This document shows positions 1 to 64,000 of a stretch of DNA of 64,000 bases, one piece after another. A program made the translations under genes and the position numbers. Within the stretch, counting starts at the first letter, position 1, and the number at the start of each line of letters is the position of its first letter. The stretch spans positions 51,521 to 115,520 of the forward strand of contig JAFQDF010000035.1 of the NCBI GenBank assembly GCA_017416185.1. The letters run 5' to 3'. Below the pieces are notes generated by a model that had not been told where the DNA came from, searched no databases, and was given only the letters and a program-made list of their open reading frames with translations. Origin of the DNA: Clostridia bacterium (GTDB lineage: Bacteria > Bacillota > Clostridia > Oscillospirales > CAG-272).

Positions 1-129
1 ATATTGCATCAGAAATTACCTTGCCCGCAGTAATACGAGCCTTAAGCCGAGAATAGATATTATAGAAGTATATTTATCCGAGAAAGGACACCGTATAGAG
101 CATATTAAGGATGCTTTCGGTGCAGAGGG

Positions 130-996
130 ATGAGGTTATTCGATCTACATTGTGACACTCTTTACGAAATGTATAAGAGAGACTGTCATTTTGATAAAAA
201 TGAGTTAAATATAAGCTTAGAAAAAGCAAAATGCTTTGATGAATACAGACAGGTGCTTGCGGTATGGAGTCAGAACGATCTGACCGAGGAGGAGTGTTAC
301 AGACAGCTTCTTTCGGTATATGAGATTTATAAGCAAAGAATACCGTCGGGTTTTCCCCATATACTTGCAGTTGAGGGCGGCAAGGCTCTGGGAGGCAGGA
401 TAGAAAATCTTAAAAAGCTCTATGAAATGGGCGTACGCTTTCTTACCCTTGTATGGGCAGGTCAGTGTTCGCTCGGCGGTGCTCACGATACCGATATCGG
501 ACTTACCGATTTCGGTTATGAGGTATTAAACGGATGCTTTGAGCTTGGAATAGTACCCGATGTTTCACACGCAAGCGACAAAATGTTTTGGGAAGTGTAT
601 GAGGAGGCAAAAAAACGCGGAAAGCCCTTTGTTGCCACCCATTCCAACTCAAGAAGTGTACATAATCATAGAAGAAACTTGACAGATGAGATGTTCTGTG
701 CTATAAAAGAGGTTCAGGGTGTTGTCGGTATCAGTCTTGAGCCTACACATACGTCATGTGGCGAACCGACCGTAAAGGATATATGCAAGCATATTCTGCA
801 TTATATATCCCTTGGCGGTGAGGACAGCGTTTGTCTCGGGTGCGACCTTGACGGCGTTACCCGTAATATAAAGGAAATTCCCGATATCTCACATCTTCCG
901 AAGCTCTATGAAGCGTTAAGAGCTGAGGGTGTTGATGCGGACAAAATATTTTATAACAATGCAAATAATTTTCTTATAAGGAATGTAAAAATATGA
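130..996 (+). CDS. membrane dipeptidase (peptidase M19) family protein
   Basis: 288-aa ORF. The motifs FDLHCDT, PDVSHAS, ATHSNSR..HRRNLTDE and LGCDLDG fit the renal-dipeptidase/M19 metal-ligand pattern. AGAGGG SD lies upstream. The stop overlaps the thrC start (ATGA). Confidence 0.8.
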   Translation: MRLFDLHCDTLYEMYKRDCHFDKNELNISLEKAKCFDEYRQVLAVWSQNDLTEEECYRQLLSVYEIYKQRIPSGFPHILAVEGGKALGGRIENLKKLYEMGVRFLTLVWAGQCSLGGAHDTDIGLTDFGYEVLNGCFELGIVPDVSHASDKMFWEVYEEAKKRGKPFVATHSNSRSVHNHRRNLTDEMFCAIKEVQGVVGISLEPTHTSCGEPTVKDICKHILHYISLGGEDSVCLGCDLDGVTRNIKEIPDISHLPKLYEALRAEGVDADKIFYNNANNFLIRNVKI

Positions 997-2480
997 AATA
1001 CTACAGTACCAGAAACTTAAATCAAGAGGGCGTATCTGCCGCACAGGCCATCAAGCAGGGTCTTTGTAATGACGGCGGTCTCTTTATGCCCGAGACTATC
1101 CCCTCTCTTACCCTCGACGATATTACAGCTCTCTCAAAGAAGAGCTACGCAGAGAGAGCGGCGTATGTCCTTTCTCTTTTCCTTACAGACTATACCTATG
1201 AGGAGCTTTTATCCGATTGCTCCGAGGCATACGGTGAAGCTCGTTTCAAGGGAGGGGCTGCACCTCTTGCCACACTTAACGACAACACTTCCGTTCTTGA
1301 GCTGTGGCACGGTCCCACAAGCGCATTCAAGGATATGGCGCTTCAGATAATGCCCAGACTCCTTTCCCGCGCTCTTGATAAGACAGGCGAGGAGAGAACC
1401 GCATTCATCCTTGTTGCAACCTCGGGTGACACAGGTAAGGCAGCTCTTGAGGGCTACCGTGACGTAAACAAGGTAAGGATCACCGTATTCTATCCCGTTG
1501 ACGGTGTAAGCCGTGTTCAGAAGCTTCAGATGGCTACCCAGGAAGGCTCAAACGTAGAGGTTTGTGCCGTTATCGGTAACTTTGACGATGCACAGAACGG
1601 TGTTAAGAAGATCTTTTCGGACAAGGGGATGGCAGAAAAGCTCAATGCAAACGGCTATTTCCTCTCCAGCGCTAACTCCATTAACTGGGGCAGACTTGCT
1701 CCCCAGATCGCATACTACGTTTCCGCTTACTGCGACCTTGTAGCCGAGGGTAAGATCAAGATCGGTGACAAGATGAACGTATGCGTTCCCACAGGTAACT
1801 TCGGCAACATCTTTGCCGCTTATATCGCAAAGCGTATGGGTCTGCCCGTAAACAAGTTTATCTGTGCTTCAAACAAGAACTCCATCCTTACAGATTTCTT
1901 AAACGAGGGTACGTACGACCGTAACCGCGATTTCTATACCACAATGTCCCCCTCTATGGATATCCTTATCTCCTCCAACCTTGAGAGACTTCTCTATCTT
2001 GTAGGCGGAAGCGAGCGTACCGCAAGGTATATGAAGGAGCTTTCCGAGAAGGGCGTATATACGGTAGATGCAGATATAAAGGCAGCCCTTGACGCTGAGT
2101 TTGCAGGTTACTTTGCAGACGAGGATGAGTGCGCCGCTACCATAAAGAATACCTTTGCAGAGGGTTATCTCTGTGATACACATACCGCAGTTGCAGTTTG
2201 TGCGGCTAAGAAGTATCAGGCAGAGACAGGGGATAACACCTATACCGTTGTTGCCTCCACCGCCAGCCCCTATAAGTTTGCGGCAGACGTTTATAAGTCC
2301 ATTAAGGACGGCGCAGACTTTGCAGATGACTACGATGCGCTTCCCGCACTTAACACACTTTCCGGTGTTGAGATACCCGAGGGTCTTGCAACTCTTATGT
2401 CAAAGACCGTTCGCTTTGAGAAGGTCATCGAGGCGGCAAAGATGCCCGACGAGGTACTTTCCGAGCTTGGAATTAACTAA
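993..2480 (+). CDS. thrC: threonine synthase (long form)
   Basis: 495-aa ORF. N-terminus MKYYSTR..., PLP-lysine motif SAFKDMALQ and ATSGDTGKAA match long-type threonine synthases. Confidence 0.9.
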   Translation: MKYYSTRNLNQEGVSAAQAIKQGLCNDGGLFMPETIPSLTLDDITALSKKSYAERAAYVLSLFLTDYTYEELLSDCSEAYGEARFKGGAAPLATLNDNTSVLELWHGPTSAFKDMALQIMPRLLSRALDKTGEERTAFILVATSGDTGKAALEGYRDVNKVRITVFYPVDGVSRVQKLQMATQEGSNVEVCAVIGNFDDAQNGVKKIFSDKGMAEKLNANGYFLSSANSINWGRLAPQIAYYVSAYCDLVAEGKIKIGDKMNVCVPTGNFGNIFAAYIAKRMGLPVNKFICASNKNSILTDFLNEGTYDRNRDFYTTMSPSMDILISSNLERLLYLVGGSERTARYMKELSEKGVYTVDADIKAALDAEFAGYFADEDECAATIKNTFAEGYLCDTHTAVAVCAAKKYQAETGDNTYTVVASTASPYKFAADVYKSIKDGADFADDYDALPALNTLSGVEIPEGLATLMSKTVRFEKVIEAAKMPDEVLSELGIN

Positions 2481-2484
2481 GGTA

Positions 2485-2515
2485 GAAAATGCATCTGCGG
2501 ATGCATTTTCTTATT
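2485..2515 (+). terminator. intrinsic terminator after thrC
   Basis: Hairpin GAAAATGCATC-tgcg-GATGCATTTTC (11-bp stem) followed by TTATT. Confidence 0.7.
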
Positions 2516-2757
2516 AGATGAATTGAAACCGAAGGTTTCATGAATTGCCTTCGGCATGAATTGGCTTCGCCATGAATTGAAAGCCGTTGGCTTTCATTAA
2601 GGAAGATTTTTGCCTTAGCAAAAATCAATTTCAATTAAATTGCTTTTCGGCATGTCGAAAAGTTACCTTAATGCACCATCGGTGCAATTCATGACGCATT
2701 AGCGTCAATTCATGATGCGTTAGTATCAATTCATGACAGCTATGCTGTCAATTCATT
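2516..2757. repeat. hairpin-string palindromic element, copy A1 (CATGAATTG / CAATTCATG linkers)
   Basis: Four CATGAATTG linkers each followed by a self-complementary insert. Then CATTAAGG, core hairpin GATTTTTGCC-tta-GCAAAAATC, second hairpin CTTTTCG..CGAAAAG and CCTTAATG. Then four self-complementary inserts each followed by CAATTCATG, the exact reverse complement of the left linker. Confidence 0.9.
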
Positions 2758-2775
2758 TCCGAAAGGAGTTTTCCT

Positions 2776-3480
2776 ATGGCACTTTTTGTTCTTGCCGACA
2801 CCCATCTGTCTATAACCACACATAAGCCGATGGATATTTTCGGATCCCGTTGGAAGGACCATACCGACAGAATAAGACAAGAGTGGGAAGCCGTGGTTTC
2901 TCCCGACGACACCGTGGTGATACCCGGAGATATCTCCTGGGGTATGAATTTTGAGGAGGCGAGAGAGGATTTTCTATTCCTTGACAGCCTTCCGGGGCAT
3001 AAGCTTATATCCAAGGGCAACCACGATTATTGGTGGGCGACAAAGAGTAAGCAGGATGCTTTTTTTGAAAAAGAGGGAATAACCACCATAAGCCAGCTTT
3101 ATAACAACGCTTATAAAGTAGATGAATATATGGTCTGCGGCTCCAGAGGCTGGTATAACGATGACCATAACGCACCCAAGGATTCCGACTATCAGAAGAT
3201 AGTCAACCGAGAGGTTGGACGTATGGAGCTGAGCATCAAGGCGGCAAACGATATTGACCCCAAACTTGAAAAGCTGATGTTTCTGCATTTTCCCCCTGTG
3301 TTCGGGGATTACGTATGCGAGGAGATAGTGGACTGTCTTGTGAGCAACGGTATCCGCCGCTGCTATTACGGTCATATCCACGGAAAATATTCCTGTCCTC
3401 CTGTTACAAGCTACAGAGGTATAGATTTTTATATCATTTCGGCGGACTATCTTGATTTCAAACCGATGTTAATTGATTAA
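2776..3480 (+). CDS. metallophosphoesterase (calcineurin-like phosphoesterase) family protein
   Basis: 234-aa ORF with LADTHL, GDISWG, GNHDYWW and GHIHG metal-binding motifs. GAAAGGAG SD lies 7 nt upstream. Confidence 0.8.
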   Translation: MALFVLADTHLSITTHKPMDIFGSRWKDHTDRIRQEWEAVVSPDDTVVIPGDISWGMNFEEAREDFLFLDSLPGHKLISKGNHDYWWATKSKQDAFFEKEGITTISQLYNNAYKVDEYMVCGSRGWYNDDHNAPKDSDYQKIVNREVGRMELSIKAANDIDPKLEKLMFLHFPPVFGDYVCEEIVDCLVSNGIRRCYYGHIHGKYSCPPVTSYRGIDFYIISADYLDFKPMLID

Positions 3481-3506
3481 CAAATTGAAAATTTTACATA
3501 TTTTAC

Positions 3507-3534
3507 TTGACTTTACATTATAAATAAGTACAAT
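3507..3534 (+). promoter_or_regulatory. candidate sigma-A promoter of tig
   Basis: TTGACT - 16 nt - TACAAT, about 45 nt upstream of the tig start. Confidence 0.5.
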
Positions 3535-3578
3535 AGACGTGTTACAAAGTTTTAAGAGATGAAAGGACATTGAAAACA

Positions 3579-4994
3579 ATGGTAAAAGTAAACAACATTG
3601 AGACCAACAAGGTAGAATTAGAGTTTACTATTGATAAGGAGAGCTTCGACAAGGCGTGTATGGCCGCATATAAGAAGCAGGTAGGTAAGATCCAGATCCC
3701 CGGTTTCCGTAAGGGTAAGGCTCCCAAGTCTATGATCGAAAAGATGTATGGTAAGGGCGTATTCTATGAAGATGCATTAAACGATCTTCTTCCCGATGCA
3801 GTTGAGGCTGCAGTTAAGGAGGCAGACATCAAGGTTGTCAGCGCTCCCGAGTATGATATTGATACAATCGACGAAAACGGCGTTGTAGTTAAGGCTAAGT
3901 TCTTTGTATATCCCGCAGTTGAGCTTAAGGAGTACAAGGGTCTCAAGGCTGAGCGCAACGTAAAGAACGTTACCGCAACTGAGGTAAACGAAGAAGTTAA
4001 GAGAGTTCAGCAGAGAAATGCAAGAACTATCGACGTAACCGACAGAGCGGCTAAGAAGAACGATACAGTCAACATCGACTATGCAGGTTCTGTTGACGGC
4101 GTTCTCTTTGACGGCGGCTCCGCACAGGGTCACGATCTCAAGCTCGGATCCGGCCAGTTTATCCCCGGCTTTGAGGATCAGATCATCGGTCATAAGATCG
4201 GTGAGGAGTTCAACGTAGAGGTAACCTTCCCCGAAGAGTACCACGCAGCTGATCTTGCAGGCAAGGCGGCAGTATTTGCTACCAAGATCAATGCTATCAA
4301 GTATGAGGAGCTTCCCAAGCTTGACGATGAGTTCGCAAAGGATGTTTCCGAATTTGACACACTTGCTGAATATAAGGCAGACGTTAAGGCAAAACTCACA
4401 GAGAGAAACGAGAAGGCCGCTGACGCTGAGGTAAACGAAAAGCTTATGGAGGCTCTCAGAGAGAACCTTGTAGCTGAGATCCCCGCTCCTATGGTAGAGC
4501 GTGAGGCTGAGAATATGGTTCGTGACTACGATACCAGACTTCGTATGCAGGGTCTTGACCTTGCTACCTACTTCAAGTATACAGGTCAGAACCTTGAGTC
4601 TCTGCGCACTCAGTTTATGCCTGAGGCAGAGAAGCAGGTTAAGACCAGACTTGCTCTTGAGAAGATCGCAGAGGTAGAAGCACTTGAGGCTACCGAGGAC
4701 GAGATCAATGAAGAGTTTGACAAGCTTTCCAAGGCTTACGGTGTTGAGGTAGAAAAGGTTCGTGAGCTTGTTGAGGATTCTGCAGTTGCAGACGATATCA
4801 AGGTAAACAAGGCGTTCGAGCTTGTTCGTGCAGAGGCTAAGATCACAAAGAAGAAGGCTGCAGCTAAGAAGACCGAGGCTAAGGCTGAAGGTGAGGAGAA
4901 GGCTGAAGGCGAGGAAAAGCCCGCAGCTAAGAAGACAACTGCCAAGAAGACAACTACAAAGAAGGCAGCTGAAAAGAAGACCGAAGATAAATAA
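3579..4994 (+). CDS. tig: trigger factor with Lys/Ala/Glu-rich C-terminal tail
   Basis: MVKVNNIETNKVELEFTI... matches trigger-factor N-termini, and the FKBP-type segment GFRKGKAP / FIPGFEDQIIGH is present. ATG at 3579 is preferred over the in-frame TTG at 3570 used by the ORF track. Confidence 0.9.
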   Translation: MVKVNNIETNKVELEFTIDKESFDKACMAAYKKQVGKIQIPGFRKGKAPKSMIEKMYGKGVFYEDALNDLLPDAVEAAVKEADIKVVSAPEYDIDTIDENGVVVKAKFFVYPAVELKEYKGLKAERNVKNVTATEVNEEVKRVQQRNARTIDVTDRAAKKNDTVNIDYAGSVDGVLFDGGSAQGHDLKLGSGQFIPGFEDQIIGHKIGEEFNVEVTFPEEYHAADLAGKAAVFATKINAIKYEELPKLDDEFAKDVSEFDTLAEYKADVKAKLTERNEKAADAEVNEKLMEALRENLVAEIPAPMVEREAENMVRDYDTRLRMQGLDLATYFKYTGQNLESLRTQFMPEAEKQVKTRLALEKIAEVEALEATEDEINEEFDKLSKAYGVEVEKVRELVEDSAVADDIKVNKAFELVRAEAKITKKKAAAKKTEAKAEGEEKAEGEEKPAAKKTTAKKTTTKKAAEKKTEDK

Positions 4995-5001
4995 TCACTT
5001 C

Positions 5002-5038
5002 AATCACTTGCATCTTTGGTGCAAGTGATTGTTCTCTA
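5002..5038 (+). terminator. hairpin between tig and clpP (possible partial terminator or processing site)
   Basis: AATCACTTGCA-tctttgg-TGCAAGTGATT (11-bp stem) followed by the weak U-tract GTTCTCTAT. Confidence 0.4.
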
Positions 5039-5069
5039 TACCAATAATTATTACAGGAGGAAAAATATT

Positions 5070-5654
5070 ATGGCATTAGTACCAACCGTTATTGAACAGA
5101 CAAACAGAGGCGAGAGAGCATACGATATATACTCCAGACTCTTAAACGACCGTATCATTTTTCTTGCAGACGAGGTAAACGACGTGACTGCATCCCTTGT
5201 TGTGGCACAGCTTCTTTTCCTTGAGGCTCAGGATCCCGACAAGGATATCTGTATGTACATCAACAGCCCCGGAGGAAGCGTGTCCGCAGGTATGGCTATC
5301 TATGACACGATGAACTACATCAAGTGTGACGTATCCACCGTATGTATCGGTATGGCGGCAAGTATGGGCGCGTTCCTGCTTTCATCAGGTGCCAAGGGCA
5401 AGCGTATCGCACTTCCCAACAGCGAGATAATGATCCATCAGCCTTTAGGCGGTATGCAGGGTCAGGCATCTGACATCAAGATCCACGCAGACCACATTCT
5501 GCGCACCAAGGCTAAGCTCAACGAGATCCTTGCACTTAACACAGGCAAGCCTCTTGAGGTGATCGAGCGCGATACTGACCGTGACAACTTCTTAACTGCT
5601 CAGCAGGCTATGGAATACGGTCTTATAGACAAAGTTTTTGATAAGAGAGCGTAA
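5070..5654 (+). CDS. clpP: ATP-dependent Clp protease proteolytic subunit
   Basis: [25 protein letters not shown]... is a canonical ClpP N-terminus, with catalytic-Ser context [15 protein letters not shown] lies 8 nt before the ATG at 5070. The ORF-track start at 5016 is an upstream extension. Confidence 0.95.
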
Positions 5655-5660
5655 TTTTTA

Positions 5661-6920
5661 ATGGCAAACGAAAGCAATACAAACAATCAGAGCTACCGTT
5701 GCTCCTTCTGCGGCAGAGCAGAAAAGGACGTTATGTTCCTTATTCCTTCTCCCGTAGCTAAGGGTACCTTCATCTGCAACGATTGTGTGGATGCCTGTAT
5801 GGAGCTTTTAGGGGACTATGCTCCCGAGGCAGTAAGAACGGCAGGCGGCGGTAAGCTCACGTACGAGACTCTTCCCAAGCCTACAGAGATAAAGGCGACC
5901 CTTGACGAGTATGTTATAGGTCAGGACGGAGCAAAGAAGGCTCTGTCGGTTGCTGTATATAATCACTATAAGCGCATACTTTCCAAGGATAAAAAGAATG
6001 ATGACGACGTAGAGATCCAGAAAAGCAACGTTCTGCTGCTTGGTCCTACAAGCGTTGGTAAAACGTTTCTTGCCCAGAGTCTGGCAAAGACCCTGCAGGT
6101 TCCCTTTGCCATAGCGGATGCCACTACTCTTACCGAGGCAGGCTACGTAGGTGAGGACGTTGAGAATATTCTGCTTCGTCTTATTCAGGCGGCTGATTTT
6201 GACATCGAGCTTGCCGAGAAGGGAATAATCTATATCGACGAGATCGACAAGATATCCAGACGAAGCGAAAACCGCTCCATCACCCGTGACGTATCGGGCG
6301 AGGGCGTACAGCAGGCGCTTTTAAAGATACTTGAGGGAACTGTTTCCAACGTACCTCCTCAGGGCGGTCGTAAGCATCCCAATCAGGATTTTATACAGAT
6401 CAATACCGAGAATATCCTCTTTATCTGCGGCGGTGCTTTTGACGGTATCTCCGAGATAATAGAGAAGCGTAAGGGCAGCGGCTCTATGGGCTTTGGCGGC
6501 GAGGTGAAGACCAAGCAGGATAAGCAGCAGACCGCAATATACAAGGACGTACAGCCCCACGATATTATGAAATACGGACTTATCCCCGAGCTTGTGGGAC
6601 GTCTGCCCCTCATAGTCGGACTTGAGGGACTTGACCGTGACGCTCTTGTGCGTATCTTAAGAGAGCCCAAAAACTCGCTTATCAAGCAGTACAAGAAGCT
6701 CTTCGGTATGGATAATATGGATATCGAGTTTACCGACGATGCTCTCTATAAGGTGGCAGACCTTGCTATCGAGAGAAATATCGGTGCAAGAGGACTTCGC
6801 TCCATAATGGAGGAGATGATGCTCGACCTTATGTACGAGCTGCCTTCAAAGACCGACGTAACCAAGGTGACGGTGAACGCTGACGTGGTTACCGGTGAGG
6901 GGAAACCCACCGTAGAATAA
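5661..6920 (+). CDS. clpX: ATP-dependent Clp protease ATP-binding subunit ClpX
   Basis: N-terminal zinc-binding CSFCG..CNDC, Walker A GPTSVGKT and Walker [10 protein letters not shown]. Confidence 0.95.
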
Positions 6921-7086
6921 ATGCGGAATGCGGAGTGCGGAATGCAGAATTAATGATAAAATCGGTGTTCCGAAGAACACCGATTTTTTCGTCTTATTAT
7001 AATATGTCTTATATATAATATAATGGAATTTTTGACACCTAAGTGTCAAAAATCACCATAATTTTGCATTTTACATTTTGCATTCA
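6919..7086. repeat. 7-mer-armed palindromic element, copy D (AATGCGG... / ...TTGCATT arms)
   Basis: The left arm AATGCGG AATGCGG AGTGCGG AATGCAG AAT starts in the clpX stop codon. It is followed by the clpX terminator, an AT-rich spacer, core hairpin ATTTTTGACAC-ctaa-GTGTCAAAAAT, and then CACCATAATT TTGCATT TTACATT TTGCATT. Confidence 0.8.
6958..6990 (+). terminator. intrinsic terminator after clpX
   Basis: AAAATCGGTGTTC-cgaa-GAACACCGATTTT followed by TTC. The A-tract/U-tract form makes it potentially bidirectional. Confidence 0.8.
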
Positions 7087-7581
7087 CCATTGGTACTGCG
7101 TCAGTTGTCCCTGCTCACAAAGACCTTCAAATCCTCTTTGTCTGAACGTCTCGTATACCGCTATGGCTACCGTGTTTGAAAGATTTAAGCTGCGGAGATT
7201 TTCACGCATAGGCATACGGACGCATCTTTCTCGGTTGTGATACAGCAGATCCTCGGGCAAGCCTTTCGTCTCCTTGCCGAAAACCAAAAAGACCCTCTCG
7301 GGATATTTAACGTCGCTGTAGCACTGAGGAGCCTTGGTGGTAAAATAGTAAAATTCCTCTCCCTTGTTGCGTTCAAAGAAATCGTTTATGTCTTTATAAT
7401 AGGTAATATCAAGCTCGTGCCAGTAATCAAGTCCCGCACGCTTGAGCTTTCGGTCGTCTACCTTAAAGCCCATAGGCTCTACAAGGTGCAGGGAAGCGCC
7501 TGTTGCGGCACAGGTTCTGGCGATATTTCCGGTATTTTGGGGGATCTCGGGTTCAATTAATACAATATTGATGTTGCTCAT
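7084..7581 (-). CDS. trmL: tRNA (cytidine/uridine-2'-O)-methyltransferase TrmL (SpoU family)
   Basis: 165-aa ORF. IVLIEPEIPQNTGNIARTCAATG and LNLSNTVAIAVYE are SPOUT/TrmL motifs. Confidence 0.9.
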   Translation of the reverse strand: MSNINIVLIEPEIPQNTGNIARTCAATGASLHLVEPMGFKVDDRKLKRAGLDYWHELDITYYKDINDFFERNKGEEFYYFTTKAPQCYSDVKYPERVFLVFGKETKGLPEDLLYHNRERCVRMPMRENLRSLNLSNTVAIAVYETFRQRGFEGLCEQGQLTQYQW

Positions 7582-7634
7582 AGTTTCACCTCACGTATAT
7601 CTTAACACTAAAAGGCAGAAATATCAAGTAAGGG

Positions 7635-7663
7635 TTTACATTTTTGTTTGTTTGTGATATAAT
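7635..7663 (+). promoter_or_regulatory. candidate extended -10 promoter upstream of secA
   Basis: TTTACA - 17 nt - TGaTATAAT. The -10 box ends only 15 nt before the annotated ATG. Confidence 0.5.
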
Positions 7664-7678
7664 AATTAAATATTAATT

Positions 7679-10456
7679 ATGAAAGAGAGAAAGAAATTGG
7701 GTATCTTCAGTTCTATATTCGGAACATACAGCCAGCGCCAGATTAAAAAAATCACTGCTACGGTTGACCGTATCGAGGCAATGGCAGATAAATATTCTAA
7801 AATGACAGATGATGAGCTCAAGGCACAGACCCCTGCTCTCAAGGCAAGACTTGAGTCAGGCGAGACCCTTGACGATATTCTCCCCGAGGCGTTTGCTACG
7901 GTACGTGAGGCGTGTACACGTGTCCTTGACAAGACACCCTTCCGCGTACAGCTTATGGGCGGTATCATTCTTCATCAGGGCCGTATTGCCGAGATGAAAA
8001 CGGGTGAGGGTAAAACTATCGTTGCAACCCTTCCCGCATATCTTAACGCACTTAACGGCAAGGGCGTTCATATCGTTACGGTAAACGAGTACCTTGCACG
8101 TCTGGGTGCAGAGGAGATGGGACGAGTTTATAACTTCCTCGGTCTCAGTGTAGGTCTTATCTGTCACGGACAGAACCAGCGCGAAAAGCAGGAAGCGTAT
8201 AACGCTGACATTACCTACGGTACCAACAACGAGTACGGCTTTGACTATCTTCGTGACAATATGGTGCTCTATAAGGAGCAGAAGATGCAGCGCAGCCACA
8301 CCTTTGCTATCGTAGACGAGGTTGACTCCATACTTATAGACGAGGCAAGGACTCCTCTTATCATTTCGGGTGAGGGTCAGAAGTCTACCGAGCTTTATGA
8401 CCGTACCGAGACCCTTGTTGCAAGAATGAGACAGTACCGCATCAAGGAGCTTGATTCAAAGCAGGAAAATGACGATATAGATGCAGACTATATCGTGGAC
8501 GAGAAGGCAAGAAGTGTTGTGCTCACTGCCAGCGGTATTGCCAAGGCAGAAGAGTATTTCGGTATAGAGAATCTCTCTGATGCCGAGAACTCCCTTATCT
8601 CCCATCATATCAATCAGGCGATCCGTGCCCACGGTATTATGCACCGTGACGTTGACTACGTGGTAAAGGACGGCGAGGTGCTTATCGTTGACTCCTTCAC
8701 AGGCCGTATTATGCCCGGCAGACGTTATTCGGACGGTCTGCATCAGGCTATAGAGGCCAAGGAGCACGTTAAGGTAGAAAAGGAAAACAAGACTCTTGCT
8801 ACTATAACCTTCCAGAACTTCTTCCGTCTTTATGACAAGCTTTCGGGTATGACGGGTACGGCTCTTACCGAGGAGATGGAGTTCAGAGAAATATATAACC
8901 TCGACTGCGTTGAGATCCCCACCAACAAGCCTATGATCAGAGAAGATCATAACGATGTTGTTTATAAGACCGTGGCTGCAAAGAATGCCGCTATTGTCGA
9001 ACAGGTCATTGCCTGCCACGAAAAGGGACAGCCTGTGCTTGTAGGTACCGTTTCTATTGACAAGTCGGAGGAGATCAGCCGACTTCTCAAACGTCAGGGA
9101 ATAGAGCATACAGTCCTTAATGCAAAGAACAACGAGAAGGAAGCTGAGATCGTTGCCTGTGCAGGTAAGCTCGGCACCGTTACCATATCCACCAATATGG
9201 CGGGCCGTGGTACCGATATTATGCTTGGCGGTAACCCCGAGTTTATGGCCAAGCAGGAGATGCGTAAGCAGGGCTACGAGGAGGACGTTATCGGTCTTGC
9301 GGTAGGTTCTTCGACAGATGTTTCCGAAGAGGTCCTTGCGGCAAGAGTTGTTTATAAGGAGCTGTATCAGAAGTACAAGGAGGAGATCGCTCCCGAGGCA
9401 AAGAAGGTCTGTGAGGCAGGAGGTCTCTTTATCGTAGGTACAGAGCGTCACGAGAGCCGCCGTATAGACAACCAGCTCAGAGGACGTTCGGGCAGACAGG
9501 GTGACCCCGGTGAATCCCGCTTCTACCTCTCTCTTGAGGATGATCTTATGCGTCTGTTCGGAAGCGAGAGAGTGCTTAATGCCGTTGAGCGTATAGGTCT
9601 TCCCGATGACCAGCCCATACAGGCAGGTATACTTTCCAATTCTATAGAAAATGCTCAGAAGCAGCTTGAAAGCACCAACTTTGAAAGACGTAAGCACGTA
9701 CTGAGCTACGACGACGTTATGAATAAACAGCGTCAGGTTATTTACGCACAGCGTGATGACGTTCTTAACGGCGTGGACTTAAAGGACCGTATCGTTAAGA
9801 TGATAAGAGATGTCGTCGAGGGTGTTGTGGATGACGCCGCTCCCAATCCCGAGGATGATGCGGGTGTATGGAATCTTGACGTTATAAAGCAGAGCTTCGG
9901 CAATCTGTTTGTAGACGAGGATGATCTTGATTACTCCGAGGAGGAGCTTCGCACCCTTGATCCCGATGAGCTTACCGAAAAGCTGTACGGAAATGCTATG
10001 GAGCTTTATGCCGAAAAGGAGGAGCTCTTCGGTGAGGAGCAGATGCGTGAGATAGAGCGCGTAGTACTGCTGCGCCGTGTAGACATCAACTGGATGGAAC
10101 ATCTGGATGCTATGGATGACCTGAAGGGAAGCATAGGACTTCACGCATATGCTCAGCGTGATCCTATCTCGATGTACCGTATCGAGGGCGGTGATATGTT
10201 TGACGATATGATCGCCACGATCCGTAACGAGACCGTTCGTGCCGTTCTGTCGGTACGTCCCCGCGAGGAGGTCAAGCGTGAGGCTGCGGCAAAGGTAACC
10301 GGTGAGGGCTTTGTAGGTGCAGGCGACGGCACCGTAAAGAAAAAACCCGTGGTCAAGAAGGCGGCTGACAAGGTGGGCAGAAACGATCCCTGTCCCTGTG
10401 GCAGCGGAAAGAAATACAAGAAGTGCTGCGGTGCAAATCTTGATAATGCAGAATAA
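7679..10456 (+). CDS. secA: preprotein translocase ATPase SecA
   Basis: 925-aa ORF with MKTGEGKT (Walker A), [28 protein letters not shown] and the C-terminal zinc motif [14 protein letters not shown]. The start is ambiguous: ATG at 7679 or in-frame TTG at 7697. Confidence 0.95.
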
Positions 10457-10470
10457 CTAAAAATTAAAGT

Positions 10471-10510
10471 GGATTTTTTGTCGATAAGACAAAAAATCCC
10501 TTTTGTTTTG
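10471..10510 (+). terminator. intrinsic terminator after secA (core-type hairpin)
   Basis: GGATTTTTTGTC-gataa-GACAAAAAATCC followed by CTTTTGTTTTG. Confidence 0.75.
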
Positions 10511-10537
10511 TTTAAAGTGACAAATTTTGCAAAACTC

Positions 10538-10566
10538 TTGTAAAATATTTGGTTGTTTGTTATAAT
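10538..10566 (+). promoter_or_regulatory. candidate promoter of the transglutaminase-like SLH gene
   Basis: TTGTAA - 17 nt - TGtTATAAT (extended -10). Confidence 0.5.
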
Positions 10567-10602
10567 ATATAATGAATATACAACAATCAAAGGAGATACG
10601 TT

Positions 10603-12918
10603 ATGTCAACGATAAGGAGAGCGATTGCACATTTGCTGATCTCGGTCATGCTGTGTGTTCTTGTCCTCGGAACAGTAATACCCGTATCGGCATCGACTGC
10701 CGACAGAGGTTACTCTTTTAGCGTAAATATTGACGTCAACGGTCTTATCTCATATCTTGAAGAAAACCTGCAGAGCTGCCCGAAGCGAGTTGACATATCA
10801 GCCTTCGGTGTGCCTTATACCACCGCTGACGGTGTTGCTATCCAGAAGCTTGTCTGGTACGGAACCCCGGTTTTGTTCCACGTAAACGGTATAGGTCTGA
10901 GCGGAGCCAACGGGGTTATTGAATATCTGTATTTCACCTATCATTATGATGCTTCGGTCTATAAGCAGATGCTTGACGGCTGTGTAAGTGCGGCAAAGGA
11001 AATGACTGCAGATCTTGTGAACAATAAGTCTCTTGACGATGTGATGAAGGCACTTATTATTCACGACCGTATAATCGCACGCTGTGAGTATGATCTTGCG
11101 GGTGCTTCCTCCGGTAATATTTCAAACGAAAGCCAGGAAATGTACGGCGTTCTGGTAAAGGGGCTTGCCACCTGTCAGGGGTATGCCTATGCCTATATGT
11201 ATCTGCTTCGTGAGGTCGGTATAGACAGCTATATCTGTTCCTCGGAAAAGATGGGTCATGATTGGAACATAGTTATAATAAACGGCAAAAAGTATCATGT
11301 TGACGTTACCTTTGATGACCCGGTAATGGACGTGACGGGAAGAATATATCACAATTACTTTATGCTTTCCACCTCTGCCCTGAAGAAGGGAGAGCATAAC
11401 TTCAATGACTACGATACCTCCCCCACCGATACGTCATATGATAATGCATATTGGAGAAATTCGAGATCCGAATTTCTTCATATAAACGGTAAGATATACT
11501 ATTTCGACAATTCAAAGGAGACTCTTCACCGTCTCGGCTCCTCGTCACCGCTTGCGAAGATAAGTGACGTATGGCTTACCGCTGAGGGTAACTACTGGAA
11601 GGGCAATTTTGTCCGTCTTGCAAGTGACGGTGTTAAGGTGTTTTATTCAAAGAGCGACGGTATCTACAGTTACGATATATCAAGCGGTAAATCAAGTAAG
11701 ATGTATACACCGTCCTTTTCCGGCGAGGCGAAATCTGTTTACGGCTTTACCTATGACAAGGGATATTTTGTCATAGACCGCTTCAACCGTCCTGATTTTT
11801 CGGCTTACACCAAAACTAAATATCAGCTGAGAGTTCCTTACGATACAAAGAATCCCACTGTGTCACTTTTCTGTACTAACAATGTGGCGGCATATCAGAC
11901 CGTTACTATCAGTCTCAGCGATGATAACAGTATAGCGGGGTATTACTGGGGTAAGGATAAGGTTTATTCATCAAACAGCTTCACTTCGGCAAAGAGCGGT
12001 ACTGTGACTGAGTACGTATCAGACTCCGGAACCTACTATCTCAATGCTGTGGATACTGCAGGCAATATTTCCGAGACAGTATCGGTCACCTTCTATAAGA
12101 CCAGACTTGAGACCGATGGCGGAAATGTGTCGGCTGCTACTGTCATAACACCAAAGGACTCAGGTTTTATCCTGCCTGTCCCCGAGAGGTATGGATATCA
12201 GTTTATAGGCTGGTCAAAGTCCTATACCGATATGGGTGACTATTTTACTTCATTTGTTCCAAATGCAGACGGAGTTCTTTATGCTCTTTGGCGTTATACA
12301 GGAGCCTCCGGTGAACCGGATCTGCCTGAGGAAGGGTATATCAACCGTTTTAAGGACGTATCTGATGATGCCTGGTATGCGGATGCCGTTGCATATTGTG
12401 CGTCAAGAGGATATATTAACGGGATCAGCAGTACTGTGTTTGCTCCGTCTTCATACCTGACAAGAGAGCAGTTTGTACTTATACTGGCAAATGTAGCAGG
12501 TGTCAAGGCGGACAGCTATAAGTATGCATACAGCGGTATGACTGACGTTCCTGTGGGACGGTGGTACAGCGGTGCTATAGCCTGGGGAGTATCTGAAGGA
12601 TACGTCAAGGGTGTGGCTGCCGACCGATTCGGATTAGGGCAGAATATAACCCGGGAACAGCTTGCCAGACTTTTCTATGCTTATGCCGAGGATATAGGTA
12701 TGGACGTTATGGGCAGAGCAGACCTTGGTGGATTTAAAGATGCCGCAAAAGTATCCGACTGGGCAGCCGAAGAGGTGCGCTGGGCAGTAGATGCACAGAT
12801 CATTTCGGGTATGACCTCCGATACCCTTGTTCCCAGAGGTAATGCTACCAGAGCTCAAACAGCAAGGATGTTTATGATTTTTGATAAACTTGATGAAAAT
12901 AGCGATCGTACCTATTGA
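10603..12918 (+). CDS. secreted transglutaminase-like cysteine-protease-fold protein with GYxFxGW repeat and C-terminal SLH domains
   Basis: Signal peptide ...VIPVSAST. Cys-His-Asp core CQGYAYAYMYLLREVGI ... GHDWNIVIINGKKYHVDVTFDD. YGYQFIGW Listeria-Bacteroides-type repeat. Three SLH-like modules (FKDVSDDAWYADAV..., MTDVPVGRWYSGAI..., FKDAAKVSDWAAEEV...). Confidence 0.8.
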   Translation: MSTIRRAIAHLLISVMLCVLVLGTVIPVSASTADRGYSFSVNIDVNGLISYLEENLQSCPKRVDISAFGVPYTTADGVAIQKLVWYGTPVLFHVNGIGLSGANGVIEYLYFTYHYDASVYKQMLDGCVSAAKEMTADLVNNKSLDDVMKALIIHDRIIARCEYDLAGASSGNISNESQEMYGVLVKGLATCQGYAYAYMYLLREVGIDSYICSSEKMGHDWNIVIINGKKYHVDVTFDDPVMDVTGRIYHNYFMLSTSALKKGEHNFNDYDTSPTDTSYDNAYWRNSRSEFLHINGKIYYFDNSKETLHRLGSSSPLAKISDVWLTAEGNYWKGNFVRLASDGVKVFYSKSDGIYSYDISSGKSSKMYTPSFSGEAKSVYGFTYDKGYFVIDRFNRPDFSAYTKTKYQLRVPYDTKNPTVSLFCTNNVAAYQTVTISLSDDNSIAGYYWGKDKVYSSNSFTSAKSGTVTEYVSDSGTYYLNAVDTAGNISETVSVTFYKTRLETDGGNVSAATVITPKDSGFILPVPERYGYQFIGWSKSYTDMGDYFTSFVPNADGVLYALWRYTGASGEPDLPEEGYINRFKDVSDDAWYADAVAYCASRGYINGISSTVFAPSSYLTREQFVLILANVAGVKADSYKYAYSGMTDVPVGRWYSGAIAWGVSEGYVKGVAADRFGLGQNITREQLARLFYAYAEDIGMDVMGRADLGGFKDAAKVSDWAAEEVRWAVDAQIISGMTSDTLVPRGNATRAQTARMFMIFDKLDENSDRTY

Positions 12919-12943
12919 CAAATTGTTTTTAGAGTGTTATAAT
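12915..12943 (+). promoter_or_regulatory. near-consensus sigma-A promoter for the SPSTG-protein/sortase operon
   Basis: TTGACA - 17 nt - TGtTATAAT. The -35 box overlaps the TGA stop of the upstream gene. Confidence 0.65.
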
Positions 12944-12986
12944 ACTCATAGTATTTTGAAAAAATAAATTTAGAGAGGTTACTATA

Positions 12987-13442
12987 ATGAAAAAGTTTTT
13001 TGCAATGCTTATGATAGTTGCAATGATGTTCGCCATTGCAATTCCTATGTCCGCTGAGATCAGCCCTAAGCCCCAGCCTGAGGTTGATACTGAGGTTATT
13101 CCTGAGGCAGGCGGTGCTGTTACAGAAAAGGACAATGGTGACGGCACTGTTACTCTTACCGTTAATCCCAACAAGGGTTATGACTTCATCAAGTGGGTTA
13201 TCACCGGTGAGTATGAGCTCGTTTCCGGTAAGCTTACCGACACCACCATCACTATCAGACCTACCACAGATGTAAAGGCTCAGGCACAGGTTAAGGTTCA
13301 GAGCACAACAACTCCTACTCCTCCTGTTGTAAAGCCCGGTACATCTTCTCCTTCTACCGGTGTGGCTCCTGTTATGATGGCAGTTGCTTTCGTAGCATCT
13401 ATGGCAGGTGCAGGCTATTCCTTCAAGAAGAGCAGCAAGTAA
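12987..13442 (+). CDS. small cell-wall-anchored surface protein with SPSTG sorting signal (sortase B substrate candidate)
   Basis: 151 aa. It has a signal peptide, one GYDFIKW B-repeat-like domain and a Thr/Pro-rich linker. The C-terminus is SPSTG + hydrophobic stretch VAPVMMAVAFVASMAGAG + basic tail KKSSK. Confidence 0.75.
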   Translation: MKKFFAMLMIVAMMFAIAIPMSAEISPKPQPEVDTEVIPEAGGAVTEKDNGDGTVTLTVNPNKGYDFIKWVITGEYELVSGKLTDTTITIRPTTDVKAQAQVKVQSTTTPTPPVVKPGTSSPSTGVAPVMMAVAFVASMAGAGYSFKKSSK

Positions 13443-13460
13443 TCAACAAACCCGTTGTTA

Positions 13461-13494
13461 AAGACCTACCTCTCACAGGTAGGTCTTATCGTTT
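13461..13494 (+). terminator. hairpin after the SPSTG-protein gene (weak or attenuating terminator)
   Basis: AAGACCTACC-tctcaca-GGTAGGTCTT (10-bp stem) followed by ATCGTTT. Confidence 0.45.
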
Positions 13495-13506
13495 AATGAG
13501 GATAAT

Positions 13507-14376
13507 ATGAAAAATTCTTCAAAAAAGGTCATATGGCGCATTATCGGCGTCGTGTTTGCAGTACTGGCTGTGGTGTTTGCCGTACTTTTATTTCTCAACC
13601 TCCGTGGCTGTGAGGGAAGTATTGAACAGTTCAAAAAGCCGGGAAAATCCGAGCAGGCTGTTACGTTGCCCGGAATAGACGAGCCTATTGACAGCAATAT
13701 TACCATCGAGTCCGAAACCACACCACCTCCGGAGACTGAGCCTCCCATTGCAACGGGGGAGCTGCCATCCGAGGTAGATGAGACCTATGACGTGGACTTC
13801 GGATCGATGTACGATATCAATCCCGATATCCATGCCTGGATAACCGTACCGGGAACACCTATAGATTACCCTGTTCTCCAAAGCCAGGTGAGTGATCTGT
13901 ATTATGAGCGTAGAAGCTACACGGGTGCACACAGCGTATCCGGATGTATCTTTACCCAGTATTACAACAGACCGGATTTCAGCGACAGAAACACTGTGCT
14001 TTACGGTCACTATATGCTTGACGGAACCTTTTTCGGCTCCCTTCATAACTACAAGGACCCTGAATTCTTTAACAATAACAGGTATATCTATATAACCCTT
14101 CCTGACAGAGTTCTGGTTTATGAGATTTTTGCAGCTTATGAGACCGATAACCGTCATGTGCTGACACTGTGTAATTATTCGGACGATGAGGATTATCTCA
14201 GATATCTTGAGAGCTGTCTTAATCCCTCCACTATGGTGCGTACCATAAGAGAGGGTACCCAGCTGTCAGCAAATGACAGGATTATTACCTTAAGCACATG
14301 TGTGTCCTATTATACCTATTCCAGTCGCAGATATTTAGTACAGGGGGTGCTTATAGCAGATGTCGAAACGCAGTGA
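13507..14376 (+). CDS. srtB: class B sortase
   Basis: N-terminal TM helix. DIHAWITVPGTPIDYPVLQ, NTVLYGHYM, catalytic TLSTC and a downstream conserved Arg (RRYLVQG) are typical of SrtB. Confidence 0.9.
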   Translation: MKNSSKKVIWRIIGVVFAVLAVVFAVLLFLNLRGCEGSIEQFKKPGKSEQAVTLPGIDEPIDSNITIESETTPPPETEPPIATGELPSEVDETYDVDFGSMYDINPDIHAWITVPGTPIDYPVLQSQVSDLYYERRSYTGAHSVSGCIFTQYYNRPDFSDRNTVLYGHYMLDGTFFGSLHNYKDPEFFNNNRYIYITLPDRVLVYEIFAAYETDNRHVLTLCNYSDDEDYLRYLESCLNPSTMVRTIREGTQLSANDRIITLSTCVSYYTYSSRRYLVQGVLIADVETQ

Positions 14377-15421
14377 AGCGCTGAATCCTGATGAACGCAA
14401 GCGTAAAAAGTCCAAGACCCGTAAGATAGTATTATGGGTGGTTTTGTCAATACTGATCATTATAGTTGCTCTTATTGTAGCTGCGGCGGTAACAGTGGGC
14501 GTGCTCTATAATAAGGGTAAGGTATCTATGTCGAATGAGGAGATCAAGGTTACTGCTCCCGAGGGTGTTACACTTATTGATGACGGTGCCGAGGTGCACT
14601 ATAAGGATGGCAAATATAACTTCAACAAGAATCTTATCTCTATTCTGATAATGGGTGTAGACAAGGAAAACCTTGAAGATGTAGGAGAAGAGGGATATAA
14701 CGGACAGGCGGATGCACTGTTTTTACTGGTTGCGGATACCTCAAACGGTGAGGTTGATCTTATAAATATATCCCGCGACTCTATGGTCAACGTGGATGTT
14801 TATACTCCCGACGGAACCTATGTGACCAACAGAAGAATGCAGCTGTGTCTTGCTTATGCTTACGGTAAGGATGAGGAAGCAAGTGCCGTGAACGTTATGA
14901 AATCCCTGTCCGAGCTTATGTACGGAATCCCGATAAATTCTTATCTTACCCTGGATATTGCTGCGGTGAGGCTGCTCACCGAAGCTGTCGGCGGTGTTGA
15001 TGTTCCGGAGTATACAGAGAATTATTCCAAGCCTACGGGTAGAACGGTTACAGTTTCGGGAACGGATGCCGTGAAGTATATCAGACAGAGAAATACCGAT
15101 GTTCTGGACTCCAACCTCAACCGTATGGAGAGACAGAAGGCGTTTATCCGTGCCTTTGCAGCCAAGGTCGTGGAGCTTACCAAACGGGATATAAGAACTC
15201 CCGTAAATCTTTACAACTCTCTCGACGGATATATGTATACCGATATCGGTCTTGATGAAGCAACCTACCTTGCGGCAGAGTTTATGCACGGAGTATCGGA
15301 TATGGAGTACTACAGCATTAAGGGTGAGGTTGTCAAGGGCGAGAGCTTTGCGGAATATCACATTGACACCCAGGCTTTATATGAGCTTATCCTCCAAATA
15401 TTCTATACAAAGGTGGAATAA
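14360..15421 (+). CDS. LytR-CpsA-Psr (LCP) family cell-wall polymer ligase
   Basis: N-terminal TM helix. ILIMGVDK...GQADALFLLVAD...DLINISRDSMV and RQRNTD...NRMERQKAFI are LCP motifs. It overlaps srtB by 17 nt. Confidence 0.85.
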   Translation: MSKRSEALNPDERKRKKSKTRKIVLWVVLSILIIIVALIVAAAVTVGVLYNKGKVSMSNEEIKVTAPEGVTLIDDGAEVHYKDGKYNFNKNLISILIMGVDKENLEDVGEEGYNGQADALFLLVADTSNGEVDLINISRDSMVNVDVYTPDGTYVTNRRMQLCLAYAYGKDEEASAVNVMKSLSELMYGIPINSYLTLDIAAVRLLTEAVGGVDVPEYTENYSKPTGRTVTVSGTDAVKYIRQRNTDVLDSNLNRMERQKAFIRAFAAKVVELTKRDIRTPVNLYNSLDGYMYTDIGLDEATYLAAEFMHGVSDMEYYSIKGEVVKGESFAEYHIDTQALYELILQIFYTKVE

Positions 15422-15530
15422 TTTATTATTTGTTTACAAAGAATATTATTTGTGGCAATAATATCATAATCCAGGGTTTATAAATACTTGATATACTTAA
15501 TCCAGCAGTATTTCAGGAAGGTGAATCCCT

Positions 15531-15698
15531 ATGAACGAGAACAGAGTACCCACCTACGGTGCGGTAGTATCATCTATGGATTATGATTTAAAACTCAAAA
15601 GACGCAAATGGCTCAAAAACAACAAGACCTCACTTATCGTAGGCTCTGTGTTGCTTGTTCTTGTAATTCTGGCGGTAATGTTATTTGTGCTTATATAA
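15531..15698 (+). CDS. hypothetical small membrane protein (55 aa, below the ORF-track cutoff)
   Basis: ATG preceded by GAAGGTG. Translation MNENRVPTYGAVVSSMDYDLKLKRRKWLKNNKTSLIVGSVLLVLVILAVMLFVLI has one C-terminal TM helix. It is followed immediately by a strong terminator. Confidence 0.45.
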   Translation: MNENRVPTYGAVVSSMDYDLKLKRRKWLKNNKTSLIVGSVLLVLVILAVMLFVLI

Positions 15699-15699
15699 T

Positions 15700-15730
15700 A
15701 AAAAAGATGCGAGACGATCGCATCTTTTTT
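15700..15730. terminator. bidirectional intrinsic terminator (small ORF on +, rpe on -)
   Basis: AAAAA-AGATGCGA-gacga-TCGCATCT-TTTTT, with an A-tract and a U-tract flanking an 8-bp stem. Confidence 0.8.
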
Positions 15731-15796
15731 AATATATAGGAATTTTCACTATTGCGGTGTGGTTTGAATTACTGCGTAAACGGGCGCAGTATGGGT

Positions 15797-15817
15797 GCGG
15801 CGACTCGCCGCTTTTTT
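15797..15817 (+). terminator. orphan plus-strand terminator-like hairpin
   Basis: GCGGCG-act-CGCCGC followed by TTTTTT. It is preceded by a second hairpin, TACTGCG..CGCAGTA (15770-15791). No plus-strand gene lies upstream of it after the 15700-15730 terminator. Confidence 0.4.
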
Positions 15818-15840
15818 ATTATAGAAATATTGATTATCCG

Positions 15841-16485
15841 TTATGCCTTAAGCTCCCGTACGGTTTGGGGTATATCGCTTGATCCGAATACTGCGGAGCC
15901 TGCAACGATAACGTTTGCGCCTGCATCCTTGACAACGTGGGCGTTCTTTGGGGAAACACCACCGTCTACCTCAAGCTCTATCTCTCTTCCGCTTTCCTTG
16001 ATCATAGCTGCACAAGCCTTGATGTTTTCGACTGTTGCCTCAATAAAGGACTGACCGCCGAAGCCCGGCTCTACCGTCATAACAAGGATAAGGTCAACAC
16101 GGTCGAGGTAAGGTCTGAGTATCTCGGGCTTGGTGTTAGGCTTGATAGAAATACCCACCTTTTTGCCGTTTGCCTTGATACGGTCGATTGCCGCGGCTAC
16201 GTCGAAGGTGCTTTCAACGTGGACTGTGATAAGATCAGCTCCTGCTTTTGCAAAATCGTCTATGTAACGGATTGGATCGGTTATCATCAGATGCACGTCG
16301 AAGAAAAGGTTTGAATACTTACGGATAGCGGATACCACACAGGGGCCGAGGGTTATGTTGGGAACAAAGATTCCGTCCATAACGTCGATATGCAGATATT
16401 CTACACCTGCATCCTCAACCTTTTTGATCTCGCTCTGCAGGTTTGCAAAGTCGCAGGCAAGAATCGAGGGTGAAATTTTGATCAT
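15841..16485 (-). CDS. rpe: ribulose-phosphate 3-epimerase
   Basis: MIKISPSILACDF..., HIDVMDG, VHLM and GFGGQSF motifs. AGGAGG lies 8 nt upstream of the ATG at 16485. The ORF-track start at 16521 is an extension. Confidence 0.9.
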   Translation of the reverse strand: MIKISPSILACDFANLQSEIKKVEDAGVEYLHIDVMDGIFVPNITLGPCVVSAIRKYSNLFFDVHLMITDPIRYIDDFAKAGADLITVHVESTFDVAAAIDRIKANGKKVGISIKPNTKPEILRPYLDRVDLILVMTVEPGFGGQSFIEATVENIKACAAMIKESGREIELEVDGGVSPKNAHVVKDAGANVIVAGSAVFGSSDIPQTVRELKA

Positions 16486-16640
16486 TTTATTTTCCTCCTG
16501 ATCGAAATATATTTTTGACATAATGAAAAATATCTCATAAGATACTATAGGAGCATTACAACCCAGGTACGGGGTATACCGACAGACGTTAAAAAAAGAG
16601 GAAGTGCAGAGAATATCGGTCTGCTCTGTATCTTTAAAAT

Positions 16641-16669
16641 AAGAATCGAAAACCGCGTAAGCGGTTTTC
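16641..16669 (-). terminator. intrinsic terminator after ispF
   Basis: In minus sense: GAAAACCGC-ttac-GCGGTTTTC followed by GATTCTT. Confidence 0.75.
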
Positions 16670-16674
16670 TTTAT

Positions 16675-17151
16675 TTACTTTCGTATCAACAATGCAACAC
16701 AATGGGCGCGTATGCCCTCGAGCCTGCCGGTAAAGCCGAGATTTTCCTCGGTGGTTGCTTTGACGCTGACACGGGAAACGTCAATACTCAAGGCTGCCGC
16801 CAGGTTTTGTCTCATTTCATCAATATAGGGTGCGAGCTTCGGTGCTTGTGCAATAACGGTGGCGTCTATATTCGACACCTTGTATTCCCCGAGAAGAGAA
16901 ACACAGTGCTTCAGCAGCTTTATGCTGTCAGCACCCTTGTAACGGGGGTCTGTGTCGGGAAAATGCTTGCCTATATCCCCCAGAGCCAACGCGCCCAGCA
17001 GAGCATCGCTTACTGCGTGGCAGAGCACGTCTGCATCGCTGTGACCGAGAAGACCAAGCTCATATTCTATTTCTGTGCCGCCCAGGATAAGCTTTCTGTC
17101 CGGGGCAAAGCGGTGTACGTCATAACCGTGACCTATACGAATATCTGTCAT
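16675..17151 (-). CDS. ispF: 2-C-methyl-D-erythritol 2,4-cyclodiphosphate synthase
   Basis: [23 protein letters not shown] and [11 protein letters not shown] motifs. Confidence 0.95.
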
Positions 17152-17885
17152 TTTTGTGTCTCCTTCAGGAGTATTTGTGCTATGTGTATGTCCTCGGGGG
17201 TGGTTATCTTTATATTACGGTAACCGCAGTCCACCAGCTTGACCCTTGCACCGAGAAATTCAACCAGAGAGTTATCGTCGGTGGCCTCAAAGCCTTTTTT
17301 GAGAGCCCAGAATGCGGCCGCACGGTAAAGGTCTGATCTGAATATCTGAGGTGTCTGGGCATACCAAACCTTTGAACGATCCGGAGTAGACACAACATAG
17401 CCCTTAGTGTCGGCGATCTTAACCGTATCCTTTGCAAGACAGGCAGCACTTGCCGCATCGCAACGCCTTGCCTCATACAGCACCCTTTCGATTTCTTCGG
17501 GGGTTATAAGACACCTTGCTCCGTCGTGTATGGCTACAAAATCGCATTTGTTGTCTATGACCTTGAAGCCGTTGAGGACCGACCCCTGCCTTGTGTCTGC
17601 ACCTGTTACGATACGTCTGATCTTTGTGAAGGAATATTTTTGTATAAAATTTCTGTATATGTTTTTCTCATCGGCCCTTGCCACTATTATAATATCCTTT
17701 ATTGAGGGGCATTTTTCAAAGGCGGCAATACTTCTTGCCACCACGGGTATCCCGTTGATCTCCATCATCTGCTTTGTGACAGAGGATTCCATACGGCTGC
17801 CGCTGCCTGCCGCTACTATTATTGCCGTAACGTGCTTTGCGGCTCTTTTCGGGCCGAGATTTTTAAGTAATTCCTTCAGTTTCAT
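17148..17885 (-). CDS. ispD: 2-C-methyl-D-erythritol 4-phosphate cytidylyltransferase
   Basis: [12 protein letters not shown] and VAIHDGARC motifs. ATG at 17885 (MKLKELL) has GGAG 6 nt upstream, and an alternative TTG lies at 17897. The stop overlaps the ispF start. Confidence 0.9.
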
Positions 17886-17968
17886 ACACAACTCCAACTC
17901 TTTACTGTTGCTATTGTATCACATTTTTTAAAATTTGTACAGATAAATAAAAAAATCTTCAATTTACA

Positions 17969-17997
17969 TTGAAATATTCTTGTTTTTATGCTATAAT
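17969..17997 (+). promoter_or_regulatory. candidate promoter of cdaA operon
   Basis: TTGAAA - 17 nt - TGcTATAAT (extended -10), 35 nt upstream of the cdaA ATG. Confidence 0.6.
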
Positions 17998-18032
17998 GTA
18001 GACGGAGAATTATTTGTTCGGGGGACTAAACG

Positions 18033-18893
18033 ATGAGGTTTTTTGACTGGCTCGAAAACGCATGGACGTTTTTTATCAATCAGATAAAGTCTATCGGAAT
18101 AGCAGACGTTATCGATATTGCTATTGTTTCGGTTCTGATATATTATGTGTACAAGTTTATAAGAGATCGCCGTGCGGGTAAGCTTGCCATAGGTATAGGT
18201 ATGCTTGCTGTGCTTACTATGCTCAGCAACCTGCTTGAGCTTTCGGTGATAAACTTTTTTATGAGGAACGTTTTCCAGATAGGTCTGTTGGCAGCGGTGG
18301 TCATATTCCAGCCCGAGCTTCGTTCCTTGCTTGAAAACGTGGGCGGTGACTCCATCAAGAGGTTGCGTAGTTTCGGCGAGGATAAGGAGGATCAGCATAC
18401 TCTTAAGTTTATCAATGAGCTTTGTGAGGCGGTAGGTGAGATGTCTATGTCAAAGACCGGTGCGCTTATCGTTATCGAGCGTTCTACAAAGTTAGGTGAT
18501 ATTATTTCCACCGGTACGGTTATAAATGCTGATACCTCATCAATGCTTATCCGTAATATTTTCTTCAACAAATCACCTCTCCATGACGGTGCGGTGGTCA
18601 TCCGTGATACCCGTGTTTATGCGGCAGGATGCTTGTTACCCCTTGCAACCAAGAACAATATAACCAAGGAGCTCGGAACCCGCCACCGTGCGGCGATAGG
18701 TGCAAGTGAGGCAAGTGATGCTCTGGTTGTGGTGGTCTCTGAGGAGACAGGTACAATATCCCTTGCTCATAAGGGGCATATGCACAGGGGCTACGATGCG
18801 GTAAGGCTTAAGGCGAAGCTTGATTCTCTTCTTATCCAGGAGAAGAGCAAGAAAAAGCCCGTCAAAATAAAGAAAAACCGTGCTGCACAATAA
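18033..18893 (+). CDS. cdaA: diadenylate cyclase CdaA (DisA_N domain, membrane-anchored)
   Basis: Three N-terminal TM helices. GALIVIER, PLHDGAVVI and GTRHRAAIGASE motifs of DAC domains. Confidence 0.9.
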   Translation: MRFFDWLENAWTFFINQIKSIGIADVIDIAIVSVLIYYVYKFIRDRRAGKLAIGIGMLAVLTMLSNLLELSVINFFMRNVFQIGLLAAVVIFQPELRSLLENVGGDSIKRLRSFGEDKEDQHTLKFINELCEAVGEMSMSKTGALIVIERSTKLGDIISTGTVINADTSSMLIRNIFFNKSPLHDGAVVIRDTRVYAAGCLLPLATKNNITKELGTRHRAAIGASEASDALVVVVSEETGTISLAHKGHMHRGYDAVRLKAKLDSLLIQEKSKKKPVKIKKNRAAQ

Positions 18894-18912
18894 CGGGGAA
18901 GGGAGAAGCATA

Positions 18913-20172
18913 ATGGCGATCAAAAAAGATGGTGTAGTTCTCGGCACAACCGAAGAGAACTCCCCAAAAAAAGGTTATAACGTTTTTCCGAAGATCATAT
19001 CCGTGGTGCTTGCATTCATTCTCTGGTTTTACGTAATGACGGTGGAAAGTCCTGTGAACGAGGAGGTTTTCCGCGGAATTCCCATTGAGGTGATGCTGCC
19101 CGCGGCAGGAGATCTGTCCCTGTATTCGGGGTATAATGCAACCGTTGATGTTACCGTCAGCGGCAAGAGAAGTGAGCTTAATCAGATCACTGCAGAGCAA
19201 ATCAAGGCCGTTGCGGATGCAACCACTTACACCCAGGCGGGTAAGCATTCCATACCTGTGGAGATCGAGCTGCCTGATAATATCAGATTTGTGGATAAGT
19301 CCATCAGTTTGGTGACGGTATATCTGGGTGCAAAGGCTACTGCCTCTGTTCCGATACAAATCAAATATGACGGTTACAGTATGGGTCATGGCCTTGAATT
19401 CGGCACAGACAGTGAAGTGAAAAAGAACCCCAGTGAGATTTTCCTTTCCGGACCCAGAAATATTCTTGAAACCATCACCACAGCCCGTGTGTCCATCAAC
19501 TGCGGCGTGGTAACATCTTCCTTTGAGGCGTCGGGTAAGGTTGAGCTTATAGATGCGGCAGGAGAGGTGGTTACCAACCCTTACGTTACCGCAGAGCCTG
19601 AATCTGTTGTTGTAAGTGTGCCTGTTTTTATGTCCAAGGAAATAGAGCTTAAGGTGGATTTCAAGAATGGTTATCTTGATTCCTCCAACTGTGACGTAGA
19701 GCTCTCACCCTCACACATAAGAGTAAGAGGACCTGTAGAGACCCTTTCAAAGCTTGACGAATACGTTTTCCATACCATCAACGAGAAGACTCTTACCTCG
19801 GAAAGCCTGAATGTTCCTCTGGAGCTGCCCGAAGGGGTAAAGTGTGTCGACGGCACAGAGAACGTTGATATCGGTATAACACATAAGGGAAGCTCAACCA
19901 AGAGCTTTACAATAGAGGAGCTCAAGGTCGAGAATCCCCAAAAGCTCAAATACACCTTGGCTGTTGATACGGTTAATATCACCCTCAGAGGAAAAAGTGA
20001 GGATATATCCGAGATAAGTGCTGAGGATATTACTCTTTCCATAGACCTTTCAGAGGTCAAGGATGATCCCGAGAGCATAACTCTGCCCATAAAGGTAGAG
20101 ATCGCAGAAAAATATTCAGGAAGCGTATATGAGCTTGGTGAATACAATATGGTGGTAACCTTCAAGAAATGA
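18913..20172 (+). CDS. cdaR: CdaA regulatory protein CdaR (YbbR-domain repeats)
   Basis: It lies immediately downstream of cdaA. It has an N-terminal TM helix and repeated YbbR-like modules. ATG at 18913 has a GAAGGGAGAAG SD, and the ORF-track GTG at 18880 is an alternative. Confidence 0.8.
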   Translation: MAIKKDGVVLGTTEENSPKKGYNVFPKIISVVLAFILWFYVMTVESPVNEEVFRGIPIEVMLPAAGDLSLYSGYNATVDVTVSGKRSELNQITAEQIKAVADATTYTQAGKHSIPVEIELPDNIRFVDKSISLVTVYLGAKATASVPIQIKYDGYSMGHGLEFGTDSEVKKNPSEIFLSGPRNILETITTARVSINCGVVTSSFEASGKVELIDAAGEVVTNPYVTAEPESVVVSVPVFMSKEIELKVDFKNGYLDSSNCDVELSPSHIRVRGPVETLSKLDEYVFHTINEKTLTSESLNVPLELPEGVKCVDGTENVDIGITHKGSSTKSFTIEELKVENPQKLKYTLAVDTVNITLRGKSEDISEISAEDITLSIDLSEVKDDPESITLPIKVEIAEKYSGSVYELGEYNMVVTFKK

Positions 20173-21734
20173 AAACAATAGTATTTAAGAATATACGACT
20201 GCCTTATACTGCCCCTTTGGGCGAGGCAGTCGATATTGCCCTAAAAAGGGCAAGGAACGCCGGTATAAAGATAAGCAGTCCCTATATATACAAGCGTTCC
20301 ATCGACTCAAGACACCGTGACAACATACTTTTTGTTTACTCTGTTGCGGCAAGCTGTGATAAAGTAAATGAAAAACAGCTTAAAAAGACGGATGCAAATA
20401 TCGAAAAGGACGGTTGGGTAACTCCGACACAGGGAAAAGAGCTTCTGTCGGCAAGACCGGTGGTTTGCGGATTTGGTCCTGCGGGTATGTTTGCTTCACT
20501 TCTCCTGGCGGAACAGGGCTACAGACCCATCGTTCTTGAGCGCGGTTCCTGTGTAAAGACCAGAGCCGAAAAGGTAGAGAACTTTATGAGGACGGGCGTT
20601 CTTGACACAAGCTGTAATATACAGTTCGGTGCAGGGGGCGCGGGTACCTTTTCTGACGGAAAGCTTGTTACCCGTATTTCAGATTCCGCCTGCAGATACG
20701 TATTTGACAGATTCGTGGAGTTCGGAGCTCCTGAGGAGATAATGTACGATGCCAAGCCTCATATCGGCACAGACAAGCTTCTCGGTATAGTGGATGCCAT
20801 ATCCCGCCGTGTTGTAGAGCTGGGGGGAGAAATATATTACGATACCGCCCTCAGAGCAATAAATAAAACAAATAACCGTGTATGTTCAGTTGTGACCGAC
20901 AAAGGGGAGATAGATTGCGGAGCCCTTATACTGGCGGTAGGAAACTCTGCAAGAGATACCTACAGGTACCTTATGGCTGAAAACTACGTTGTAGAGCCAA
21001 AGCCCTTTTCCGTAGGTGTTCGTATCGAGCATTTAAGAGAGGACATAGACCGTGCGATGTACGGTGATCATGCAGGAGATCCTCTGCTTGGGGCAGCACC
21101 CTATGCCTTTTCAAAAAGGGTAGGAGAGGATGCTGTATATACCTTCTGTATGTGTCCCGGCGGTGAGGTCATTGCCGCCGCCTCGGAAGAGAACACGGTG
21201 GTAACCAACGGTATGAGTCGATATGCACGTAACGGTGTGAATTCAAATGCCGCTATCGCTGTGTCGGTGCGCTCGGATGATCCTATTGCATATCAGGAGG
21301 CTCTTGAACAAAGAGGATATGCTGCGGGCGGAGGAGAGTATTATGCTCCATGCCAATCGGTGGGCGATTTCCTTGACGCAAGGCAGGGTGTGCTTCCACA
21401 CCGTATAAAGCCTACCTATATGGGAGGTAAGGTGAGAGCATATGATCTTAACAGCCTTTTTGAACGCCGTATATGTGATATGCTTAAGCTGGGAATAGCC
21501 TCCTTTGATAGAATTCTGCCCGGCTTCGCGGTAAGGGATGCTCTGCTTACAGGTCCGGAGACAAGGACAAGCGCACCTGTGCGTATAACAAGAAACGGGG
21601 ACCTTCTTGCTCTCGGTGTCGATAATCTCTATCCCTCGGGAGAGGGAGCAGGCTATGCGGGAGGAATAACCAGTGCCGCGGTTGACGGTCTGCGCTGTGC
21701 CGCCGCTCTTATTTCAAGATACAAAAGGAATTGA
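20169..21734 (+). CDS. FAD-dependent protein (COG2509-like uncharacterised dehydrogenase)
   Basis: Dinucleotide-binding fold VVCGFGPAGMFASLLLAEQGYRPIVLERG and C-terminal PSGEGAGYAGGI. ATGA overlap with cdaR. Confidence 0.7.
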   Translation: MKTIVFKNIRLPYTAPLGEAVDIALKRARNAGIKISSPYIYKRSIDSRHRDNILFVYSVAASCDKVNEKQLKKTDANIEKDGWVTPTQGKELLSARPVVCGFGPAGMFASLLLAEQGYRPIVLERGSCVKTRAEKVENFMRTGVLDTSCNIQFGAGGAGTFSDGKLVTRISDSACRYVFDRFVEFGAPEEIMYDAKPHIGTDKLLGIVDAISRRVVELGGEIYYDTALRAINKTNNRVCSVVTDKGEIDCGALILAVGNSARDTYRYLMAENYVVEPKPFSVGVRIEHLREDIDRAMYGDHAGDPLLGAAPYAFSKRVGEDAVYTFCMCPGGEVIAAASEENTVVTNGMSRYARNGVNSNAAIAVSVRSDDPIAYQEALEQRGYAAGGGEYYAPCQSVGDFLDARQGVLPHRIKPTYMGGKVRAYDLNSLFERRICDMLKLGIASFDRILPGFAVRDALLTGPETRTSAPVRITRNGDLLALGVDNLYPSGEGAGYAGGITSAAVDGLRCAAALISRYKRN

Positions 21735-22138
21735 AAATGATACAAAAAGGTAAGGTCATTTCCCTTGACGGGGAATATGCTGTAGTAGAGGTCATGCGTA
21801 CCTCGGGCTGTGTAGGATGCTCAAAGCAGGAGGGCTGTATCGCCTGTAAAAAGAAGATTAGCACTCTGGCATATAACCGAGTGGGTGCAGCGGTAGGGGA
21901 CAACGTTACCCTGGAAAGTGAATCAAAGACGGTTTTGTTCTATGCATTGGTGGTATTTGTGCTTCCTCTGGTGCTTGCAATAGGCGGATATATTGCCTCG
22001 TCCTTGCTTTTTTCTGCACAATTTGTGCAAATTTTGGTAAGTGCTTGCATTTTTGTACTTACTTATGTTATAATATATTTTATCCTTGACCGTAGGGTCG
22101 AGACTAAAAAAAGCGTTAGAATAACCCGAATAGATTAG
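21731..22138 (+). CDS. RseC/MucC-like (SoxR-reducing system) small membrane protein
   Basis: GKVISLDGEYAVVEVMRTSGCVGCS...C..C N-terminal domain followed by two TM helices. ATGA overlap with the upstream gene. Confidence 0.6.
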   Translation: MKMIQKGKVISLDGEYAVVEVMRTSGCVGCSKQEGCIACKKKISTLAYNRVGAAVGDNVTLESESKTVLFYALVVFVLPLVLAIGGYIASSLLFSAQFVQILVSACIFVLTYVIIYFILDRRVETKKSVRITRID

Positions 22139-22146
22139 GAGATCCC

Positions 22147-24258
22147 ATGAGAAGATGGCAGTTTGCTTATGACAACAGAATAGATGAAACTGCTATCGGC
22201 AGTCTGTGCAGCGAGCTTGATATACTTCCTGTCACTGCTAAGCTTCTGTGGCAGAGGGGATATACCACCCCTGAACTTGCGGGTGGATTTATCAGAAGTG
22301 AGGACAGCTATTTCCACGATCCCTTCCTGATGGCGGATATGGACAAGGCTGTAGAGCGTATACTTCTTGCCCTTGACCGCGGTGAGAAGGTTATGATATT
22401 CGGAGACTATGACGTGGACGGAGTTACCTCTGTGTCTACCCTTTATCTTTTCCTGCGCTCGGTGGGAATCAACTGTGATTATCATATCCCCAGCCGTATA
22501 GGAGAGGGCTACGGTATAAGCATAGGCGCCCTTGATCAGATAATAGCCGACGGGTATACCCTTATGATATCGGTGGATACCGGTATTACTGCCTGTGCCG
22601 AGATAGAATATGCCAAGAGCAAGGGGCTTGATACCGTGGTTACCGATCATCACGAATGTCACTCGGATATTCCCGTTGCCGTGGCAGTGGTCAATCCCAA
22701 GCGTCCCGACTGCACCTATCCCTTCAAGGAGCTTGCAGGTGTGGGGGTTGTATTCAAGGTGATAACCGCCCTGCGTATCAGACTCAATCAGCGCAAGGGT
22801 ACAGATGAAAACCCCTTTCGCAGTATATGTAACGAATATGCGGATCTTATAGCTACGGGTACTATTGCCGACGTTATGCCTCTTGTGGACGAAAACCGTC
22901 TTATAGTCAGCATAGGTCTTGCCCGTATGGAAACGGCTCCAAGAGTAGGTATGGCTGCACTGCTTGACAAGGCAGGCGCAGGCAAGACCAAGCGTATAAC
23001 CTCCTCAACTGTGGGTTATACTCTGGCACCCCGTATAAATGCTGCAGGCAGATTGAGCGAGGCCTCCATTGCCTGTGAGCTTATGCTTTGCTCAGACAGG
23101 GAAAAGGCGGACAGTCTTGCCCAGACCCTCTGCGATTTCAATGAGCAGCGCCGTGCGGAGGAAAATGCCATTGCAAAGGAAGCGGCTGAGATGATTGCCG
23201 CAGACTATGATTTTGAAAACAATCCCGTCATCGTGCTTGCCAAGGAAAACTGGCATCACGGTGTCATAGGTATAGTTTCCTCAAGACTTACCGATAAATA
23301 CGGACTTCCAACCATACTCGTTTCCTTTGATGAGGAGGGTATGGGTAAGGGAAGCGGCAGAAGCGTCAAGGGTCTGAACCTTGTAGAGGCTCTGAGTGAC
23401 GTCAGCGATACTCTTGAAAAATTCGGAGGTCATGAACTGGCGGCAGGCCTCAGTGTCAGAAGAGATAGGTTTGATGAGTTTTGCCGCCGTATAAATGAGT
23501 ATGCCCGTGAGCATTTTGATCACGATGCACATTCTCCTACCTGTAATGCCGACCTTGAGCTTGATGCTGAGGATATAGACCTGAGACAGGCAAACGAGCT
23601 GTTTTTACTTGAGCCCTTCGGCACCGATAATCCCGCACCTGTGTTTGTTATATGCGACGCGACGGTTACCGAGATAAGGGGGATAGGCTCAAACAAGCAC
23701 AGTCGTATCGGTATCACTAAAGGGAACCGAGCCTTCGGTTGTGTATATTTCGGAATGTCCCCCGAGGAGGCGTCTTTTAAGAGAGGGGACAGGGTAGACG
23801 TTGTATTCTCGCTTGAGATAAACGAGTACCGCGGAATCACCACACCTCAGATAAATATACGTCATATTCTTCCCGACAGAAGAACTGTAGAACGCTATGA
23901 AGAGCAGAAACAGCTTTACCGCAGGATAAAGAACGGCGCACATTATAGTATTACAGATTCAATTCTGCCTGCACGTAAGGAATTTGCCGCTCTTTACACC
24001 TATATCAAGCGTTGTGAAAAGAAGGGTTTATTCACCCTTTCAGAGCTTATTCGCGAGGCGTCCCTTACGGGAGAAAATGCCATATGCAAGCTGAGATTTA
24101 TGCTTGATGTATTCAGTGAAATGAAGCTTCTGACGGTAGAGAAATCAGAGGATGACTTTGAGGTCAAGTATAAGATAGGCGTAAGATTTGTAAGAGGAAA
24201 GGTAAACCTTGACAAATCGATAATATTACAGAATTTAAGATCAAAACAGGATAAATAA
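22147..24258 (+). CDS. recJ: single-stranded-DNA-specific exonuclease RecJ
   Basis: DHH family motifs IFGDYDVDGVTS, DTGIT, VVTDHHE and the DHHA1 GGHELAAG. Confidence 0.9.
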   Translation: MRRWQFAYDNRIDETAIGSLCSELDILPVTAKLLWQRGYTTPELAGGFIRSEDSYFHDPFLMADMDKAVERILLALDRGEKVMIFGDYDVDGVTSVSTLYLFLRSVGINCDYHIPSRIGEGYGISIGALDQIIADGYTLMISVDTGITACAEIEYAKSKGLDTVVTDHHECHSDIPVAVAVVNPKRPDCTYPFKELAGVGVVFKVITALRIRLNQRKGTDENPFRSICNEYADLIATGTIADVMPLVDENRLIVSIGLARMETAPRVGMAALLDKAGAGKTKRITSSTVGYTLAPRINAAGRLSEASIACELMLCSDREKADSLAQTLCDFNEQRRAEENAIAKEAAEMIAADYDFENNPVIVLAKENWHHGVIGIVSSRLTDKYGLPTILVSFDEEGMGKGSGRSVKGLNLVEALSDVSDTLEKFGGHELAAGLSVRRDRFDEFCRRINEYAREHFDHDAHSPTCNADLELDAEDIDLRQANELFLLEPFGTDNPAPVFVICDATVTEIRGIGSNKHSRIGITKGNRAFGCVYFGMSPEEASFKRGDRVDVVFSLEINEYRGITTPQINIRHILPDRRTVERYEEQKQLYRRIKNGAHYSITDSILPARKEFAALYTYIKRCEKKGLFTLSELIREASLTGENAICKLRFMLDVFSEMKLLTVEKSEDDFEVKYKIGVRFVRGKVNLDKSIILQNLRSKQDK

Positions 24259-24259
24259 C

Positions 24260-26485
24260 ATGGAAGACAAATATGCTCCGATAAGCAAATTACTCCTTGC
24301 CCTTGAGAAAACAGGTAAGAAGTATGATGTGGAAAAAATCAAAAAAGCATATCTCCATGCTGCAGAGTTTCACGAGGGACAGTTCCGCCAGAGCGGAGAG
24401 CCCTTCGTATATCACCCCATTGCGGTAGCGGAGATAGTTGCTACCCTTGAATTAGATACAGATTCCATCTGTGCGGCACTTCTTCACGATACGGTGGAGG
24501 ACTGCGGCGACAAGGTGGACGTGGGTGCTATCCGCCGTGAATACGGTGAAGAGGTAGCTATGCTGGTTGACGGTCTTACCAAGCTTGTGCAGATCCCCTT
24601 TGAGGACAAGGAGGATGAGCATGTAGAGAATCTGCGTAAGATGTTTTTGGCTATGTCCAAGGATATCCGCGTTATCTTCATCAAGCTCTGTGACCGACTT
24701 CACAATATGCGTACCCTCTCTGCCAAGAGACCGGAAAAGCAGAGGGTAACAGCCCTTGAAACAATGTACGTTTACGCTCCTTTGGCACACCGTCTCGGTA
24801 TGCAGCGTATAAAGCAGGAGCTTGAGAACATATCCCTTTCTTACCTTGACCCCATAGGCTATGCTCAGGTCAAGGAGGATATAGAAAAGCGTTACGGTCA
24901 GAGCCGTGACTTTATTGAGAACGCAAGGAACTCTATTTCCGAGAAGCTGGACGATTCCAAGCTGAAATATTCCCTTGAGGGACGTGTCAAGACGGTATAT
25001 TCCATATACAAAAAGATGTTTGAGAATAACAAGAGCTTTGAGGAGATATTTGACTTCTATGCTCTTCGTATTATCGTTGAGACCGAGCTTGAGTGCTACA
25101 CCGTGCTTGGTATAATCCACGATATGTTCAACTCTGTTCCCGGAAGATTCAAGGACTATATCTCCACCCCAAAGCCCAATATGTACCGCTCGCTTCATAC
25201 CACCGTTATCGGACGTGACGGTATTCCCTTTGAGGTTCAGATACGCACCTGGGAGATGCACCGTATCGCGGAATACGGCCTGGCAGCTCACTGGAAGTAT
25301 AAGACCGGTGCCGAGAGCCGTGCCGAGATAGATCAGAAGCTGCAGTGGGTGTCTAAGCTTATCGACGTTGAGGACGAGACCAACGACCACGATGAGTTTA
25401 TGCATGCCCTGAAGATAGACATATTCCATGATGAGACCTTTGTGTTCACCCCCAAGGGCGATGTTATTACCCTGCCGCAAGGCTCCACCGTCATCGACGT
25501 TGCTTATGCTATACATTCGGCTGTAGGTAACAAGATGGTGGGTGCCAAGATAAACGGTATGATAGTTCCTATCGACCGTGTGCCCCAGAACGGAGAGATA
25601 GTTGAGATACTTACCTCCAACGCGTCTAAAGGCCCCAGCCGTGACTGGCTTAAGATAATCAAGACAGGTGAGGCAAGGACCAAGATAAGACAGTGGTTCA
25701 AAAAGGAAAAGCAGGCAGAGAACATCCTTGTGGGCAGAACCGAGATAGACAAGGAGTTCAAAAAATTCAACCGTCCGTATACCGAGGAGCAGCGTGAGGA
25801 GATACTTTCAAATGTAGCTTCACGTATAGGCATACAGAGTGTCGAGAGCCTTTATAACACTATAGGCTACGGCGGTATAAGCATGAACAAGGTAGCCTCC
25901 AAGCTCCGTGATGAATTTGACCGTATAGTCAAGCCTTTGGTACAAGAGCCTGTAGAGGTCGATATAGAAAGTCTTAATAAGCAGGCAACTCCCCGTAAGA
26001 CCAGCAAGAGCGGCGGTGTTATCATTGACGGTGTTGACGGCTGTATGGTCAAGTTTGCCAAATGCTGTAACCCCCTGCCCGGTGACGAGCTTATCGGATT
26101 TATCACCAAGGGCTATGGAGTTTCCGTTCACAAGCGCGACTGCCCCAACGTTATCGCCAATATGAAGAAGGCGGAATACGAGGGCAGATGGGTCAGTGCT
26201 TACTGGGAACAGGGTGCAAGCCTTATGGGTACGTCCTCCCAGTTCTTCGAGGCGATGCTCCGTATTTTTGCCAAGGACAATATCGGTCTGCTTGCACAGA
26301 TCACGGTAGCACTTGCAGATATGCGAGTAAACCTCGTCTCTGTTTCCACCCAGAAGAGAGCGGACGGTGATATAATAATCAACCTTACAGTCAATGCCAA
26401 AAATCTTGAGCACGTCAACAGTATCGTATCAAGACTTAAGAGCATTGATAACATAGACGACGTAACGAGAGGATTCGGCTCATGA
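24260..26485 (+). CDS. relA: bifunctional (p)ppGpp synthetase/hydrolase RelA/SpoT
   Basis: HD hydrolase motif (HPIAVA..LHDTVED), synthetase YRSLHTTV, TGS (VFTPKGDVITLP) and a C-terminal ACT-like region. Confidence 0.95.
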   Translation: MEDKYAPISKLLLALEKTGKKYDVEKIKKAYLHAAEFHEGQFRQSGEPFVYHPIAVAEIVATLELDTDSICAALLHDTVEDCGDKVDVGAIRREYGEEVAMLVDGLTKLVQIPFEDKEDEHVENLRKMFLAMSKDIRVIFIKLCDRLHNMRTLSAKRPEKQRVTALETMYVYAPLAHRLGMQRIKQELENISLSYLDPIGYAQVKEDIEKRYGQSRDFIENARNSISEKLDDSKLKYSLEGRVKTVYSIYKKMFENNKSFEEIFDFYALRIIVETELECYTVLGIIHDMFNSVPGRFKDYISTPKPNMYRSLHTTVIGRDGIPFEVQIRTWEMHRIAEYGLAAHWKYKTGAESRAEIDQKLQWVSKLIDVEDETNDHDEFMHALKIDIFHDETFVFTPKGDVITLPQGSTVIDVAYAIHSAVGNKMVGAKINGMIVPIDRVPQNGEIVEILTSNASKGPSRDWLKIIKTGEARTKIRQWFKKEKQAENILVGRTEIDKEFKKFNRPYTEEQREEILSNVASRIGIQSVESLYNTIGYGGISMNKVASKLRDEFDRIVKPLVQEPVEVDIESLNKQATPRKTSKSGGVIIDGVDGCMVKFAKCCNPLPGDELIGFITKGYGVSVHKRDCPNVIANMKKAEYEGRWVSAYWEQGASLMGTSSQFFEAMLRIFAKDNIGLLAQITVALADMRVNLVSVSTQKRADGDIIINLTVNAKNLEHVNSIVSRLKSIDNIDDVTRGFGS

Positions 26486-26943
26486 AGGCTGTGATACAGA
26501 GAGTTTCCCATGCTGCTTGTCATGCTTTGGGAGAGGTAACGGGAGAATGCAACGAAGGACTTCTTATTCTTTTGGGTGTTGCTGCAGGTGACACCGAGGA
26601 GGATGCAAGACTCTTAGCGGAAAAAATTTCAAAATTAAGAATATTCAGTGACGAAAACGATAAATTAAATCTGTCCGTTATGGACGTAGGCGGCTCGGTG
26701 CTTGTCATAAGCAATTTCACTCTTATGGCAAACTATGCTCACGGCAACCGCCCCGATTATATGGGGGCAGAAAAGCCTCAACGCGCAAACGAGCTTTATG
26801 AGTATTTTATGAAGCTTCTTTCAGATAAGGGCATACCCGTGGGAAAGGGCGCGTTCGGCGAGCATATGGAGATAGTGACAAGCCTTCACGGACCTATCAC
26901 TATCGTTATGGAAAGTGAAGTATTAAGAAAAAAAGGTAAATAA
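26482..26943 (+). CDS. dtd: D-aminoacyl-tRNA deacylase
   Basis: MKAVIQRV..., SNFTL and GPITI motifs. ATGA overlap with relA. Confidence 0.95.
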   Translation: MKAVIQRVSHAACHALGEVTGECNEGLLILLGVAAGDTEEDARLLAEKISKLRIFSDENDKLNLSVMDVGGSVLVISNFTLMANYAHGNRPDYMGAEKPQRANELYEYFMKLLSDKGIPVGKGAFGEHMEIVTSLHGPITIVMESEVLRKKGK

Positions 26944-27000
26944 GAATGTGGATTTTGTCCTTTCGGACAAAATCGTCCATAATTTTGCATTTTGCATTCC
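26944..27000. repeat. minimal core-plus-7-mer element, copy E
   Basis: It starts directly after the dtd TAA: GAATGTG, hairpin GATTTTGTCC-tttc-GGACAAAATC, then GTCCATAATT TTGCATT TTGCATT. Confidence 0.75.
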
Positions 27001-27024
27001 GAATATTATTTTTTGGAGTCAACA

Positions 27025-28518
27025 ATGATAGTTAACATTGACGGTAATATCAACAGATTTTATGCGCAGACCCTGTGTATGGTGTTTTTCCCCGGAGCAA
27101 AGTTTGCCGAGGATGAGATTGCCACCGAAAACACTCCTATAGTAGATCTTATACAGCGTGATACAGATGAGGGTTGCTATGCCAAAGCTACCATAACCAT
27201 TGGCAAAAAAACTGTCACCTGTGAGCATACAGAGCCATATTCCGAGACAAATGTTAAGATAAAGACTGAGAAGGTAGCGGTAGGTGTTGCTCTTTTCAAG
27301 GCAGGAGAAAAATTTTTCCGTATATCCCCCTCCTGGGGTATCCTTACAGGTGTTCGTCCTGCAAAGATAGCAAGAGATCTTCTTAACGGCGGATTGGGGC
27401 TTAAGGAAATGAAGGGAATACTTACCAAGCAGTATTTTGTCAGCCCGAAGAAGGCGACCCTGCTGGGTAATATAGCAAAGAACGAGAACCGTATAATCAA
27501 GCAGATGGGAGATAATACCTGCAGTCTGTATATTTCCATACCCTTTTGTCCCTCACGCTGTTCGTACTGTTCCTTTGTTTCATATTCTACCAAGAGACTT
27601 CTCTCTCTTATACCCGATTATCTTGCAAAGCTTATGTATGAGGTGGAGAACAGTCTTAAGCTTATTTCCGAGCTTGGACAGAGGCTTATTGCCATTTATA
27701 TAGGCGGCGGCACACCCTCTATACTTACTCCGGATCAGATGAGTATGCTTCTGGGTGTTATTAAGGAAAACGCGGATCTCAGCCAGGTAAAGGAATATAC
27801 CTTTGAGATGGGCAGACCGGATACCGTAACCGAGGAAAAGGTCAGAATAGCCATTGAGATGGGTGTCAACCGTATCAGTATCAATCCTCAGACCTTAAAC
27901 GATGCCGTGCTTGAGACTATCGGCAGAAATCACACCGTTGAGCAATTTTACCGTGCGTATAATATTGCAAGAGAAGCGGGCATAGAATGTATCAACACCG
28001 ATCTTATTGCAGGTCTTCCCGGCGAGAGTCCCGCAAGCTTCCAGAAGACTGTGGACGAGATACTGAAGCTGCGTCCCGAAAATGTAACCTACCATACCTT
28101 CTGTGTCAAGAAGGCTGCGGATATCTTGAAGGACGAGAATAACGTATATTCGCCCTTCGACCCAAACGTAGGAAAGTGCGTGGATTATGCTCAGGTCAAT
28201 GCAAAGAATAACGGTTATATTCCATACTATATGTACAGACAGAAAAATACCGTGGGTAACTATGAAAACGTAGGTTATTCCTTACCCGGCTATGAGGGTC
28301 TGTACAATATATATATGATGGAGGAGATACATTCGGTATTTGCCTGCGGAGCAGGTGCGGTCACCAAGCTCGTGTCTCCCAACCGTGATACCATCAAGCG
28401 TGTCTTTATGCCGAAGTATCCCTACGAATATCTTTCGGACAAGGTTACAGAGGCTGATATACATAGGACCTACGATAGCTTCAGAGAGTTTTACGATACT
28501 CATTTCAAGGAGAAATAA
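27025..28518 (+). CDS. hemZ: radical SAM coproporphyrinogen-dehydrogenase-like protein HemZ
   Basis: MIVNIDGNINRFYAQTLCMVFFPG N-terminus typical of HemZ. Radical-SAM cluster CPSRCSYCSF. GGAG lies 6 nt before the ATG at 27025. Confidence 0.85.
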   Translation: MIVNIDGNINRFYAQTLCMVFFPGAKFAEDEIATENTPIVDLIQRDTDEGCYAKATITIGKKTVTCEHTEPYSETNVKIKTEKVAVGVALFKAGEKFFRISPSWGILTGVRPAKIARDLLNGGLGLKEMKGILTKQYFVSPKKATLLGNIAKNENRIIKQMGDNTCSLYISIPFCPSRCSYCSFVSYSTKRLLSLIPDYLAKLMYEVENSLKLISELGQRLIAIYIGGGTPSILTPDQMSMLLGVIKENADLSQVKEYTFEMGRPDTVTEEKVRIAIEMGVNRISINPQTLNDAVLETIGRNHTVEQFYRAYNIAREAGIECINTDLIAGLPGESPASFQKTVDEILKLRPENVTYHTFCVKKAADILKDENNVYSPFDPNVGKCVDYAQVNAKNNGYIPYYMYRQKNTVGNYENVGYSLPGYEGLYNIYMMEEIHSVFACGAGAVTKLVSPNRDTIKRVFMPKYPYEYLSDKVTEADIHRTYDSFREFYDTHFKEK

Positions 28519-30167
28519 TGAAAAATCAGAAAACCAAAAAAGCGGCAAACCTGTTTGCCTCCGGTGTGCTTGCCCTGACGATAGCGAACCTTGTGGTCAA
28601 GGTTATCGGTCTGGGTCTCAAGATACCGCTAAAGTCTGCTATTACCAACGTGGGTATGGGCTATTACAACGTAGCCTACAATATCTACGTGCTTCTGTTT
28701 ATGATAGCTACAACGGGTATACCCGTGGCTATTGCGATGATGGTCAGCGAAAGCCGTGCCAAGGGTAATCTCAGAGAACCGAAAAGAATTTTCCGTGTAA
28801 GTCTGGCGACCCTTGCCGTTATAGGCTTTGTGGGTATGCTGGCGATGATGCTCTTATCCGGAGTAATAGCCGACGGCTATAATTCTGAGGGTCTGCAGTA
28901 TTCTATAATATGTATTGCACCGACGCTGTTCTTTATCTGTATTGCATGTGCGATCCGCGGATATTTTCAGGGACATCAGAATATGGTGCCTACAGCGGTG
29001 TCAGAGGTCATTGAGGCTCTTGGTAAGCTGGTAATCGGTCTTGCTCTGGCACTTGTGGCGATGAGGTTTATACCCGACAGCAATTCCAAAAAGCACGCCC
29101 TTGCTGCCGCTATGGCTATTCTCGGTCCTACCGTAGGTGTTGCCATAGGTATGATATATCTTATCATAAAGAAGGCATCCTTTAAGGAGGAGCTTTACAA
29201 TGCCGAGTATGAGCGTCCTGACAGCTATGATATGCCCGTGCGCTCAAACAAAACGATACTCAAAACACTTCTTCTTATCGCTATTCCCATAACTCTCAGC
29301 TCATCGGTAATGAGCCTTACAAATGTTATCGACAGCTGGATAATTGCCAACCGTCTGGATTTTCTGGGGCTGGCAGAGACTGCAAGAGTGGAGATGTACG
29401 GAGCTTTTACCACAGAGGTAATAACTCTCTTCAATCTTCCTCCTGTGCTGATATATCCCATTTCCGGATCTATAGTTCCTTATCTTTCCGCACTGCTTGT
29501 AAAAAACGAAAAGGACAAGGTTCACGGACTTCTCAACAGCTCCCTGAAGGTAGCCTCTCTTATCGCACTGCCCTGTGCCCTTGGTATGTCCGTGCTTTCC
29601 GAGCCTGTTATCACGCTTATCTTCGGAGATTGCTACGTGGATTCTCCCGGACATCTGCGTATTCAGGCACTGGCTGTATTCTTTATGGCGATGCTCTCTA
29701 TGAGCACCTCCTTCCTTCAGGCATACAAGCTTGAGCGTAAGCCCATCATCAGTATGATAGCGGGAGCTGTAGTCAAGGTGACTACCAGCTGGTTCCTTAT
29801 AGGTAACGAAAATATCCGTATGTACGGTGCACCTATAGGCTCTTTGCTTTGTTATATTACAATAGTTATCTTCAACTTCTACTTTGTGGCAAAGCATATA
29901 GGATTTATTCCCAGCTTCAGAAGGGTTTTCCTCAAGCCCCTTGCCGCAGCGGTACTTTGTGCAGCAACAGCTCTCGGCGCTTATCATCTGTTAGCGGGCT
30001 TCCTCGGTGTGGGAAGGATAGTAACCATCCTTGCTATAGTTGTGGCAGCTGTGGTATATCTCTTTGCCATACTTCTTTTCGGTGCCCTGAACAAGGATGA
30101 TTTTGCCATCATACCCAAAGGAGAGAAAATTTATTCATTACTGAAGAAGGCAAGACTTGTAAAATGA
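28518..30167 (+). CDS. MOP-superfamily flippase (YabM/MurJ/SpoVB-like polysaccharide biosynthesis protein)
   Basis: 549 aa and polytopic (about 14 TM helices). It occupies the syntenic position of B. subtilis yabM, upstream of mazG(yabN)-yabO-yabP-yabQ-divIC. Confidence 0.8.
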   Translation: MKNQKTKKAANLFASGVLALTIANLVVKVIGLGLKIPLKSAITNVGMGYYNVAYNIYVLLFMIATTGIPVAIAMMVSESRAKGNLREPKRIFRVSLATLAVIGFVGMLAMMLLSGVIADGYNSEGLQYSIICIAPTLFFICIACAIRGYFQGHQNMVPTAVSEVIEALGKLVIGLALALVAMRFIPDSNSKKHALAAAMAILGPTVGVAIGMIYLIIKKASFKEELYNAEYERPDSYDMPVRSNKTILKTLLLIAIPITLSSSVMSLTNVIDSWIIANRLDFLGLAETARVEMYGAFTTEVITLFNLPPVLIYPISGSIVPYLSALLVKNEKDKVHGLLNSSLKVASLIALPCALGMSVLSEPVITLIFGDCYVDSPGHLRIQALAVFFMAMLSMSTSFLQAYKLERKPIISMIAGAVVKVTTSWFLIGNENIRMYGAPIGSLLCYITIVIFNFYFVAKHIGFIPSFRRVFLKPLAAAVLCAATALGAYHLLAGFLGVGRIVTILAIVVAAVVYLFAILLFGALNKDDFAIIPKGEKIYSLLKKARLVK

Positions 30168-30802
30168 TGACAACGGAACAGATTAAAAATAAAGACATAT
30201 ACACTATGGATGACCTCTGCGAGATAATGAAATATCTCAGGGTTGGCTGTCCATGGGACAAGGAGCAGACCCATGAAAGCATACGCACCTGCTTTATCGA
30301 GGAGGTTTATGAGGTCTGCGATGCTATAGACAAAAAGGATCCCGAGCTTATGTGCGAGGAGCTGGGCGACGTGCTTTTGCAGGTGGTTTTCCACGCCCAG
30401 ATGGCAGAGGAGGACGGAGAATTTACACTCGGAGATGCCGTAGACGGCATCTGCCGTAAGCTTATAATACGTCACCCCCACGTGTTCGGAGACGTCAAAG
30501 CGGATACCTCGGGTGAGGTATTATACAACTGGGATAAGATAAAGGCGGATACCAAGGGTCAGAAGACAGTTGCCGATACTGTAAGGGACGTACCCAAGGC
30601 CCTGCCCGGACTTATGAGAGCTCAGAAAACGGCAAAGCGGGCGGCAAAGGGTGATAGCTATACCCTCGAGGATAGGGAACTGGATTTCGACTCTCTTGGT
30701 GAGGAGCTTTTCAAGCTTTGCTCCGCGGCTCAAAGGGCAGGAATCGACGCTGAGGAGGCTCTTACCCGATATTGTGACAGATTTATTGCAGATTTTGAGT
30801 AA
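30164..30802 (+). CDS. mazG: MazG-family nucleoside triphosphate pyrophosphohydrolase
   Basis: CPWDKEQTHESIRTCFIEEVYEVCDAI and EELGDVLLQVVFHAQ MazG motifs. ATGA overlap with the upstream gene. Confidence 0.85.
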   Translation: MMTTEQIKNKDIYTMDDLCEIMKYLRVGCPWDKEQTHESIRTCFIEEVYEVCDAIDKKDPELMCEELGDVLLQVVFHAQMAEEDGEFTLGDAVDGICRKLIIRHPHVFGDVKADTSGEVLYNWDKIKADTKGQKTVADTVRDVPKALPGLMRAQKTAKRAAKGDSYTLEDRELDFDSLGEELFKLCSAAQRAGIDAEEALTRYCDRFIADFE

Positions 30803-30839
30803 AAGAATTAATAAAATCAGAAAAATTTTGCAAAATCTA

Positions 30840-30868
30840 TTGATATTACCGATAAATCGTGTTATAAT
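30840..30868 (+). promoter_or_regulatory. candidate promoter of hup
   Basis: TTGATA - 17 nt - TGtTATAAT. Confidence 0.6.
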
Positions 30869-30910
30869 GTAGTGTAGAAGTAAAAAAATAACAGAAAGGT
30901 GATTAAAATT

Positions 30911-31186
30911 ATGATGACCAAGGCAAATATCATTGATGCAGTAGCAACTAAGACAGGCGCAACCAAGAAGGCTTCCGAGGCAGCTGTTAACGCAGCTATC
31001 GAGGCTATCGTTGATGCTCTTAAGGCAGGCGATAAGGTTCAGGTTTTCGGTTTCGGTACTTTCGAGGTTAAGGAGCGCGCAGCTCGTACAGGAAGAAATC
31101 CCCGTACAGGCGAGACTCTTGAGATCGCTGCTTCCAAGAATGTTGGTTTCAGCGCAGCTAAGGCTCTCAAGGACGCTATAAAGTAA
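30911..31186 (+). CDS. hup: DNA-binding protein HU
   Basis: MMTKANIIDAVA...GFGTFEVKERAARTGRNPRTGE... is canonical HU. AAAGGTGA SD lies upstream. Confidence 0.95.
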   Translation: MMTKANIIDAVATKTGATKKASEAAVNAAIEAIVDALKAGDKVQVFGFGTFEVKERAARTGRNPRTGETLEIAASKNVGFSAAKALKDAIK

Positions 31187-31204
31187 TAGCAAATTTTGAA
31201 ACGG

Positions 31205-31241
31205 TCGGGAATCCTTGAGCCAAGGATTCCCGATATTGTTT
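31205..31241 (+). terminator. intrinsic terminator after hup
   Basis: TCGGGAATCCTT-gagcc-AAGGATTCCCGA followed by TATTGTTT. Confidence 0.8.
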
Positions 31242-31281
31242 ATAGGAAGGGGCTTGCTCCTTTTGTGTACAGGAAAATACA

Positions 31282-31524
31282 ATGAGATTGGATAAGTATT
31301 TAAAGATATCAAGAATAATCAAGCGCCGAACCGTAGCCAACGATGCCTGCGATGCAGAGCACGTTCAGGTGAACGGCAGACGCGCCAAGGCATCCTATGA
31401 CGTCAAGGTCGGGGATGTTATCGAGATAAGCTTTGGCGAGAGGACTCTCAAACTCCGTGTCCTTGAGGTAAAGGAGCATGTTGCCAAGGCAGATGCCTCG
31501 GGTATGTATGAGGTAATAAACTGA
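31282..31524 (+). CDS. yabO: S4-domain RNA-binding protein (YabO/Hsp15-like)
   Basis: MRLDKYLKISRIIKRRTVA...V.VNGR.AK S4 motif, in the syntenic position. Confidence 0.85.
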   Translation: MRLDKYLKISRIIKRRTVANDACDAEHVQVNGRRAKASYDVKVGDVIEISFGERTLKLRVLEVKEHVAKADASGMYEVIN

Positions 31525-31570
31525 ACAGCTCCCGCATATAAATGTGATATCACGTTTATGGGGGATGTAT

Positions 31571-31837
31571 ATGAAGGAATACGGATCAAAGCAGTCTATA
31601 AGTGTCACCGACAGACAGAGTGCGGTGCTTACGGGGGTAGATGAGGTTTTATGCTATGACGAAAATAATATCGTTATGCAGACCTGTCTCGGACAACTTA
31701 CTCTTGACGGCGAGGGATTAAATATAGTACAATTAAACTTGAGCGAGGGAATAGTCTCGGTTGAGGGTAGGATAGATGCCTTTTACTATATGGAACAAAA
31801 GTCAAAAAAATCGCTTTTGTCCCGTATTTTCGGATAG
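31571..31837 (+). CDS. yabP: sporulation protein YabP
   Basis: ...SVTDRQSAVLTGVDEVLCYDENNIVMQTCLGQLTLDGEGLNI... matches the YabP family, and synteny is yabO-yabP-yabQ. Confidence 0.85.
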   Translation: MKEYGSKQSISVTDRQSAVLTGVDEVLCYDENNIVMQTCLGQLTLDGEGLNIVQLNLSEGIVSVEGRIDAFYYMEQKSKKSLLSRIFG

Positions 31838-31838
31838 T

Positions 31839-32303
31839 ATGGCACATAGCTATTCTCAGATATATACCTTCATACTTTATTCTGCCGTTATCGGATTTGT
31901 GTTTGGATGTGTGTACGATGCTCTTCGTCTCATCCGTACGGCATTTTATATGGCGGGTAAGAAAGTACTGACAAATGTCATTTATTTTACCTGTGACGTT
32001 CTGTTTTTTATAATCATCGCCGTGGCATCGGCAATATTTATTTTTCACGTCAATAACGGACGTATCCGCGGGATAGCGATATTCGGTTCTCTTGCGGGGT
32101 TTACGGTGTATTATAACACCGTAGGCAGACTGACCTCTGCAGTGTACAGATATATCATTAAGGGTGTATACCGTGTGCTGCGTTTTATTTGGGAGACTGT
32201 TTTGCTTGCGATATGGCACTTTTGCGTCGGTGTGGGTGACAGTATTTATACCCGCAGACATTTGAAACGCAGGATAAGAAGCTTTAAAAGGAAAGGATGT
32301 TGA
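31839..32303 (+). CDS. yabQ: spore cortex biosynthesis protein YabQ
   Basis: MAHSYSQIYTFILYSAVIGFVFGCVYDALRLIR... membrane protein immediately after yabP. The ATG at 31839 avoids overlap with yabP. Confidence 0.75.
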   Translation: MAHSYSQIYTFILYSAVIGFVFGCVYDALRLIRTAFYMAGKKVLTNVIYFTCDVLFFIIIAVASAIFIFHVNNGRIRGIAIFGSLAGFTVYYNTVGRLTSAVYRYIIKGVYRVLRFIWETVLLAIWHFCVGVGDSIYTRRHLKRRIRSFKRKGC

Positions 32304-32306
32304 GCT

Positions 32307-32579
32307 GTGGTAAGAACAAATATATTTGTTAAGGTAGCTGTAATTATCGTTATACTTGTTTGTCTCATTACAATTTTGAAGCTCCAGATACAGTTCAACA
32401 GTCTTAACGAGGAAAAAAAGGTCTTAACAAGTCAGGTCGAGGAATACCGTGAGGACATAGAGGAGCTCAAGGCCGAAATGGAAAGGCCCTTTGATGATGA
32501 GTATGTTATCCGCGTGGCAAGAGAAAAGTTAGGCTATCATCTTCCTGATGAGATAATTTATTACAACGATTTAAATTAG
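32307..32579 (+). CDS. divIC: septum formation initiator (DivIC/FtsB family)
   Basis: 90 aa with a TM helix, a coiled coil and C-terminal YVIRVAREKLGYHLPDEIIY. GTG start. Confidence 0.8.
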   Translation: MVRTNIFVKVAVIIVILVCLITILKLQIQFNSLNEEKKVLTSQVEEYREDIEELKAEMERPFDDEYVIRVAREKLGYHLPDEIIYYNDLN

Positions 32580-32580
32580 T

Positions 32581-33285
32581 ATGAGAAATATTATAGTAAC
32601 CGGCGGCAGTCGAGGTATCGGTGCCGCTGTGGTTCGCCGTTTTGCCGCAAACGGTGACAATGTTGTGTTCTTCTACCATTCAAACGACCGTGCAGCTACA
32701 GAGGTAGGCGTACCCTGTATCAAGGGTGATATACGTGACCCGGAAGAGGTAGGCAGAATGATATCAAGGGCGGCGGATTACCTGGGAGGTATTGACGTTC
32801 TTGTGAACAACGCAGGCATTGCACAGTCTGCACTTATGTCGGATATAACCGACAAGGATTATATGGATATGATAAACACCGACCTTTCGGGAGCATTCTA
32901 CTGCTGCCGTCAGGCTATCCCATATTTTCTCCGTAACCATAGCGGTGCTATCGTTAATATCTCCTCTATGTGGGGAGAGGTAGGAGCATCTATGGAGGTT
33001 CATTATTCTGCAGCAAAGGCGGGACTTATCGGACTTACCAAGGCTTTGGCAAAGGAGCTGGGTCCTTCGGGTGTCCGTGTGAACTGCGTTACCCCCGGTA
33101 TGATAGATACCGATATGAACAGAGGATATTCCAAGGTGGATATTCAGGCAATAGTTGACGAGACCCCTCTTATGCGCATAGGCAAGCCCGAGGACGTGGC
33201 AGAGGCTGTGTTCTTTTTGGCATCGGACAAGGCAAGCTTTATCACAGGTCAGGTGCTGGGTGTTAACGGTGGATATGTGATTTAA
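32581..33285 (+). CDS. SDR-family oxidoreductase (FabG-like)
   Basis: TGGSRGIG cofactor motif, NNAG and catalytic YSAAK. Confidence 0.85.
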   Translation: MRNIIVTGGSRGIGAAVVRRFAANGDNVVFFYHSNDRAATEVGVPCIKGDIRDPEEVGRMISRAADYLGGIDVLVNNAGIAQSALMSDITDKDYMDMINTDLSGAFYCCRQAIPYFLRNHSGAIVNISSMWGEVGASMEVHYSAAKAGLIGLTKALAKELGPSGVRVNCVTPGMIDTDMNRGYSKVDIQAIVDETPLMRIGKPEDVAEAVFFLASDKASFITGQVLGVNGGYVI

Positions 33286-33321
33286 GAAGCTTTTCGGCAA
33301 CGAAGAGCTTCTCTTTGTTTT
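33285..33321 (+). terminator. intrinsic terminator after the SDR gene
   Basis: A 12-bp stem AGAAGCTTTTCG-gcaa-CGAAGAGCTTCT with one U-G pair, followed by CTTTGTTTT. Confidence 0.8.
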
Positions 33322-33328
33322 ATAAACA

Positions 33329-33358
33329 ATAATATATAATACATAATACATAATACAT
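33329..33358. repeat. tandem 7-mer repeat (ATAATAC x3) upstream of the second transglutaminase-like gene
   Basis: ATAATAT ATAATAC ATAATAC ATAATAC AT is read directly. It has the same 7-nt A/T-rich periodicity as the TACATTN arms elsewhere. Confidence 0.7.
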
Positions 33359-33372
33359 CAATGGAGGACAGT

Positions 33373-35313
33373 ATGAAAAAGTTTCTTTTGGCAGCATTCG
33401 TTGCCCTGATGCTGACAGTAACAGCCTTTGCCGTATCGGCAGATGATTTTAACTTTAATGATGCCGCAAAGACTGAAGAGCTGGTGGCATATCTTGAAGA
33501 AAAGGCGCCCGAGGCGGGAACGAAAAATATCAACATAACCGATTTCAAAATTTCATCTGATAATACTCTTGATCTGTATCAGCTTTGTATCGATGAAGCA
33601 CCCCTGCTTTTCCAGTTCAAGCAGATAGTTGTGGTCAAGGATGCACATAACGAGTATATTACTCATATACGCTTCTTATACAAAGACGGATATGATCACG
33701 AATCCTACGTAAAAGACGTAGAGACGTGTAAGGCTAAGGCCGGAGAACTTCTTTACGGTATCAAGGATAACGACAGTCTTGATACCGTTACCAAAGCCTT
33801 GCTTCTCTACGACAGACTGGCTATGATATGTAGATATGATAACGAGAGTGTCGCTGCAGGTGTGGTCGAGTTTGGCTCTGATACTATGTACGGTCCCTTC
33901 ATCAAGGGTAAAGCTATCTGTACAGGTTACACAGGCGCATATATGTATTTGCTGCGTGAGATAGGTGTTGATTCAAGGACGGTTCGTTCAAAGGACGGTG
34001 AGGTTACTGTTCATGCCTGGCTTGTTGTTACAATGAATGGAATTGAGTATCATGCCGATCTGACCTATGACGATTCCGAACCTGACGTTCAGGGAAGAAT
34101 GGCACACGACTATTTCCTTATTTCCAGTGCAAGACTTAATTCTCTGGGACAGAACAAAATTTATCACAAGCATAATTTTGAGCTTACCGATACAAGATAC
34201 GAGGACAAATACTGGAAAAATTCCGAGACTCAGATAGTATTTGCAGACGGATTTATATATTTTATAAACAACCGTATTGAGAAGGAAAGAGGCATATACC
34301 TTGTTGACCCTGCGGATCCCACGTATACTCCGGTAAAGCTCATTGATCTTACCGATTACTGGATCAAGAGCAAGGTGGGAAACAGCTATGAAGCATATGC
34401 CAACTATCACTGTCTTTCCACCGACGGGAACGTTATTTTCTACTCCACTCCCAGAAACATATATGCTTATGATCTTACCAAGGGGACTACAAGGGTTATA
34501 TGCGCTCCTGTGATAACAGGTGAGTACGATAATATCTACGGTTTCAGATACGATAACGGTGATCTGGTATACAGCATTCACTATGCACCTAACTTCGGTG
34601 ATTCCGATATCAACGACGTATTTAACGACGAGGATTTTCAGATAAGAGAAAAGTATGATCCCGATGCTGCCCCCACACCTAACAAGACCCCGGTAATAGA
34701 TGTACCCGATCCCGGTACAGACCCCGATGACTCTGTTATAACCGTTTATTTTACCGACGTTAAAAAGAATCATTGGTACTTCGGTGCGGTGGAATATGCT
34801 TTAGTCAAGGGATATATGAACGGTATGTCCAAGACTACCTTCGCCCCTAACGGCAATATCAAGCGTGAGCAGTTCGTGCTTATCCTTGCAAATATAGCAG
34901 GAGTTAATACCGATAACTATAAGAACGTAAGCAGCGGTATGACCGACGTTCCTACGGGACAGTGGTATTCGGGTGCTGTTGCCTGGGCTGTGGAGAAGGG
35001 ATACGTCAGCGGTATGACCCTCACCACCTTCGGACGCGGCAGGGATATCACCCGTGCTCAGCTTGCCAGACTTTTCTACGTGTATGCAGAAAAGAACGGC
35101 ATCGACGTTAAGGGCAGAGCAGAGCTTTCAAGCTTTGCAGATAAGGCAAAGGTTCAGGACTGGATGTATGACGGACTTTCCTGGGCGGTGGATGCAGGTA
35201 TCATAAACGGTATGGAAATAGGCGGCAAGCTCTCTCTTGATCCTAACGGAAGTGCTATCAGAGCTCAGTGTGCGGTAATGCTTCAAAAATTTGATGTATA
35301 CAGAGGAAAATAA
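33373..35313 (+). CDS. secreted transglutaminase-like protein with C-terminal SLH domains (paralog of 10603..12918)
   Basis: Signal peptide MKKFLLAAFVALMLTVTAFA. Core CTGYTGAYMYLLREIGV...VHAWLVVTMNGIEYHADLTYDD. SLH modules FTDVKKNHWYFGAV..., MTDVPTGQWYSGAV..., FADKAKVQDWMYDG.... GGAGG lies 5 nt before the ATG at 33373. Confidence 0.8.
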   Translation: MKKFLLAAFVALMLTVTAFAVSADDFNFNDAAKTEELVAYLEEKAPEAGTKNINITDFKISSDNTLDLYQLCIDEAPLLFQFKQIVVVKDAHNEYITHIRFLYKDGYDHESYVKDVETCKAKAGELLYGIKDNDSLDTVTKALLLYDRLAMICRYDNESVAAGVVEFGSDTMYGPFIKGKAICTGYTGAYMYLLREIGVDSRTVRSKDGEVTVHAWLVVTMNGIEYHADLTYDDSEPDVQGRMAHDYFLISSARLNSLGQNKIYHKHNFELTDTRYEDKYWKNSETQIVFADGFIYFINNRIEKERGIYLVDPADPTYTPVKLIDLTDYWIKSKVGNSYEAYANYHCLSTDGNVIFYSTPRNIYAYDLTKGTTRVICAPVITGEYDNIYGFRYDNGDLVYSIHYAPNFGDSDINDVFNDEDFQIREKYDPDAAPTPNKTPVIDVPDPGTDPDDSVITVYFTDVKKNHWYFGAVEYALVKGYMNGMSKTTFAPNGNIKREQFVLILANIAGVNTDNYKNVSSGMTDVPTGQWYSGAVAWAVEKGYVSGMTLTTFGRGRDITRAQLARLFYVYAEKNGIDVKGRAELSSFADKAKVQDWMYDGLSWAVDAGIINGMEIGGKLSLDPNGSAIRAQCAVMLQKFDVYRGK

Positions 35314-35314
35314 A

Positions 35315-37717
35315 ATGAAGATTTGTAAAAAAATAACAGTTATTGCTCTTACGGTGTTGATGATTATTCCCCTTGTGACGGCAATGAACTCCTCCGCCTT
35401 TGTCGTGACCGAGTCTCATGACGCAAAAAAAGAGGGAAAGGGTCAGTATAGCTACGGTGATCTGACCTATAATATAATTAACGATGAGGCTGTCATTATG
35501 TACAGTCCCTCCGCTTCGGGCAAGGTCACGATTCCCGATAAGATCGACAACTATAAGGTGACCCAGATAGCGGACTATGCCTTTTATAACAATTCAAAAA
35601 TAACAAGCATCAGTATAGGCAAAAACGTGTGGCGTATAGGCGACTATGCCTTTGACCACTGTCTTGAGGTGGAGGCTGTCACTATGGGCAGCTCTGTAGA
35701 GGAGATCGGTGAATACGCTTTCCGTTACTGCTCCTATGTGGATTCCATATCTCTGCCCAAGAATATAGCCAGAATCGGCTACGGCTTTATTCACGGTACG
35801 GATTATTATCTGTGTGCAAAGTGGGCTGATAATATTCTGTATATAGACGATTATCTTATCGAAGCAAAGGTCTCAAAGATAAGCGGTTCTTATAAGATAA
35901 AGGATGGTGTTACCTGTATTGCAGACGGGGCGTTCAGAGATTGTGCAGGACTTACGGAGATAATCATTCCCGACTCGGTTATTACCATAGGCGGATTTGC
36001 CTTCAGCGGTTGCCCCAAGCTGGAAAATGTGGTCATCGGAAACTCTGTGAAATATATCCACGACTACGCTTTTCACGCCTGCAACGAAGTAAAATCTATA
36101 GAGATAGGTCCCTCGGTGCAAGAAATAGGCTACGGTGCCTTTGCAGGAGTCAGGTGCAGGGAGGTTATTGACGACGTTCATTATATAGGAAACTATCTGA
36201 TAACGGCACTTGTCACCGTCTCCGAGGTCGAGGTAAGAGAAGGTACTATCGCCATAGCAGAAAGAGCTTTCTGCGATTGCACATTCTTAAGAGAAGTAAG
36301 ACTTCCTTCTTCGCTTAAGAGTATAGGTAGTGTTGCATTTTCGGGAACTAACTCTCTTGATATGATAAACATTCCCGCGTCGGTTACCCGTATCGGTGGA
36401 GACGCTTTTAAGTTCGGCAAAAAGAATATAAGAGTATACGTAGAGGATATTTCGGCTTGGTGCGGTATCAGCTTTGAAAACCGTGATGCCAACCCCTTCC
36501 GCCGCAAGAACGCCACCATAGTGGATGATTTCTACGGAAAGACCGTTACCGAGATAACCGTTCCTGACGGTGTAAAGAGCATCGGTGAATATGCGTTTTA
36601 TAACCTGACTACTCTTGAAAAGATCAACATTCCCGATTCGGTAGAGAGTATAGGCTACGGCTGTTTTGAAAAAAAGGAAAATGACGTTATAGTTGCAAAC
36701 AACTCGGTAACTATGGTCTGCAATGAAGGCAGCTATGCCTACGGTTATGCAAAAGCTCAGGGAATGCCTTACGTTCCGAGCTGTGAACACAGCTTTACAA
36801 ACTATATTTCAAACAATGACTTTAGCTGTACCCATGACGGCACCGAGACCGCGGTATGCGATAACGGCTGCGGCAAAACCGACACAAGGGTAACCAAGAC
36901 AGCTCCCGGACACAGCTTTACAAACTATAAACACACAAGCGACTTCAGCTGTACTACCGATGAGACCGAAACTGCGGTATGTGACAACGGCTGCGGCAAG
37001 ACCGACGTAAAGGTTATTCAAAAGGCACCCGGACACAGATTTGAAAAATGGGTGACCGATATCGAGCCTACCTATATTTCAGAGGGTCAAAAGAGCAGTG
37101 TGTGTGCTGTCTGCTCCCACGTTGAAACCGTTGCAATACCAGCAAAGCACCTTAGCTTTCACGACGTAAACAGTACCCACTGGTACGCAGATTCGGTAAA
37201 ATACTGTGTACAGATGGGTTACGTAAGCGGTATGACCCAGTTCACCTTTGCTCCCAACGGCAAGCTTACCAGAGCGCAGTTCCTTACTATCCTCGCAAAG
37301 CAAGACGGCGTTGACCTCAGCGTATACGAGGGTAAGGACTCAGGCTTTACCGATGTTAAGTCCTATCATTGGTACAACACTTACATATGCTGGGCGGTGG
37401 AGCAGGAGCTTACCGCAGGTCTTACCCCCACCACCTTCGGACCTAACACTAACGTTACCAGAGCTCAGCTTGCACGTTTCTTCTACGTATATTCCGAAAA
37501 GAAGGGCATAGCTGTTGAGGGCAGAGCGGATATTTCCGCATATCCCGATGCCGACAAGGTGGCAGGATGGGCCATAGACGGAATCTCCTGGGCTGTGGAT
37601 GCAAGTATAATTAACGGTGTCAAGAGTGGCGATGTTAACTATCTTGACCCCAACGGTACTGCCACAAGAGCGCAGGCGACGGTGATGTTCAAGGCGTTTG
37701 ATACATTCAGAAAATAA
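35315..37717 (+). CDS. BspA-type leucine-rich-repeat surface protein with Cys-rich repeats and SLH domains
   Basis: It has a signal peptide and many I..IG..AF..C..L..I.IP LRR units. Three 41-aa H-x-F...C...AVC..CG modules follow. Three SLH modules lie at the C-terminus (FHDVNSTHWYADSV..., FTDVKSYHWYNTYI..., YPDADKVAGWAIDG...). Confidence 0.8.
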   Translation: MKICKKITVIALTVLMIIPLVTAMNSSAFVVTESHDAKKEGKGQYSYGDLTYNIINDEAVIMYSPSASGKVTIPDKIDNYKVTQIADYAFYNNSKITSISIGKNVWRIGDYAFDHCLEVEAVTMGSSVEEIGEYAFRYCSYVDSISLPKNIARIGYGFIHGTDYYLCAKWADNILYIDDYLIEAKVSKISGSYKIKDGVTCIADGAFRDCAGLTEIIIPDSVITIGGFAFSGCPKLENVVIGNSVKYIHDYAFHACNEVKSIEIGPSVQEIGYGAFAGVRCREVIDDVHYIGNYLITALVTVSEVEVREGTIAIAERAFCDCTFLREVRLPSSLKSIGSVAFSGTNSLDMINIPASVTRIGGDAFKFGKKNIRVYVEDISAWCGISFENRDANPFRRKNATIVDDFYGKTVTEITVPDGVKSIGEYAFYNLTTLEKINIPDSVESIGYGCFEKKENDVIVANNSVTMVCNEGSYAYGYAKAQGMPYVPSCEHSFTNYISNNDFSCTHDGTETAVCDNGCGKTDTRVTKTAPGHSFTNYKHTSDFSCTTDETETAVCDNGCGKTDVKVIQKAPGHRFEKWVTDIEPTYISEGQKSSVCAVCSHVETVAIPAKHLSFHDVNSTHWYADSVKYCVQMGYVSGMTQFTFAPNGKLTRAQFLTILAKQDGVDLSVYEGKDSGFTDVKSYHWYNTYICWAVEQELTAGLTPTTFGPNTNVTRAQLARFFYVYSEKKGIAVEGRADISAYPDADKVAGWAIDGISWAVDASIINGVKSGDVNYLDPNGTATRAQATVMFKAFDTFRK
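36788..37033 (+). repeat. 123-nt in-frame tandem repeat (2 full copies plus a diverged third) inside the LRR/SLH gene
   Basis: CACAGCTTTACAAACTAT... recurs at 36788 and 36911. A diverged copy starts at 37034 (CACAGATTTGAA). The unit encodes HSFTNY..DFSCT.D.TETAVCDNGCGKTD. Confidence 0.8.
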
Positions 37718-37719
37718 AT

Positions 37720-37763
37720 AATAACAGAAAAGACAGTTGCGCGCAACTGTCTTTTCTGTTATT
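37720..37763. terminator. bidirectional terminator (perfect 44-nt palindrome) between convergent genes
   Basis: AATAACAGAAAAGACAGTTGC|GCAACTGTCTTTTCTGTTATT. It overlaps the stop codon of the minus-strand gene. Confidence 0.85.
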
Positions 37764-38433
37764 TAAGTCTGACTTTTTTTGAGAGATACTCATACTGCTT
37801 CTTAACATCCTCGGGGGTTACGTATGCCTTTTCGGCGTATCTGACCGGGGTGTAAAGCTCAAAGAGCTCGTGCTCGGTATCGTTTTCGGCAACCTTACGC
37901 TCTAGCTCCAGAGGAGTATCGTAGGAGTGGCAGTTGCCCTTCTTTTTTTGCTTGTATTCTATATACTTTACGTACATAAAACGTATACGTTCGGCATCCT
38001 CTGTAAGAGAATTAAAGCGTTTCTTGGTTACAGGCTTCTGCTTCTTTTGACGAACGCGGTCATCTCTTATTATAATATTGACCTCATCTGCACTGCGGTG
38101 TCTTATCTTGGGCTTGATGCCTAACTTCTGTCTGATCTTATCAACGGCAGCCTTGAGCTTTTCGGCTACGTTAAATATAGCCTTACTCAAGCGTCTGTAC
38201 AGCTCCTGACGTATCTCCTTTGTAAAGAGCCTGCCGATATGGTAGAGGTCAAGGGCTATGGACACGTATCCGAAGAAGGCGCAGAACTGACGTATATACT
38301 TATATTTTGGGTCGAGGGCAACGGAGAAGTAGATCAAAAGTGCCGCAAGGGATGCGAAGATGATAACCAGAGCCAATCTCTTCTTACTGAAAACTATCTT
38401 TTGGCGGTTAGGGTCGATCTTTTTATTTCTCAT
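37759..38433 (-). CDS. two-TM membrane protein with Lys-rich linker and DUF4129-like C-terminus
   Basis: 224 aa. TM helices LALVIIFASLAALLIYFSV and FCAFFGYVSIALDLY. The C-terminus YDTPLELERK...LFELYTPVRYAEKAYVTPEDV resembles DUF4129. It overlaps the DUF58 gene by 11 nt, indicating one operon. Confidence 0.55.
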   Translation of the reverse strand: MRNKKIDPNRQKIVFSKKRLALVIIFASLAALLIYFSVALDPKYKYIRQFCAFFGYVSIALDLYHIGRLFTKEIRQELYRRLSKAIFNVAEKLKAAVDKIRQKLGIKPKIRHRSADEVNIIIRDDRVRQKKQKPVTKKRFNSLTEDAERIRFMYVKYIEYKQKKKGNCHSYDTPLELERKVAENDTEHELFELYTPVRYAEKAYVTPEDVKKQYEYLSKKVRLK

Positions 38434-39562
38434 CTTCCGTCCCCCTTCCTGAAGGTACGATAAGATTTACCGAGTTTCTGCTACGCTTGAGAGCCTCAAG
38501 GTGAGCCTCTATCTCCTCATCGGTATAGGCGGAGAATACGAAAATCTCGGTGTCACTCAGTCCCGACTCTATTACCCTTGCAAGCAGGGTAGGAAAGGAA
38601 TGGGATGCGGCTATACGTACCTGACTCATACCGCGGAGCATATCTCTTGCGTGTATCTCACCCGAGCGCATAGGAAAGGCAAGTCCTTGGCTTGAATCGT
38701 TCTGGGTGGAGTTGGTATAGAGCCCGAGACGGTAACCGTTGTCGCTCATTATGCGGATTATATCCGCAGTATATGACATAGAGTTTTCCATCATTACGTC
38801 AAACTCTGCCGAGGGAATAGGATCAAGAGGGTCGGTGGCAAAGTTTATGAATATCATAAAGGTACGGTTGGAGCAATAGTCAAGGGCATTGACCCGAAGG
38901 GGCTGGGCAGCCTGTGCATATGCCTTTGCCGTCTGCTTGAAGTTTATCTGATTAAAAGGGTCACCGAAGGTGTAGGGCCTTACCCCCGTGATCGAGAAGG
39001 GATCCTTTATGAGCATACGCTTGGTTATGCTCTCGCCCATAAGCATTCCCACGGGATTCGGAGAGGTGGGAGTGGCAAGGATCTTTGGGTAAACGTAGAG
39101 GGTAGACTTGCTCTCTACCGTCCTTTGTGTTCCGGGAAGGTGTATGACCGCAGTTTCCAGCTTGTATACTCCTCTTTTGGTACAGGTGACGGTATGCTTA
39201 CGCTTGATCTCCATATAGGGAAGGATAAAGGAAAAGCGGCTCTCGAAGCGCTGCATGGCAGATTTGTCCTTACCCTTTGGCACGCCTAAATCGAGCTGTG
39301 GAAAGAAATAACTCTCCGCATAAGCCCGGAACAGGGGCAGACGGGTAGGATTGTATATCCGCTCGGTCAGGGTAACGCTGTCACCCTCGTATACACCGTC
39401 CTCGCTGAAGGTACGTCTGTACTCAAGTCGGTCTATAGTGCGCTTACACAACTCGCGGTAGACAAGCCAGCCTGTAAAGCCCAGCAATGCCAGACCTACT
39501 ATGATAGCCGCCGTTATTATCACCGGAAGGCTTATGGTGACCGTGCTTCCTGCGTGGCTCAT
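38423..39562 (-). CDS. DUF58-domain (vWA-like) protein
   Basis: N-terminal TM helix. It carries the DUF58 signature VRPYTFGDPFNQINFKQTAK. ATGA overlap with the MoxR gene. Confidence 0.8.
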   Translation of the reverse strand: MSHAGSTVTISLPVIITAAIIVGLALLGFTGWLVYRELCKRTIDRLEYRRTFSEDGVYEGDSVTLTERIYNPTRLPLFRAYAESYFFPQLDLGVPKGKDKSAMQRFESRFSFILPYMEIKRKHTVTCTKRGVYKLETAVIHLPGTQRTVESKSTLYVYPKILATPTSPNPVGMLMGESITKRMLIKDPFSITGVRPYTFGDPFNQINFKQTAKAYAQAAQPLRVNALDYCSNRTFMIFINFATDPLDPIPSAEFDVMMENSMSYTADIIRIMSDNGYRLGLYTNSTQNDSSQGLAFPMRSGEIHARDMLRGMSQVRIAASHSFPTLLARVIESGLSDTEIFVFSAYTDEEIEAHLEALKRSRNSVNLIVPSGRGTEDEK

Positions 39563-40521
39563 CTCTTGGAATAGAATATCTCAGGCTCGGTGGGAACGGT
39601 AACGGTGGTAAGTATCTCCTCAATAACCGCCTTGTCATAGTCCTTCTTGATACGGTGGCTGTTGTGGAGGATAAGACGGTGGGCAAGGGTAGGCACTGCC
39701 GCCCTCTTGATGTCGTCGGGAAGCACGTACTCTCTGCCTGCGATTGCCGCAAAGCCCTTTGCCGCCTTCATAAGGGCGATAGCTCCTCTGGGGCTGACGC
39801 CCAGTGCAACGCCCTCCATATCTCTTGTTGCCTCGACTATTTTCGTGATATATTCCATAAGATCGGGATGTACGAACACAGAGGCGACCTCCTTTACAAG
39901 GAAGGGGATCTCGTCAGCGGTGATGACCGGAACGAGCTTAATGCTGTTAGGCTTACCTGCAAAGCGTTCGAGTATGGCAATACTCTCTTCGGCAGTAGGA
40001 TACTGCATTGCGGTCTTGAAGAGAAAACGGTCAAGCTGTGCCTCGGGCAGGGGGAAAACACCCATATTCTCAACGGGGTTTTCTGTTGCTATTACCATAA
40101 AGGGGTCGGGGAGCTTGTAGGTGGTACCGTCGATGGTAGCCTGTCTTTCCTCCATACATTCAAGCAGTCCCGACTGGGTCTTGGGGGTAGCTCGGTTTAT
40201 TTCATCTGCAAGCAGGATGTTGGCAAAGCAGGGACCGGGTATGAACTCAAAATCACCTGTTTTCATATTGAAGTATCTTACACCCGTGATATCACCGGGG
40301 AGAAGGTCGGGGGTGAACTGAAGACGTGCGGACTTGCAGTTGACCGAAGCGGCAAATGCCTTTGTCAGCATTGTCTTGCCCGTTCCCGGTACGTCGCAGA
40401 TAAGCATATGACCTCCTGTAAAGAGGGCGATGCACATAAGGTCTACTACCTCGTCCTTACCTACTATTACGTTTGCTACGCTTTTTTTGATCTTTTCGTA
40501 TGCGAGAGAAACTTTACTCAA
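39559..40521 (-). CDS. MoxR-family AAA+ ATPase
   Basis: VVGKDEVVDLMCIALFTGGHMLICDVPGTGKT (Walker A), LLADEINRATPKTQSGLLECMEE (Walker B/sensor) and VSPRGAIALMKAAK. TTG start with an AAGGAG SD 8 nt upstream. Confidence 0.9.
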   Translation of the reverse strand: MSKVSLAYEKIKKSVANVIVGKDEVVDLMCIALFTGGHMLICDVPGTGKTMLTKAFAASVNCKSARLQFTPDLLPGDITGVRYFNMKTGDFEFIPGPCFANILLADEINRATPKTQSGLLECMEERQATIDGTTYKLPDPFMVIATENPVENMGVFPLPEAQLDRFLFKTAMQYPTAEESIAILERFAGKPNSIKLVPVITADEIPFLVKEVASVFVHPDLMEYITKIVEATRDMEGVALGVSPRGAIALMKAAKGFAAIAGREYVLPDDIKRAAVPTLAHRLILHNSHRIKKDYDKAVIEEILTTVTVPTEPEIFYSKR

Positions 40522-40568
40522 TGTTAAATCTCCTTATACTTGCTTTTTTTATAATATTGATATATAAT

Positions 40569-40597
40569 ATTATAAAATCATCTTAAGTAACTTGCAA
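40569..40597 (-). promoter_or_regulatory. candidate promoter of the MoxR operon
   Basis: In minus sense: TTGCAA - 17 nt - TATAAT. Confidence 0.55.
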
Positions 40598-40642
40598 TGA
40601 TTATCTGCAATATTTCTTGTAATATTTACAAATGGAGGCAAA

Positions 40643-41152
40643 ATGAAGGAATTTCTCTCCTGCGGAAGGATAGTAAACACCCACGGCGTGGGTGGTATGA
40701 TAAAGATAGAATCCTGGTGCGATACACCGAAGGTCTTAGCGGGTCTGAAGACACTGTATCTTGAAAAGAACGGAGTATATACTCCCTTTAAGGTAGAGCG
40801 CGCAAGCGTTCATAAGGGTATGGTGCTCTGCAAGCCCGAGGGCTCTGACACATTTGAAACGGCTATTCTTTATAAAAATAAAGACGTTTTCTGTAAGCGT
40901 GAGGATCTTAAGCTTCCCGAGGACAGGGTGTTTATCGAGGATATACTCGGACTTTCTGTCATCAATGCAGACAGCGGCAAGGTCTACGGAAAGCTTGTGC
41001 GCGTTATAGACAATCCCGCAAACGAGATATACGAGATAGAAACCGAAAAGGGTATGGCGTATATGCCTGCGGTAAGTGAGTTTATAGACCGTATTGAACT
41101 TGAAAACGGCATATTTGTCAGACCTATAGAGGGTATGTTCGATGAGATTTGA
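40643..41152 (+). CDS. rimM: 16S rRNA processing protein RimM
   Basis: CGRIVNTHGVGGMIKIE... and a PRC-barrel C-terminus. It is followed by, and overlaps, trmD. Confidence 0.9.
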   Translation: MKEFLSCGRIVNTHGVGGMIKIESWCDTPKVLAGLKTLYLEKNGVYTPFKVERASVHKGMVLCKPEGSDTFETAILYKNKDVFCKREDLKLPEDRVFIEDILGLSVINADSGKVYGKLVRVIDNPANEIYEIETEKGMAYMPAVSEFIDRIELENGIFVRPIEGMFDEI

Positions 41153-41810
41153 CATTATGACCCTTTTTCCCGCTTTGGTTGACAACGTTCTCTCCGAGAG
41201 TATAATCGGCAGAGCAAGACAGGCGGGAGTTATAGAGGTAGAGACGCACAATATCCGCGATTACTCCAAGGACAAGCATCGCCGTGTTGACGATACCCCC
41301 TACGGCGGCGGTATGGGTATGCTCCTTGCTGCCCCGCCCGTATACGATTGCTACGAGGCTATTGAAAAGAAGGGTAAGACAAGAACGATATATATGTCAC
41401 CCAAGGGCAAGGTCTTTACACAAAAGAAAGCAAGAGAGCTTGCCGGGTACGATCAGCTTATTATCCTCTGCGGACACTATGAGGGCGTTGACCAGCGTGT
41501 GCTTGACCGTATCGTTGACGAGGAGATATCGGTAGGCGACTACGTGCTGACAGGCGGTGAGATACCTGCCTGTATCGTTGTCGATGCCGTGGCAAGACTA
41601 AAGGACGGGGTTCTGTCCGACCCCGAGTGTTACGAAAACGAAAGCCTCTGTCAGGGAATGTTAGAGTATCCCCAGTATACCCGCCCTTATGATTTTATGG
41701 GAGATACCGTACCCGAGGTGCTTTTGGGCGGTAACCACCGTGAAATAGAAAGCTGGAGATTTAAGGCTGCCCTTGAGTTAACCAAGAAACAAAGGCCTGA
41801 TTTGCTCTGA
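41142..41810 (+). CDS. trmD: tRNA (guanine37-N1)-methyltransferase
   Basis: MRFDIMTLFP..., DDTPYGGGMGM and GHYEGVDQRV motifs. Confidence 0.95.
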   Translation: MRFDIMTLFPALVDNVLSESIIGRARQAGVIEVETHNIRDYSKDKHRRVDDTPYGGGMGMLLAAPPVYDCYEAIEKKGKTRTIYMSPKGKVFTQKKARELAGYDQLIILCGHYEGVDQRVLDRIVDEEISVGDYVLTGGEIPACIVVDAVARLKDGVLSDPECYENESLCQGMLEYPQYTRPYDFMGDTVPEVLLGGNHREIESWRFKAALELTKKQRPDLL

Positions 41811-41887
41811 TTTTAGGTAAAAATAGCCTAAAAAACCTATGTGAAAATGTTAATATTTTTGCATTTTAGCAAAAAAGCATAAAGCTA

Positions 41888-41916
41888 TTGATTTTTGACA
41901 AGCTATTTGTTATAAT
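41888..41916 (+). promoter_or_regulatory. candidate promoter of ptsH
   Basis: TTGATT - 17 nt - TGtTATAAT. Confidence 0.55.
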
Positions 41917-41969
41917 ACTTATATAAATTTTGCGAAAAAATAATAATAATTTATAGAGGAGTGTATCAA

Positions 41970-42239
41970 ATGATTACACGTGACGTTACAATAAAGAATA
42001 GTGTAGGACTTCACGCAAGACCTGCTACGTTTTTCATTCAGAAGGCTAATCAGTTCAAGAGCACCATCTGGGTTGAAAAGGACGAGAGACGCGTAAATGC
42101 AAAGAGCCTTCTCGGTGTTCTTTCTCTCGGTATCACCAAGGATATGAGCGTTACCCTTATCGCCGACGGTGCTGATGAGGAAGCTGCACTTAACGGACTT
42201 GCTGAGCTTATCGACAGCGGCCTTGAGTCTGTTCTTTAA
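41970..42239 (+). CDS. ptsH: phosphocarrier protein HPr
   Basis: His15 context GLHARPA and Ser46 context VNAKSLLGVLSLG. AGAGGAG SD lies upstream. Confidence 0.95.
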   Translation: MITRDVTIKNSVGLHARPATFFIQKANQFKSTIWVEKDERRVNAKSLLGVLSLGITKDMSVTLIADGADEEAALNGLAELIDSGLESVL

Positions 42240-42260
42240 TTATAAACAGAGATAACGAAC

Positions 42261-42303
42261 GAGCAGAATCAGCCTTGGCTAATTCTGCTTGTTTTTGTTT
42301 TTT
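42261..42303 (+). terminator. intrinsic terminator after ptsH
   Basis: AGCAGAAT..(inner AGCC/GGCT)..ATTCTGCT followed by TGTTTTTGTTTTTT. Confidence 0.85.
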
Positions 42304-42352
42304 AAAACCGAACGAAACGGACCGTCCGGGGGGCGGTCTCTACAAAAAATTT

Positions 42353-44170
42353 ATGGCAGATATAAACGAGCTCCGAAAGAGAGCAAACGAGCTTCCTTCA
42401 TCCCCCGGTGTATACCTGATGAAGGACAAAAACGACAGGATAATATACGTAGGCAAGTCAAAGGTGCTTAAAAACCGAGTTTCCCAGTATTTCAAGGAAA
42501 CGGGGCATCACGATTTCAAGACCGCAAAGATGGTATCGAACGTAGACCACTTTGACTATATGCTTACCCATACCGAGATAGAGGCATTGAGTCTTGAAAA
42601 CAGACTTATAAAGCTTCATAAGCCTAAGTATAATATTCTCTTAAAGGACGATAAGAGCTACCCCTATATCAAGGTGACAACAGGGGAGGAATACCCGCGG
42701 CTTCAGTTCGTCCGTAAGCGAAACAACGATAAAGCAAAATACTTCGGACCGTATTCGGGAGCAACGACGGCATATTCCATTATCCGTACCGCACAGCGCT
42801 CCTTCGGTATACCGAGATGCTCTAAAAAGTTTCCGCAGGATATAGGCAAGACCCGACCCTGTCTTTACTATCAGCTTGGTCAGTGCACCGGAGTATGTAC
42901 AGGTAAGGTCTCAAAGGAAAGATATAACGAAACTGTAAAGGATCTTTTGGCTTTCTTAGGCGGATCATTTTCCGAGGTCAAAAAATCTCTTGAGGAAAAG
43001 ATGTACTACGCCTCCGAAAATCTGCTTTTCGAGATGGCGGCGCAGTACCGAGATTCCATAAAGGAGCTTGACACCCTCTGGCAGAAGCAGAAGGTGGTGG
43101 GCGCTCCCGATGCCGAATATGACATAATCTCACTTTACAGCGACGAGGTCTCCTCCTGTCTTGCAATATTCTACGTCCGCGACGGCTGTGTTATCGACAA
43201 CGAGCGTTTTATCTTCGGTGCAGATCAGATCATCACTCCCGACTCTGTTGCGGCGTTTCTGTGTGATCTCTATACCAAGCGAGAGTATATACCAAAGAAT
43301 ATCCTTATCGGCTTTGAGCTTGATGAAGAAAGTGACGAGATGCTGACTGCTTTTCTCAACGATAAGGCAGGGTACAGGGTACACGTAAAATACCCCGAGC
43401 GAGGTGATCTCAAGTCTCTGTGCAATATGGTATACGATAACGCAAGACAGTATGCGGGACAGTATAAGGCAGATACCGAAAGGGATAACAAGACACTTAT
43501 CAAGTTAGCTTCTATGCTCTCCCTTGAGGTGGTTCCCGAGCATATCGAGGCTTATGATATATCCAACTTCGGCTCGGATAACATCACGGGCGGTATGATA
43601 TCGGTGCGTGACTCTAAGTTCTGCAAAAAGGATTACCGTACCTATAAGATAAGAGGAACGGGCGGAGAACAGGATGACTATGCTTCTATGAGAGAAACTA
43701 TAGAGCGACGCCTTTCCCATACCGAGCAGACCTATCCCGACCTTATCCTCCTTGACGGAGGTAAGGGTCACGTTTCTACGATTAAGCAATTACTGGAAGA
43801 GCTGAATATCGACATCCCTGTATTCGGTATGGTCAAGGACGAGTTCCATAAGACCAGAGCCTTAACCACCGAGGACGAGGAGATAAGTATAGCAAGAGAG
43901 CAGTCGGTATTCCAGTTTATATATAAAATACAGGAGGAGGTACACCGATTTACAATCAAGGCTATGTCGGGTGCCAAATCAAAGACCTTGACCCATTCCT
44001 CCCTTGAAAAGATAGAGGGCATAGGTCAGACCAAGGCAAAGAATCTCTTAGCCCACTTCAAAAAGCTTGCGGCAATAAAGGAAGCAAGCGTAGACGAATT
44101 AAAGCAAGTAAAGGGCATATCCGAAAAGAATGCCAATGATATTTTTGACTATTTTCATCAGGAGAAATGA
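42353..44170 (+). CDS. uvrC: excinuclease ABC subunit C
   Basis: GIY-YIG domain (PGVYLMKDKNDRIIYVGKSKVLKNRVSQYF), UVR domain, endonuclease V-like domain and C-terminal (HhH)2. ATG at 42353 is preferred because the ORF-track start at 42275 runs through the ptsH terminator. Confidence 0.9.
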   Translation: MADINELRKRANELPSSPGVYLMKDKNDRIIYVGKSKVLKNRVSQYFKETGHHDFKTAKMVSNVDHFDYMLTHTEIEALSLENRLIKLHKPKYNILLKDDKSYPYIKVTTGEEYPRLQFVRKRNNDKAKYFGPYSGATTAYSIIRTAQRSFGIPRCSKKFPQDIGKTRPCLYYQLGQCTGVCTGKVSKERYNETVKDLLAFLGGSFSEVKKSLEEKMYYASENLLFEMAAQYRDSIKELDTLWQKQKVVGAPDAEYDIISLYSDEVSSCLAIFYVRDGCVIDNERFIFGADQIITPDSVAAFLCDLYTKREYIPKNILIGFELDEESDEMLTAFLNDKAGYRVHVKYPERGDLKSLCNMVYDNARQYAGQYKADTERDNKTLIKLASMLSLEVVPEHIEAYDISNFGSDNITGGMISVRDSKFCKKDYRTYKIRGTGGEQDDYASMRETIERRLSHTEQTYPDLILLDGGKGHVSTIKQLLEELNIDIPVFGMVKDEFHKTRALTTEDEEISIAREQSVFQFIYKIQEEVHRFTIKAMSGAKSKTLTHSSLEKIEGIGQTKAKNLLAHFKKLAAIKEASVDELKQVKGISEKNANDIFDYFHQEK

Positions 44171-44173
44171 ATT

Positions 44174-44722
44174 ATGATGCGTATAATTACAGGAACTGCA
44201 AGAGGAACCAAGCTCCAGACCCTTGAGGGTGAGGCTACCCGTCCCACCTCCGAGCGTACCAAGGAGTCGGTTTTCAGTATGCTGCAGTTTGATATAGAGG
44301 GCAGACGTGTCCTCGATCTTTTCGGCGGTTCGGGACAGTTGGGTCTTGAGGCGCTGAGCCGCGGTGCGGCTTCTGCCACTATCGTTGACCAGTCTGCGGA
44401 TGCGGTAAAGATAATCAAGGCAAACGCACAGAAGACCAAGCTCTTTGACCGCTGTGTCATCCTCACAAAGGACTATAAGGCGTACCTCAAGGGAACAAAG
44501 GAAAAGTTTGATATCATCTTCCTTGATCCTCCCTATGACTCAAATATGCTCAGCGAGGCTATGAGGATAATCCTCGAGCAGGATATGCTCAACTATCAGG
44601 GTACCATAGTTCTCGAGAGCGGAAATGATGATATTCCTGAATATGGAGACTTAACCTTACGCAGACACTATAAGTCGGGCAGAGCGTATGTTACCGTATT
44701 GACCAATGAGGTTGGTCAATAA
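44174..44722 (+). CDS. rsmD: 16S rRNA (guanine966-N2)-methyltransferase
   Basis: MRIITGTARG..L......TRPTSERTKESVF, DLFGGSGQLGLEALSRGA and FLDPPY motifs. Confidence 0.9.
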   Translation: MMRIITGTARGTKLQTLEGEATRPTSERTKESVFSMLQFDIEGRRVLDLFGGSGQLGLEALSRGAASATIVDQSADAVKIIKANAQKTKLFDRCVILTKDYKAYLKGTKEKFDIIFLDPPYDSNMLSEAMRIILEQDMLNYQGTIVLESGNDDIPEYGDLTLRRHYKSGRAYVTVLTNEVGQ

Positions 44723-44830
44723 ATGTATAATGTAAAATGTAGAATGTAAAATGAAGGAGATTTTTGTTGCTTAAAGCAACAAAAATTCCATCCATAATTA
44801 TACATTGTACATTATACATTTTATATTCTT
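44721..44830. repeat. 7-mer-armed palindromic element, copy F (AATGTAN x4 / TACATTN x4)
   Basis: The left arm AATGTAT AATGTAA AATGTAG AATGTAA AATGAAGGA starts in the rsmD stop codon. Core hairpin GATTTTTGTTGC-ttaaa-GCAACAAAAAT. Then TCCATCCATAATTA TACATTG TACATTA TACATTT TATATTC. Confidence 0.85.
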
Positions 44831-44859
44831 TTCAGTAAATTGAAAGGTAAAATCAAACT

Positions 44860-45321
44860 ATGAAAAAAGCAGTTATCCCCGGAACATACGACCCTATAAC
44901 CAACGGTCATATGAACCTTATCCACCGTGCGGCAGATATGTTTGACGAGGTCATCGTTGCGGTGGTATATAATGCGGCAAAGAACAATATGTTCAGCCTC
45001 GAAGAGCGTAAGGCATTTGCAGAAGAGGCCTGCAGCAAATATCCCAACGTCCGTGTAGAGGCCTTTGAAGGTCTTTTGGTGGACTTTGTAAAAAAAGAAA
45101 ATATAGACGTTGTGGTCAGAGGCGTGCGTAACGCCCGTGACTTTGACTATGAGTACGAGCTTGCACAGATATACTTTATGACAGGCGACGGATTGGAAAC
45201 AGTATTTTTGCCCTCTAACGGCGCCAACGCCCACGTAAGCTCCACTATGGTACGTGAGCTTATCAAGCACAATAAACCCTGTGATGAATTTATTCCATTC
45301 ACGATGGAGGAAAAACAATGA
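44860..45321 (+). CDS. coaD: phosphopantetheine adenylyltransferase
   Basis: AVIPGTYDPITNGHMNLI (T/HxGH), plus the typical C-terminal half. Confidence 0.95.
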   Translation: MKKAVIPGTYDPITNGHMNLIHRAADMFDEVIVAVVYNAAKNNMFSLEERKAFAEEACSKYPNVRVEAFEGLLVDFVKKENIDVVVRGVRNARDFDYEYELAQIYFMTGDGLETVFLPSNGANAHVSSTMVRELIKHNKPCDEFIPFTMEEKQ

Positions 45322-46025
45322 GCTATCCTACACCGCATATTGATGCAAAGCCAACTGATTTTGCCGAAACGGTATTGATGCCCGGCGACCCCAAGCGCTC
45401 TGCCTTTATAGCCAAGGAGTTTCTCACCGATGCCGTGCTTGTAAACGACGTGAGAGGAGTTCAGGGCTACACGGGATTTTACAAGGGTAAGCGTGTTTCC
45501 TGTATGGCGAGCGGAATGGGTATGCCCTCTATGGGTATCTACAGCTACGAGTTATTTAACTTCTTTGACGTTAAAAATATAATCCGCGTAGGCTCAGCAG
45601 GTGCCTTTCAGCCCGAGATGAACTTAGGCGATCTTGTTTTCGCAATGGCAGCATCCACAGATTCTAATTATTTAAAGTCCTTCGGACTACCCGGTGATTG
45701 TGCTCCCACAGCCTCGGAAAAGCTTCTTTTTGATGCCGTGGATAACGCAAAAGCAAAAGGACTTCGTTACTTTGCGGGTAATATCGTTTCAAGCGATATT
45801 TTCTATAACCCCGATCCCACGGTCAACAGCCGTTGGGCAGAGATGGGAGTTTTGGCGGTAGATATGGAAGCGGCGGCTCTCTATGCCAATGCCGCAAAGG
45901 CAGGCAAAAATGCTTTAACTATCCTTACCGTGTCGGATCAGCTTGTCCGCGGTGAGCATATGTCAAGCGAAGAAAGGCAGAATTCCTTTGCGGATATGAT
46001 AACCCTTGCACTTGATATAGCATAA
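45318..46025 (+). CDS. deoD: purine-nucleoside phosphorylase (DeoD type)
   Basis: TPHIDAKPTDFAETVLMPGDPKRSAFIAKEFL, RVGSAGA and VDMEAAALY motifs. ATGA overlap with coaD. Confidence 0.9.
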   Translation: MSYPTPHIDAKPTDFAETVLMPGDPKRSAFIAKEFLTDAVLVNDVRGVQGYTGFYKGKRVSCMASGMGMPSMGIYSYELFNFFDVKNIIRVGSAGAFQPEMNLGDLVFAMAASTDSNYLKSFGLPGDCAPTASEKLLFDAVDNAKAKGLRYFAGNIVSSDIFYNPDPTVNSRWAEMGVLAVDMEAAALYANAAKAGKNALTILTVSDQLVRGEHMSSEERQNSFADMITLALDIA

Positions 46026-46048
46026 GAGTATTTTAAGGAGGTATCTTT

Positions 46049-46747
46049 ATGAAGAAAGTCATTCCTATACTTATTTCTTTATCGTTGATCGTCACTATGA
46101 CTGCGTGTTCGGTTAATGATGTGACCTTTGAATCCGAAAGCATTTCGGTAAACGAAAAGATAACCACCAATCCACCAATTAAAGAGATAAGCGATGATGA
46201 TATTGTGCCCATATATTCCAGTAGTGACGTTATTGCTACCGATATCAATGATATCTGTAAACTTTCGGATGTGATCATCAGAGTACGTTACGGCAAGGAT
46301 ATTGATACTTATGCCAGAGAGGGTTCGGGTACACCTGTTACGATTGCTGAGTTTGAGGTGATCGATGTGATTAAAGGGGAATATAACGGCAGTACCATCA
46401 AGGCTGAATTTTACGGTGGAATTATACCGATGTCTGAGTATTTGCAAGCATTGAGCGAAGCTACCCTCCAAAAAGCAGGCTATGATAACTATACAGAGGA
46501 AGAAATTAAGAAAAAATTTGTAAAGCTTGTAGATACTACACCCTTGTCTGAATTTTCAAGTAGTGATGAATATCTGTTGCTGTTGTCCTACGATCCCGAA
46601 ACCGACGTGTATTTTGTTCTTTGTGGGGGCTACGGTTCACCTGTTGTTAAGGACAATAAAGTATACAACTCCGTTAAGGATGAGTACGTGGATATGGCAC
46701 GTATAGAAGCGGCTGCACAAACCGAGCTTGAGTTTGCAATAAAATAG
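46049..46747 (+). CDS. lipoprotein of unknown function (paralog 1)
   Basis: Lipobox LIVTMTAC|S. The C-terminal 170 aa are clearly similar to the next gene (I did not compute the identity). No family is recognised. Confidence 0.7.
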   Translation: MKKVIPILISLSLIVTMTACSVNDVTFESESISVNEKITTNPPIKEISDDDIVPIYSSSDVIATDINDICKLSDVIIRVRYGKDIDTYAREGSGTPVTIAEFEVIDVIKGEYNGSTIKAEFYGGIIPMSEYLQALSEATLQKAGYDNYTEEEIKKKFVKLVDTTPLSEFSSSDEYLLLLSYDPETDVYFVLCGGYGSPVVKDNKVYNSVKDEYVDMARIEAAAQTELEFAIK

Positions 46748-46875
46748 AATAATTAAAAAGTAGGGATGATTGACCTTGGTCAATCCTAAAAGTATAATGT
46801 ATAATAATTTTGGCACTTTGGAGGTTAGTACGGTTCAAGAAGTTGATCATATCGCTTTTAATCAAAAACATCCGT

Positions 46876-46901
46876 AATATTCAGTTATAATACTGAATAT
46901 T
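46876..46901. promoter_or_regulatory. perfect 10-bp inverted repeat centred on TATAAT (candidate operator over a -10 box)
   Basis: AATATTCAGT-TATAAT-ACTGAATATT, 35 nt upstream of the second lipoprotein start. The -35 region is weak. Confidence 0.35.
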
Positions 46902-46935
46902 GATTATAAAACTTTTTTCAAAGGAGTCGGAAATA

Positions 46936-47685
46936 ATGAAAAAAATATTCCTTATACTTATTTTTTTATTGTTGATCGTAGCTATGACTGCGTGTTCGCT
47001 AAACGAAACGGTCACTGATTCCCGGAACAATGCAGAGGTCGACGATATTACTGCAGAGGGAATCGAGGATACCGATACCGCAGAAGCATCTGTTGCCGAT
47101 GATATTCCCGAAGATATCAGAGAAGAGGATATTATAACGGTAGGCGGAACAAGTGCTATGTATATTTCTACCGATGTTAAAAGGATATATATATATTCGG
47201 ATTTAGCTGTGAGAGCACGCTATGTTAAAGATATAGATACTTATGCTAAAGAGGGTTCGGGTATGCCCATAACCGTTGCCGGATTTGAGGTCGTTGAGGT
47301 GCTTAAGGGTGAATATAACGACGATGTTATTGATGCTAAGTATTGTGGCGGTATCGTACCAATGTCCGAATATCTGCAGGCTTTAAGCGAATCCACGCTG
47401 AAAAAAACAGGCTATGACGGTTATACTGAAAAGGAAATAGAAAGTAAATTCGTAAAATTTATAGAAAGCGATCCGGCAGTTGAGCTTACTGTGGGTGAGG
47501 AATATCTGTTGCTGTTGGAATATATCCCTGAAAGCGGAGTGTATAATATTCTTTGTGACGGTTACGGCGCACGCGTTATCGAGGATAACAAGGTGTATAA
47601 TATTATAAAGGACGAGTACGTAGCTATGTCTGAGATAAAAGCGATCAACGAAACCGAGCTTAAGTCTGCACTCGATACCGAATAG
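46936..47685 (+). CDS. lipoprotein of unknown function (paralog 2)
   Basis: Lipobox LIVAMTAC|S, an acidic linker, then a conserved domain shared with 46049..46747 (DIDTYAKEGSGMPITVAGFEVVEVLKGEYN...GGIVPMSEYLQALSE). AAGGAG SD lies upstream. Confidence 0.7.
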   Translation: MKKIFLILIFLLLIVAMTACSLNETVTDSRNNAEVDDITAEGIEDTDTAEASVADDIPEDIREEDIITVGGTSAMYISTDVKRIYIYSDLAVRARYVKDIDTYAKEGSGMPITVAGFEVVEVLKGEYNDDVIDAKYCGGIVPMSEYLQALSESTLKKTGYDGYTEKEIESKFVKFIESDPAVELTVGEEYLLLLEYIPESGVYNILCDGYGARVIEDNKVYNIIKDEYVAMSEIKAINETELKSALDTE

Positions 47686-47696
47686 AATTAAATAAC

Positions 47697-47735
47697 GAGA
47701 GGATGATTGACCTCGGTCAATCATCCTCTTTTATT
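47697..47735. terminator. terminator shared by convergent lipoprotein and cysteine desulfurase genes
   Basis: A 14-bp stem AGAGGATGATTGAC-ctcg-GTCAATCATCCTCT followed by TTTTATT. A decayed copy of the same hairpin (GATTGAC..GTCAATC) follows paralog 1 at 46768-46785. The last codons of the minus-strand CDS lie inside the stem. Confidence 0.8.
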
Positions 47736-48859
47736 ATCTTATTCAGTACGTCACAGAAGATGTCGACCTCTTCGGCGGTATTGAATGCACCAAAGGACAC
47801 CCGAACTGCTCCGCTTTCTCCTGTTCCCAGCCTTTTATGAGCCAGGGGTGCACAGTGAAAGCCTGCTCTTACGCAGATTCCCTCACGGTCAAGCTTATCT
47901 GCCGCCGCAGTTGAGGACATACCTTCGACGTTGAACAGTAGTGTCTCACCGTATCCCATATCAGGGCAGTATACCTTTATACGGTCGTGATTGCATAGCC
48001 TTTCCCTCATACGTCTGTATAGGGTTATCTCGTGTTCGCGTATACGGTTTATGCCTGTCTCGGTTATGGTGCGTATGCCCTGACAGAGACCTGCAATGGC
48101 GGGGGTGGGCAGAGTTCCCGGCTCCAATCTTTCGGGCAGGACGGAGGGCATAGCTTCCTCAAGGGATGCCGTTCCGCTTCCGCCCTCTGCAAGGGTATGG
48201 AGCTTTCTTGCCGCCTCTCCCTTGTATCTGTCCGAGAATATTACGCCGCCGCATCCCTGTATTCCGTATAGTCCCTTATGACCGGGAAAGCATAGGGCGT
48301 CTATTCCGCAGAGCTTCATATCTATGGGGTATACCCCTGCCGATTGTGCCGCATCCACTATAAAGCATATTCCCCTCTGTCTGCACAGTTCACCTATTGC
48401 CCGCAACGGCAGTCGTACGGGACAGACGTTTGACTTGTGGGTGCAAACTATCATACGGGTACGGGGAGTGAGCTTTGAGGTGATGTCACAAAGGATCGCT
48501 TCACTGCTTTTCACAGCGTCAAATACGTCGTAGTCACACCCCGTTGCTATAACAGGCCTGAGTACCGAGTTATGCTCCATATTGGAGATGATGATATGAT
48601 CTCCCGTTCTGGCTATGCCCTTTATAGCCGTATTGAGAGCGTAGGTGGTATTGAGGGTGAACACTACGTTTTCGGGTTCTGCCGAAAACAGCTCCGACAA
48701 AAGACATCGGCACTCGTATACCGTATTCTGTGCGGCAAGGGAAAGGGCGTGACCGCTTCTTCCCGGATTTCCGCAGTATTCGCTCATACATCGGGCTACC
48801 TCGCGGTAAACGCTTTCAGGCTTCGGGAAGGTGGTGGCTGCATTGTCAAGGTATATCAT
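47717..48859 (-). CDS. cysteine desulfurase family protein (class V aminotransferase fold)
   Basis: MIYLDNAATTFPKP..., the PLP-Lys context FPGHKGLYG and SFGAFNT. Confidence 0.85.
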   Translation of the reverse strand: MIYLDNAATTFPKPESVYREVARCMSEYCGNPGRSGHALSLAAQNTVYECRCLLSELFSAEPENVVFTLNTTYALNTAIKGIARTGDHIIISNMEHNSVLRPVIATGCDYDVFDAVKSSEAILCDITSKLTPRTRMIVCTHKSNVCPVRLPLRAIGELCRQRGICFIVDAAQSAGVYPIDMKLCGIDALCFPGHKGLYGIQGCGGVIFSDRYKGEAARKLHTLAEGGSGTASLEEAMPSVLPERLEPGTLPTPAIAGLCQGIRTITETGINRIREHEITLYRRMRERLCNHDRIKVYCPDMGYGETLLFNVEGMSSTAAADKLDREGICVRAGFHCAPLAHKRLGTGESGAVRVSFGAFNTAEEVDIFCDVLNKIIKEDD

Positions 48860-48862
48860 AGC

Positions 48863-49080
48863 TTATGATATAGGTATACTGTTATTCGTCAGTATACCCT
48901 TTGCCCTTACGCTCAAACGGCAATCCACCTCTATGCCGTTTGAGCAGCCCTTTTTTGTGGCTGACGGGTCGGTTTTTACTACCCTTGAAGCAATACCCTT
49001 TGCAGACAGCAGCTTTTGTGCGCTCATTGCATAGGTCGCAGAGGGAAGAGAAATTATACATCTGTTATTTGAATTTGCCA
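48863..49080 (-). CDS. DUF3343-like putative sulfur/selenium carrier protein
   Basis: 72 aa starting at the ATG at 49080, with a GGGAGG SD. The sequence MANSNNRCIISLPSATYAMSAQKLLSAKGIASRVVKTDPSATKKGCSNGIEV is typical of small proteins encoded next to this desulfurase family. The ORF-track 107-aa version is an upstream extension into a repeat. Confidence 0.65.
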
Positions 49081-49100
49081 TAGATTTAAACCTCCCTGTT

Positions 49101-49217
49101 TGCATTATATGCAAATATGCGGGATGTGGGATCAAATAAAGAAAACTGTTGCTTAAAAGCAACAGTTTTCCACCGTAATTATACATTATTCATTTTACAT
49201 TATACATTTTTTTCGCA
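49101..49217. repeat. 7-mer-armed palindromic element, copy G (opposite polarity)
   Basis: ..ATATGCGGGATGTGGGAT.., hairpin GAAAACTGTTGC-ttaaaa-GCAACAGTTTTC, then CCACCGTAATTA TACATTA TTCATTT TACATTA TACATTT. In minus sense the hairpin is followed by TTTATTTG, which is terminator-like. Confidence 0.75.
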
Positions 49218-49221
49218 GGGG

Positions 49222-49434
49222 TTACAGCACAAGGTTTTCGGGATCAAGCCCGGGAAGTGAGCTAACGGGCTTGGGATCACGCTTGAGAGGGTCATATATG
49301 AATTTTTTACATACGTGTCCGCTTGATACCACTCCCTTAAGAGAACAGAGAACTATATCTTCGTTGTTAAGCGTCTCGGCAAGCTCACAGCAGCTGCAGA
49401 CACGGTTTATTTCGTGTTTTGTCTTTTTAGTCAT
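49222..49434 (-). CDS. hypothetical small Cys-rich protein (70 aa)
   Basis: MTKKTKHEINRVCSCCELAETLNNEDIVLCSLKGVVSSGHVCKKFIYDPLKRDPKPVSSLPGLDPENLVL. The ATG lies 29 nt downstream of the ylbJ stop. The longer 181-aa ORF-track version overlaps ylbJ. Confidence 0.5.
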   Translation of the reverse strand: MTKKTKHEINRVCSCCELAETLNNEDIVLCSLKGVVSSGHVCKKFIYDPLKRDPKPVSSLPGLDPENLVL

Positions 49435-49463
49435 ATTTTCACATCCTTTAAGGACAGTATACA

Positions 49464-50291
49464 CTAAAAAAAGATATTTTTCAAGTACAAAATCAAAAAA
49501 ACACCTGTAGCCTGAATTGCTTTTGCAATATAATATCTTTTCATGGAAAAACGCCCTGCAACGGCTGCTGCGGTTTGCATATGTACACACATGCCCGACC
49601 AGAAAAGGGTAAAGCCGAGAAGAGGGATACAGATAGCTTTTCGGCATATAAACCTTACTCCGTTTGTAATTTCGATTATTGAATAAATGAATGCTTTTAT
49701 TTCCGTGCTCACGGGAATAAGCGATACCCATGAGCATACAAGCGCAAAAATTACCACAAAGCTGCATATATTAAGCATCGGGATGACCGAGGAGGTAACC
49801 GCCTTGGGTATGATATCAAAGCCAATGTGATCGTTTTTTCTGATCTCATCAGCCTCGGTAAGCTTTTTCGGCCTTGACAGTATTCCGTACAGAAGCGTTA
49901 TTCCTAACTGCATAAAAAAGAGGCTGCGTCCGAGCTTCACATCTCCCGAAAGACTCCCTACAGCACCTATCATAAAGGCGGGTCCTGTATTATTGCAGAA
50001 GGCAAGGGCACGTTCGGCCTCGTCCTTTGTGCAGCCGCCCTTATCGTATATTTCGGCTATTGCATATGCTCCCTGAGGATAACCTGATATCATTCCCAGA
50101 ATATATGCTGAGGCAAGGTTTGCGTTCAGGTGAAATATCGCCTCAAAGGGCTTTTTTATAACACTTTTTATCATTGAATCAAGCCCGCAGGCAAGAAGCA
50201 GCTTTGTCAGCACCATAAATGGGAATATAGAGGGGATAAGTGTCTCGGCACATAGCCGCAGTGCATCGGTGATTATGTAATTTATAGCCAT
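49464..50291 (-). CDS. ylbJ: sporulation integral membrane protein YlbJ-like (nucleoside-recognition-domain family), short N-terminus
   Basis: Polytopic. ...ETLIPSIFPFMVLTKLL... matches the YlbJ N-terminal region. ATG at 50291 has GGAGAG upstream. The longer ORF would overlap yqfC on the other strand. Confidence 0.7.
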   Translation of the reverse strand: MAINYIITDALRLCAETLIPSIFPFMVLTKLLLACGLDSMIKSVIKKPFEAIFHLNANLASAYILGMISGYPQGAYAIAEIYDKGGCTKDEAERALAFCNNTGPAFMIGAVGSLSGDVKLGRSLFFMQLGITLLYGILSRPKKLTEADEIRKNDHIGFDIIPKAVTSSVIPMLNICSFVVIFALVCSWVSLIPVSTEIKAFIYSIIEITNGVRFICRKAICIPLLGFTLFWSGMCVHMQTAAAVAGRFSMKRYYIAKAIQATGVFLILYLKNIFF

Positions 50292-50345
50292 CTCTCCGCA
50301 TAAGATATTTTGATAAATTATACTTTTTTGCGGGAGAAAATATAC

Positions 50346-50630
50346 ATGAAACGGAAAAGAAGAGCTCTCGGTGAGCTTATAGCAGATTCGGTGGGATTTC
50401 CCGATACCCTGTCGGTGTCTGCTCCCGATATACATATTATGGGAACAAGAGAGATCTCAATCGACGGCTGCAGAGGGATTCTGGTTTACGAAAGGGAAGA
50501 GATACAGCTGAGATTAAAGGATCGGGTAATGACTATATTCGGTCATGATCTGAGGTTGAAGACCTATTACACAGGACACGTTTCAGTCAAGGGACGTATA
50601 TTCTCTATCAGCTTTGAGGAGGGATTATAA
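50346..50630 (+). CDS. yqfC: sporulation protein YqfC
   Basis: MKRKRRALGELIADSVGFPDTLSVSAPDIHIMGTREISIDGCRGILVYE... matches the YqfC/YabP-like family, and it is followed by yqfD. Confidence 0.85.
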   Translation: MKRKRRALGELIADSVGFPDTLSVSAPDIHIMGTREISIDGCRGILVYEREEIQLRLKDRVMTIFGHDLRLKTYYTGHVSVKGRIFSISFEEGL

Positions 50631-51808
50631 TGGCTTTTTCGGGGGTAAAATGGTTATGGGGCTTCCGTAAGCTCAGGTGCGAAAGACTGCATTCGGTAAG
50701 GCTTCTCAACCTTATGACCCGTGAGGGGATAGATTATTTCGGACTCGTACGGTGCGACGGGGGTGAAATAAACTTTTTCCTGCTTGAAAAAGAATACAAA
50801 ATACTTATGTCAATTCTTGACAAAACCGACATAAAGGTTTATAGTGTATACTGTAAAGGTGTACCCTTTGTTATAAAGGCACGCCGCAACAGATGGGGTC
50901 TCGTTTTAGGACTTGTGATATATCTGGGTATCATTTTCCTGTCCTCGCTTTTTATATGGGATATAAGGGTGGTATCAAATACAGATACTCCCCACAACGT
51001 GATCATCAAAAATCTTGAGACCTTGGGGTGCTTTGAGGGTGCTTTTTTGCCTGAGATCGATTTTGAAAATCTCTGTATAGATTATGTTGGCAAATACCGT
51101 GAATTTTCCTGGATATCGGTCAATGTCAAGGGTACTGTTGCCTACGTTGAAATACAGGAAAAGAAGCTTCATTCGGAGCAGACACAAGAGCCCCGGAATC
51201 TTATAGCCTCCCACGGCGGAATAATAGAGGATTTCAGCGTTTACGAGGGACGAAGCCACGTGGCTGCGGGAAACGTGGTAAAGCCGGGAGACCTTCTTGT
51301 AAGCGGTGTTGTGGAAAACAAGGAGGGAGCATACAGGCTGTGCAGAGCAAGGGGCGAGGTAATGGCGACCGTGGATACTACACTTACCGTAGAGGTGCCT
51401 TTTTGTTATCAAAAGCAGGTATATACAGGCAGACGCTTTGAGGAAAAACGTATAAGATTCTTCAATCTTACCTTTCCGTATTTTTCTGATAACGTACCGA
51501 AGGATATAACGTGTACAAGTCTCAGAGAGACAGAATCGGCAGTGCTTTTTGAGGTGATCGAGCTTCCCCTGTCTATAGAGAAGCAGGTGTACCGTGAGTA
51601 TACCGCAAAGGACTTTGTATACTCCGAGGAGGAGGCTGAATCTGCCGCCGAGGCTTTGATGAAGCGAAAGCTTTCGGATGAGCTTCCCGATGCCGAGCTG
51701 ATATCGGTTGAGACCGAGGAAAAGAAAACGGAGACCTCGTATATATTAACTCTTAACATAAAATGCAGGATGGATATTACCACACCTGCTGATATAGAAA
51801 CACAGTAA
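50630..51808 (+). CDS. yqfD: stage IV sporulation protein YqfD
   Basis: 392 aa with a single central TM helix. Synteny is yqfC-yqfD-phoH. The start overlaps the yqfC stop by 1 nt. Confidence 0.8.
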   Translation: MAFSGVKWLWGFRKLRCERLHSVRLLNLMTREGIDYFGLVRCDGGEINFFLLEKEYKILMSILDKTDIKVYSVYCKGVPFVIKARRNRWGLVLGLVIYLGIIFLSSLFIWDIRVVSNTDTPHNVIIKNLETLGCFEGAFLPEIDFENLCIDYVGKYREFSWISVNVKGTVAYVEIQEKKLHSEQTQEPRNLIASHGGIIEDFSVYEGRSHVAAGNVVKPGDLLVSGVVENKEGAYRLCRARGEVMATVDTTLTVEVPFCYQKQVYTGRRFEEKRIRFFNLTFPYFSDNVPKDITCTSLRETESAVLFEVIELPLSIEKQVYREYTAKDFVYSEEEAESAAEALMKRKLSDELPDAELISVETEEKKTETSYILTLNIKCRMDITTPADIETQ

Positions 51809-51827
51809 TTTGAAAGGATCTACCTTA

Positions 51828-52853
51828 ATGGCAGAAAGAATTATTTTAACAGATACCATAGAGCAGACCGCAATAATCTTCGGCAGCTTTGATGCCAATA
51901 CCGCCCTTGTGGAAAAGGCATTCGGTGTTACGATAAACAACCGTGATACCGAAAAGACGGCGGGTGATGCCATCGTTATCACCGGTGACGAGGAGGCGGT
52001 AAATCTTGCAGCTGACGTTGTGACCTGTATGAAGCGTATGGCTACCTTCAATTCTGAGCTTAGCCATCAGAGTATACAGTATCTCATAGATATGGTCAAG
52101 GAGGGCAAGCAGGAGGAGTTAGCTGGCTTTGTGGATGACGATTGCATCTGTATAACCACCCGCGGTAAGCCTATCAAGGCAAAGACGGTAGGACAGCGTA
52201 AATACGTTGAGGATATAGAGAAGAACACTATTGTTATGGGTGTAGGTCCTGCGGGTACGGGTAAGACCTTTTTGGCTGTTGCAATGGCTGTCAAGGCCCT
52301 TCGGGCAAAGCAGGTAAACCGTATCATCCTGACCAGACCTGCCGTGGAGGCGGGTGAAAGGCTGGGTTATCTTCCCGGTGATCTTCAGAGCAAGATAGAC
52401 CCTTATCTTCGTCCTCTGTACGATGCGCTTTTTGAAATGTTAGGTCCCGAAAACTACCAGAGATATCTTGAACGCGGAACTATAGAAATAGCACCTCTTG
52501 CATATATGCGAGGACGTACACTTGACGATTCGTTCATCATACTTGACGAGGCGCAGAACACCACTCCCGAGCAGATGAAGATGTTTTTGACACGTCTCGG
52601 CTTTAATTCAAAAGCTGTGGTAACCGGTGACGTTACCCAGACCGACCTGCCCTTCGGAAAGAAGAGCGGACTTGTGGAGGCGACAAAAATACTTTCCGAC
52701 ATCGAGGGTATTGCCATCCACCGCTTTACCGACCGCGACGTTGTACGTCACCACCTTGTACAGAAGATAATCAAGGCTTACGAAAAATACGACAAGGAAA
52801 GAAAGGACAAGGGAAATGAGGAAAAACGGCCACGACATTTTTATAAAAAATGA
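51828..52853 (+). CDS. phoH: PhoH-family ATPase
   Basis: Walker A GPAGTGKTFLAVAMAV and ILDEAQNTTPEQMKMFLTRLG. ATG at 51828 has a GAAAGGA SD. Confidence 0.9.
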   Translation: MAERIILTDTIEQTAIIFGSFDANTALVEKAFGVTINNRDTEKTAGDAIVITGDEEAVNLAADVVTCMKRMATFNSELSHQSIQYLIDMVKEGKQEELAGFVDDDCICITTRGKPIKAKTVGQRKYVEDIEKNTIVMGVGPAGTGKTFLAVAMAVKALRAKQVNRIILTRPAVEAGERLGYLPGDLQSKIDPYLRPLYDALFEMLGPENYQRYLERGTIEIAPLAYMRGRTLDDSFIILDEAQNTTPEQMKMFLTRLGFNSKAVVTGDVTQTDLPFGKKSGLVEATKILSDIEGIAIHRFTDRDVVRHHLVQKIIKAYEKYDKERKDKGNEEKRPRHFYKK

Positions 52854-53289
52854 GCAGGATGTAGTTGAGGTCACCTCCGAGCTGAAAAAGCTTATTGTGA
52901 ACTCGGTAGCCGAGAGCTTAAAATACGAGGAATTTCCCGATAAATGCGAGGTTTCGGTTACCCTTGTGGATAACGAAGAGATCCATATATTAAACCGCGA
53001 ATACCGTGATGTGGACCGTCCCACCGACGTTCTGTCCTTTCCCATTTTTGACGAGGACGATATGGGCGGAAAAACAGTTCTCGGTGATATAGTTCTCTCC
53101 CTTGAAAGGGCAAGAGAGCAGGCCGAGGAGTTCGGACATTCCTTTGAACGTGAGGTTGCTTTTCTCACGGTACATTCAATGCTTCACCTTTTAGGCTACG
53201 ACCACGAGGAAGGAAAAGCCGCCGAGAGCGAAATGTTTTCACGTCAGGAAGCAATTTTATGCAAAATGGGTCTTGCACGAAATAAGTAA
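52816..53289 (+). CDS. ybeY: rRNA maturation RNase YbeY
   Basis: Zinc motif HSMLHLLGYDH and TDVLSFP. It overlaps the end of phoH by 38 nt, and no in-frame ATG lies further downstream. Confidence 0.9.
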   Translation: MRKNGHDIFIKNEQDVVEVTSELKKLIVNSVAESLKYEEFPDKCEVSVTLVDNEEIHILNREYRDVDRPTDVLSFPIFDEDDMGGKTVLGDIVLSLERAREQAEEFGHSFEREVAFLTVHSMLHLLGYDHEEGKAAESEMFSRQEAILCKMGLARNK

Positions 53290-53305
53290 ATATAGTATAA
53301 TATAT

Positions 53306-53495
53306 TGAATACACTTTGTGTATTCAGCTAAATTCGCTATGCGAGCTAAATGTGCAGAGCACGCTAAATTACTTCGTAGCTAAATTGACCTTCGGTCAGC
53401 TGATATGCGAATTTAATTTAGCTGTTTCACAGAAACAATTTAGCTATCACGCAAAGCGGGATAATTTAGCTTTGCACGTAAGGGCAAAATTTAGC
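53306..53495. repeat. hairpin-string palindromic element, copy B (AGCTAAATT / AATTTAGCT linkers)
   Basis: Lead hairpin TGAATACAC-tttg-TGTATTCA. Then 4 x GCTAAAT(T) linkers separated by mini-hairpins (TCGC/GCGA, GTGC/GCAC, TAC/GTA, TGACC/GGTCA). Centre AGCTGATATGCGAATTTAATTTAGCT. Then mini-hairpins separated by 3 further AATTTAGC(T) linkers. Confidence 0.85.
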
Positions 53496-53535
53496 CCAAC
53501 ATAAGATTTTTAAGATAATTGAGGACATATCGTTA

Positions 53536-54429
53536 ATGAAAAAAACAGGTTTTGTCGCAATAGTAGGTCGACCCAACGTAGGTAAATCCACATTGCTTAA
53601 CGCACTTTTGGGCGAAAAAATAGCTATCATATCAAAGAAGCCCCAGACCACCCGTAACCGTATAACAGGTATACTGACCCGAGGCGAAACACAGTTTGTT
53701 TTCCTTGACACTCCCGGTATGCATAACCCCAAGACAAAGCTGGGGGATTTTATGGTAAAGTCTGTTTCCTCTGCCATTGGCGACGTGGATGCGGCGATAC
53801 TTGTAGTCGAGGCGGGCGCAAAGCCCCACGCAATAGAGCTCGGATTGATAGAGAAGTTTAAAAAAACCGATATGCCCGCGCTTCTTGTTATCAACAAGAC
53901 GGATAAATCCGACGCAGGCAAGGTTGCCGAGACGATAAACGAATACGCACCTCTCTATGAGTTTTCCTCTGTAGTTCCGATCTCGGCGCTTAACAATGAC
54001 GGCGTTGATATCGTTCTTAACGAGACGGAGAGCTTTATGGAGGAGGGTGTATGGTTCTTCCCCGAGGATGCCATAACCGACCAGCCCGAACGTCAGATCG
54101 CGGCTGAGATAATCCGTGAGAAGATACTTCGTACCCTTGATGACGAGATACCCCACGGTACTGCGGTAGTTATAGAGGCGTTTGAAGAAAGCTCCAAGCT
54201 TATCAAAATAAGAGCCGAGATATTCTGCGAGAAGGCTTCTCACAAGGGTATCATCATCGGCAAGCACGGTGCGTCATTAAAGACTATCGGTTCCTATGCC
54301 CGTGAGGATATGGAGAAGTTCTTCGGCACCAAGGTATTCCTTGATCTCTGGGTCAAGGTAAAGGAGAACTGGAGAGACTCCAATTTCAATATAAGTAACT
54401 TCGGCTTCAAGGACGATATGGGAGAATAA
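53536..54429 (+). CDS. era: GTPase Era
   Basis: G1 GRPNVGKST, G3 DTPG, G4 NKTD and a C-terminal KH domain. Confidence 0.95.
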   Translation: MKKTGFVAIVGRPNVGKSTLLNALLGEKIAIISKKPQTTRNRITGILTRGETQFVFLDTPGMHNPKTKLGDFMVKSVSSAIGDVDAAILVVEAGAKPHAIELGLIEKFKKTDMPALLVINKTDKSDAGKVAETINEYAPLYEFSSVVPISALNNDGVDIVLNETESFMEEGVWFFPEDAITDQPERQIAAEIIREKILRTLDDEIPHGTAVVIEAFEESSKLIKIRAEIFCEKASHKGIIIGKHGASLKTIGSYAREDMEKFFGTKVFLDLWVKVKENWRDSNFNISNFGFKDDMGE

Positions 54430-54430
54430 A

Positions 54431-55213
54431 ATGCGTAAGACCTTTGAGGGGCTTATACTTTCCGAGACTGTTCTCAAGGAACGGGATAAGATACTTACTA
54501 TCCTGACTGCAGAGCGGGGTAAGGTTTCGGTCTATGCAAGAAATGTCCGCAGTCTGAAAAGAGGCAGTCTTGCATATACGATGCCGTTTCAGCATTGCCG
54601 TTTTGAAGTGGAGGAGCGTACAAGCGGTATGTCGCTTATTAACGGTGACGTGCTTCACTCCTTTTACGATATTACAAACGACCTCGCCGCATTTGCTCTC
54701 GGTCAGTATATACTTGACGTGACGAGAGAGCTTACGGTAGAAAATAATAACGAAGCGGATATGCTCCGTCTTACCCTTAATACTCTGTATCTTATTCAGA
54801 AGGGGGAAAGGTCCTTGCAGCATATCAAAGCGACCTTTGAGTTTCGGGCTATGGCGATATCGGGTTATATGCCCGAGCTTCACGGCTGTGATATCTGCGG
54901 CTGTGAGGACGGCGAGATGCTTTTTGACGTGATGAACGGCATCATCTACTGCCGCGAATGTCAGAAGATAAGAAATATGGGTGAGGCAAGACCCGAGGAT
55001 ACGGGAACGGCATCTATAGTTCTTCAGCTGACCCCGTCGATATTAAAGGGACTTCGCTACGTCCTCTCCGCTGAGCCTAACAGAGTTTTTTCCTACTCTA
55101 TAGCCGAGGACGAGCAGGCAGATTTTTCAGAGGTCTGCGAAAAATATATTATAAATCATCTTGAAAGGGGATTTACCACCCTGGACTTCTATCACGAAGT
55201 CGCAAATATGTGA
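54431..55213 (+). CDS. recO: DNA repair protein RecO
   Basis: OB-fold N-terminus and zinc motif CDICG...CRECQ. Synteny is era-recO. Confidence 0.9.
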   Translation: MRKTFEGLILSETVLKERDKILTILTAERGKVSVYARNVRSLKRGSLAYTMPFQHCRFEVEERTSGMSLINGDVLHSFYDITNDLAAFALGQYILDVTRELTVENNNEADMLRLTLNTLYLIQKGERSLQHIKATFEFRAMAISGYMPELHGCDICGCEDGEMLFDVMNGIIYCRECQKIRNMGEARPEDTGTASIVLQLTPSILKGLRYVLSAEPNRVFSYSIAEDEQADFSEVCEKYIINHLERGFTTLDFYHEVANM

Positions 55214-55215
55214 AA

Positions 55216-57606
55216 ATGTCAGAATATACAAAAGCAATAAAAACCTTAGAATTTCATAAGATCAGGGAAATGCTTCGGGATATCGCTCCCACCGATGGAG
55301 CAAGAAGTCTTGCTATGGAAATAGAACCCTCCCACGAGGTCTATACGGTAAGAAGAATGCTTCTGTCTACCTCGGATGCCAAGCGCCTTATAGACGAAAA
55401 GGGTATGCCTCCCTTCGGTGATATCAAGGATATCCGTGATTCTATAGAGCGTGCGGTGAAGGGTGCGAGCCTTAACACGGTAGAGCTTATCCGTATAGCT
55501 GAGGTGCTTGCAAGTGCCAGACGCTTACAGGAGTATATCGACTCCAACAAGCGTTTTGAGACTATCCTTGATGAAGCCTTCTATCTTCTCAGCCCCAACA
55601 AGGCGCTTGAGGACAGGATAAGAAAGGTGATAATAACAGCGGATATGATAGCAGACGATGCATCTCCCGAGCTAAGTGACATCCGCCGTAAGATAAGAAA
55701 CACCAACAACAAAATAAAAGAAACACTTTCCAAATATACAGGCGGACAGTATGCCAAATATCTGCAGGAGAATATAGTCACCCAGCGTGACGGCAGATAC
55801 GTTGTTCCCGTCAAGATCGAGTACAAGAACGAGATAAAGGGTCTTGTACACGACACCTCTGCTTCGGGCGCCACCCTCTTTATTGAGCCTATGGCGGTGG
55901 TCGAATCAAACAACACCCTTCGTGAGCTTGAATCGGCTGAGAAGCACGAGATAGAGCGTATACTTGCCATACTTTCAAGCGAATGTGCAAACAATTCGCA
56001 GGAGATAATGGCAAACTACGATAACATAACCGATCTTGCACTTTACTTCACTATGGGTAAGCTGTCGGTGAATATGGATGGTTGTATGCCGACGATAAAT
56101 GAGGACGGCGAGTATAATCTCATTAAGGCAAAGCATCCTCTGCTTGACCCCAAAAAGGCGGTTGCTATCAATGTAGCCGTTGGCGGTAAGTATGACACCC
56201 TTGTGGTAACAGGCCCCAACACAGGCGGTAAGACCGTAACTCTTAAAACTCTCGGTCTTTTTGCCATAATGCTTCAGTGCGGACTCCACGTTCCCTGTGA
56301 TCCCCAGTCCACAGCCTGCGTTTTTGACAAGGTTCTGTGTGATATCGGTGACGAGCAGAGTATAGAGCAGTCGCTTTCTACCTTCTCGGCTCATATGGTC
56401 AATACCGTTGAGATAATAAAGCAGGCAGGTAAGGGAAGTCTTGTACTCTTTGACGAGCTTGGTGCAGGCACCGACCCTGTAGAGGGTGCGGCATTGGCTG
56501 TTTCCATACTTGAAAAGATAAGAGAAAAGGGTGCTTTGTGTGCGGCAACGACCCACTATGCCGAGCTTAAGGTATACGCCCTTGATACAGAGGGTGTATG
56601 TAACGCCTCCTGCGAATTTGATATAGAGACCCTGCGTCCCACCTACAGGCTTATTACCGGTACACCGGGTAAGTCAAACGCCTTTGCAATTTCGAGAAAA
56701 TTGGGCTTGCCCGAGGATATAATCGACCGTGCAGGCAGCTACGTGGCAAGCGATAACAAGCGCTTTGAAATAGTTATCGAAAAGCTTGAGGCTACCCGTA
56801 TCGAGATGGAGCGCGAACGTGATAAGGCAAGAAGCCTTAAAAACGAATACGAAAACTTCAAGCGCAATGCCGAAAAGAAGATGCGTGCCAGACTTGAAGA
56901 AAGCGAAAAGCAGATAGAAAAGGCAGAGGCGAAGGCTCAGGCTATGATAGCATCTGCAAGAGCTTCAAGCGACTTTGTTTTCCGTGAGCTTGAAAAGGTC
57001 AAGAAGCAACGCGACAGCGAGAGACTTGCAGAGGGGTTGGAGGAAGCAAGAGCCAATATCAGAAAGCGCCTCCGCGATGCAGACGATAAGGCGAACCCCG
57101 TAATAGACAGAGCAAACGAAGGCTATAAGCTTCCCCGTAAGCTCAAGAAGGGAGACCTTGTCCGCATAGTAAACATCGACCGTGAGGGTATAGTTGCAGA
57201 GGAGCCCAAGGGTGACGGCAATATATCGGTGCGTATCGGTCAGATGATAACCAAGACCAAGGAAAAGAACCTTATGCTTGTGGGTGACGGTGCGATATCG
57301 GTCACCACCAAGGATAACAAAAAGGTCACCACAGGCAGTTTTGCAAAGACCGTATCAAGCAGCTTCAAGCCGGAGTTAGACCTTCGCGGTATGAACGGCG
57401 AGGATGCCTGGTATATGGTTGACAAGTATCTTGACGATGCCCTGCTTTCGGGAGTCAAGATAGTAACACTTATCCACGGCAAGGGAACAGGCAAGCTTAA
57501 AGCGGCACTTAAGCCCTTACTCAAAAAAGACCGCAGAATATCAACCTTCCGTGAAGGAATGTACGGCGAGGGAGACGGCGGCGTAACTATTGTAGAATTA
57601 AAATAA
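55216..57606 (+). CDS. mutS2: endonuclease MutS2 (MutS domain + C-terminal Smr)
   Basis: ..KTLEFHKIREML.., Walker A GPNTGGKT and the Smr domain LDLRGMNGEDA...HGKGTGKLK. ATG at 55216 is preferred, and GTG at 55210 (ORF track) is an alternative. Confidence 0.9.
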   Translation: MSEYTKAIKTLEFHKIREMLRDIAPTDGARSLAMEIEPSHEVYTVRRMLLSTSDAKRLIDEKGMPPFGDIKDIRDSIERAVKGASLNTVELIRIAEVLASARRLQEYIDSNKRFETILDEAFYLLSPNKALEDRIRKVIITADMIADDASPELSDIRRKIRNTNNKIKETLSKYTGGQYAKYLQENIVTQRDGRYVVPVKIEYKNEIKGLVHDTSASGATLFIEPMAVVESNNTLRELESAEKHEIERILAILSSECANNSQEIMANYDNITDLALYFTMGKLSVNMDGCMPTINEDGEYNLIKAKHPLLDPKKAVAINVAVGGKYDTLVVTGPNTGGKTVTLKTLGLFAIMLQCGLHVPCDPQSTACVFDKVLCDIGDEQSIEQSLSTFSAHMVNTVEIIKQAGKGSLVLFDELGAGTDPVEGAALAVSILEKIREKGALCAATTHYAELKVYALDTEGVCNASCEFDIETLRPTYRLITGTPGKSNAFAISRKLGLPEDIIDRAGSYVASDNKRFEIVIEKLEATRIEMERERDKARSLKNEYENFKRNAEKKMRARLEESEKQIEKAEAKAQAMIASARASSDFVFRELEKVKKQRDSERLAEGLEEARANIRKRLRDADDKANPVIDRANEGYKLPRKLKKGDLVRIVNIDREGIVAEEPKGDGNISVRIGQMITKTKEKNLMLVGDGAISVTTKDNKKVTTGSFAKTVSSSFKPELDLRGMNGEDAWYMVDKYLDDALLSGVKIVTLIHGKGTGKLKAALKPLLKKDRRISTFREGMYGEGDGGVTIVELK

Positions 57607-57624
57607 CACATAGAGGAAACAGAT

Positions 57625-58410
57625 ATGGAAAAGATGAAATTCGGTGTACAGATATATACCATACGTGATTATCTGACTACCACACCTCTCTTTGAAAGAT
57701 CCATCCGTAAGATCGCGGATATGGGTTATAAGTATTTTCAGCTCTCCGGTGAGGGCGAGGGTGTTACCACACCCAAGAGACTTCGTGAGCTTATGGACGA
57801 AACAGGACTTGTCTGCGGACTTACCCATTGGGATGATAAGGAGATAGTCGGCAATACCGAGAAGTGTATCGAGGATCACGACATTATGGGTGTAAACGGT
57901 ATCGGTATCGGAGGTATGCCCGGCGAGTTCAGAAACTACGAGGGCTACAGCCGCTTTATAGAGAAGTATTCTCCCGCAGTTGAGAAGATACACAAGGCAG
58001 GCAAGAGCTTCTGCTATCATAATCATTGGTTTGAGTTTGAGCGCTTTGAAAACGGCAAGACAGGTCTTGAAATGCTTCTCGAGGGTATGCCCGAGGGCTT
58101 CAAGTTTACCTTTGATACCGCCTGGGCGCAGATAGCAGGTATAGACTGTGCCGCATTTATTCGTAAATATAAGGACCGCATTTTTGCAACTCACTTCAAG
58201 GATCTCACCGTGGTTGACAACAACCTTCAGGTAACCGAGCTTCTCACCGGTAATATGAACTTTGACGCTATCGTTGAGGCCTGTGCTGAAGCTGGTATCG
58301 AGTGGAACTTTGTTGAGCAGGATACCGTAAGAAGATATAATCTCTATGATTCCATCAAGGTCAGCCTTGACAATATTATGGGAAGATACGGCGATTACTT
58401 CTTGCAATAA
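57625..58410 (+). CDS. sugar phosphate isomerase/epimerase (xylose isomerase-like TIM barrel) 1
   Basis: 261 aa. The N-terminus FGVQIYTIRD and the pattern of conserved H/D/E residues (YHNHWFEFE, TFDTAW, EQD) fit the AP-endonuclease-2/xylose-isomerase-like fold. It lies 18 nt after mutS2 with no terminator between them. Confidence 0.7.
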   Translation: MEKMKFGVQIYTIRDYLTTTPLFERSIRKIADMGYKYFQLSGEGEGVTTPKRLRELMDETGLVCGLTHWDDKEIVGNTEKCIEDHDIMGVNGIGIGGMPGEFRNYEGYSRFIEKYSPAVEKIHKAGKSFCYHNHWFEFERFENGKTGLEMLLEGMPEGFKFTFDTAWAQIAGIDCAAFIRKYKDRIFATHFKDLTVVDNNLQVTELLTGNMNFDAIVEACAEAGIEWNFVEQDTVRRYNLYDSIKVSLDNIMGRYGDYFLQ

Positions 58411-58420
58411 GGTTGAAAAT

Positions 58421-59269
58421 ATGGTAGAATTTAAGTTAAGCGCATTCGCGGACGAATACAGTCCCGAAATTGACAAGCAGATAGAGTGGTTATCAGCCAA
58501 CGGTCTAGGGCTTCTCGAGATAAGAGGAGTAGACGGCACACCCGTAGCCGACATAACCCTTGACAAGGCAAGAGAGGTCAAGGCAAAGCTTGACAGAGCG
58601 GGTATAGCTATCTCCGCTGTAGGCTCTCCTGCCGGTAAAATAAACATTAAGGATGACTTTGACAAGCACCTTGAGCAGTTCAGACATCTTATAGAGATAG
58701 CACATATACTTGAAGCAAAAAGAATGCGTATCTTCAGCTTCTTTATGCCTGAGGGCGAGGACGTGTCACTTTACCGCGACGAAGTGGTAAGACGTCTTAA
58801 TGTTATGTGTGATATTGCAGAGGAAGAGGGAATAACTCTCTGTCACGAAAACGAAAAGCAGATATACGGCGAAACGCCCGAGCGTTGCCGTGAGCTTTAT
58901 GAAGCTACAGGCGGCAGAATGAAGTGTGTTTTTGACCACGCAAACTTCATTTCCTGCGATATAGAGCCTTTTCCTTATGCTTATAACATAGTCAAGGACA
59001 CCCTTTGCTATATGCATATAAAGGACGCAAATGCAGAGAAGGAAATGGTTGTAGCAGGTGAGGGAATAGGCAATATACCCGAAACACTTGCCACAGTTAA
59101 AAATGACTTTGAGGGCGAGTTCGTTCTTACTCTTGAGCCTCATCTTATCGAGTTTGACGGTCTTAAGGGACTTGAAAGCGAGGGCCACACCTCAAACGTA
59201 GGTAACAAATACAAAAACACAGACGAAGCATTTGCGGATGCTCTGTCTTCACTTAAAAAATATTTATAA
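58421..59269 (+). CDS. sugar phosphate isomerase/epimerase (xylose isomerase-like TIM barrel) 2
   Basis: 282 aa starting at the ATG at 58421 (MVEFKLSAFADEY...). CHENEKQIYG, FDHANF, HIKDA and TLEPHL metal-ligand pattern. Confidence 0.7.
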   Translation: MVEFKLSAFADEYSPEIDKQIEWLSANGLGLLEIRGVDGTPVADITLDKAREVKAKLDRAGIAISAVGSPAGKINIKDDFDKHLEQFRHLIEIAHILEAKRMRIFSFFMPEGEDVSLYRDEVVRRLNVMCDIAEEEGITLCHENEKQIYGETPERCRELYEATGGRMKCVFDHANFISCDIEPFPYAYNIVKDTLCYMHIKDANAEKEMVVAGEGIGNIPETLATVKNDFEGEFVLTLEPHLIEFDGLKGLESEGHTSNVGNKYKNTDEAFADALSSLKKYL

Positions 59270-59292
59270 TAACATACAGGGGGAACAATAAA

Positions 59293-60765
59293 ATGGCAGA
59301 TTTTAAAATGTTAGCCATCGACCTCGGCGCCTCCAGCGGCAGAGGTATCGTAGGTCGTTTTGACGGCAAAAAGCTTTCTCTTGAAGAGAACCACCGTTTT
59401 GATAACGATCCCGTAATTGCGGCAGGCACCTTCTACTGGGACATCCTTCGCATATTCTTCGAGATCAAGAATTCTATCCGTAAGTGTGCGCTTTCCGAGG
59501 ACAAGGATATCGCCTCCATCGGTATCGACACCTGGGGCGTTGACTTCGGTCTTCTTGACAAAGAGGGCAAGCTTATGGGCAATCCCGTTCATTATCGTGA
59601 TGCACGTACTATGGACTTTGAAAACTGGGCTTTCAATAAGCTCTCAAAGGAGCAGATCTTTGAAAAGACAGGTATCGCTCACGTAAACTTCAACAGCGTA
59701 TTCCAGCTTATGTCTGCGCTTCGCACCAATCCCAATGCTTTTGATGCGGCAGACAAGCTTCTCTTTATACCCGACCTTCTCAACTACTTCCTTACAGGTC
59801 AGGCAAAGACCGAGTACACCGTAGCTTCCACCGGCGGTCTTCTTGACGTTAAGACCAGAAACTGGGCTATGGATATGATAGCTGAGCTTGGTATTCCCAC
59901 AAATATGTTTACCGATATCGCACAGCCCGGTACAGTGCTCGGCAAGCTCCTTCCTCAGATCAGCGAGGACACAGGCATCTATGATGCAAACGTAGTTCAC
60001 GTTGCGGCTCACGATACTGCAAGTGCAGTTGTATCCGTTCCCGCAAAGGGCGAGGACTTTATCTACATAAGCTCGGGTACATGGTCTCTTATGGGTATGG
60101 AGCTTAACGAGCCTAACCCCACCGTTGAGGCTATGAACTGCGGCTTTACAAACGAGGGCGGTACTAACGGCAAGATCAGATTCCTTCGTAACATTATGGG
60201 TCTCTGGCTTGAGCAGGAGTCAAAGCGTCAGTGGGCGCGTGAGGGTGAAAAGACCACCTACGATCAGCTTTCCGATATGGCTATGGCAAGCGAAGCGCAT
60301 AAGTGCTTCATCAACCCCGACGATCCTTCCTTTATGGCGCCCGGCAACCTTCCCAAGAGAGTTGCAGAGTTTTGTGAAAAGACAGGTCAGTACGTTCCCC
60401 AGACCAAGGGTGAGATCATCCGTTGCATCTTTGAGTCCCTTGCTCTTAAGTACCGTTGGACAGTAGAGAATATGGATGCTATGATGGGCAAGTATACTCC
60501 CTTCATCAACATTGTCGGCGGCGGTACCAAGGAAGGTCCTCTCTGCCAGTTTACCGCTGATGCTTGCAAGCGCCCCGTATACGCAGGTCCTACAGAGGCA
60601 ACCTCTATCGGTAACCTTCTCGTTCAGCTTATGGCAGCAGGCAAGGTTGCAAACCTTGACGAGGCAAGACAGGTAGTACGTGACTCCTTCGAGATCAAGT
60701 GCTACGAGCCCAAGGACGCTGACAAGTGGGATGCGGCTTACGAGCGCTTCCTCAAGCTTCTTTAA
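59293..60765 (+). CDS. rhaB: rhamnulokinase (FGGY family)
   Basis: LAIDLGASSGRGIVG, GIDTWGVDFGLLD and the GGG..N C-terminal FGGY motif. It lies immediately upstream of rhaA. Confidence 0.85.
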   Translation: MADFKMLAIDLGASSGRGIVGRFDGKKLSLEENHRFDNDPVIAAGTFYWDILRIFFEIKNSIRKCALSEDKDIASIGIDTWGVDFGLLDKEGKLMGNPVHYRDARTMDFENWAFNKLSKEQIFEKTGIAHVNFNSVFQLMSALRTNPNAFDAADKLLFIPDLLNYFLTGQAKTEYTVASTGGLLDVKTRNWAMDMIAELGIPTNMFTDIAQPGTVLGKLLPQISEDTGIYDANVVHVAAHDTASAVVSVPAKGEDFIYISSGTWSLMGMELNEPNPTVEAMNCGFTNEGGTNGKIRFLRNIMGLWLEQESKRQWAREGEKTTYDQLSDMAMASEAHKCFINPDDPSFMAPGNLPKRVAEFCEKTGQYVPQTKGEIIRCIFESLALKYRWTVENMDAMMGKYTPFINIVGGGTKEGPLCQFTADACKRPVYAGPTEATSIGNLLVQLMAAGKVANLDEARQVVRDSFEIKCYEPKDADKWDAAYERFLKLL

Positions 60766-60843
60766 TTCGTAAATAAAGGAAGATTTTTGTCCCTTGCGGA
60801 CAAAAATCCTCCATAATTTTGAATTTTGCATTTTGCATTAAAT
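60766..60843. repeat. minimal core-plus-7-mer element, copy H
   Basis: It starts directly after the rhaB TAA: TTCGTAAATAAAGGAA, hairpin GATTTTTGTCC-cttgc-GGACAAAAATC, then CTCCATAATT TTGAATT TTGCATT TTGCATT A. Confidence 0.8.
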
Positions 60844-60871
60844 ACAAAATATATTTTGGAGGATTACATAT

Positions 60872-62128
60872 ATGATCAACAAGAGCTATGAATTAGCAAA
60901 AGAGATCTATGCGGCACAGGGTATTGATACCGATGCTGCGATCGCTAAGCTTAAGAACATTCCCGTTTCACTTCACTGCTGGCAGGGTGACGACGTTATC
61001 GGCTTTGACCACGACGGCCCCCTTAACGGCGGTATCCAGACCACAGGTAACTATCCCGGCAAGGCAACCACTCCCGAACAGCTTATGGCTGATATGGACA
61101 AGGTTCTTTCCCTCTGTCCCGGTACCAAGAAGATCAACGTTCACGCTTGCTACGCTATCTTTGAGGACGGCAAGTTCGTAGACCGCGATAAGCTCGAGCC
61201 AAAGCATTTCGCTAAGTGGGTAGAGTTTGCAAAGGCACACGGCTGCGGTCTTGACTTCAACCCCACCTTCTTCTCCCATCCTATGCAGAATGACGGTCTT
61301 ACCCTTTCCAGCCCCGATGAGAACGTAAGAAAGTTCTGGGTAGAGCACGGTAAGGCTTGTATCCGCATTTCCGAGTATTTCGCAAAGGAAACAGGTATGC
61401 CCTGTGTTATGAACATCTGGATCGGCGACGGCTTCAAGGATATTCCCGCTGACCGTATGGGTCCCAGAATGAGATATAAGCAGTCTATCGAGGAGATCCT
61501 CTCCGAGCCTTATGACTTCAACCTCGTTAAGCCCTGCGTTGAGTCCAAGGTATTCGGTATCGGTGTTGAGTCTTACACTGCAGGCTCTGCAGAGTTCGCT
61601 CTCTCCGTTGTTGCGGCAAATGCCGATAAGTGCATTCCCCTTATGGACAACGGTCACTACCATCCCACCGAGGTCGTTTCCGACAAGATCCCCGCACTTC
61701 TTTGCTTCTTCCCCGAGATCGCACTCCACATCACCCGTGGTGTTCGTTGGGACTCCGACCACGTTGTTCTCTTTGACGACGAGACCAAGGAAATGGCAAA
61801 GGAGATCGTTCGTTGCGACGCTCTTGACCGTGCATACATGGCTCTTGACTACTTTGATGCTTCCATCAACCGTATCTCCGCTTGGACCACAGGCTTCAGA
61901 AGCTGGCAGAAGGCTCTGCTTGCGGCTATATGTACTCCCAACGCAGCTCTCAAGGAGCTTCAGAATGCAGGCAACTTCACCAAGCTTATGGTTATGCAGG
62001 AAGAGGCTAAGATGCTTCCCTTCGGCGCAGTATGGGCTAAGTACTGTGAGGAATGCGGCGTAGCAGGCGACGCTTCCTGGTTTGACGAAGTAGAGAAGTA
62101 CGAAACTGAGGTACTTTCTAAGAGATGA
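60872..62128 (+). CDS. rhaA: L-rhamnose isomerase
   Basis: 418 aa. SLHCWQGDDV, HYHPTE and WDSDHVV motifs of RhaA. Confidence 0.9.
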   Translation: MINKSYELAKEIYAAQGIDTDAAIAKLKNIPVSLHCWQGDDVIGFDHDGPLNGGIQTTGNYPGKATTPEQLMADMDKVLSLCPGTKKINVHACYAIFEDGKFVDRDKLEPKHFAKWVEFAKAHGCGLDFNPTFFSHPMQNDGLTLSSPDENVRKFWVEHGKACIRISEYFAKETGMPCVMNIWIGDGFKDIPADRMGPRMRYKQSIEEILSEPYDFNLVKPCVESKVFGIGVESYTAGSAEFALSVVAANADKCIPLMDNGHYHPTEVVSDKIPALLCFFPEIALHITRGVRWDSDHVVLFDDETKEMAKEIVRCDALDRAYMALDYFDASINRISAWTTGFRSWQKALLAAICTPNAALKELQNAGNFTKLMVMQEEAKMLPFGAVWAKYCEECGVAGDASWFDEVEKYETEVLSKR

Positions 62129-62364
62129 ATTGAACCCTATGGGTTCATAAATTGAGCCTGGCGGCCCATGAATTGACAACTTTGTTGTCATGAATTGTGT
62201 CACAAGGACACATTAAGGAAAGTTTTTGCCTTTAGGCAAAAACAATTCTAATTGAATTAGTTTTCGCCCAAGGGCGAAAAGTTACCTTAATGCACCGTAG
62301 GAGCAATTCATGACCGTAGGTCAATTCATGGTGAAACCAATTCATGGCGAAGCCAATTCATTTA
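62125..62364. repeat. hairpin-string palindromic element, copy A2 (CATGAATTG / CAATTCATG linkers)
   Basis: It has the same order of modules as 2516..2757: 4 linkers + inserts, CATTAAGG, core AGTTTTTGCC..GGCAAAAAC, second hairpin TTTTCGCC..GGCGAAAA, CCTTAATG, then 4 inserts + linkers. The first linker contains the rhaA TGA stop. Confidence 0.9.
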
Positions 62365-62416
62365 CATAGCTAAATAACATTTATAGAAATTAAACTTAAT
62401 TTTGAGGTGTATTCCA

Positions 62417-63457
62417 ATGATGAATCTTGAAAAGGAGATCCGCGAGCAGCCCGAGGTGCTCGGCAGAGTTCTCACAACAAACAAAGAAGCTCTTGAGGCG
62501 GCAGCCGCCGCTATCAAGGCAAGAGGTGATATCACCAACGTAGTATTCGCAGCACGCGGTACATCCGACCATGCTTGTATCTATGCACAGTATCTCTATC
62601 AGAGATATCTCGGCATTCCCTGCGGACTTGCAACCTCCTCCGTTAACACCAAGTACGGTGCAACCATCAATTACAAGAACACTCTTGTAATCGGCGTTTC
62701 CCAGTCGGGTATGGCAAAGGACGTTCTTGCTATCATCGAGATGGCTAAGGCTACAGGCGGTCTTACCGTTACCATCACCAACAATACCGAGTCTCCCGTA
62801 GCAAAGGCAGGCGACTTCCACCTCTTTATCGACTCGGGTCACGAGGCTTCTATCGCTGCAACCAAGACCTTTACAAGTGAGATGTTCCTCCTTGCAAAGC
62901 TTGGTCAGCTCTGGGCAGGCGACGAGGAGCTTGCAAAGGAACTCGAAAGTGTTCCCGCAGCAGTAGCAGAGCTTCTTGACTATATGCCCGACAAGGTACT
63001 CTCCACCGTTGAGAGATTCCGTTTCATGCGTGAGGGAGTTCTTGTAGGCCGCGGTATGACATACCCCATCGCTCTTGAGGGTGCGCTTAAGATTATGGAG
63101 ACCAACTGTCTTAAGATCTCAGGCTACGCTATCAGCGACTTCCAGCACGGTCCCCTTGCACAGCTTAATAAGAACGGTCTCTGCATCGTTCTTGCAGCTA
63201 ACGGTGCTTGTCTTGACGACGCAAAGATCGTAATCGAGAAGGTTAAGCCTACCGAGGCCGAGGTTCTCGTTATCACCGATACCGATGATTTCGACGATAT
63301 GCCCCTGGTATTCAAGCTTCCCAAGCTTGCTTCGGATAACGTTTCTCCCTACCTCTTTGCTGTTACCGTACAGCTCATCGCTATGGAGCTTACCAAGGTA
63401 AGAGGTATCGACCCCGACGTTTCTGTGGTACTTAACAAAATTACAGTTACAAAGTAA
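62417..63457 (+). CDS. SIS-domain sugar isomerase/aminotransferase-like protein (GlmS C-terminal / AgaS / FrlB-like)
   Basis: It has two SIS modules (VVFAARGTSDHA...GVSQSG and LVGRGMTYPIALEGALKIME). EQPEVL is near the N-terminus. GAGGTG SD lies 7 nt before the ATG at 62417. Confidence 0.75.
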   Translation: MMNLEKEIREQPEVLGRVLTTNKEALEAAAAAIKARGDITNVVFAARGTSDHACIYAQYLYQRYLGIPCGLATSSVNTKYGATINYKNTLVIGVSQSGMAKDVLAIIEMAKATGGLTVTITNNTESPVAKAGDFHLFIDSGHEASIAATKTFTSEMFLLAKLGQLWAGDEELAKELESVPAAVAELLDYMPDKVLSTVERFRFMREGVLVGRGMTYPIALEGALKIMETNCLKISGYAISDFQHGPLAQLNKNGLCIVLAANGACLDDAKIVIEKVKPTEAEVLVITDTDDFDDMPLVFKLPKLASDNVSPYLFAVTVQLIAMELTKVRGIDPDVSVVLNKITVTK

Positions 63458-63464
63458 TATTAAT

Positions 63465-63700
63465 GAAAGCCGTCCTTCGGGACGGCTTTCACGATATAAA
63501 TCCCTTTCGGGATTTGCGATATTCCCTATGGGGAGCGATATGCCTAACGGCGCGATATGTCCTGCGGGACGTGGGGGGATTTATATCATATCGCGTCTGC
63601 TTTAGCAGATATATCGCTTTTATCAAAGATAAAAATATCGCATTTGACCGAAGGTCAAATATATCGCAATTTGTATCCTAAGGTTACAAATTTTATATCG
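63465..63700. repeat. hairpin-string palindromic element, copy C (GCGATAT / ATATCGC linkers)
   Basis: Lead hairpin GAAAGCCGTCC-ttcg-GGACGGCTTTC. Then 4 x (G)CGATAT linkers with mini-hairpins (AATCCC/GGGATT, TCCC/GGGA, GCC/GGC, GTCC/GGAC). Centre GTGGGGGGATTTATATCATATCGC. Then 4 mini-hairpins separated by ATATCGC, the last linker being the variant TTATATCG. Confidence 0.85.
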
Positions 63701-63736
63701 TATTCCCCGTATGATAATACCTATTGAAATAACACC

Positions 63737-63765
63737 TTGACATAATTTCTTAATTGTGATAAAAT
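63737..63765 (+). promoter_or_regulatory. near-consensus sigma-A promoter
   Basis: TTGACA - 17 nt - TAAAAT. The predicted start site lies just before the long leader stem. Confidence 0.6.
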
Positions 63766-63769
63766 GTTC

Positions 63770-63919
63770 TTGCGACACATCTGAATATTTTAACCATTAA
63801 GGTGCATTTTATATTGGTAAAAATGCATCCTCTATTTTCGCACCTAAATGGTTTGAAAGATGTGTCGCAGCATTCGAGGCTCTGCGTTTTTCGTGCGTAG
63901 CTTCGGCTGCGCACTTTTT
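63770..63919 (+). promoter_or_regulatory. structured 5' leader (riboswitch/attenuator candidate, class not recognised)
   Basis: P1 is TTGCGACACATCT (63770-82) paired with AGATGTGTCGCAG (63858-70). P2 is AACCATTAAGGTGC (63792-805) paired with GCACCTAAATGGTT (63840-53). An alternative pairing is TGCATTTT/AAAATGCA. A terminator and then AAAGGAGG-ATG follow. Confidence 0.5.
63893..63919 (+). terminator. leader terminator
   Basis: GTGCGTAGC-ttcg-GCTGCGCAC (9-bp stem with a C(UUCG)G loop) followed by TTTTT. It lies 8 nt before the SD of the next gene. Confidence 0.65.
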
Positions 63920-63938
63920 ATATTTAAAGGAGGAAAAT

Positions 63939-64000
63939 ATGAGAACTTTCAAAAAACTGTTGCCGATAATTTTTACGATGGCATTCATCATGGTGTTATT
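63939..64000 (+). CDS. secreted or membrane protein, 5' fragment only (runs off the window)
   Basis: AAAGGAGG SD lies 5 nt upstream. MRTFKKLLPIIFTMAFIMVL is signal-peptide-like. Confidence 0.5.
   Translation, partial: MRTFKKLLPIIFTMAFIMVL

Follow-up and report, generated by a model that had tools for sequence, protein, structure and literature searches.

What is the 239-bp, gene-less sequence that separates rhaA from a SIS-domain gene in this 64-kb window (the whole stretch of DNA analysed, 64,000 nucleotides), and how is it related to the similar sequence behind thrC in the same window? A preliminary description implied a locus-specific structured RNA present in two copies. The comparison with other genomes instead places both copies in a large dispersed family tied to PF05635 genes.

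Architecture of the two window copies

Each window copy is built of two inverted arms around a three-hairpin core, and each arm comprises five linker copies and four mini-hairpins. Copy 2, the one after rhaA, is a complete fold-back element of left arm, core, and right arm (62124–62362, unstranded). The left arm (62124–62218, + strand), delineated by direct sequence reading and a four-hairpin MFE, carries the linkers GATGAATTG (62124–62132), CATAAATTG (62146–62154), and CATGAATTG (62167–62175 and 62189–62197), followed by a degenerate fifth linker, CATTAAGG (62211–62218). Its hairpin modules are, in order, aaccctatgggtt, agcctggcggcc, acaactttgttgt, and tgtcacaaggaca (62133–62145, 62155–62166, 62176–62188, and 62198–62210). 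The core (62219–62284, unstranded) reads aaag, TTTTTGCCtttaGGCAAAAA, caattctaattgaattag, TTTTCGCCCaaGGGCGAAAA, and gtta between CATTAAGG and CCTTAATG, and contains the hairpins TTTTTGCC-ttta-GGCAAAAA (62223–62242), AATTC-taatt-GAATT (within 62243–62260), and TTTTCGCCC-aa-GGGCGAAAA (62261–62280). The right arm (62285–62362, + strand) begins with the degenerate linker CCTTAATG and continues with three copies of CAATTCATG (62304–62312, 62322–62330, and 62338–62346) and with CAATTCATT (62354–62362); its hairpins, in order caccgtaggag, accGTAggt, gtGAAac, and gcGAAgc, present GNA triloops on the + strand. Apart from the degenerate fifth linkers, the right arm consists of three exact 9-mers and CAATTCATT; in the left arm, two of the 9-mers are exact and two carry one mismatch, which corrects the earlier count of a single variant there.

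The element starts at 62124, not at 62125, and its start does overlap the rhaA stop: the ORF (60872–62128; RhaA identity by Pfam, E 2e-174) ends with the TGA at 62126–62128, inside GATGAATTG, and this stop codon is supplied by the insertion of copy 2. The element is predicted to sit inside a rhaB-rhaA-SIS transcript, and a promoter scan found no promoter-like site between copy 2 and the SIS gene.

Copy 1 (2517–2757, unstranded) is of the same element type. It begins 7 nt after the terminator stem of thrC, its upstream gene, and ends 18 nt before the start of a metallophosphoesterase gene. Direct reading confirms that the module order is identical in the two copies, and their hairpin sequences differ. 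The cores are 81% identical (76/94), and the central hairpins indeed keep their bases and change their tops. Each flanking insert was said to differ from its counterpart; the sequences do differ, but the innermost right pair (caccatcggtg/caccgtaggag) is similar, and by position ACAACtttGTTGT replaces gcttcgc rather than ccttcgg. That the inserts can still pair is true of all 16 in both copies, three of them only imperfectly (computed and by eye). Folded as a whole on the + strand, the elements reach −94 to −97 kcal/mol (z −8.9 and −9.4), and the − strand of copies 1 and 2 behaves similarly. All 12 exact matches to CATGAATTG/CAATTCATG in the 64 kb fall within the two clusters formed by copy 1 and copy 2, compared with a chance expectation of ∼0.5 (our own arithmetic); when one mismatch is allowed, the 9-mer shows no excess in the window (19 versus 16.7 ± 4.4 in shuffled sequence).

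A dispersed, insertion-polymorphic repeat family

Clostridia MAGs from rumen and gut carry arrays of CATGAATTG at over 100 loci. A scan of genome contigs for arrays gave at least 117 stretches, nearly all from Clostridia MAGs, and the family extends over Oscillospiraceae, Acutalibacteraceae, and Christensenellales genomes. The arrays comprise 3 to 13 units (extending the unit counts at ≤3 mismatches was too permissive to be of use), with palindromic spacers of 5–20 nt and a 9-mer centre-to-centre spacing of 14 to 29 bp. Each arm has four good linker copies and a degenerate fifth, and the arms are inverted; among the loci fetched, the long core and the symmetric 5+5 form were seen in the two window copies only. 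The full repeat is CATGAATTG, of which the constant linker is 5 nt (TGAAT/ATTCA). The 9-mers, earlier presented as linkers, in part belong to the hairpin bases: each hairpin is closed by an invariant TG..CA beneath a freely varying top. Constant repeats alternating with variable inserts are also found in CRISPR, whose repeats of 23–50 nt separate captured spacers of 26–72 nt and lie adjacent to cas genes; here the repeats are 9 nt, the inserts are self-complementary and 5–20 nt long, and the units stand in inverted pairs.

Structure has been kept while sequence changed, as the preliminary description proposed. Perfect hairpins are formed by 448 of the 526 spacers (349 distinct), far above the 23.2 ± 4.5 in shuffled controls. 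Alignment of 29 elements gave paired positions in 94.6% of 700 cells, compared with 76.8% after shuffling and 30–48% after sliding, and 121 double-change cells versus 35. The pairing is kept by selection across hundreds of differing hairpins. Kissing loops between junction-partner hairpins were rejected (complementary in 1/43 versus 1.7 expected), as were arms that are mirror copies (0/43). Linker variants of paired F and R units showed no compensation by eye (L019, L082, and L099), so that rod pairing of the arms has no covariation support in the family. The core hairpins are flagged by a terminator scan on both strands; their T and A runs form base pairs within the stems TTTTTGCC..GGCAAAAA, and their tails are AATTCTAATT and TTTCCTTAAT, which makes them non-canonical as intrinsic terminators, and we did not favor a terminator reading.

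Both window copies are insertions, because the closest relatives lack them at the corresponding sites. Comparison of the rhaA and thrC 3′ regions, as previously suggested, showed that copy 2 is missing downstream of rhaA in L119 (RhaA 98% identical) and in L120, where the rhaA-SIS gap is 26 nt. Copy 1 is missing in L238 (ThrC 95% identical), where the left flank is identical up to the insertion point and a clean empty site lies beside the terminator, without target duplication. Other copies showed no direct repeats at their ends. The element is thus an insertion, and its family is dispersed and insertion-polymorphic. An exact look-up of the window RhaA recorded no identical sequence, and the 176-aa internal insertion in longer RhaA homologues (P0001–P0003) is unrelated to the element.

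The window holds two further elements of this class. The third (53326–53495, + strand) consists of the linker (A)GCTAAAT four times and a degenerate GCTGATAT, the core gcgaATTTA, and ATTTAGC four times, with hairpins as spacers throughout. Inspection by eye places it between a TTGCAC-17-TATAAT promoter-like site and an ORF that starts at 53538 and resembles the GTPase Era in its N-terminal sequence. The fourth (63490–63700, + strand) reads CACGATAT, GCGATAT three times, the core GGGGATTTATATC, ATATCGC four times, and TTATATCG, again with hairpin spacers, and is located between the SIS gene's terminator-like hairpin and a TTGACA-17-TAAAAT promoter-like site. Many family members are likewise found, by eye, between a terminator and a promoter-like site; promoter and terminator scans were too unspecific to judge array transcription. 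Asymmetric members favor one orientation toward the downstream gene (20 versus 4), single arrays show no strong or clear bias in a crude ORF-based analysis, and the genes downstream of family members share no common function. The linker variant CGTGAATTG occurs in 24 cases versus 5 of its mirror variant.

The family is widespread, and apparently its description is not to be found in the literature. A search on the 9-mer returned only primers and miRNA papers, and the literature on PF05635, S23p, STRR, and REPIN yielded no description of hairpin-linker arrays. Rfam gave no matches for the window at the gathering score and only chance-level miRNA-hairpin matches at E 0.04–10. We found no earlier description of this architecture, in which constant 5–9-nt linkers and variable mini-hairpins make up two inverted arms, each with four to five units. 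Although bacterial genomes commonly contain dispersed intergenic repeats, a partner protein or a mechanism is known for few of them, REP/RAYT being the main exception.

Association with PF05635 genes

An unbiased clustering of all array-flanking ORFs returned PF05635 (TIGR02436) as the sole enriched family; no transposase family was enriched near the arrays, and no cas cluster was present among these ORFs. In all nine CATGAATTG cases, the element lies directly 5′ of the gene in one fixed orientation, or its arms bracket the gene. When loci were fetched by the PF05635 protein alone, ∼59 of 80 carried arrays that precede or bracket the gene, most commonly in a 4+4 inverted layout, with at least 10 different linkers that follow the protein lineage. 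An arm–gene–inverted arm layout is seen in L022, L094, L129, L125, L166, and L179. L066 and L068 are CATGAATTG-type PF05635 cassettes, in both of which a promoter-like site (by eye) precedes the whole element and PF05635 starts at most 17 nt after it; L148 is a GTGAAATA cassette. On viral contigs, we counted 14 array matches and 12 PF05635 loci.

The association extends to other phyla, where all 11 PF05635 genes inspected, taken from PLSDB records, are bracketed by inverted arrays of heptamers, as the hairpin arrays bracket them in Clostridia. These arrays are contiguous tandem repeats of 7-nt units and hairpin-free, whereas the units of the window family are separated by hairpins. Protein identity is 85% where the heptamer is shared, 72–79% where the heptamers differ by 1 nt, and ≤58% for other heptamers; this co-variation of protein and repeat could reflect plain co-descent. 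The STRR of cyanobacteria and the TAACTGA repeats of Beggiatoaceae, Cyanobacteria, and Bacteroidetes, are short direct intergenic repeats like the window family. They lie near start codons and promoters, their function and binding partner are reported as unknown, and the heptamer-repeat papers make no mention of PF05635 (PMC4679880; bioRxiv 10.1101/2022.06.06.494920).

PF05635 is a family of four-helix-bundle proteins that includes S23p of the 23S-rRNA intervening sequences (IVS) and is homologous to the diversity-generating retroelement (DGR) protein Avd. The family protein matches PDB 2RLD, with five chains, at E 6e-27, and PADLOC assigned it to no defence family. To our knowledge, its only studied role is that of an accessory subunit of DGRs, and we know of no nuclease or recombinase activity; the protein therefore leaves mobility unexplained. 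The family also has many members that stand alone, in rRNA intervening sequences as well as in cas and restriction operons, and these have no explanation to date. S23p assembles into a toroidal homopentamer, and RNase III cleaves the stems of IVS (PMC4990558); the resemblance of PF05635 to Avd has been noted (PMC10053308). The 64-kb window has no PF05635 gene (tblastn; hmmsearch, E ≤ 10), and we therefore assume a trans-acting partner elsewhere in the host genome.

In the IVS, terminal inverted repeats enclose the PF05635 gene and pair into a stem, which is 28 bp long in Coxiella (PMC4990558). The IVS of Leptospira, Coxiella, and Brucella involve the same protein family and share the arm–gene–inverted arm layout with gene-bearing relatives of the window element. 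Like this element, they are selfish, sporadically distributed insertions (PMC4990558). Whereas an IVS encloses a PF05635 ORF, the window copies lack one and their gene-bearing relatives have it. Moreover, IVS are sited in helix 9, 25, or 45 of the 23S rRNA and have a continuous stem, whereas the window copies lie between protein-coding genes (rhaA/SIS and thrC/phosphoesterase) and their arms are linker repeats interrupted by variable hairpins.

Strand polarity and proposed mechanism

Loops of the GNA, GNRA, or GNYA type are present in 238 of 448 hairpins on the CAATTCATG strand and in 5 on the opposite strand. They are closed by a C-G pair in 221/238, and recurrent loop hairpins include GCGAAGC (18 times), CCGAAGG (14), GCGCAGC (12), and GCGTAGC (11). 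The motifs d(cGNAg) and d(cGNNAg) are reportedly classic ultra-stable DNA mini-hairpins, known from the work of Hirao, Yoshizawa, and Nakano/Bevilacqua. With DNA parameters, the CAATTCATG strand is the more stable in 159 versus 15 of 177 arms (p 1e-24), and with RNA parameters in 97 versus 58. The four window arms (4/4) likewise prefer the CAATTCATG strand; the left arm of copy 2 as DNA folds better on the − strand (−20.5 versus −17.8 kcal/mol). Arms with short stems have a predicted DNA fold and no predicted RNA fold (z −0.2). Loop types and folding energies thus favor the CAATTCATG strand, with DNA parameters far more than with RNA parameters; RNA as the selected molecule, implied in the preliminary description, is not supported by them. 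The favored strand switches between arms, CAATTCATG running 5′→3′ away from the center. Signals for the functional strand conflict: CGTGAATTG keeps a T.G wobble on the strand opposite CAATTCATG, and the wobbles of the long-range helix favor the gene-sense strand.

With a probability slightly better than even (roughly 0.55), the window element is an orphan, non-autonomous, REPIN-like derivative of IVS-like cassettes that acts as a folded single strand and whose linkers are bound by a pentamer. The mechanism that we infer combines protein and folded strand. The window copies would relate to PF05635 cassettes as REPINs do to RAYT genes. Each arm would fold best on its CAATTCATG strand, above all as DNA, with its c-GNA-g and c-GNNA-g loops, and would display the linkers between the hairpins as putative recognition sites of a pentameric PF05635 protein. 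This pentamer would be encoded by master copies at other sites of the genome and bind about one linker per subunit; the match is loose, because each arm has four good copies and one degenerate copy. The two arms may also pair, as they do in the MFE structures, into an interrupted stem (9-bp segments broken by hairpins) that would resemble the RNase III-cleaved 28-bp stem of rRNA intervening sequences. Any effect of copy 2 on processing or stability of the rhaB-rhaA-SIS mRNA is probably a side effect.

In REPIN-RAYT systems, inverted repeats likewise flank the gene, and different protein lineages go with different repeat families (PMC3337134, PMC3116915). Both kinds of element are short, dispersed, palindromic, intergenic, and non-autonomous, and a folded single strand is the presumed active form of both. 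In REPs, however, the hairpin is conserved, whereas here the linker is conserved and the hairpins vary; and the REP partner is a Y1 HUH transposase, whereas PF05635, a four-helix-bundle ring protein, has no known catalytic residues.

A miniature mobile DNA element with a single-stranded intermediate, moved by an HUH/RAYT-like or other enzyme and with PF05635 as frequent cargo or favored neighbor, would also explain the clean insertion without target duplication directly after a terminator hairpin, the d(cGNAg)/d(cGNNAg) loops, the strand asymmetry under DNA parameters, and the occasional copies on viral contigs. We consider it rather unlikely, given that the ORFs next to the arrays show no enrichment of a transposase family and that a PF05635 link across phyla and linker types is hard to credit to chance cargo. 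Furthermore, an HUH element relies on one and the same strand at its two ends, whereas the favored strand switches between arms here. MITEs (Correia, ERIC, RUP, and bcr1) are likewise small, gene-less, intergenic, and insertion-polymorphic, with inverted ends, and the window copies show the same presence/absence polymorphism between close relatives. MITEs, however, have simple terminal inverted repeats and a target-site duplication, whereas the window ends are arrays of 4–5 short repeats with hairpins, and no duplication is seen when the window is compared with the L238 empty site. No related transposase-bearing element was found.

Somewhat less probable still is a self-standing cis-acting structured RNA (leader, processing or stabilizing element, or attenuator) selected at each locus, with PF05635 as one target, for example in autoregulation of translation. 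Strong hairpin covariation fits such an RNA, as do the position of copy 2 within an operon transcript (a rhaA-SIS gap of 26 nt in L120 and no intervening promoter-like site), that of the third element between its promoter-like site and the Era-like ORF start, the promoter-like site before the element in L066 and L068 with PF05635 starting within 17 nt, and the shared orientation of asymmetric members (20 versus 4). However, the downstream genes lack a common function, single arrays have no strong orientation bias, and both window copies are missing in relatives with 95–98% identical flanking proteins. Many members lie where little transcription is expected, no Rfam family matched, the short-stem arms are predicted to fold as DNA and not as RNA, and the strand asymmetry is weak under RNA parameters.

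It is improbable that the arrays are double-stranded binding sites (an operator, a partition site, or a platform for a nucleoid protein) in which the 9-mer is read in duplex. A single motif repeated directly and in inversion (four copies in each arm), many arrays just upstream of promoter-like sites (by eye), and the hairpin-free tandem heptamers of other phyla are consistent with such sites. However, the spacing of 14 to 29 bp places the 9-mers on different helix faces, and duplex recognition needs no self-complementary spacers and gives no strand-specific loop sequences. Chance resemblance or a trivial recent duplication, for which one might cite the mere two CATGAATTG copies in the window and the lack of excess one-mismatch 9-mers, is refuted by the clustering of all exact matches, the differing hairpins on cores 81% identical, the more than 100 further loci in other genomes (at least 117 family stretches), the hairpin counts relative to shuffles, and the covariation of 29 elements, as the preliminary description had anticipated for duplication.

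Returning to the proposed PF05635-bound folded strand, the arrays and the gene together suggest a new protein-plus-repeat system. More tentatively, PF05635 pentamers may be the missing partner of short-repeat arrays across bacteria, each lineage recognizing its own repeat, with one unit per subunit, on a folded single strand, possibly DNA. Cassettes and orphan arrays would then constitute a widespread system in a RAYT-REPIN-like relationship, with a non-enzymatic ring protein at its base. This reading would span the hairpin arrays of Clostridia and the heptamer (STRR-type) arrays of Cyanobacteria, Bacteroidota, and Spirochaetes; if true, it would account for rRNA intervening sequences as well as for the cassettes located in cas, hsd, and other operons. 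A functional link would offer a testable candidate for the heptamer-repeat binder that is "yet to be identified" in cyanobacteria; it would also give rRNA intervening sequences a rationale and define, in the Clostridia of gut and rumen, a new class of cassette that is mobile or regulatory.

Elements of this kind also have practical effects on genome data, namely spurious ORFs, supplied stop codons (as in rhaA), and broken assemblies. One spurious ORF created by such an element spans positions 63463–63681 of the window.

Layout and insertion of the element downstream of rhaA

We firmly assign the element downstream of rhaA (positions 62124–62362; copy 2) to a class of modular inverted-array repeats, of which it is an ORF-less, insertion-polymorphic member. 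The preliminary description of copy 2 holds with small corrections, and its module order matches that of the element downstream of thrC (2517–2757; copy 1) module for module. In each arm of copy 2, four short inserts, each of them self-complementary, alternate with five linker-type segments. The linkers read, in order, GATGAATTG, CATAAATTG, CATGAATTG, CATGAATTG, and CATTAAGG in the left arm and CCTTAATG, CAATTCATG (three times), and CAATTCATT in the right arm, and three hairpins make up the core. The cores of the two copies are 81% identical, and their arm hairpins vary both in sequence and in length. Exact matches to the 9-mer linker occur 12 times in the 64 kb, all inside the two clusters. 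Both strands of both copies fold with z-scores of −7.3 to −9.4 against shuffles. The rhaA stop lies within the element; its TGA sits in the first 9-mer and is supplied by copy 2. Because no promoter-like site lies between copy 2 and the SIS gene, the element is probably co-transcribed with rhaB–rhaA–SIS.

By its ThrC and RhaA homologues, the window belongs with Oscillospiraceae/Ruminococcaceae-like MAGs. In one relative (locus L238, ThrC 95% identical), the terminator and flank are the same as in the window up to ...cttatta and then lead straight into the next gene's ribosome-binding site, with no element. Copy 1 places its 241 bp exactly at this junction, 7 nt past the terminator stem, and no target duplication is found against the empty site. 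In a second relative (L119, RhaA 98% identical), rhaA ends in TAA and is followed by an unrelated 107-nt spacer, and in a more distant one (L120) by a 26-nt spacer; neither carries the element. These sequence comparisons at both sites indicate that the element is an insertion. At a further locus (L118, 3001–4785), the RhaA homologue has 594 residues, compared with 418 in the window, and contains 176 inserted residues internally, between positions 316 and 494.

Pairing of the hairpins and strand preference

The earlier proposal of selection on secondary structure withstands shuffled controls, which insert complementarity far exceeds. Among 526 spacers (349 distinct sequences), 448 pair perfectly end to end, compared with 23 ± 4.5 after spacer-by-spacer shuffling. 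When 29 oriented elements are aligned with MAFFT, pairing in the five placeable hairpins reaches 94.6%, versus 76.8% with shuffled partners and 30–48% with slid partners, and double-change cells number 121 versus 35. RNAalifold and single-arm folds have every hairpin closed by an invariant TG..CA from the flanking 9-mers, which belongs to the hairpin base and leaves only TGAAT/ATTCA as the linker proper. Neither arm mirrors the other; reverse complementarity was absent from all 43 pairs of partner hairpins, and no loop complementarity was found between them.

GNA, GNRA, or GNYA loops are present in 238 of the 448 hairpins on the CAATTCATG strand versus 5 on the opposite strand, with a C-G closing pair in 221 of the 238. 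The commonest 7-nt spacers are GCGAAGC, CCGAAGG, GCGCAGC, and GCGTAGC, which are known as classic, extraordinarily stable DNA mini-hairpins. The loop signal is equal in both arms, each on its own CAATTCATG strand, so that the favored strand runs 5′ to 3′ outward from the center. With DNA parameters, the CAATTCATG strand is the more stable one in 159 versus 15 of 177 arms (p = 1e-24), and with RNA parameters in just 97 versus 58 (p = 0.06). The four window arms behave likewise, and the right arm of copy 2, whose stems are short, is predicted to form the four-hairpin array only under DNA parameters.

Contrary to this, CGTGAATTG, a frequent variant with 24 cases versus 5 for its mirror form, retains a T.G wobble on the other strand. 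In asymmetric elements, the first linker and the 5′ half of hairpin 1 form a long-range helix with the core segment just 5′ of the right arm (alignment A2 columns 5–14 with 97–106, e.g. loci L100, L099, and L114; in the window, 63490–63501 with 63575–63586 and 53329–53337 with 53409–53417). This helix is 98.7% paired, with 16 versus 5.7 double changes in the common asymmetric elements, and its G.U-type wobbles lie on the gene-sense strand, again contrary to the outward-strand signal. Asymmetric elements share their orientation to the downstream gene (20 versus 4; 13 versus 4 without PF05635 genes), and these genes are functionally unrelated. Loops and energies disagree with the CGTGAATTG wobbles, the long-range helix, and gene orientation. 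A cis-regulatory RNA, an unlikely rival reading, would accord with the shared gene orientation and not with the DNA-parameter energies. Because the 5′ half of hairpin 1 pairs and covaries with the core, hairpin 1 and the long-range helix are mutually exclusive, an alternative that may constitute a conformational switch.

The array family and the neighboring PF05635 gene

At least 117 stretches with three spaced occurrences of CATGAATTG were recovered from 185,579 species genomes. Among the matches listed, eight are simple tandem repeats in other phyla, and the remainder come from rumen and gut Clostridia MAGs (Oscillospiraceae, Acutalibacteraceae, and Christensenellales). The basic unit of the family is a directional array of 9-mer plus hairpin, by far most commonly with four units (119 of 210 runs), which occurs singly or, more often, as an inverted pair around a short core of ∼160 bp.

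The 672 ORFs of the fetched loci, clustered all against all, contain one family that adjoins arrays in many loci. Its ∼118-residue protein matches PF05635 (E = 3e-26), TIGR02436 ("four helix bundle protein"), and PDB code 2RLD, which contains five chains. In nine loci a palindromic element lies 17–40 nt 5′ of the PF05635 start in constant orientation, and in locus L022 the gene is bracketed by arms. When 80 metagenome loci were fetched with the protein as sole criterion, arrays stood beside the gene in about 59, usually as 4+4 upstream or 4-gene-4, and the remaining loci mostly had cut-off upstream flanks. At least 10 linker types occur at PF05635 loci, among them ATGAATTG, GTGAAATA, ATGAAATA, ATGAAGTA, AGTGAAGT, ATGATATC, AATGATGT, ATGATTTG, and AGTTATAT, and linker type tracks protein similarity. 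A same-strand tRNA or tmRNA gene ends 250–350 nt 5′ of the PF05635 gene in about half of 56 loci (L136, L139, L142, L145, L153, L158–L160, L169–L178, L185–L189, L195, L196, L199, L200, and L028), in the order tRNA, terminator, array element, gene; the tRNAs have many different anticodons, and the tmRNA gene is in L200.

Hairpin-free inverted heptamer arrays bracket all 11 PF05635 genes inspected in PLSDB records (Cyanobacteria, Bacteroidota, Spirochaetota, and Monoglobus), in the clearest cases with four copies, e.g. (ATTCGTA)4-gene-(TTACGAA)4. Among these proteins, identity is 85% when the heptamer is the same, 72–79% when it differs by one base, and at most 58% otherwise. The hosts (L227–L237) are Nostoc, Dolichospermum, Aulosira, Anabaena, Planktothrix, Euhalothece, Bernardetia, Chondrinema, Treponema, and Monoglobus, whose copy has an in-frame stop. 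These cassettes occupy the hsdS–hsdR and cas2–cas1 intervals, lie between RND pump genes, and are apparently also present within a cytosine methyltransferase gene.

The S23p protein of Xanthomonas is a homopentameric toroid, and S23p ORFs sit in 23S rRNA intervening sequences (IVSs), whose terminal inverted repeats pair as a stem (28 bp in Coxiella) that RNase III cuts (PMC4990558). PF05635 is similar to the DGR protein Avd (PMC10053308) and was noted within cas loci (PMC3936711); for the heptamer repeats of Beggiatoaceae and Nostoc, function and binder were reported as unidentified (PMC4679880; bioRxiv 10.1101/2022.06.06.494920). Neither a repeat–PF05635 link nor hairpin-interleaved arrays appear in these sources.

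Among known systems, IVS/S23p cassettes and REPIN-RAYT come closest, and we firmly regard gene-bearing members of the class as IVS-type PF05635 cassettes. The element is a variant on known ground, namely palindromic repeats dispersed through intergenic DNA and cassettes resembling IVSs. Tests defining REP, MITE, CRISPR, and STRR (heptamer tandem repeat) identities each exclude it, as do those of Rfam families. It would act as a folded single strand, with the repeated linkers as putative recognition sites of a ring protein from master copies elsewhere, and its arms might pair by analogy to those of IVSs. Single-stranded DNA transposition by some other enzyme, with PF05635 as cargo, is likewise an unlikely rival; it would suit the loop types, and has to be set against the association with PF05635, which extends across phyla and linker types. 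A duplex operator array, a very unlikely reading, would suit the constant linkers and not the end-to-end pairing of the spacers. A general partnership of PF05635 with repeats is possible, albeit doubtful.

Further arrays in Clostridia and in the window

Tandem duplication of multi-unit blocks can expand arrays, as in L080 (7631–7752, a three-hairpin block present twice), L133 (∼1170–1490, with about five copies of a two-hairpin block), and L092 (1686–1886, an 11-unit array). L052 (JAFTKM010000008, 691–4000) carries four CATGAATTG arrays in one orientation, spaced about 1 kb apart, with conserved stems and differing loops, and looks like a tandem duplication; immediately after at least two of them (those at 691 and 3797) comes a second type of array, built from (A)GTGAAGTT and hairpins. 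A non-hairpin module, GAGCG..(N)..GCGAG followed by AA(A/T)TCATG, is conserved in nine loci (L058, L089, L093, L097, L117, L121, L073, L076, and L024), where it replaces the usual spacer only between the first and second right-arm 9-mers and in some cases contains an additional hairpin. Heptamer tandem repeats (TAACTCC, CTGACTA, GCAGART, and CATTGCG) directly adjoin CATGAATTG arrays (L014 at ∼225–290, L050, L017, L015, and L037), and a second recurrent Clostridia repeat, ..ccttctcctcaaggagaaggc.. / ..cacctcatccgtcac.., is found in many array flanks. IMG/VR contigs (L201–L214 and L215–L226) carry CATGAATTG arrays in 14 cases and PF05635 genes in 12; these may be phage, prophage border, or misbinned host.

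The window contains a third fold-back array (53326–53495) with a different linker, (A)GCTAAAT four times plus GCTGATAT, then ATTTAGC four times, separated by spacers that form hairpins. Visual inspection places it between a promoter-like site (TTGCAC-17-TATAAT) and an ORF starting at 53538, the predicted N terminus of which looks like that of the GTPase Era. A fourth element (63490–63700; CACGATAT, GCGATAT three times, then ATATCGC four times and TTATATCG) comes after the SIS gene and its terminator-like hairpin, and the listed ORF that runs through it (63463..63681, 72 amino acids) is probably spurious.

Follow-up and report, generated by a model that had tools for sequence, protein, structure and literature searches.

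Anatomy of the E4 element

Near the end of the window (the whole 64-kb stretch of DNA that was analyzed), a gene for a SIS-domain protein closes with a TAA stop codon, and six bases later begins a 238-base hairpin-ladder element that we refer to as E4 (window 63464-63701, + strand). The element opens with a lead hairpin, H0 (TGAAAGCCGTCC-TTCG-GGACGGCTTTCA, 63464-63491), whose 12-bp stem abuts the first linker so closely that its last base is also the first base of that linker (position 63491). The first-pass annotation had described H0 as a GC-rich hairpin that lacks a U-tract, and indeed no T-run follows it and the terminator scan was silent. Four forward linkers then alternate with four small hairpins. 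Linker L1 reads ACGATAT (63491-63497) and is complementary to ATATCGT at 63695-63701; L2, L3 and L4, read directly from the sequence, are GCGATAT and start at 63516, 63535 and 63552. Between and after them lie H1 (63498-63515, AAATCCC TTTC GGGATTT, 7 bp), which is the conserved hairpin of the family at this position, H2 (63523-63534, TCCC-TATG-GGGA, 4 bp), H3 (63542-63551, GCC-TAAC-GGC, 3 bp) and, 3' of the fourth linker, H4 (63559-63570, GTCC TGCG GGAC, 4 bp).

A 17-nt center (GTGGGGGGATTTATATC, 63571-63587) separates the two halves of E4. Its last 12 bases, GGGATTTATATC (63576-63587), copy the 3' arm of H1 plus ATATC and are complementary to 63493-63504. The 3' half, also on the + strand, begins with inverse linkers R1 to R4 (ATATCGC, starting at 63588, 63611, 63635 and 63661; region 63588-63667), between which lie H5, H6 and H7 with stems of 6, 7 and 8 bp. 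H8 (63668-63692, AATTTGTATCC TAA GGTTACAAATT) follows with 10 bp and one mismatch, so that the lengths given earlier for the 3' hairpins hold; H8 is an extra unit that is missing from the family consensus. The element closes with a fifth inverse linker, R5 (ATATCGT, 63695-63701), which complements the odd first linker exactly, and R5 pairs with L1 (63491-63497) in both the centroid and the minimum free energy (MFE) folds. The inverted linkers are thus exact, as had been claimed, for ATATCGC against GCGATAT and for ATATCGT against ACGATAT. The four GCGATAT-type forward linkers counted earlier are present, but the inverse set numbers five rather than four because R5 had gone uncounted, which makes the layout 4 + 5 instead of 4 + 4.

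The layout of E4 is far beyond chance. Across both strands of the 64-kb window GCGATAT occurs at 21 sites versus 9.1 expected, and seven of the 21 are crowded into 152 nt (63516-63667), where three + strand sites precede four - strand sites. As RNA, positions 63455-63720 fold at -106.1 kcal/mol (z = -8.83), and none of 200 shuffled sequences folded as well. Because the sequence of E4 is identical across four independent assemblies, it is no assembly artefact.

An open reading frame of 72 codons had been called within the element (63463-63681) and dismissed as not credible, a judgment with which we concur. An ATG-to-stop frame is present mechanically, but its product has no family in Pfam, its tblastn similarity to 26 homologous elements is not frame-conserved and switches frames within single elements, and stop-free stretches are about equally long on either strand. 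The chance that the frame encodes a protein is close to nil; it is an artefact of the repeats and no gene.

H8 resembles a 19-bp palindrome, TTGTAACCTAAGGTTACAA, which it matches with one mismatch at window 63671-63689. Three copies of the palindrome lie in the next intergenic region (L001 15158-15305), upstream of a rhamnosidase gene and over the -35 boxes of GTTACA-16/18-TATAAT promoter-like sites. One could read these matches as a sign that E4 as a whole is an array of iteron- or operator-like sites in double-stranded DNA at which a regulator of the rhamnose cluster binds. That reading is very improbable given that the palindrome lies outside the family plan, that the linkers are spaced 17 to 27 bp apart and hence unphased, and that the same architecture stands beside unrelated genes in many genomes. 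Judging from the sequence, H8 is probably a DNA operator of the rhamnose-cluster regulator that is not part of the array.

Relatives of E4 in the window and in other genomes

In a collection with one genome per species, a search for three GCGATAT linkers returned at least 119 loci. Among the matches listed, the true elements were all from metagenome-assembled genomes of gut or rumen Clostridia (Ruminococcaceae, Oscillospiraceae, Acutalibacteraceae and 'Eubacteriales'), and 27 complete elements were parsed. Loci outside Clostridia (Chloroflexota, Arthrobacter and others) went unrecognized by a covariance model, which was applied to 100 of the at least 119 loci, and seem to be chance matches. 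In viral contigs a loose three-linker pattern hit 120 loci, none with the architecture; the pattern is too permissive there, and the hits give no sign of a phage link.

In nearly all of the 27 parsed elements, forward and inverse linkers number four each. The family plan consists of H0, four linker-plus-hairpin units, a center that repeats the 3' arm of H1 (followed by ATATC) and four inverse linkers with hairpins between them. The H0-type hairpin, 7-19 bp long and usually closed by UG..CA, ends 0-1 nt before L1 in 24 of 25 members, and a U-tract follows the lead hairpin in none of 25 copies. H1 is conserved in sequence (AAATYCC/GGRATTT), H2 and H3 are very short, and H4 is GC-rich. Otherwise the hairpin sequences vary freely with their pairing kept, and the linkers are constant.

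The covariance model (R1), for which the window was excluded and 18 elements from other genomes of gut and rumen Clostridia were used, scored E4 at 146.8 bits (E = 4e-39). The same model, based on foreign GCGATAT elements only, also finds an element with the linker GCTAAAT in the window (E2, model match 53295-53501, 77.8 bits), in keeping with the first-pass annotation's view that E4 has the same architecture as the other hairpin strings of the window. Sequence and model scores together place E4 in a widespread intergenic family of gut Clostridia whose members are relatives of Gut-1.

A k-mer screen and direct reading located three further elements in the window, all in the sense orientation: E1 (2485-2756, linker ATGAATTG), E2 (53306-53495, linker GCTAAAT) and E3 (62125-62361, linker ATGAATTG). 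All three follow the same plan as E4, and E1 and E3 have in common an 85-nt core of three hairpins; the first linker of E3 supplies the stop codon of rhaA, and the ribosome-binding site (RBS) and start codon of the next gene lie close downstream of each of the three elements. A hairpin-less sibling is located between an rsmD-like gene and coaD (44723-44822), where four ATGTAWA heptads pair with TACATT heptads into a plain stem with a 7-nt periodicity (ΔG -38.8 kcal/mol, z -8.95), capped by a core of AAGGAG plus hairpin similar to that of E1 and E3. Five copies thus lie in the 64-kb window, and a sixth, E5 (L001 15033-15182), lies just outside, about 3.5 kb past the window end and 3' of a gene for an LRR/SLH surface protein. 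E5 has inverse linkers only (ATATCGC three times and ATATCGA) and a lead hairpin near-identical to that of E4, and E4 and E5 are paralogous modules that bracket the LRR/SLH gene.

Five flavors have forward and inverse linkers that complement each other exactly: GCGATAT, GTGATAT, GCTAAAT, ATGAATT and GTGAATT. The most frequent number of units per module is four. Forward-only or inverse-only arrays exist as well (L159, L167, L211 and E5), so the ladder is the commonest arrangement and not an obligatory one. The linkers within a module may be identical because they pair in trans, because their microhomology serves the exchange of cassettes or because the module arose recently.

Some loci carry tandem modules of mixed linker flavors that lack inverse partners (L159 1383-1600, L206, L233 and L234); in one example four GCGATAT units are followed by four ATGAATTG units. 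Another recurring feature, found in hairpins of the 3' half in loci such as L151, L182 and L155 and not in E4, is CGAGC-loop-GCGAG, which places tandem sheared G.A pairs two bp below the loop and might be a candidate protein-binding module. In 0.9 Mb of fetched loci, all six genes for PF05635 proteins (23S rRNA intervening-sequence proteins with a four-helix bundle) start within about 20 nt past a GCGATAT ladder (L135, L155, L164, L182, L187 and L192), with varying upstream neighbors (rumA and livF); gene and ladder seem to move as a pair, or the ladder seems to be the gene's leader.

Relationship to Gut-1

At gathering thresholds, Rfam gave zero matches in the whole window. With the threshold relaxed to E <= 1, the sole match in the window was a weak one to Gut-1 (RF01706), at 27.8 bits (E = 0.28) against a gathering cut-off of 50, and it falls on the 5' half of E4 (E = 0.0013 in a 291-nt search). 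All of model positions 1-77 align there, and all three stems are formed. E4 therefore has the three tandem hairpins with a constant heptamer that mark Gut-1, with a linker two to three positions off the GUGAAAU type, and it shares the wider context of Gut-1, namely the lead hairpin, the downstream inverse linkers and the same genomes.

Gut-1 was described as three hairpins with GUGAAAU-like linkers; it was reported from human gut metagenomes only and no function was assigned (Weinberg et al. 2010, Genome Biol 11:R31, PMC2864571). The Rfam entry dates from 2010 and places it in the class 'sRNA'. A full-text literature search on Gut-1 returned only the original description, with nothing on comparable hairpin arrays and no published function.

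E4 and Gut-1 have in common tandem small hairpins with a constant 7-nt linker of the type RYGAWWU, a terminator-like hairpin ahead and their occurrence in gut Clostridia. They differ in the linker, which is GUGAUAU in Gut-1 and GCGAUAU in E4, and in extent, as the published model covers the three 5' hairpins only and includes neither H0, the duplication in the center, the inverse linkers and ladder, the flavors nor mobility. In addition, the E4 family occurs in genomes from ruminant, deer and horse gut, whereas Gut-1 was recorded from the human gut only. When the Gut-1 authors' alignment was read with its flanks, several seed members were found to have a lead hairpin, GYGATAT linkers, a center and four ATATCAC linkers. 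Since these flanked seed members carry the inverse-linker half, the published Gut-1 motif corresponds to the 5' half of an E4-type architecture. Gathering-level Gut-1 matches with the linker GTGATAT were also present in two of our loci, L211 and L216. These comparisons suggest that Gut-1 is the 5' half of one linker flavor (GUGAUAU) of a larger family.

In L216 a GCGATAT ladder (2340-2559, + strand) faces a bona fide Gut-1 GTGATAT ladder (2709-2920, - strand) at a distance of 150 nt.

Predicted ladder fold

Units between linkers fold better than chance (mean -3.0 kcal/mol versus -0.5 for shuffled sequences; n = 160). In the RNAalifold consensus, L1 pairs with the last inverse linker, L2 with the next, and so on, with the hairpins as side branches. 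Compensatory changes occur in 20 of 51 pairs, all of them located in hairpins, and include AU/GC and CG/UA exchanges in H1. In 18 elements the energy of the ladder equals or approaches the MFE (mean -60.2 versus -62.3 kcal/mol for the MFE), and in E4 the ladder is itself the MFE fold. Because no unpaired bases separate rungs from branches, each level of the ladder would be a perfect four-way junction. To our knowledge, no natural RNA has been described that resembles a stack of perfect four-way junctions with identical 7-bp rungs. The linker-linker pairs themselves are invariant within a flavor and so offer no within-flavor covariation, and the complementarity across flavors would also come from DNA inverted repeats.

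An alternative to the ladder is a 12-bp helix formed by the 3' part of L1 and the 5' arm of H1 with the center (63493-504 with 63576-87 in E4). This helix and the ladder are mutually exclusive. It is 98% paired across 18 elements and contains five pairs with compensatory changes, and none of 500 shuffles reached its observed score. Overall it is predicted to be about 9 kcal/mol less stable than the ladder, and on the strength of these fold models it may represent a folding intermediate or a switch.

Another possibility is that the elements work in trans, either as small RNAs or as sponges for a protein or an RNA, with single-stranded linkers that serve as binding sites or pair with other molecules. 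Forward-only and inverse-only arrays, whose linkers are unable to pair internally, fit such a role, as do the modal number of four units per module and the presence of a separate promoter at some copies. Yet most copies have neither promoter nor terminator of their own, at least five linker flavors (four of them in one closely related genome pair) would have to serve a single protein partner, and a ladder at or near the MFE would hide the linkers. We therefore regard a role in trans as quite unlikely.

Large and highly structured RNAs are known from Firmicutes, such as ROOL, GOLLD and OLE, which are single conserved genes rather than dispersed mobile modules. No sequence or Rfam model match to any of the three was found in the window.

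Strand preference and transcriptional context

Folding energy does not differ significantly between the strands overall (p = 0.36). Hairpins of the 5' half fold equally on either strand, with 350 of 359 pairs being Watson-Crick, and a 5' half this close to pure Watson-Crick pairing fits palindromes at the DNA level as well as RNA. An asymmetry emerged when pair types were counted explicitly, and in the 3' half only. Its hairpins contain tandem G.A/A.G pairs in 23 of 78 units, with the mirror T.C in none, and G.U exceeds A.C by 11 to 3, which argues that one strand is functional. It coincides with the sense strand of the gene upstream.

The orientation of the elements points the same way, copies being placed in sense right behind the stop codon of a gene. 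In the 27 copies, the upstream gene is co-directional in 21, opposite in one and without a near gene in five; between tandem genes, all 12 copies are in sense. The sense orientation persists even amid genes that are mostly on the opposite strand, as in at least seven loci, and since orientation there follows the upstream gene, an effect of the replication strand is argued against. Forward-only arrays have a weaker bias by crude ORF calls (15 co-directional, 9 opposite). At copies whose upstream gene is distant or points the other way, a sigma-70 promoter runs right up to H0. The sense rule has an exception in the Gut-1 ladder of L216 (2709-2920, - strand), which is oppositely oriented and has neither a co-directional gene upstream nor a recognizable promoter.

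The first-pass annotation had raised the idea that E4 acts as a terminator or insulator, in which case H0 and the hairpin string would stop or attenuate transcription of the SIS gene and shield the strong promoter that follows. That promoter is as it had been described, a near-consensus site at 63737 (TTGACA-17-TAAAAT, 11/12 matches) with an upstream TG. E4 does look like a Rho-independent terminator in that it places a strong, GC-rich, 12-bp hairpin a few bases past the stop codon, at the site where all sampled SIS orthologues that reach it have a classical terminator. Downstream of the SIS gene the scan placed the first other terminator at 63893, past the promoter at 63737, so E4 may contribute some termination. 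However, the hairpin of H0 lacks the U-rich tract of a Rho-independent terminator, the next 12 nt being ACGATATAAATC, and the missing tract is a trait of the family as given above. In 9 of the 27 copies no more than 60 nt separate the last linker from an RBS and start codon, so that these copies lead directly into a coding region with no room for a promoter; E2 lies inside the ybeY-era operon spacer (46 nt in relatives) with the Shine-Dalgarno sequence of era kept; and several other copies have a separate classical terminator of their own downstream. Since an RBS and start codon or a separate terminator comes after them, the elements appear to lie in transcribed 3'UTR or intercistronic space and not to be the terminator themselves. 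A terminator role for E4 is accordingly doubtful and, together with the shielding of the promoter, rather unlikely, which leaves the earlier reading as a whole partly supported. We infer instead that many copies are read through into the next cistron, and the read-through, processing and fold of the elements are to be taken as predictions throughout.

Turnover and mobility

E3 and E4 are absent at SIS orthologues that are 95, 83, 74 and 72% identical, each of which has a hairpin-plus-U-tract terminator directly past the SIS stop codon. A 90% identical SIS orthologue also lacks E3, on a contig that stops short of the E4 site. The order of genes, too, breaks there. For E2, the ybeY-era spacer is 45-49 nt long at Era orthologues that are 98, 96, 95, 93 and 84% identical, versus 246 nt with E2, which was inserted past a shared TAAATATAGTATAATATATT. 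E2, E3 and E4 are thus missing from relatives with 95-98% identical flanking proteins, a presence/absence polymorphism of the kind seen with MITEs. As for terminal inverted repeats, the inverse linkers act as nested ones and H0 has no mirror. Comparison of filled and empty E2 sites revealed no clean target-site duplication, the spacer being partly replaced, and the rhaA-SIS spacers with and without E3 could not be aligned and hence define no insertion boundaries.

Elements also duplicate and exchange parts. One genome has two copies, on separate contigs, with about 90% identity, and E4 is a mosaic: its H0 recurs in near-identical form in L216 and E5, H1-H2 to L197, and H5 and H7 to L216 and E5. 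The L216 genome has an Era protein 95% identical to that of the window. By this sequence comparison, E4-type elements are young, moving and recombining, and E4 is a recent insertion. The first-pass annotation had not included this point, nor the Gut-1 match, the copy of the H1 arm in the center, the fifth inverse linker and H8 as a putative operator.

In an 83% Era relative, the ybeY-era spacer contains a different insert of 334 nt (L269 1183-1500), which had been called as a 105-aa ORF and has no Pfam family.

Mobility raises the question of whether the elements are purely selfish DNA, spread by single-stranded DNA transposition or recombination in the manner of REP/RAYT or IS200/IS605 and without any role for the RNA. 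Recent gains and losses, duplicates within a genome, mosaic cassettes, near-perfect palindromes with very few G.U pairs and several coexisting linker flavors, as in REP families, would all be expected from such DNA. Against it speak an orientation that follows the immediate upstream gene even amid mostly opposite-strand genes, the dedicated promoters before H0 where no upstream gene reads in, and the strand-specific tandem G.A motifs. Moreover, no transposase was noticed beside any copy in an unsystematic look. We consider a purely DNA-level element unlikely, though worth bearing in mind.

The comparison with known repeats is instructive here. REP, BIME and REPIN sequences of Enterobacteria and Pseudomonas are also dispersed, short hairpin repeats at gene 3' ends that are co-transcribed, mosaic and strain-variable. 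In REP, however, the palindrome is conserved and the linkers vary, and the E4 family has the reverse, with constant linkers and palindromes that differ in every unit. The conserved, imperfect palindrome of 20-40 nt that is typical of REP and BIME is absent from the E4 family, which also differs from them in being strictly in sense. BOX elements of pneumococcus, Correia/NEMIS elements of Neisseria, ERIC and bcr1-type repeats are modular (boxA-boxB(n)-boxC), fold strongly and lie in transcribed intergenic DNA, as E4 does, but they have conserved modules, terminal inverted repeats and target duplications, and none is made of 7-nt repeats with hairpins of free sequence.

Proposed model and its significance

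Our best guess is that E4 is a transcribed, mobile, structural RNA module. In its full form, as a lineage-specific recent copy of a mobile hairpin-linker family that is transcribed and read through as an RNA ladder, we give this explanation about an even chance. E4 would be transcribed within the SIS mRNA, and during transcription the 5' domain would close first through the 12-bp helix of L1 and the H1 5' arm with the center. As the 3' half emerges, the GCGAUAU linkers would zip onto the AUAUCGC linkers, and the four resulting rungs of 7 bp, each flanked by one hairpin to the left and one to the right, would form a stack of perfect four-way junctions (about -83 kcal/mol). RNA polymerase would read through the element. 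E4 would accordingly be a non-autonomous mobile element of 3'UTR and intercistronic space, tolerated or selected only in sense within transcripts. Any effect on the host would be that of a very stable RNA fold, which may act as an exonuclease barrier or as a folding or translation buffer between cistrons rather than as a terminator. BOX and Correia elements are known to affect the stability of neighboring mRNA, and by analogy with them and with REP it is plausible that E4-type elements stabilize or insulate the cistrons on either side.

A more far-reaching proposal is that the family represents a new class of RNA-level mobile or 'programmable' elements. The heptamer linkers would then be pairing addresses that form the ladder within an element and pair in trans or over long range between modules, and their microhomology would drive the shuffling of cassettes and perhaps copying. 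Under this proposal, which we put forward as a long shot, a candidate trans pair would be E4, whose inverse linkers outnumber the forward ones by one, and E5 with its inverse linkers only, on the two sides of one gene.

If the modules are transcribed and stable, many housekeeping operons of abundant gut anaerobes would have altered 3' ends and intercistronic regions, and RNA nanostructures could draw on the modules as a natural scaffold. If the modules instead spread by an unfamiliar route, be it as DNA or as RNA, they would constitute a new kind of bacterial mobile element. The elements also produce spurious ORF calls in metagenomes.

A structured leader beyond E4

Downstream of E4, behind the 11/12 promoter, lies the leader of the LRR/SLH surface-protein gene (63770-63935). 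It contains a long closing stem (GCGACACATCU...AGAUGUGUCGC) with an inner hairpin and a classical terminator with a U-tract (63893-63914). The leader belongs to no Rfam family, and with a predicted fold of z = -5.8 it is a candidate riboswitch or attenuator.
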